NCBI RefSeq assembly: GCF_001447785.1
Contig: NW_015161975.1
Location: forward strand, 165,320-229,319
Origin: Gekko japonicus
Taxonomy: Eukaryota
DNA length: 64,000 nucleotides
Reading direction: 5' to 3'
Numbering within the stretch: position 1 is the first letter of the stretch; every line of letters begins with the position of its first letter. Below are positions 1 through 64,000 of the stretch, piece by piece. The notes beneath the pieces were generated by a model that saw only the letters and a list, made by a program, of their open reading frames with translations, did no database searches and was not told where the DNA came from. The position numbers and the translations under genes were made by a program.

Positions 1-245
1 TGGATTCATACCCCATGGCCCTTCACTACCCAAGGGAGTCTCAGAGCGGCTCACCGTCTCCTTTCCCTTCCCCTACCCACAACAGACACCCCCTGTGAGG
101 GAGGTGGGGCTGAGGGAGCTCTTTCCAGAACTGCTTGTGAGAGAACAGCTCTGAGAGAACTTGTGATTGACCTAAGGTCTCCCAGCTGGCTTCATGTGGA
201 GGAGTGGGGAATCAAACGGGGTTCTCCCAGATTAGAATCCGTGCT
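1..245 (-). mobile_element. tRNA-derived squamate SINE (Squam3-like)
   Basis: Matches the family with head TGGTGTAGTGG...GGTTTGATTCC and a (CTT)n tail. Further copies or clusters near 6335-6611, 20895-21860, 24232-24715, 24995-25515, 35466-35997, 37780-38325, 41915-42165, 43340-43490, 43740-44290, 45225-45800, 46135-46395, 54270-54555, 56720-57005. Confidence 0.8.
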
Positions 246-482
246 CTGGGACAACCGCCAAGCACTCTCTGCGTTGGCCACCCTGGCTGACGGGACCGAC
301 GAGGCAGACTTACAGTGGGGTGGGAGGCGCTGGATCCCGCTGGGGCTAGGAAGGTGCAAGCGGCGGCCACAGCTAGGCGGGGCGTGATCTCTGTCCATGC
401 TCGAGTGTCTGCCCATCCTGAGAAGGAGCCTGCGGGGAAGCCCAGCTAGCTGCAGGCGCCAACAGCCGGGGCGCAGACCCAC

Positions 483-3400
483 CTCTGCGAAGCTCCAGGT
501 GTGGACCGTCTCCCAGCAGCCGGAGTCCAGGCGCCTCCAGAGGGCGACAGAAGCCTTGCAAGCGATCACGATGCGCAACTCCTCGAAGTCAGCCACTTCC
601 CACCACACGGCGCTCACGTCCACGGAGCAGGAACCGGCGGGATTCTGAACAACAGAGGAGGAGGAGGAGGAGGAGGAAGGGAATTATTCCAGCAGAGGCA
701 TCTACTGACCCCCGACGGCACACGTCACTCTGGGGCATCATCATCAGCAAGATACAGCTCTGTGTTTTGGACTCCAAACAAACAAAAAAGAGGAGGTTGG
801 TGGTCCTTTTGGGGGGCGGGGGGGGGGGAGAGCTCCAGCCTGCCTGGAAGCTGCAAGTCTTTACATTCGTCTAGATGGAAGAGCACCTACAGAGTCACGC
901 TACACGTATCCATCATGAATAAAGAAAAACAAGGTAGTTTGGAGAGACTGCTGGGCAGTAAGACAGTTTGGAGGCATCACTGGCTGAGAAGCTCCTGTTG
1001 CTGTGCCTCTTTGGGAGTCCCCGTTGAGGTGCAGTCCTGATGAAGGGATCGAAAACTCATTGGATAATCTGGAGGATGAGTTGATGACCGCTGCTTATTC
1101 CTTATTGTTTGTCTCAAGCCTTAAGGACTGGAGCTACTTGCTGACTGCAGCGTGCTTGACTTTGTTTGTCTCAAGTCTTAAGAAGTGGATGTACTTGCTT
1201 TATTTAGTTATTAATTTCGATTTTATACCCCACCTTGCCTGCACAGGCAGGCTCATTATGGACATTTGACGGTCATGTTTTTCAGACCATCGAAATTGGG
1301 ATTCGTGAAGTCTTAGATCAGTGGTGGCGAACCTATGGGACGGGTGCCAGAGGTGGCACTTAGAGCCCTCTCTGTGGGCACACGTGCCATCGCCCTAGCC
1401 AGGCCCAGACCATCAATTAAGTGTCGAATTCTCTGCCAAATAATGTTAAGTAAATGAAAGCATTTGTGATTGCTTTCCTTACTTTGTTTGGATCATCTTC
1501 AGTTAATGTGTGAGTTGTTTTTCCTAAAGTAAAACCTCAGTATTCAGGTTAAATCGCCGTGTTGGCACTTTGCGAAAAATAAGTGGGTTTCGGGTCGCAG
1601 TTTGGGCACTCGGTCTCTAAAAGGCTCGCCATCACTGTCTTAGATATTACTTTACATCCCCAGCCTGTCATATTCTTTGTATTTCTTGTATTTCATGTAT
1701 TGAATATTATTGTATATTTGAGGAATAGTTGGAGCCTTATTTGATGTTAAGTCATACAAGATGGAAGCGGCAAATTTTGCCCCTCCGATGTTCCACGGAA
1801 GCCTGAACGGTATTGTCTTGCTGGGGGCCTGATCCTCCACAAGATGCACAAGGTGCAGGTAAGTGTCTGCAGGAGGCATTCTCCACGCGGAGGGGAAGTT
1901 GGTCCCTCGACCAGCCTGTTCACAGCTCCACCCCTGTTCTGTCCTGCCCACCTTCAGCTTGGATGTCATCTGCAACGTGCCTTCTCCCTGTCGGCCCCTC
2001 GGCGCTCGTACCGAGCCGTCCGCTGCTGCGTCGTGCTGCGAGAAGACATCAAGATCCAGTGAGGGGAAGTTCGGAATGCCAAAGACACCCTACCTACTCA
2101 GGGGAAAACTTTCAGCTATGGAATGCCAGCAATCAGTCCAGCATCTGTGAGGAAAGTGAAAGGTCGTTCCGGCCAAAATAGGAGATCTCTTGCAGGATCT
2201 TAATGCCTGGAGGGTGGCGTCGGGCAGGAAGGAGTGGGCCAACAAGCACGAAAACAGAGAGATGGGAAGCAGAAAGGACCAAGGGACAGGGGCAGTGCGC
2301 CCTCTAAGCCGTGGAGTCTTGTGAGCAACAATCCTATTCTGTGAGCTACCTGGCACTAAAGTTGTGAGCGAGCGATTTGGCAGCTGCATCAATCCGTTTG
2401 CTCTGGAGCCCCATCCTTCTGTCTGAGCTAAGACAAAAACGTGTGCGCTGGAGGCTAAAAGAACTGTGAGCTAGCTCACGCTAACTCGGCTTAGAGGGAA
2501 CACTGGACCGGGGCTGTGAAAAGGGGGCCCAAGGGAGCGGGACGGGGGAGCACAGAAACCCTGGAAGCGGGACAGAGAGGTGGGGGAGGGCGAAGGTCCA
2601 TCTCCGTTCCTCAGGCCAGATGTTGGATGTAGGGCTCCATGTCTACTCGGCGGCAAGACCCAGCGGCCGCTCTGCCAGCCACCTTCCTGCCTCCCCCCAC
2701 CAAGAGCAAGGGAGCACAGGAGCAGGCCCGACCTCCGGGGGAGGCTCCTCCTCCTCTTACCTGGTCAGCAGAGGCCCTGCCGAGCTCTCTCAGCTCCGCC
2801 GCCAGCTCCCGCCCTGCCTCCAGGCTCACAGCTGCCGCTTCATCATGCTGCCGGCGGGCTCCCCCTTCACCCTCAGGGCATGACGCCCCCGTGTGCCACC
2901 GCTCTCCCTCCGTGCCACACACTGGCTCGCCCGCTGCTCTGGCACTCGGCTCCTGCGGGGAACCGGCTGGCACGTGCCACGGGGCGTTACAGAAGTCCTG
3001 GGTGACGGGGGTGGCCCCCACCATCGGGAAGAGAAGGGTGGGCAGCAGGGATAACGGCGGAGGGCTTCCCCCCTCCAGGGTGGTGTTGGCTGGAGAGAGG
3101 AGCAGGCTGCTCACGTGCAAGGCCGGGGGCTCTGCGGGCTGGCCCTCTGGAGAAAGGAGGAGGTCACCCGGTCTCTCTCTGGCTACCTGAAGGCCGCCGT
3201 CAGCACCCCGGAGGTGCCCGACAGACTCGCCAGCAGCCTCCGGGATCTCCGGCGCTCTGGGGGCAGAAGCTCTGACCTTTTCTGACTGGAGGTGGCCAAA
3301 CTCATCTGCGGGCAACTGGAAGTCAGAGGAGAGCCACTGAAGATTGCCGGGAATCCCAAGGCTGCCGAGCGGGGAAGGGTCCGGCGCTGCCACACGCGAC

Positions 3401-6400
3401 CTGCTCCCCCTTCCACCTGCAAAGACGGAAAAGAAACTCACCCACATCTCCGGACCAAGGCTCCCTCTAAGCCGTGGAGTCTTGCGAGCAAAAATCCTAC
3501 TCTGTGAGCTCCTGGCATGAAAGTTGTGAGCGAGCGATTTGGCCGCTGCATAAATTAGTTGGCTCTGGAGCCCTCCTTCCCGAGCTAAGACAGAAATGTG
3601 CAAGCCAGAGGCTAAAAAACTGTGAGCTGGCTCACACTGACTCAGCTTAGAGGGAACACTGGGAGGGACCTCCACAGAGGATAATGCTGCAGAGCCCACC
3701 CTCCAGAGCAGCCGTTTTCTCCAGGGGAACTGATCTCTGTCATTTGGAGGTCAGGTGCAATTCCAGGAGCTCTCCAGCTCCCACCTGGAAGATGGCAACC
3801 AGTTTTCCCTCTAAGCTGTGGAGTCTTGGGAGCAAAAATCCTGCTTTGTGAGCTGGCATTAAAGTTGTGAGCGGGCGATTTGGCTGCTGCATCAATGAGT
3901 TTGCTCTGGAGCCCTCCTCCCTGTGCGGAGACAAAAATGTGTGAGCCGGAGGCTAAAACACTCTGAGCTGGCTCACACTTACTCAGCTTGGAGGGAGCAC
4001 TGCGTCTGGACCCTCGCTGTGTGGATGCATGAAACCTGGGCACACTTCCGGGCACATTTCCAAATGCCATTCCAGCACTTTGCACGGCCTCACCGCAGAC
4101 TAGCAACGAGCAAGTCCTTGACAGGGCCCCCGAAATGCAAACTTCCGCAGGCAGGGCTGGCCCGAGACATTTCAGGATCTACGGAGGAACATCCACCCGC
4201 CCCGATGAACGCTGGGCCTAAGCCACAGGGAGGCTCTGCCCCACAAGGCCCACTGGAAGGAACAGAGCGGCACCAGAACTCTCCTGTGTTCTCGCACTGG
4301 AGACCTTCACAGGGGCGACACCCCAGGGCTCAGGTCTGCTGCTTCCCGACACACTCCGTCCTGAAGGGTGCTCAGAACCTGTGGAAGACTTGTAGGAGGG
4401 GCCGCTCCGTGGGCAGAAGCAGAGACCCCAAGCAGTGTTCCCTCTAAGCTGAGCGAGTGTGAGCTAGCTCACAGTTATTTTAACCTCCGGCTCAGACATT
4501 TTTGTCTTCACTCAGGAAGGAGGGCTCCAGAGCAGACTCATTCATGCAGGAGCCAAATGGCTGGCTCACAGCTTTAATTCCCGTAGCTCACAAAGTAGGA
4601 TCCTTGCTCACAAGAAGACTCCACAGCTTAGAGGGAGCCTTGACCCCAAGGGACCCAGCCAGCCACGCCCCTGCCTGACCTTTCCCCAAAAAGCCGCCAC
4701 AAGAGGCGACCGCGGCCCCATCACTCTGANNNNNNNNNNNNNNNNNNNNNNNNNCCCCTCTGAACCGCTCTCGGGGACCATGACACCCCCCCTCCCTGCC
4801 AGAAATGCCTCTTCTAAGCTCTGGGAAACGCAGGCGCAAGCCTCGCCCCCAGAAACACCACGGAGTTTCGGAACCACAAACCTGGTGGGGGTGCTCTTCC
4901 CGCCTGGCGTTCCGGACAGGCGCTTGGGGACTCCCTTGGCCGCAAGGACACCATGCCCCTTTGGGCCGGCTCCACCCAGGCATGGCCCCCCTGGTTTCCA
5001 GCTGGCTCTCGAGGCTCAGAGCGACACGTCCCGCTTGCTGTGAGACCGCCGTTTCCTTCGGGACCCGCTGACGCCAACGGCCCCCGTGCCCCACGGCTTG
5101 GAGGCCTGCGCCCAGGCCGCCCTCTCCCCTTCCGCCTCCCCCTTCTGCTCCGCCGTGTGGGACCCCCACTCGGAGGCACCCCTTCACCCTGCTCCTTGGG
5201 CGCCAGAGGGGACCCGCTCCCGCTTTCCTGGCTCGCAGCGGGAGAGCTTGCGGGCAGCCCCCGGGGGGGTGGGGCCGAACTCGCCACTCTCTCCTTCGGG
5301 GAGGCCCTCTGGCTCCTCCTCCTCCTCGGGCCCAGCTGGCTCTGGATGACAGCGTCCAGGTTCGGCTCCCGCTGGCAACGGGACATCCTGCGGGTGGTCC
5401 TCACGTAATACTCCACCGGGAAGAGGAGTCCCTCGATGACCGTGCAGGAGTCCCGCAGGCTGTCGGCCGGGGCGGCAGGAGAGGCCCCCTCCTCCCGGTG
5501 GGGAGACACAGCCCCTGCCTCGCACCCTGCACCCGCCCGTCCTGGCTCGATGGCGGGAGAGTCCCTGCTACAGTGTCCGGAGCTCCGTGGCTCTCCCAGC
5601 GGGCTTCTCTCTTGGGGTGTTCCACTTCCGCTTGCCTGGGGGGCAGTTCCCCCCAGATCTTCCTTATCCTCCTGGCCCCTCTCTTCTTCTGTTGAGACAT
5701 TCTGAGCGTCAGGAAGCAAAATGGCGCCCTCGACCGCTGAGCCTTCGGGGAGGGCCGAGGCCCCCTCCTCCAAGAGGTAGCTGGGAGATGGGCCGAGGAC
5801 TCCGGGAGGGACGTTCTCCCCAAGCAGTCCCTGACCATGTTCTAGCGGCGGTGTCAGAGGGGGCCCTGGGTTGCCTTCTCGTTCTGCTGTGGTCACGGAA
5901 GGTGTCTCTGGGAGGCTTGGCTCAAGCTTCAAACTGCTGCTGTGTCCGGTGAAGACTGGGGACTGAGGGCCCTCCCGGCTGGCCCCTTCGTGCCCCGGCG
6001 GGTCTCCATCGCGTGCAACATCCCTCCTCTCCTCCGAAGCCACACTCGGCCGCCCCCTCCTGCTTCTGGAGAGGCGGCTCAGTTTCCCCCCTGGAACCGG
6101 CTGCGCGGTCCCGACAACAATCCTTTCGTGCTCCTCATCGGTACGTTTGGAGCCCGAGTGCTCAGGCAAGGGGCCTTCTCGGCCAAACACCTCGGGCTCA
6201 AGACTGAAGGTGACCGACGGAGTTTTGGCAGCGCCCGTCTCGGGACAGGAGCCAACTGGGATGCCCGTGGAGGCCTCGGGAGCTGCCCGGCCGGTGGGAT
6301 CTGTGAAAGGAAAGGCAGTTCCTGAGTAGAGGAAGAAGAGAGAAGAGATTGGATTTATACCCCGCCCTTCACTCGGGAGTCTCAGAGCGGCTGACTAATT

Positions 6401-9400
6401 CCTTTCCCTCCCCCTCCCCACAACAGACACCCCCTGGGAGGTAGGTGGGGCTGAGAGAGCTCTTTCCAGGACTGTCCTTGAGAGAACAGCTCTGACAGAG
6501 CTATGACTTGCCCAAGGTCATCCAGCAGCTGCATGTGGAGGAGGAGTGGGGAATCAAACCCGGTTCTCCCAGATTAGAGTCTGTGCACTTAACCACTACA
6601 CCAAACTGGCCCTCCCTCCCAACCCAGAGGGCACAATTAGGCACATTTGCACCAACAAGTTGAAAACAACAGGGTTCTAGAGAAACAGAACAGAAAAGGG
6701 AAAGAAGAGTTTCAGTTCCTAGAGATAGGTCCCGAACAAAGCAAAATAGTTCTTTAGCTGTTGTAGATTTTCCAGGCTGTATGGCCATGGTCTTGGCATT
6801 GTAGTACTTGACGTTTCGCCAGGAACTGTGACTGGCATCCTCAGAGGTATAACACAGGAAGACGGAGTACTCTCTGTGTCAAGGTGAGAAAAAAATGGTA
6901 GGCAGGTAATTTATATCTACTCGGGAAGGTGGGTTAGGGCAGAGTCATTATCTTGTAGGAGTTCCCCAGGCTGTGAACATGCTAATGGTGGAGCTTTCCT
7001 AAGGAGGTTCTTTTGCATATGGATTGTTTCCTGAGAAGGCTTCCTGTTTCCTGAGAAGGTTCTTTTGCATGTGGATTGGCCAAGACCACGGCCAGGCAAC
7101 CTGGAAAATCTACAACAGCTAATGAACTCCGGCCGTGAAAGCCTTTGACAACAAAATAGTTCTGTCGCTGCTGTCCCAAGCAGAGCGAGGAGGGTACAAA
7201 AATCTGCCCAGGACTGCACGGTTTACGTCACAGAGAGAGAACGGGCACATAGCCACCCCTCTCCCCCCCCCCCCGGGANNNNNNNNNNNNNNNNNNNNNN
7301 NNNNNNNNNNNNNNNNNNNNNNNNNNNNNNNNNNNNNNNNNNCCCCCCCCCCCCGGAAGAGAACAAAAACCAGTGGAGCTCCCTGCCTTTCCCCTCCCTT
7401 CTGGGCTGGGCTGGGCAGAAGCTGGTGAGGGTTCCAGAACCGGGCGGGGGGGGGACGGATGGACGGACGACACTAAGGAAAGAGACCCACGGCCTCCCAA
7501 CTGGCACATCTCGCTGGTTACCTGCAGGGCCCTTCTCCTGTAGAAGCAAGCTGTTTTGCTCAGCGACTGTTTTCTGGACATAACTCTTGACCCTCTCGGC
7601 CCGTTCCGCACGCTGCAGAGAACAAGGCAGAGGATTAGCCTTTCGCATAGTTTTGGACGCTTGTTATAGAATCCTAGAATCACAAGAGCTGGAAGGGGTC
7701 CCACAGGCCATCTAGTCCAGCCCCCCTGCTCAGTGCAGGATTAGCCTAGAGCAGGGGTGTCAAACTCATTTGCTAGGAGGGCCGGATCTGACATAAAGGA
7801 GACCTTGTTGGGCCGGGCCATGCGTGTCATAAAATGTAATGCCAGGTAGCGGAGACATAAGGACACAAACACAAAGGGGTTTTTTAACTTAAAAACATGC
7901 TTAAAACATCAGCACTCTTGCAATATTTTGTTTATTTAACAGTGTCTGATAACTGACACCTCTTGCTCTGAATTATTGCATTAAAATGTCTGTGCTGTTG
8001 CAATCTTGAGTATGCTGTTCAGGTGTGTATCTGTAAGCGGCAAACCTACGATGACGCAGCAGCAGCAGAGCTGGAAGAAGCAGAAGACAGCCAGTTCCAC
8101 TGCGGGCCTGATGGAAGCCCTCCAAGGGCCTGATCCGGCCCCTGGGCTGCATGTCTGACACTCCTGGCCTAGAGCATCCCTGACAAGTATATAAAACTTC
8201 CATAAACTCATTCCCCTCTCGCAGCTGTAGAGGCCTGGCCGACGGGCCCTGGAAAGGGAGGGGCCCATACTGACTCACCTGCAGCCTGCTGTACGTCTTC
8301 CTGTACTCTCTCCGCAGTAAGGCCAACTTCTCCTTCAGCTGCAAGACACAGACATTGCAGGGCTGTTGTTAGTGATCACGCCAGAGATTCATCACAAGTT
8401 CTTTTAAAACAACAACTTACACAGGAACTCTGATCTCCACATTGCAACCCATCTAGCCTTGCTCGAGGCACTGGGACCACATGCAGGCACACACCCCATT
8501 ACAAGGGTCAGAAATCCTGTGGAGCCAAGAAAGGCCTTGACTCTTTTGCTCTTAAGGCTTATCTAGTGGACAAGGAGTCACATCCAGGTCTTGTCATCCT
8601 GCAGACTCCTTTAATTGGGACACCGGGGAGCAAGAAGAGGCCAGCTGGGCTGCTGATATGCTCGTGATTCAAGCAGGATGAGACCCAGCTAGAGGTGTAA
8701 AATTTCCAGAAATTTTGAAGCTCGGAAAAAACCCCGTTTTTTTCTGGGGGGAAACGGAATTTTTTGGAAAAATTGAAAAAAATGCTACATTAGCACTTCT
8801 TTTTTCTTTTCCAGGTTGAAAGTCATTCTGTTACTTTAGGACCATAAAATATGACTACGGACATTTTTACTTGGCATGAAATTATAATAACTAGCCTATT
8901 AAAAATACAGTGTATCCAAACAATGATTACCAACAGACTACCTACCCACATGCAAAAACAAAACTGAAACCTTTTTCTTTTCTTGTGACAATCGCACCTC
9001 CTAAAGAAAGGAATGCATCTTGTTCTTGCATTGGAGGGTTCAGTTTGTAACCTAGGACTTGCTTGTCCTCAGTGCACAGAAATTAGATCAATCTGATACC
9101 ATACGTATTTTTTAGAAATGGTTTGGAAAATATTTGAACACCTGGTCCTAAAATATTTTATTCATCATGTTAAAATAAAATGTTCCATAATCAACGCTTT
9201 TCCTTTCCTTTTTTCAATTTTTCCAATTTTCCGGGGGGGGGGGGGGAAAAAAAAAGGTTTCAGGGAAAAAAAGGCTTCAGGGGAAAAACGGGAGAAAATT
9301 TTTCCAGTTTTTTTCCGGGCCTTCACATCTCTAGACCCGGCCCCAATGCCAGATAAGTCATTGCCACTTCAGATGGCCGGGAACCCTCAGAATGGCCAGG

Positions 9401-10574
9401 CAGCAGCTGCAACAGACCAGGTGAAGCTGCAGGCTCAGCCTCGAGTGCAGGGCAGAGAAGTCCCACCACAGGAGCCTGAAGTGGCTGATGTCCACAAACA
9501 CCTGGAGGTGGAAAAATGGAGGGCACCATTTCATACTCTGCAGCTGGTGGGGGGGGGTGGCGGCGGCAGCCTCAGTCTCCTCCTCCCTGGGTTTCAAAAT
9601 GTAACAGGAAGAGGGAGGTGGGCAGAGAGGTCTTTGCCCCTCCAAACTGCGCAAAAGGGCTAATCCTCTGCCTTGTTCTCTGCAGCGTGCGGAAAGAGCT
9701 CAGAGGACCAAGAGTTACGCCAAGAAGTGAAATGGGAGTTCCTTTGCATTTCAAAGAGAGAAACAGAGAGGGAGAGAGAGGTAACCTCCCTGAAGCTAGA
9801 AAAGTCACACAGGCAGGAGAAAAGGTTCTTCTGAGCTGGCTTCCTAGCTGGAGAGAGTTTTTAACAATATAGGTGCCCTGTGAACTGGAGGCTCTCAAGG
9901 GGGAAGTCTTCCCCGCCTCTAAACACCCCGAGGGCTGCTGTTGTGGGAGCCAAACAGAGGAGGGAGAGAGCCGCCTATGATGCCACCCTGACCTCTTTGG
10001 AGAAAAGGTGGTGGTGGGGGAACCACTAGGTGGAAAAAGAGCTTTGTGCCCCCCCCCCAAGGATCAGTCCACAGGTGCAAGGGAACCAGGGAGCAGGATC
10101 AGCGGCAGGCGGAGGCTCCCACTCTGGAACTCCCTGCAACTAGAAAGCCAGCATCAGCGAAACCTCCCTTCCTCCCTGCAGTGCTGCCTTTCTAGATGCA
10201 GGGAATGCTTCTCAAGAGCGACGAACATTCAGGGCAGGGAGCCTCCCACTCGAAGGGGGCAAAGGCCCCTCTCTGCCCACCCATGCTCCCTCTAAGCTGT
10301 GGAGTCCTGTGAGCAAACATTCTACTTTGTGAGCGACCGGCATTAAAGTCATGAGCGAGCAATTTGGCTACGGAATAAATTAGCTTGCTCTGGAGCCCCA
10401 TCTCCTCCTCCCCTTGAGCCTCACGACAACCCCGCAGGGTAGGCTCAGCCGAGAGAGCGAGCGAGAGAGGCGCCCTTGACCCGCGTCCCTCCCGACCCCG
10501 CCTGCACGTGTGAGCGGCCCCACCCACCCACCTACCTACCTACCCACCCCCCTCCTCCTTGCCGGGGCCGCCAT
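483..10574 (-). CDS. PALB2: Partner and localizer of BRCA2, exons 1-7 (3' part lies outside the window)
   Basis: Exons in transcript order: 10574-10548 (tentative, MAAPARRRG), 8338-8279 ([20 protein letters not shown] coiled coil, 60 nt), 7612-7522 ([19 protein letters not shown]), 6321-4882 (ChAM motif [22 protein letters not shown]), 3416-2761 (MRG15-binding [17 protein letters not shown]), 2035-1952 (LQMTSKLK), 644-483 (WD40 start [15 protein letters not shown]...TWSFAE, 162 nt). All introns are GT-AG with consistent phases 0,0,1,1,0,0. Head-to-head with DCTN5 as in mammals. Confidence 0.95.
1319..1637. mobile_element. Non-autonomous hAT (Charlie/Buster-like) element
   Basis: TIRs CAGTGGTGGCGAACCT...AGGCTCGCCATCACTG; exact 8-bp TSD TCTTAGAT at 1311-1318 and 1638-1645. 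Confidence 0.85.
6755..7155 (-). mobile_element. Penelope-like element fragment with inverted terminal segment
   Basis: Ends are inverted repeats (AGCTGTTGTAGATTTTCCAGG...CCTGGAAAATCTACAACAGCT); strongly similar to 34170-34445; carries a hammerhead motif. Confidence 0.8.
6807..6848 (-). ncRNA. Minimal hammerhead ribozyme motif (Penelope-associated)
   Basis: Minus strand reads ACCU CUGAGGA U GCCAG-loop-CUGGC GAAAC GUC AAG. Confidence 0.55.
7752..8166. mobile_element. Non-autonomous hAT element (CAGGGGTGTC TIR family)
   Basis: TIRs CAGGGGTGTCA...TGACACTCCTG; TSD GCCTAGAG at 7744-7751 and 8167-8174. Relatives at 15361-16001, ~31814-32227 and 48511-49260. Confidence 0.85.
8690..9333. mobile_element. 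Non-autonomous hAT-like DNA transposon
   Basis: Ends TAGAGGTGTAA...TTCACATCTCTA; flanks GACCCAGC/GACCCGGC (7 of 8 match); AT-rich interior with subterminal GGAAAA repeats. Confidence 0.7.
9641..9786 (+). pseudogene. Inverted, decayed copy of PALB2 exon 3 with its splice sites
   Basis: 9658-9694 is the exact reverse complement of 7604-7640. It continues as [14 protein letters not shown] and ends in GTAACC at 9781, like the true donor. Confidence 0.85.
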
Positions 10575-10843
10575 GCCCCCGCTCGAACGCCCCGCGCGGC
10601 GCCGGCCACGCCCCCCCGCCGCCTGCGCGCCAATCAGGAAGCGGCGAGAAGCGTGGCGGACGGCCTTCTGCGCACGCGCGGACGAGCCCGGCGGGGGGAG
10701 CTTGACGCAGCCACTTCCGGTCGCCGGCCGGAGCGTGCGGAAGCGAGGCGCCATAGAGTCGGGCTAGAGGGGCCCACCCCGGGGCGTGACCACCGGAAGC
10801 GGGAGCGCGGGTCCTCCTGCGGGGCTGCAGCGGGCGGGGCAAG
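10575..10843. promoter_or_regulatory. Bidirectional CpG-island promoter shared by PALB2 and DCTN5
   Basis: About 270 bp between divergent ATGs; CpG-rich. CCAAT at 10630, NRF1-like TGCGCACGCGC 10669-10679, CRE half-site TGACG at 10703, ETS/GABP motifs ACTTCCGG 10713-10720 and CCGGAAGC 10793-10800, GC boxes. Confidence 0.8.
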
Positions 10844-17862
<7,019 letters not shown>

Positions 17863-18103
17863 GCCTCTCCCTGCGGGTGGGTCTGCAGACGGCTGCTTGG
17901 ACTCCTCCCCGGGGGGGGGGGCGGTCTGGAGAGAGCCGTTCCCTGTTTCGTTCTCCTTTTGTGCCATCCCCCCCCCCCCCGTGCTGCATGCCAGGAGGGC
18001 TGGAAGTTTGTGCTGTTTTCTAGCCTTGTCAAGCGCAGTCCTGTCGCAGAGACCCAGGAGAGGAGCTCACAGAGCATTTGCCGGGGCCCAGCATTGCGGT
18101 TGA

Positions 18104-18105
<2 letters not shown>

Positions 18106-18136
<31 letters not shown>
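18106..18136 (+). repeat. (TG)n microsatellite in the DCTN5 3' UTR
   Basis: About 15 uninterrupted TG units. Confidence 0.9.
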
Positions 18137-18137
<1 letters not shown>

Positions 18138-18709
18138 AAGCAGGCGGAAACAAAGCCTCCCCCGACCCCAAACGGGAGCACCAAGCAGCCTGATCCGCTG
18201 GCGAGGGGCTGCTGCACTTCGTCCCCATTCCATCCTGTTTGTAGTCAGTTGCTTGGCGTGGGTCGCTCTTCCCAGGTCTTGCTGGGCTTGCCTGCATGGC
18301 TCCCTTCTCTCCACGTTCCTCAGGCAACACCGGGAAGCGGGGCAAGGAGGATCTGGCCCCCAGCCCCCAAGACGGCAGTCCGTGCTTCTCCACAGCCAGC
18401 GTCTTCTTGCAAGGGGGGCTTGGGAGGAGCTCTGGGCACAGCCGTGTGGCTGATGGGGTGATTGCGTGTGCTCCAGGGCGTGGAAACGGGAAGATTGCTC
18501 CAGGGCGTGGCTGAAAGCGAGTGAGCCCAAAGGCGGGAAGGGGGGGGGTATCCCTGCAGGGATCTGACAGATGTTGCCCCCCCTCCCCCGCCTGGTGTGG
18601 CTTCCTTCTCGGTCTGTGCCCGGGCAACGTCGGCCTCTGCCACACGTGGACCACCTTGGCGCCATCCCCCACTATGAGTTTCCTGTTTTGTTTACATTTT
18701 CCTGTACAG

Positions 18710-18721
18710 ATTAAAATTAAA
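18710..18721 (+). terminator. Probable DCTN5 polyadenylation signal (tandem ATTAAA)
   Basis: ATTAAAATTAAA about 850 nt after the stop, preceded by T-rich sequence and a TGTA motif. Confidence 0.6.
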
Positions 18722-21700
18722 AAGTGAGTCATGTCACATGCTGGTGGTGCTTTTTGGCCAGAGCTGCTCGGGGGGGGGGGGTTGGCAGGGGACCAGGGTG
18801 GGGGGAAGCCCTGCAGGAGCCTGGGGGCTGTGGTGCTCTGGGGAGAAAGGTGAGGCTGGAATGTGGGCAATGCGCCCTCTAAGCTGTGGAGAGTCTCGTG
18901 AGCAAAAATTCCCACTTTGCGAGCTGCAGGCGTGAAAGTTGGGAGCGAGCGATTGGGCTGCTGCATCAATTAGTTTGCTCTGGAGCCCTCCTTCCTGAGC
19001 AGAGACAAAAACGTGTGAGCCGGAGGCTAAAAGCACTGTGAGCTCGCTCACACTGACTCAGCTTAGAGGGAACACTGGACATGGGGTGTTCCCGCCGCCG
19101 CCTCCTGGGCAAGATGTGAAGGCGAGTGTTTTCGCAGAACTGCCTGGGCACAGGGACCATGGGGCAAAGGGTCCCTCCGCCCTTCGGTGCAGAGCTGTAG
19201 CATCAGCAGCTGCCCCCTCCCTCCCTCCCTCTCTGGCCCCATGGCCTCCTCCAGTGTTCTTTTTTTTTTTAAGCCCCCGGAGGGAATTTTTTATTGCATT
19301 TTCTATAAACTACAATGAAAAAAAGGGAAGGGAAAACTACATCTATGGGAGAAAGGAAAGAAAACCAAACTAAAAACCCAGTAATAGGAGATCATTACAA
19401 CCGCTTGTATCGGTGTTAATCTAAAATGCTGTGACTACATTGAACATAGTCGATCATGCTATATTATTTATCTTTAAAACCACTGTTTTCACTATTTAAA
19501 GAAAATCACAAGAGCATCATCGATAACTTTAAGGCCTTAAGGCACAATTCAGAGTTCTTCAGCCTTCATTTTGTTTTATCTTTTCTAATCCTTAATTGAT
19601 ATTTATTTATTTATTGCCTGATTTCTACCCCGGCCCTCCCCGCAAGCAGTCTCAGGGCGGCTTCCAATAACATAAATACATGATAAGAACATACATAATA
19701 CAGATTAAAACATAACTGTTAAAATAACACACTACAGCCGCCCTGAGCCTCCGGGGTAGGGCGGGGTAGAAATTCAAATATAAATAAATAAATAAATAAA
19801 ACAACGTTCAGTCAAGAGGAATGCTTTCAGATGGGTTTCCAGCTTCCAGCATAAAAGTGCCCAGATGTTACTCTGCTCGCCAACTCTTATGGCAGCTGCT
19901 CAGTGATGACTTTGCGGGCCGTGCGCTGTGGCTGCGGCGGCCCCTAACTATATGCCTGGCGGAAGAGCTCCATCTTGCAGGCCCTGCGGAACTGTGAGAG
20001 GTCCCGCAGGGCCCTGATCTCCTCCGGGAGCTCGTTCCACCAGGTAGGGGCCGCCACCGAGAAGGCCCCGGCCCTGGTAGCAGCTAGCCTGGCCTCCCTC
20101 GCTTAGGGGCCCTCCTCCAGTGTTCTGTGCCTCCGTTCCCTTGTCGGCTGCAAACATCTTTCCTTCAGACTGATTTTGAGACCAATAAGGACACCAAAGA
20201 GTCACGGGGAACCCTCGGGGGACAGCAGAGGGGCCCCCGAGCAGGGAGTTGCACCCCAGAGCAGATGGCGCGTGGGGATTGAGGGGGGGGGTCAGTGCAG
20301 TGCCCTTTGCGGATGCCCAGCTTTAGGCGAGGAGGCGAACGAAAAGGACTGCCGTCTGGGGCAGTGTTCCCTCCAAGCTGAGTTAGTGTGAGCTAGCTCA
20401 CAGTTTTTTTAGCCTCCGGCTCACAGATTTTTGTCTTCACTCAGGAAGGGATGGCGCTCCAGAGCAAACTAGTTTACGCAGCAGCCGCCGAATCGCCCGC
20501 TCCCAGCTTTAATGCCGGTAGCTCACAGAGTAGAATTTTTGCTCGCGGGACTCCACAGCTTTGAGAGATCCTTGGTCTGGGGTGTCTCCTTTCTGGCTTT
20601 CTTGGGGCTCGGGGCATTCCTTCCTTTGTCCGTGGTCTTAACCAAGTGCTCCTCGGGCACAACAAACCGGAACCGGCTGAACTTGAGGGGGGCAGGCTGC
20701 TGTTGGTGGGAAGGAAAGGAACCCGCGGCTGTGGGGCAGGCATACTAGATGGATGCTGAGCTGGGCAGGCTCCTCGCAGAAAGGTGGCGGCAGGGCTGGG
20801 AGGCAGGCGCGGCCCCCAGGGGTGGCTCACCCGCTGGGGTGTGCCGGGGAAATGGGAAGAAAGCAGTGGAGACCGTCACAGTCACAGGGCCTCTTTAGCC
20901 TCCTGCAAAAGAACCTCTCTTGAGGAGTGCTCTTGAGAGAACAGCTGAGAGAACTTGTGACTGACCCATGGTCACACCAGCCGCCGAAAATGACACGTGT
21001 GCTCTCTCTCTGTTGAGAAGAAGAACAGATTGGATGTATACCCCTGGCCCTTCACTCGGAGTCTCTGAGTGGCTTACAAACTCCTTTCCCCCGTGAGGTG
21101 GGTGGTGTTGAGAGAGCTCTTTTGAAGAAGAAGAGGAGATTGGATTTATACCCCATGGCCCTTCGCTACCCAAAGGAGTCTCAGAGCGGCTGACAAACTC
21201 CTTTCCCTTCCCCTCCCCATAACAGACAGGCACCCTGTGAGGCAGGTGGGGGCTGAGAGAGCTCTGACACAAACTGCTCTTTTAGGAACAGCTGTGCCAG
21301 AGCTTGTGACTGGCCCAAGGTCACATCAGCAGCTGCGAGTGGAGGAGTGGGGCATCAAACCCGGTTCTCCCAGATTAGAGTCCGCGCACTTAACCACTAC
21401 ACCAAACTGGCTCCTCTTGAGAGAACTGGTGATGGACTTGAGTTCTGCTCTTGAGAGAACTGGTGACTGGCCCAAGGTCACCCAGCTGGGTGCAGGTGGA
21501 GGAGTGGGGCATCAAACCCGGTTCTCCCAGATTAGACTCCACACACTTAACCACGACACCAAACTGGCTCCTCTTGAGAGAACTGGTGATGGCTGCTCTT
21601 GAGAGAACTGGTGACGGTCTTGAGTTCTGCTCTTGAGAGAACTGGTGACTGGCCCAAGGTCACCCAGCTGGGTGCAGGTGGAAGAGTGGGGCATCAAACC

Positions 21701-22552
21701 CGGTTCTCCCAGATTAGACTCCGCACACTTAACCACTGCACCAAAGTGGCTGCTCCTGAGAGAACTGGTGACTGAATTGAGTTCTGCTCTTGAGAGAAGT
21801 GGTGACTGGCCCAAGGTCATCCAGCCGGGTGCAGGTGGAGGAGTGGGGCATCAAACCCGGTGGCTCCGAAGGCGCTTCCCCCTTCCCCGGCTGCGCCTCC
21901 GCCGANNNNNNNNNNNNNNNNNNNNNNNNNNNNNNNNNNNNNNNNNNNNNNNNNNNNNNNNNNNNNNNNNNNNNNNNNNNNNNNNNNNNNNNNNNNNNNN
22001 NNNNNNNNNNNNNNNNNNNNNNNNNNNNNNNNNNNNNNNNNNNNNNNNNNNNNNNNNNNNNNNNNNNNNNNNNNNNNNNNNNNNNNNNNNNNNNNNNNNN
22101 NNNNNNNNNNNNNNNNNNNNNNNNNNNNNNNNNNNNNNNNNNNNNNNNNNNNNNNNNNNNNNNNNNNNNNNNNNNNNNNNNNNNNNNNNNNNNNNNNNNN
22201 NNNNNNNNNNNNNNNNNNNNNNNNNNNNNNNNNNNNNNNNNNNNNNNNNNNNNNNNNNNNNNNNNNNNNNNNNNNNNNNNNNNNNNNNNNNNNNNNNNNN
22301 NNNNNNNNNNNNNNNNNNNNNNNNNNNNNNNNNNNNNNNNNNNNNNNNNNNNNNNNNNNNNNNNNNNNNNNNNNNNNNNNNNNNNNNNNNNNNNNNNNNN
22401 NNNNNNNNNNNNNNNNNNNNNNNNNNNNNNNNNNNNNNNNNNNNNNNNNNNNNNNNNNNNNNNNNNNNNNNNNNNNNNNNNNNNNNNNNNNNNNNNNNNN
22501 NNNNNNNNNNNNNNNNNNNNNNNNNNNNNNNNNNNNNNNNNNNNNNNNNNNN

Positions 22553-34959
<12,407 letters not shown>

Positions 34960-35267
34960 AGCCCCGGCCGGGGCAGAGGACCGTCTCCCACTCCCGACAG
35001 CGCTCCACGGGCAGTGACGTCGCCCCGGAGCCACAGTGCCTGCCTCTCCGTCTCCAGGCCAGCTTCCAGCCGGAGCGGTCTGTTCTTCCAGCTTCCTGGC
35101 AAAGCACACGCAACAGGGCCACCTCCCCCCCCCCACCCCCCAATTTTGGTGGAGAAGTCGCCCTCCCGTTGCCTGGCATCCAGCGCTGCAGCCCTTCCGC
35201 ACGAGGGGGGTGTTTGTTCTGTGAACTTCAGGTGGCCCACGGCCTACCCTTTTAAATACTAAAAATG

Positions 35268-35278
35268 AATAAAATAAA
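35268..35278 (+). terminator. PLK1 polyadenylation signal (overlapping AATAAA pair)
   Basis: AATAAAATAAA about 310 nt after the stop codon. Confidence 0.75.
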
Positions 35279-36743
35279 GGTCCTTTTCTACACTGAGAAA
35301 GCCTTCCTTGGGAGAAGAACGCATCTGCAGCAGCCGGCGTGAAGGCGTCTGGGTCGGAACACCGGCTTGAGAACCGAAGACATCTTTACCGGGGGTGGGG
35401 GGGATGTAAGGGGCACTCCCCAGCCAGGCTCCGGGGCCTCGAGATGTGTCGTCCCGGAGGAAGCCATTGGATTTATACCCTGCCCTTCAGTTTGGTGTAG
35501 CGGGTTAAGTGCGCGGAGTCTAATCTGGGAGAGCCGGGTTTCATTCCCCACTCCTCCTCCACACGCAGCCAGCTGGGTGACCCTGGGTCAGTCACAGTTC
35601 TCTCAAGAGCCGTTTCTGTCAAGAGCTCTCTCAGCCCCACCTACCTCCCAGGGTGTCTGTGTGTTGTGGGGAGGGGAAGGGGAAGGAGTTTGTAAGCCGC
35701 TCTGAGACTCCTTTGGGTAGTGAAGGGTGGGATATAAATCCAATCTCCTCTTCTTCTTCACTACCTGAAGGAGCCTCAGAGCAGTTTACAATCTCCTCTC
35801 CCTTCCCCACAACAGACACCCCGTGAGGTAGGTGGGGCTGAGGGAGCCCTCCCGAGAACTGCCCTTGAGAGAACAGCTCTGAGGGGACTTGTGACTGACC
35901 CAAGGTCGCACCAGCTGCATGCGGAAGCGTGGGGGATCAAACCCGTTTCTCCCAGATTAGAACACACTGCTCTTAAGCACAACACCAAACTGGCTCTTTA
36001 GGAAACGAGAGTGAGGGCCAGGGGCCAATCACAGGTGTGCTCTCTGCCTTGGACAGAGCCAGAGTCCCGGAGCACCCAAAAGACGAACAGAATTTGTGGC
36101 AGTGACTTGTGAAGGCTCTTCCAGAGCCACAAATTTTGTTCGCCTTGAAGGTGCTCCTGGACTCTGGCTCTTTTCTGCCGCTGCAGACAGACTAAGACGG
36201 CCGCCCATCTTGAGCGAGCTGCCTTGACAGGTAGGCTACGGCGGAGCGGGCACCAAGAAGGAAACGCACCTCCTCCTTCAGGCAGGTGTGTTCCCCAAGA
36301 ATGGCGGGCTGGCCGGCCGGCCCCAGTCCCACAAGAACGCTTCTGCTACCCCACCCTCCTTCCAAAGACCTTGGGGGGGTGGGGGGGGGACACACGATCC
36401 CCTCTGTGAAGCAGCACCACGGGCTGAGGGAGGATCGGAACCCGGAGCTCCCCTGGCCTGCCCCCAAAGAAGCCTTGGTGGGAGGTGCTTCACGGTGACA
36501 TGGCAAGGGAGGAGGCCTGATGGTTGGCCATCACGTGGTCTCGATCCAAGGGTCCTCCCACTCCCCCTTCTTTCTCTCCGGGGACCCTGAGGGGGGAGAG
36601 CTGGGTTGTTTGTGAGCCAGAGACGGCAGGCGTCGAGGGCCGGAAGCCTTCCCCAGCTGCCCCACTGCCAAGGCTGGGGTGGGAAAAAGTGGTCTCCCTC
36701 GACGACAGCTAACGGTGAAAGCCTGGTTTGGGGTTTGTTTTTT

Positions 36744-36749
36744 TTTAAT
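36744..36749 (-). terminator. Probable ERN2 polyadenylation signal (ATTAAA)
   Basis: TTTAAT on plus, about 330 nt past the ERN2 stop, in an AT-rich patch. Confidence 0.5.
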
Positions 36750-37080
36750 ATACAAAACAGTTTTTTAAAAGAGTGTCTGTGCTAGGAGCCCCCAGCTCTG
36801 TTCGGCGGTGGGGGCCCCAGGCCTGCCGTCACTGGGCAGATCCGAGAGGCTGGGCCTTCCTCCCTCGGAGGACAGGCCGGAAGTGCTGCGAAAGGCTCTT
36901 GCTGGTGAAGGCGGGTCCTCCACACGTCCCGGTGCCCTCGGCCGGCGCGGCGGATGTCTGGGACTCTGGCAGGGAGCGGCAGCGGGGTGGAGTCGGCAGC
37001 CAGCTCTGCTCTCCTCCTCCAGCTGGGCCACACAGCGCCCCTCCTCGGGGAAGGAGGCCTGGCCCTGCCCTCAGCGGCTC

Positions 37081-55654
<18,574 letters not shown>

Positions 55655-55930
55655 GCCCCGCGCCCCTAGCCCCGCAGCATGGCCCGCGCCGCAGGTGCCT
55701 CTCCTCGCCGCCGCCGCCGCCGCCTCCTCTGGCCCCGGGACGCTCGCCTAGGGGCGGGCCGCTGCCGCCCCGCCCCGGTCTCCAAGCGAGGGCGGGCCGG
55801 AGGCCGGAAAGCGCCTCTCCGGGCCTCACAGCGGGCGGCTTCCAAGGCGCTCTGCACGCGCTCAGAGGCCCCGCGCGCCCCAGGTCCGCGCAGCGGCAGA
55901 GTGGGGGGGGGCAAACCCGGGGGGGGCAAT
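55655..55930 (-). promoter_or_regulatory. ERN2 5' UTR/promoter CpG island
   Basis: CpG-rich with a (GCC)n run and GC boxes (GGGGCGGG) directly upstream of the inferred ATG. Confidence 0.6.
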
Positions 55931-57074
55931 AACCCCAGCCCTACAGGAGCCTTTCCCACCTGTAACTTCCAGACACCCCCGGAAATTCTTGCTCCCCCTC
56001 CAAGAGCTGGAACAGCAGCCCAGCAGGGACCCTGCGGTGGCCACCCTCGCTTCCCCCCCCCCCCTCCCCTCTGGAGGCAGCCCAGCTCCCACACCTTCCT
56101 TGCAATCTGGCCCCCATCGGATCTCGCCCCTGGCATTCCTCTGTGCAGTCACAGAAACCAGCTGGGCCAGTTCTGGGGCCAGGCCCCATGCTTGGCTCGC
56201 TCTCTGCCCCTGCCCACTCCAGCCTCAGAGCCGAGAGGGCAGCACTGGAACCCCCGGGGGTGGGGGGCACTTTGCCTTCGCTCACGGACCCGTGGCACTG
56301 CCCACAGCGGAGCCAACCAGCGGTGTGGCACAGGAAACACCTTACCCCCTCCCCAGGCAGAGGGGCAGAAGTGCGTGTATGGGCAACCACTGAAAAGCAG
56401 ACCCTCACTCCTCAGTCGGGCGGGGCGCTCCAGGGTCTCCGCTCTTTTCTGTCCCCTACTGTCTGGTCCTTTTCCACACCGCCCCCCCCCCCCCCCCCCC
56501 CCTGGGGGTGGGGCGGGGGGGGGGGGGAAGGCCTGGCAAACTTATTTCTGATCCATCTCGCAAATACTTACAGAGGCCTGCCAGGCGCCCAGTCCTCTAG
56601 CCTCCCCTGCTGCAAAACCACCCTGTCCCATCTGCCCGTAAGAAGAGAGGGCACTGCTGCGTTCGCTGTGACTCTTTTGTGAGCTATCTAGCATGGTTGA
56701 AACCTTATAAGCAATGTCTAGAAGAGAAGATTGGATTGATACCCCCCCCTTCACTACCCAGAAGAGTCTCAGAGCAGCTGACAAACTCCTTCCCCTCCCC
56801 CTCCCCACAACAGACAGACACCCTGGGAGGTGGGCGGGGCTGAGAGAGCTCTGACGGAAATGGCTCTTTTTTCAAGGACAGCTCTTGTCAGAACTACGGC
56901 TTGCCCAAGGTCATCCAGCAGGTGCAGATGGAGGAGTGGGGAATCAAACCCGGTTCTCCCAGATCAGAGTCCGCCTGCACTTCACCATGACACCAAACTG
57001 GCTCTCAAGACCCTAAGTGGACCCCCCCACACACACACACACTTAAGCACAAAGAGACCACCAGGCAAGAGGTA

Positions 57075-60000
57075 AAGCACTTCATTATCAAAGTTTAATT
57101 GATAAGACTGATTTGATCTTACAGAACAGAATAAGGAGGATTAATAACTGGACAAAGTGACACTTAAAAAAAAATCTCAGCAACTCAAGGGCCCGAGATT
57201 AAATCGTTTTCCCCTTGCACTTCCCTCCCCCCTGCCCCCTCCCCACCGATGGGCTTCCACAGGCGGCTTCGGGACTGGTTCTGCTGCTGAGGAAGTAGGG
57301 TTAATACAAATCCTGTGGCAGAGACCCCTCCCCCCAAATAACACACACACACACAAACCCACTCCTGCCACTCAAGAGCCTTGCTAGAGAGCCCTGAGGG
57401 GCACAGGTGTGTTGCTCAGCTGACCGACAAGCAAGGGGTCCAGGTCGAACAGGGATCGTTGGGAACGGGACTGGCTGGAAGGGGAAGGATATCCTGAAAC
57501 GGAAGGCTGATTAATCCCGGCAACGTGGGGAGTCTTACTGCAGCGACAGGCACTGAACGCCCGGGCCCAGCTTGGCTGTCTCTTCAGAAACCACAGAGAC
57601 TCCAGCTTGGCTGTCTCTTCAGAAACCAGAGAGTCCGGGGCCTCCAACGTGGACGGGGGTGGGTGGGTGGGTTGAAATAAGGGAGGGCTGCCTTGCAAGT
57701 TGATCTTGCAACACCCCGGCTGCTGTGCACAGGGCCGTGTGTGTGTGTGTGTGTTTGTGAGGGTTCTTTTTCTCTGCTCCAAGCCTGAGAACCAGGAAAC
57801 ACAAGTGAAATATGGCACCTTTGAGGAAGAGAGAGGTTGCAGGAAATCAGCCCTTGGTCCCTGGCCTGCAGAAGCCGGGAAGACAAAGGGCAGCTTGCTA
57901 ACGGGAACAAGATCTGGGCAAACGGCCTGGGGTTCCCAGGCACCCACTTCAGGGCAGTTTCCCTCATGCCAGCGTTCTCTCTCTGGGCACCGAGAGGCTT
58001 CCGCCTGGAAGGGGGCCTAGAATCAGCTCAGTGACGGGGCCCGACAGCAGAGGGTGCCCCTGGGAGTTGAGGGACAGCCCCTGCTCCTACCGGCAGCCTC
58101 CAAGGGTGCTGTTCCAACAGTCAGGCCAGGGTTCGAAACACGTGGCTGCACACAACTGGCAGAGGGATGCCGGCTGCTTGGTCGTACACCTCCCGCTTGC
58201 TCAGAATCCTAAAACAACCTCAGTCTAGGGACGAGCCACCCCCCCCATATGTATTTCCTGTTGGGGGGGGGAGGGGAAGCACACATGCTCTTTAAATGGG
58301 ACGCGCACGCAAGCTAGAGACCAGCTCACGGAAACCTGTTTCAGTGAGGAAGAAACGGAGGCAAAGCGGTGTTGCCTGAAGCAACCTGAAAGGGGCTGTT
58401 CTGCTGGGAACTTGGCACTCCGTCCGTGGGATGCAGAAGGCCGACTGATCTTGGCACCTGGGATGCTACAGAGGGCCCAGGGTCCTGCCCCAAGGACAGA
58501 AGACGGGGCAGGCCGAGGCCAGCGGGGGGTGGGGGGGGAAGAGAAGGAGATGCAGGCGTTTCCGAGGCTGGAAAGCACAGATGGCTCCCTGTTTCTACGG
58601 AAGCCCTTTCTCTGCTGTCGGGGTGGGGGAGACACACTCCTACCCCATCTGCTGTCTGTGGCCCCCTGAACCAGAAGGCAGCGCAGGATATCCCTCAAAG
58701 GAATGCCCACCTTCCCCCCCACAGGTCAGCCAGGGGATGCCGCTCTACGGACCCCGGAGTCCAAGAGTCGCTCAGCAAGAGGAGAATGGTGTTGCAGGGG
58801 GAGACCAGGCTTCCGTGACACCCCGCAGCTAGCTGGAAGAGCCAGTTCTTAAGAAGAGCATCGGGGCTCCAGTCCCTCTGAACCAGGCACCTCGAAAACG
58901 TCACCAGGAACAACTTTGCAGTCTGTCCTCGTCTGCTAAGAAAGAACCTTTTCTAAGCCCCGGCCTTCCGAGTCGGCTTCGAGACACACCGCGAGGGGTT
59001 TCTGGCCAGGATCCAAGGCGCACACCTTTCCCCCCTCCCCCCTCTTGTGCTACAAAAGTCCCTGGTCCAGCTGTCTGAACGCCTGCTAGGCGGCGGAAAA
59101 CGCACCCCGCACAAGCCCAGAGTCACTAATTCTTTCACCTTGCTCGTTCAAGGGGGCGCCAGCTCACCTTGGGCCCCACTACCTAACTTCCTAGTTGACA
59201 GGAATCCTTCTGTTTGGCAGGCTGGAATGTCCAGGGCCTCTCAGAGATTATGGGGTGGCGCTATGGGATTTCTTGAAACACGGCTGTGCCTTGGTGAAGG
59301 CTGGGGACTCAAGAAAGTGCTGCTGGTTCCGAAGGAGAAAAAGTGATGCTTGCCCCTAGGAATTACGCCCCTAGCCCTAGACGCCGCCCCCCCAAGCAGA
59401 AATGGGAGGCCAAAAGGCGACCCGAAGCGTCAGTGCCTGAGCCGTCCCCCTTGCCGAAGGGAAGCCCACATCCCGCACTGGCACACCATTACAGGCAAAG
59501 CTCCGCCTCGAATGCGAAGCCTTCCGGCCTCCGCAGCACCTGCTTGGAACTGTCCGCAGGGCACACGGCACAACAGAGAACTCGTCTCCTCCCCCACCCC
59601 CCCTTATTTTAAGAGCTGCGTTTTGGGGGCACGGCTCCCTTGTCTGCTTTTGCCCATGCTCAGCAGGCAGCGTATTGGTGCTGAGCTTTCAACAGCCGCG
59701 TCCTGAGAGAAGGGTGGGCAAAGCGTCCTCCGTTAGGAAGGGCTTCTGCGCCACTGCCAGAGGACTGCATGGAGCAAAGGCGCGGAGGTCCATTCCTCCG
59801 GCTCTGCTTCCCGGAGAGGAAAGGGTACCCCCCGGGGCAGGTTTGGTGACTGTCACAGAAATGAAGGGTACAGAAACTGGAGCAGATGGCCTCTAGCCCC
59901 CCCGAGTGCTTTTGGTTTTCTGTCCACGCAGAGGCACGGGTAAAAACGGAGAACAGATTCTGTGTGGGGGTGGTGGGGGTGCTGCTGCACATTCCTTCCC

Positions 60001-62348
60001 AATCCCAAAATGTGTGTCCAGGTAAACACTATTAGGGGAGGGTCTGCTCCTCCCCCCGCCCTGAGAAAGAGGAGGGGGAGTGTTGTTTCCTCTCCAGGAA
60101 GCAGAACAGAGGAGAAGCGCAGCTCGAGAGTCAAGATGCTCTTTCCTTTCAGACAGAAGAGAGAAAGGATTTCCTTGTTCCTTCAGCTGAGTTACAACAA
60201 TGCCCAAACCGGGCACTCTCCCTTCCGGAAGGGGAGCCCCCAGCACAGCCCCTGCTCGAAGGCCCCTCTCAGCTCTCACATCGAGTGGCATCCCAAATCC
60301 AGAGCTGAACAGCCCGACCTGTTAGGCACAGGTGAGATTCAGGCCTTGGAAAGAACAGGCTGTTGGCAACAGCAGCTGCTGGGGAAACCAGAGAACCTGA
60401 GATAAAACAGCGCTTGAAGGGGACTTAGTGCCGCGAAGCGAATCATGACAACGGACGGGCGGAACACACAAAACTCTCCCCCAAAAGAGTCACATGCACG
60501 GCGCCAGCAATCCCGTCAACGTTAACGCAAGTTATGGGTCAAATGCCTGATCCACTTCTCCTACTCAAGCCAAAACCACTGCAGAAACAATGGCACAAAA
60601 CCAGCCCGCACAGAACTCAAGGCCACTGCAAGGACTCATGGCTGTTCGATCTCTGCGCACTTGACCCACAAGACAGCCAGACGGAAAGATGGTCAGGCAC
60701 AGCCCCACGAGGAACAGGAAGGAAGAGGGCCAAGAGTCTAGTCCCTCTGTGCTGCTTTCCCAGGGTATCTCCCCGGGATTAGCCAGCACCCTCAACCTGC
60801 ATCCCCCCTATCATCATGGCCAACAAAGACTCACGGCTCAGCATGGTCGCAATTCTCAGCCACGCTCGCAAGCTCAGTGAGCGTGCACACGCCAGGCTTC
60901 CAATACCAGACGTTCTTCCTCTCTCAAAACGCATCTCTGCTCTGAAGGAAACTTTTGCCCATGTTGCTTCCGCACAGGCGGAGGACCAAGGTGGTGCATC
61001 GGATACTTGTCTGCTCAGCCGAGCGGGGTGAGCACGGTAGAGCCCCCTCGAGAGGAAAAACTCTCCTTCCTGCACCCGCTCAAAACAAAGTGAGGCCCTC
61101 CCCCTGGGTGGAAGCCTCCCTCAGGAGAGAATGAGCACCCTCAGAGGTGCGGCAGAAGCCCACCGCGCCCAACATTCAGTTCCGACGCGAACGGCAACTC
61201 CACACTCTCGAGAAGGCTGCTGAATATTTGACAGTGCCACTAGCCCACATAAAGCGACATGGACAATACGCCGTTCAAAGCCAAGTCCCCTTCTTCAAAC
61301 CTCCCCTGCCTTGCCATCTACCAGTTCAGAACAAGAAGTGAAAGGGAGACGAGAGGCTGGAACTGCCCGGGTGTGCCCACCGCAGAGGCGCTATGGATGC
61401 CCGGGACGGTGCCAGGTGATGGCCGCATGCGGAGAACGCTGGGCACTGAAAGCAGAGGTCCCCGACCCGAGATTCGGCTCAGCTGCAAAGAGGGGCCCAG
61501 ACTGTAACAGAGATAGGGAAAAAGTGCTCCATAAGGCACGGCCCCCCACTACAGATGTGCCGGGGGGGGCGTAAGAAGAGGGAAAAGAGGGCAGAGCGCA
61601 GTCAGCGAGAGCCCACTTGGGCAGAAAGCTACCGCGTCATTATTCTCCTCGAAAATCCAGACGCTCAAAACTTCCCTGCGGAGGAGCTTCTGTTGAGTCC
61701 TGAAAGAAGGAGCCAAGCATCTTTGGGTTAACAGAGAGGAGGTCGCAGCCAGGAGAAGCCGCCCGGGGACTCAGGGGCCAGGGAGAGATATGGCTTATGA
61801 AAGACCCACGTTGGCATCCTTGCTGGAAAAGATTCCTTGCAGTGTTGGAAAAAGGAGAGAGCGAGCGAGCAACAAACCTATTCCTCAGGCTCCCAGTTAC
61901 ACAGCTCAAAAGAAACCCAAATGTTCGTAAAATGGGGAGAGCGTGAAAAGATCCGCCTCTCCTCCAAGACTGGTAGGAAATTCCTTAGCGGGGTCTCTTG
62001 TCAAAAACGACACACCAGAAGGGCTGTGCTCAGCAAACTGTATTACACACACGGGTTTGTGAATTAAGATTTATTGATTTCCATCATACTTGCTTTTTCA
62101 TTTTATTTTTAAAGTGGGGTGGAAGCCGCCTGCAGAAAAAGAGGGCTGCTGCTGCTGCTGCTGCAATTTTTAAGTTAAAAATAAGCTAATGGCGAGAGAT
62201 TTTCCCCACCTCTGGCGTCCTCCCGGGCCTCTCCGAGATCGTGCTGATTTTAAGAAGTTCCAGGACAACAACCCACATCCACCAGGCCTCTCCCAGCAAG
62301 TGTCCTTTCGGTTCGAGTCAGTCTCCAGTGCCAGAGGTGAGCGTGCCT
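57075..62348 (-). other. UBFD1: Probable long 3' UTR of UBFD1 (~5.3 kb)
   Basis: Runs from the UBFD1 stop to the ATTAAA; no credible ORF and none of the SINE/MITE copies that fill the introns. Confidence 0.6.
57094..57099 (-). terminator. Probable distal UBFD1 polyadenylation signal (ATTAAA)
   Basis: TTTAAT on plus at the end of a long repeat-poor stretch; U-rich sequence upstream on the minus strand. Confidence 0.6.
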
Positions 62349-63280
62349 TCAAAAATACTGCCATTTCCCCAGCACCGTGTCTTTGATTGCGTCGACGAAT
62401 TGAGTCGGGACCCAGTAGACCCAGTAGTAAGAGGCTTCGGTGGGACCCAGCTGGAAGGCCTGGAGGGGCGGGAAGAGGAGGAGGCAGCTCAGCATCTAAG
62501 CCCTTCGGGGCGGGGGTGGGTGGGCGGGTGGGGGAACCACTCAATCCGCACCAGTTCAGACTTATCTGCAACCAGTGCTCCCTCTAAGCTGTGGAGTCTC
62601 GTGAGCAAAAATTCTCCTTTGTGAGCTACGGGCATTAAAGTTGTAAGCCAGCGATTTGGCTACTGCATAAATTAAGTTTGCTCTGGAGCCGTCCTTCCAG
62701 AGCTGAGACAAAAAATGTGTGAGCGGGAGGCTGAAAAACCGTGAGCTAGCTCACACTAACTCAGCTTGGAGGGAACACTGTCTGGAACGGCTCTTCCTCC
62801 TTCAGGATACTTGCCACCAATGTCCCCTCTAAGCTGTGGAGTCCTGTGAGCAAAAATTCTATTCTGTGAGCTACGGGCATTAAAGTTGTGAGCCAGCGAT
62901 TTGGCTACTGCATGAATTAGTTTGCTCTGGAACACTGCTTGCTGGCTAGTGGGAGAAGCTCCACCACCAAAAACACCCTTCCTCCAACCCCTCTTTCCAC
63001 CCACTTGGCCTCTGCTGACAGGGGTCTGAGGTTAGGCAGAGGTCAAAAGGAGGACCCCATTTCTTCTCTAGGAAGGAGGGAAGGAAAAGACCAGGCTCCC
63101 ATGAACGTGAGCTTGCCGGTTAGATGCAAGAAGTCACCATCCGCACTCAGCACCCACCCACCCGTCCCACGCAGCGTCATCCTGCGAAAGCTCTTACCAT
63201 CATGTGATATTCTTCGTGTCCTTCAATAGGTTCGCTCACCACATTCTTGATGGACCCCATGGGCAGTTTTTCTGTTCTCT
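62349..63280 (-). CDS. UBFD1: Ubiquitin family domain-containing 1, last two coding exons (not in the ORF track)
   Basis: 63280-63198 encodes (E)RTEKLPMGSIKNVVSEPIEGHEEYHMM; 62459-62349 encodes AFQLGPTEASYYWVYWVPTQFVDAIKDTVLGKWQYF*. GT-AG, in frame, and matches the UBFD1 C-terminus as I recall it. Confidence 0.93.
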
Positions 63281-63293
63281 CTAGATGCAAATA

Positions 63294-64000
63294 GTTCAGT
63301 TTATTTAAAGTTTAGTAGCCCATAGGCCATACACCATTTAAAAAAATATATTTACGAATTTAAAAGAACAGTAGAACAGAAATTTGCCACACCCATGATG
63401 CAATTTTGGCAGAGGCTGCTCAGTAGTAGTCTTAATCTTGATGCATCGTGAAAAGATGGAACATTTCGACAGCCGTTTCCCTAAGAATCTTTCTCTTGCC
63501 GCTGCACATTTTGGACAGTAGAAGAAAACATGACATGCCAAGTCCAGTTCTGTCAAAGGGCAGTCAGAATAGCGCTGGTCTTGAGAAAGCGCCCCTTCAC
63601 CTGGGCTGTTGGAAACGCATTGCAGCGTGCAATCGTGTACGGCCGCCTCAATTTTGGAATGGCCAACATGTTTAAGTAGAGAGGCGGGTCAAATTTAGTG
63701 GAATGTTTTGTAATTGCGTTGATTTGTTTAACAACATCCAATGCACACCAGAAGTAGCTTTGCTTAACTTATGGGATAACGCAATCACAGGGGCCACCAA
63801 AGAATTAACAGCAATTCTATTGGCAATGGCCAGGTTGACGATTGCGGCGGCTTGGAAATCGCCCGCTCCACCCACAATATCAGACTGGCAAGAGAAGATT
63901 TGGGAGCAATTTATAATGGCCAAAATCACAGATTCCATTCGTAGAACACATAATCCTTCTACGCCAACCTATTCTAAATTTTTACATATATGGGCTCCGG
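63294..64000 (-). mobile_element. RTE-X-like LINE 3' portion in a UBFD1 intron, sense to the gene
   Basis: Decayed ORF2 end (YLNMLAIPKLRRPYTIARCNAFPTAQVKGRF; HVFFYCPKCAAARERF) followed by ...GGCCTATGGGCTA...AATAAAACTGAACT tail. Confidence 0.7.

What the first reader, a model, noticed from the sequence alone, without database searches (positions are those of the whole stretch)
7604..9786. Inverted copy of PALB2 exon 3 in intron 1, perfectly complementary to the exon 3 branch point and 3' splice site
Seen: 9658-9694 (GGCTAATCCTCTGCCTTGTTCTCTGCAGCGTGCGGAA) is a 37/37 reverse complement of 7604-7640. That span covers the CTAAT branch-like motif, the pyrimidine tract, the AG and 9 exon bases. Beyond it the copy is clearly diverged, gains a stop (9728-9730), yet still ends in GTAACC like the true donor. 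Both arms lie in the same PALB2 pre-mRNA, 2 kb apart, flanking exon 2. Inference: a 37-bp stem could mask the acceptor and loop out exon 2, which encodes the BRCA1-binding coiled coil. Skipping exon 3 (91 nt) or exons 2+3 (151 nt) would frameshift, giving a possible cis-antisense splicing/NMD switch. Gene conversion between arms is the neutral alternative. The copy is also a sense-oriented potential exon ~1.1 kb upstream of DCTN5.
Basis: partly seen in the sequence, partly recalled or inferred. Interest (0 to 1): 0.7.

Follow-up and report, generated by a model that had tools for sequence, protein, structure and literature searches.

The report
Inverted PALB2 exon-3 copy in intron
The first intron of a gecko's DNA-repair gene PALB2 holds a short backwards copy of the start of exon 3, also present in a second species, which is predicted to fold onto the real splice site but is likely an old copying accident rather than a splicing switch.

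Summary
9658-9694 is a 37/37 reverse complement of the PALB2 exon 3 acceptor, inside an 86-nt block (73 of 87 columns match), in intron 1. It is not an assembly error: a second species carries it on one contig with exon 2, and another sample's contig matches 230/230. The perfect run exceeds even decay (permutation p=0.002), and the duplex is predicted stable (-78 to -135 kcal/mol). But a second inverted copy, of a nearby hairpin, lies 60 nt further on, right behind the donor-like motif, and is equally diverged (17 of 73 versus 12 of 48 substitutions outside the run). That points to one old template-switch insertion. In the second species the arms share no 31-mer, and the region is no more conserved than the neighbouring intron (p=0.40). 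In the one raw RNA run laid, exons 2 and 3 are as deep as exon 4 and the copy has no reads. Skip junctions, NMD and the relatives' letters inside the core could not be seen. Best reading: neutral relic with a re-homogenised core (0.62); selected acceptor-masking switch 0.15.

The parts
9658..9694 (+). 37-nt perfect inverted copy of the exon 3 branch-like motif, pyrimidine tract, AG and first 9 exon bases (upstream arm on the PALB2 pre-mRNA)
9641..9726 (+). whole alignable inverted copy, 73 of 87 columns identical to 7657-7572
   Evidence: organism C contig aligns from 9665 on (X10 record 6)
9727..9786 (+). tail with stop at 9728-9730 and donor-like AGGTAACC at 9779-9786; the middle does not align to exon 3 better than chance
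9787..9859 (+). second inverted copy, of the hairpin at 10128-10204, 56 matches and 17 substitutions; starts at the base after the donor-like motif
   Evidence: (p=0.0005)
10128..10206 (.). strong self-complementary hairpin in intron 1, likely template of the second copy; no Rfam family at gathering score
   Evidence: (z -7.4 and -6.6), (one place in the genome)
7572..7657 (-). source arm: end of intron 2 and first 41 nt of exon 3; perfect core 7604-7640
7522..7612 (-). PALB2 exon 3, 91 nt
8279..8338 (-). PALB2 exon 2, 60 nt, coiled-coil core; lies in the loop between the arms
   Evidence: coiled-coil role from PMC9496955 passages
10548..10574 (-). putative coding part of PALB2 exon 1 as assembled (27 nt, about 18 nt shorter than in two other geckos); donor position inferred
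8690..9330 (.). multi-copy element in intron 1, apparently absent from the organism C contig; limits approximate
   Evidence: depth table; X10 record 6; terminal inverted pairs

Best explanation
9641-9859 is a patch of two backwards copies of nearby sequence in PALB2 intron 1, likely made by one old template-switching repair event and likely decaying without a selected function. Shown: piece 1 copies the exon 3 acceptor region 2 kb away, piece 2 copies a hairpin about 270 nt away, both are in the same reversed orientation, and both are about 25% substituted. Inferred: polymerase copied from 7657 towards the exon 3 donor, then switched to the hairpin. The event predates the split from organism C. 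Inferred: the 37-nt core is identical because the true acceptor is held by selection and the copy was later overwritten from it by conversion or template switching between the arms; plain luck plus the scan's choice of striking cases may contribute. Predicted: the arms can pair in the pre-mRNA when intron 1 is still present, at a cost small enough to be tolerated.
For: Second inverted copy p=0.0005, starting at the base after the donor-like motif. Equal decay: 12 substitutions to 36 matches outside the run vs 17 to 56, Fisher p=0.83. Run of 37 not expected from even decay: permutation 0.002; 0.004 if only one arm drifts at half the outside rate. Organism C: copy region 25 differences in about 229 letters vs 69 in about 515 around exon 2, p=0.40. 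Its two arms lie on two different contigs, and within a Logan run all 31-mers are distinct (PMC12424806 passage), so they share at most 30 perfect bases; its alignment to the copy starts only at 9665, after the CTAAT motif. Organism B's exon 3 contig also runs unbroken over the core. At 7576 organisms B and C carry the letter that the copy has, so there the true exon moved away from the copy without a matching change. RNA run X22: exon 3 depth 15-23, exon 2 about 17, exon 4 start about 15. Precedent: multi-template germline insertions (PMC8421209, section 10 part 1) and homogenisation of inverted arms (PMC8604942 passages).
Against: The perfect run sits exactly over branch motif to +9, where a masking element would need it. 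The copy has lasted through about 13% intron divergence in a second species. A stem of up to 30 perfect bases in organism C is not excluded, and its letters in the core were not shown (40 of 833 difference rows printed). Transitions lean to G.U-compatible on the PALB2 strand: 7:2 in piece 1 (p=0.09), 9:2 in piece 2 (p=0.03), 16:4 together (p=0.006); but repeat pairs elsewhere in the window reach 11:0 and total 121:97. The arm homogenisation in PMC8604942 was sought for spacers of at most 70 nt, not 2 kb. An organism B contig would, if colinear, end near 9687, where a shared 31-mer would cut it; this conflicts with its unbroken exon 3 contig and is unresolved. No conversion event was observed directly.
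Confidence: 0.62

Rival explanations
1. Selected cis-antisense switch: the intron 1 arm pairs with the exon 3 acceptor, causes skipping of exon 3 or exons 2+3, and NMD lowers PALB2, tuned by splicing order or elongation speed.
For: Duplex -78 (37 nt) and -135 kcal/mol (86 nt); 77 of 86 bases paired in the 2.4-kb MFE. Run p=0.002, placed on the splice signals. Present in organism C. G.U lean 7:2. CHM shows that an inverted exon copy can go with skipping (PMC8756506 passages); ATE1 R3 pairs with regions just upstream of exons (PMC7797038 abstract, section 14).
Against: No regional excess conservation and at most 30 perfect bases in organism C; only about 45 of 156 nt of the copy's bin covered in organism B. 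Exons 2 and 3 are not depleted; a single X3 contig appears to carry exons 4, 3 and 2 (same depth value 9.63; inferred). A neighbouring piece of equal age has nothing to do with exon 3.
Confidence: 0.15
2. The core was never rewritten or selected: the true acceptor is constrained, the copy drifted, and 37 unchanged bases are luck that a large scan picks out.
For: P about 0.004 if one arm drifts at 14%. A word look-up of earlier notes listed 7 findings from other genomes, several of them inverted junction copies (unchecked), so such cases recur and are chosen for being striking.
Against: P falls to 5e-6 at the full outside rate of 0.28; the pyrimidine tract of a real acceptor is not usually invariant (own knowledge).
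Confidence: 0.12
3. The copy is a used or once-used plus-strand exon (acceptor 9685, donor 9781) of an antisense or upstream DCTN5 transcript, which kept its splice signals.
For: Both splice signals are kept around a 95-nt middle; the 8-mer at the donor has chance about 4e-4; two of three frames are open; 5 of 10 changes in the first 14 codons are synonymous. An X3 contig covers 9557-9786 while other unique intron bins are empty.
Against: X22 has zero depth in 5 of 5 bins over 9426-10205. The X3 contig (depth 2.6, run only guessed to be RNA) crosses the acceptor by 129 nt unspliced. No upstream copy of exon 2 (p=0.19). The copy changes a glutamate kept in 56 of 56 PALB2 proteins with this motif. 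The donor-like motif also overlaps the start of the direct alignment to the hairpin flank.
Confidence: 0.06
4. The arm is an editing-complementary sequence that directs ADAR to the start of exon 3.
For: A long predicted duplex covers 41 coding bases. X22 shows T>C on the plus strand (A>G on PALB2) at 7534 (6 of 15 reads) and 7568 (6 of 16).
Against: Both sites lie outside the paired block, both equal the letter in DNA of organisms B and C, and X3 lacks them: they look like alleles. Rows for the rest of the block were not printed.
Confidence: 0.03
5. Assembly artefact.
For: Fragmented assembly (191,500 contigs) with an N gap at 7279-7342.
Against: Organism C contig joins the exon 2 region and the copy; an X3 contig matches 9557-9786 with 0 differences.
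Confidence: 0.02

Closest known systems
Complex templated insertions from template switching (MMB-TI, 'complex' class; PMC8421209, abstract and section 10 part 1 of 2 read)
   Same: Short insertion built from more than one nearby template, with reversed copying.
   Different: This one is old and about 25% decayed, so junction microhomology cannot be read with confidence; no empty ancestral site was seen.
CHM intragenic inverted duplication of exon 12 (PMC8756506, passages read)
   Same: An inverted intronic copy of an exon and its splice site in the same pre-mRNA, predicted to form a hairpin over the exon.
   Different: CHM is a 1,752-bp recent pathogenic allele with observed skipping (hairpin itself only predicted); here 86 nt, shared by two species, upstream of the exon, with no skipping seen.
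ATE1 R1R3/R3R4 (PMC7797038, abstract and section 14) and BRD2/BRD3 conserved complementary regions (PMC10789245, abstract only)
   Same: Intronic element complementary to the region at an exon's 5' end, or controlling unproductive splicing through RNA structure.
   Different: Those elements are conserved across vertebrates or mammals and proven by mutagenesis; here no excess conservation was found, there is no known alternative exon, and nothing is tested.
Homogenisation of inverted-repeat arms by template switching or conversion (PMC8604942, passages read)
   Same: Arms of an imperfect inverted repeat become identical over a block.
   Different: Studied in yeast for spacers of at most 70 nt; the spacer here is 2,018 nt.

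Membership tests
Regulatory conserved complementary region (ATE1/BRD2 type) | Complementary arms in one pre-mRNA with a stable predicted duplex at or around the regulated exon | tested here: met
Regulatory conserved complementary region (ATE1/BRD2 type) | Intronic arm conserved above background across species | tested here: inconclusive
   Region 9665-9914 in organism C not above background (p=0.40) and perfect identity at most 30 nt; the core's own letters were not printed
Regulatory conserved complementary region (ATE1/BRD2 type) | Compensatory or wobble-preserving change | tested here: inconclusive
   G.U lean 7:2, p=0.09, within the range of repeat controls; one exon change at 7576 is not matched in the copy
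Regulatory conserved complementary region (ATE1/BRD2 type) | The target exon is alternatively spliced or NMD-coupled | tested here: inconclusive
   Exon depths show no depletion in one raw run; 15 of 1,224 joint rows were printed, all from repeats; no NMD-block data
Regulatory conserved complementary region (ATE1/BRD2 type) | Disrupting and restoring the pairing changes and restores splicing | not testable with these tools
   needs minigene or antisense oligo
Complex templated insertion (template switching) | Inserted pieces match nearby templates | tested here: met
   two pieces, templates 2 kb and about 0.3 kb away
Complex templated insertion (template switching) | Pieces are of one age and adjacent | tested here: inconclusive
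   Equal decay (p=0.83), but the 60 nt between the alignable blocks match exon 3 only in their last 8 bases
Complex templated insertion (template switching) | Microhomology at junctions and an empty ancestral site | not testable with these tools
   too decayed; no outgroup genome held
Plus-strand exon | Spliced reads at both ends | tested here: not met
   zero depth in X22 (12% of the run read); X3 contig unspliced; two samples only

The most novel reading that the evidence does not exclude
A repair accident inside a DNA-repair gene was domesticated in geckos: the inverted exon 3 copy forms a long-range stem over the PALB2 exon 3 acceptor, kept perfect only where the spliceosome binds, and throttles PALB2 through skipping and NMD, possibly together with the neighbouring hairpin pair. 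It would be a datable birth of a structure-based splicing switch from a templated insertion.
Probability: 0.15. Interest if true: 0.7.

Novelty: new member of a known kind. Interest (0 to 1): 0.3.

Why it matters
If neutral, it is a clean example of how a template-switch insertion leaves a ready-made antisense arm against a splice site that an essential-type gene tolerates, and a warning that perfect complementarity over an acceptor is not by itself evidence of regulation. If selected, it would show a splicing/NMD switch on PALB2 arising from an inverted self-copy, with both the origin and the template visible, and testable by gecko genome alignment and one minigene.

Tried and rejected
Longer inverted duplication with a plus-strand exon 2 or flanking introns: none of 7 local alignments of neighbouring parts beat 1,000 dinucleotide shuffles (p 0.19-0.89). 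A repeat family as source of 9720-9880 or of the hairpin: one genomic place each (the search skips very common words). Known RNA family: 3 Rfam matches, all far below gathering score. G.U lean as proof of selection: rejected by repeat controls. Editing at 7534 and 7568: look like alleles. RefSeq isoforms of geckos as evidence of skipping: 6 of 7 members of the Sphaerodactylus cluster keep exons 2-3 and one starts inside exon 4; forms without the N-terminus also occur in Varanus and Elgaria; uninformative. The look-up of sequencing runs listed no RNA holder on record; this is no evidence. Only 4 of 24 listed runs were laid, in one call, and repeats filled the tables; no own-species DNA run was laid, so the expected contig break at the 37-mer was not seen as a positive control. 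Earlier-finding look-ups by place and by sequence were empty. Literature: no paper on this element; the 10 listed of 20 PALB2+gecko hits were, by title and abstract start, cancer or DNA-repair cell studies. No supplements were read.
Full report
Observation. The 37/37 match is exact. It sits in an 86-nt inverted block, 9641-9726 against 7657-7572, with 73 matches, 12 substitutions and 2 gap columns. A search of the own genome with 9600-9830 returned only these two places. The exon 4 translation finds PALB2 proteins, the best four from geckos (49-56% identity). tblastn with two of them gives 11 and 12 ordered matches without stops over the window and the 10 kb before it. The first five residues of the Euleptes protein match at 10574-10560 and the Sphaerodactylus protein matches there too, so the copy lies in intron 1 and exon 2 lies between the arms.

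Extent of the copy. The 3' half of exon 3 does not align to 9727-9810 better than shuffles (p=0.77), nor do exon 2 (p=0.19) or the flanking introns. Only AGGTAACC marks the far end; it occurs twice in the window, at the true donor and at 9779-9786. A second inverted match begins at 9787: 9787-9859 against 10204-10128 (p=0.0005). Its template is a strong hairpin (-37 and -45 kcal/mol, z -7.4 and -6.6), found once in the genome and without an Rfam family. Because the template is palindromic, a direct alignment also scores (p=0.0025). Decay of the two pieces is the same: 12 substitutions to 36 matches outside the perfect run, 17 to 56 in the second piece (p=0.83). Two reversed copies of local templates, side by side and of one age, fit the complex templated insertions described as human germline variants (PMC8421209, abstract and section 10 part 1 of 2). 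That origin is inferred.

The perfect core. Shuffling the 87-column match string gives a run of 37 or more in 0.2% of 200,000 trials. At the outside mismatch rate of 0.28 the chance of 37 clean bases is 5e-6; at half that rate, as if only the copy drifts, 0.004. So something beyond even decay is likely: rewriting of the copy from the exon, selection, or luck amplified by the scan. Predicted duplex energies are -78 and -135 kcal/mol, and 77 of 86 bases pair in the fold of the 2.4-kb pre-mRNA; mean pairing of the acceptor core is 0.998 with the copy and 0.71 without. These folds ignore proteins and co-transcriptional splicing.

Other species. I laid 4 of the 24 listed runs. Repeats swamped the tables: 40 of 833 difference rows, 15 of 1,224 joints and 24 of 255,873 pieces were printed. 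In organism C one 1,096-nt contig carries 8167-8689 (69 differences) and 9665-9914 (25 differences, 22 gap letters), so the copy is real and predates a split with about 13% intron divergence. The copy region is not more conserved than the exon 2 region (p=0.40), a test too coarse to judge 37 bases. A separate contig spans the true acceptor (7469-7684). Logan contigs of one run share no 31-mer (PMC12424806, passage), so these two arms are identical over at most 30 bases; an allele dropped in assembly could differ. The alignment to the copy starts at 9665, just after the CTAAT motif; this may be a real change or clipping. In organism B the exon 3 contig is also unbroken over the core, and only about 45 of 156 nt of the copy's bin are covered. 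Against my reading: a B contig laid on 9389-9552 has 135 more letters, which would end near 9687 if colinear, the place where a shared 31-mer would cut it. I cannot reconcile that with the unbroken exon contig and treat it as open. At 7576 both relatives have the letter that the copy has, so the window's exon changed there and the copy did not follow.

RNA. In raw run X22 (12% read; both mate directions about equally deep at exon 4) depth is 15-23 at five printed sites in exon 3, about 17 on exon 2 and about 15 at the start of exon 4. Depth is zero in all 5 bins over 9426-10205. In X3 (contigs, RNA only guessed) one 405-nt contig of depth 9.63 lies on exon 4, and the same depth value appears on exons 3 and 2, which I read as one spliced form. 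One 230-nt contig of depth 2.6 matches 9557-9786 exactly and is unspliced. So exon 3 is mostly included in steady-state RNA and no plus-strand exon use is seen. This does not exclude a minor NMD-sensitive skip. T>C calls at 7534 and 7568 lie outside the stem and equal the relatives' DNA letters, so they are likely alleles.

Wobble test. Transitions between the arms favour G.U pairs on the PALB2 strand 7:2 (p=0.09), 9:2 in the second piece (p=0.03), 16:4 together (p=0.006). Twelve repeat pairs in the rest of the window give 121:97 with single pairs up to 11:0, and two repeat pairs in PALB2 give 10:8. Strand-biased substitution in transcribed DNA is a known alternative (PMC1559705, PMC2839347; search listing only). 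I count this as weak support for pairing, not for selection.

Mechanism and comparison. Best reading (0.62): an old two-template insertion, decaying, whose acceptor core was later overwritten from the true exon; pairing in the pre-mRNA is possible but tolerated. It works like the CHM inverted exon duplication if it pairs (PMC8756506, passages), and like ATE1 or BRD2/BRD3 elements only if it is also conserved and used (PMC7797038 abstract and section 14; PMC10789245 abstract). The conservation test was coarse and showed no excess, and use is untested, so I do not file it with those. In human PALB2, loss of exon 3 is a PTC-NMD transcript, loss of exon 2 removes the coiled coil, and the wild-type exon 1-3 minigene gives 100% canonical product (PMC9496955, passages). 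I found no paper on this element; the library lacks most subscription papers, and no supplements were read.

Verdict. Real feature, new member of a known kind, most likely a neutral relic; selected switch about 0.15. Interest 0.3.

Noticed in passing
window 10128-10206: Strong 79-nt hairpin in PALB2 intron 1 (z -7.4 and -6.6), one place in the genome, shaped like a pre-miRNA; only a chance-level Rfam match. The raw RNA run had no reads there, and it is not a small-RNA library.
   Followed up: partly
window 10548-10574: PALB2 exon 1 as assembled codes 9 residues where Euleptes and Eublepharis have 15; either a real in-frame shortening of the start of the coiled coil or an assembly error in GC-rich simple repeats.
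   Followed up: partly
window 8690-9330: Multi-copy element with inverted ends in intron 1, apparently missing from the organism C contig, so the loop between the arms is about 0.7 kb shorter there.
   Followed up: partly
window 7576: Exon 3 codon 13 is glutamine here and lysine in organisms B and C and in the copy.
   Followed up: yes
window 7534 and 7568: Two likely polymorphisms in exon 3 at about 40% in run X22, absent from X3.
   Followed up: partly
window 15609-15828 with 28456-28679: Inverted repeat pair whose 11 transitions are all G.U-compatible on the plus strand (11:0).
   Followed up: no
window 29768-30565; 13317-13911 with 51266-52099: Tandem arrays with about 134-nt and about 140-nt units; the second kind occurs twice in inverted orientation.
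   Followed up: no
window 31527-31598: Perfect 30-nt inverted arms with a 13-nt spacer.
   Followed up: no
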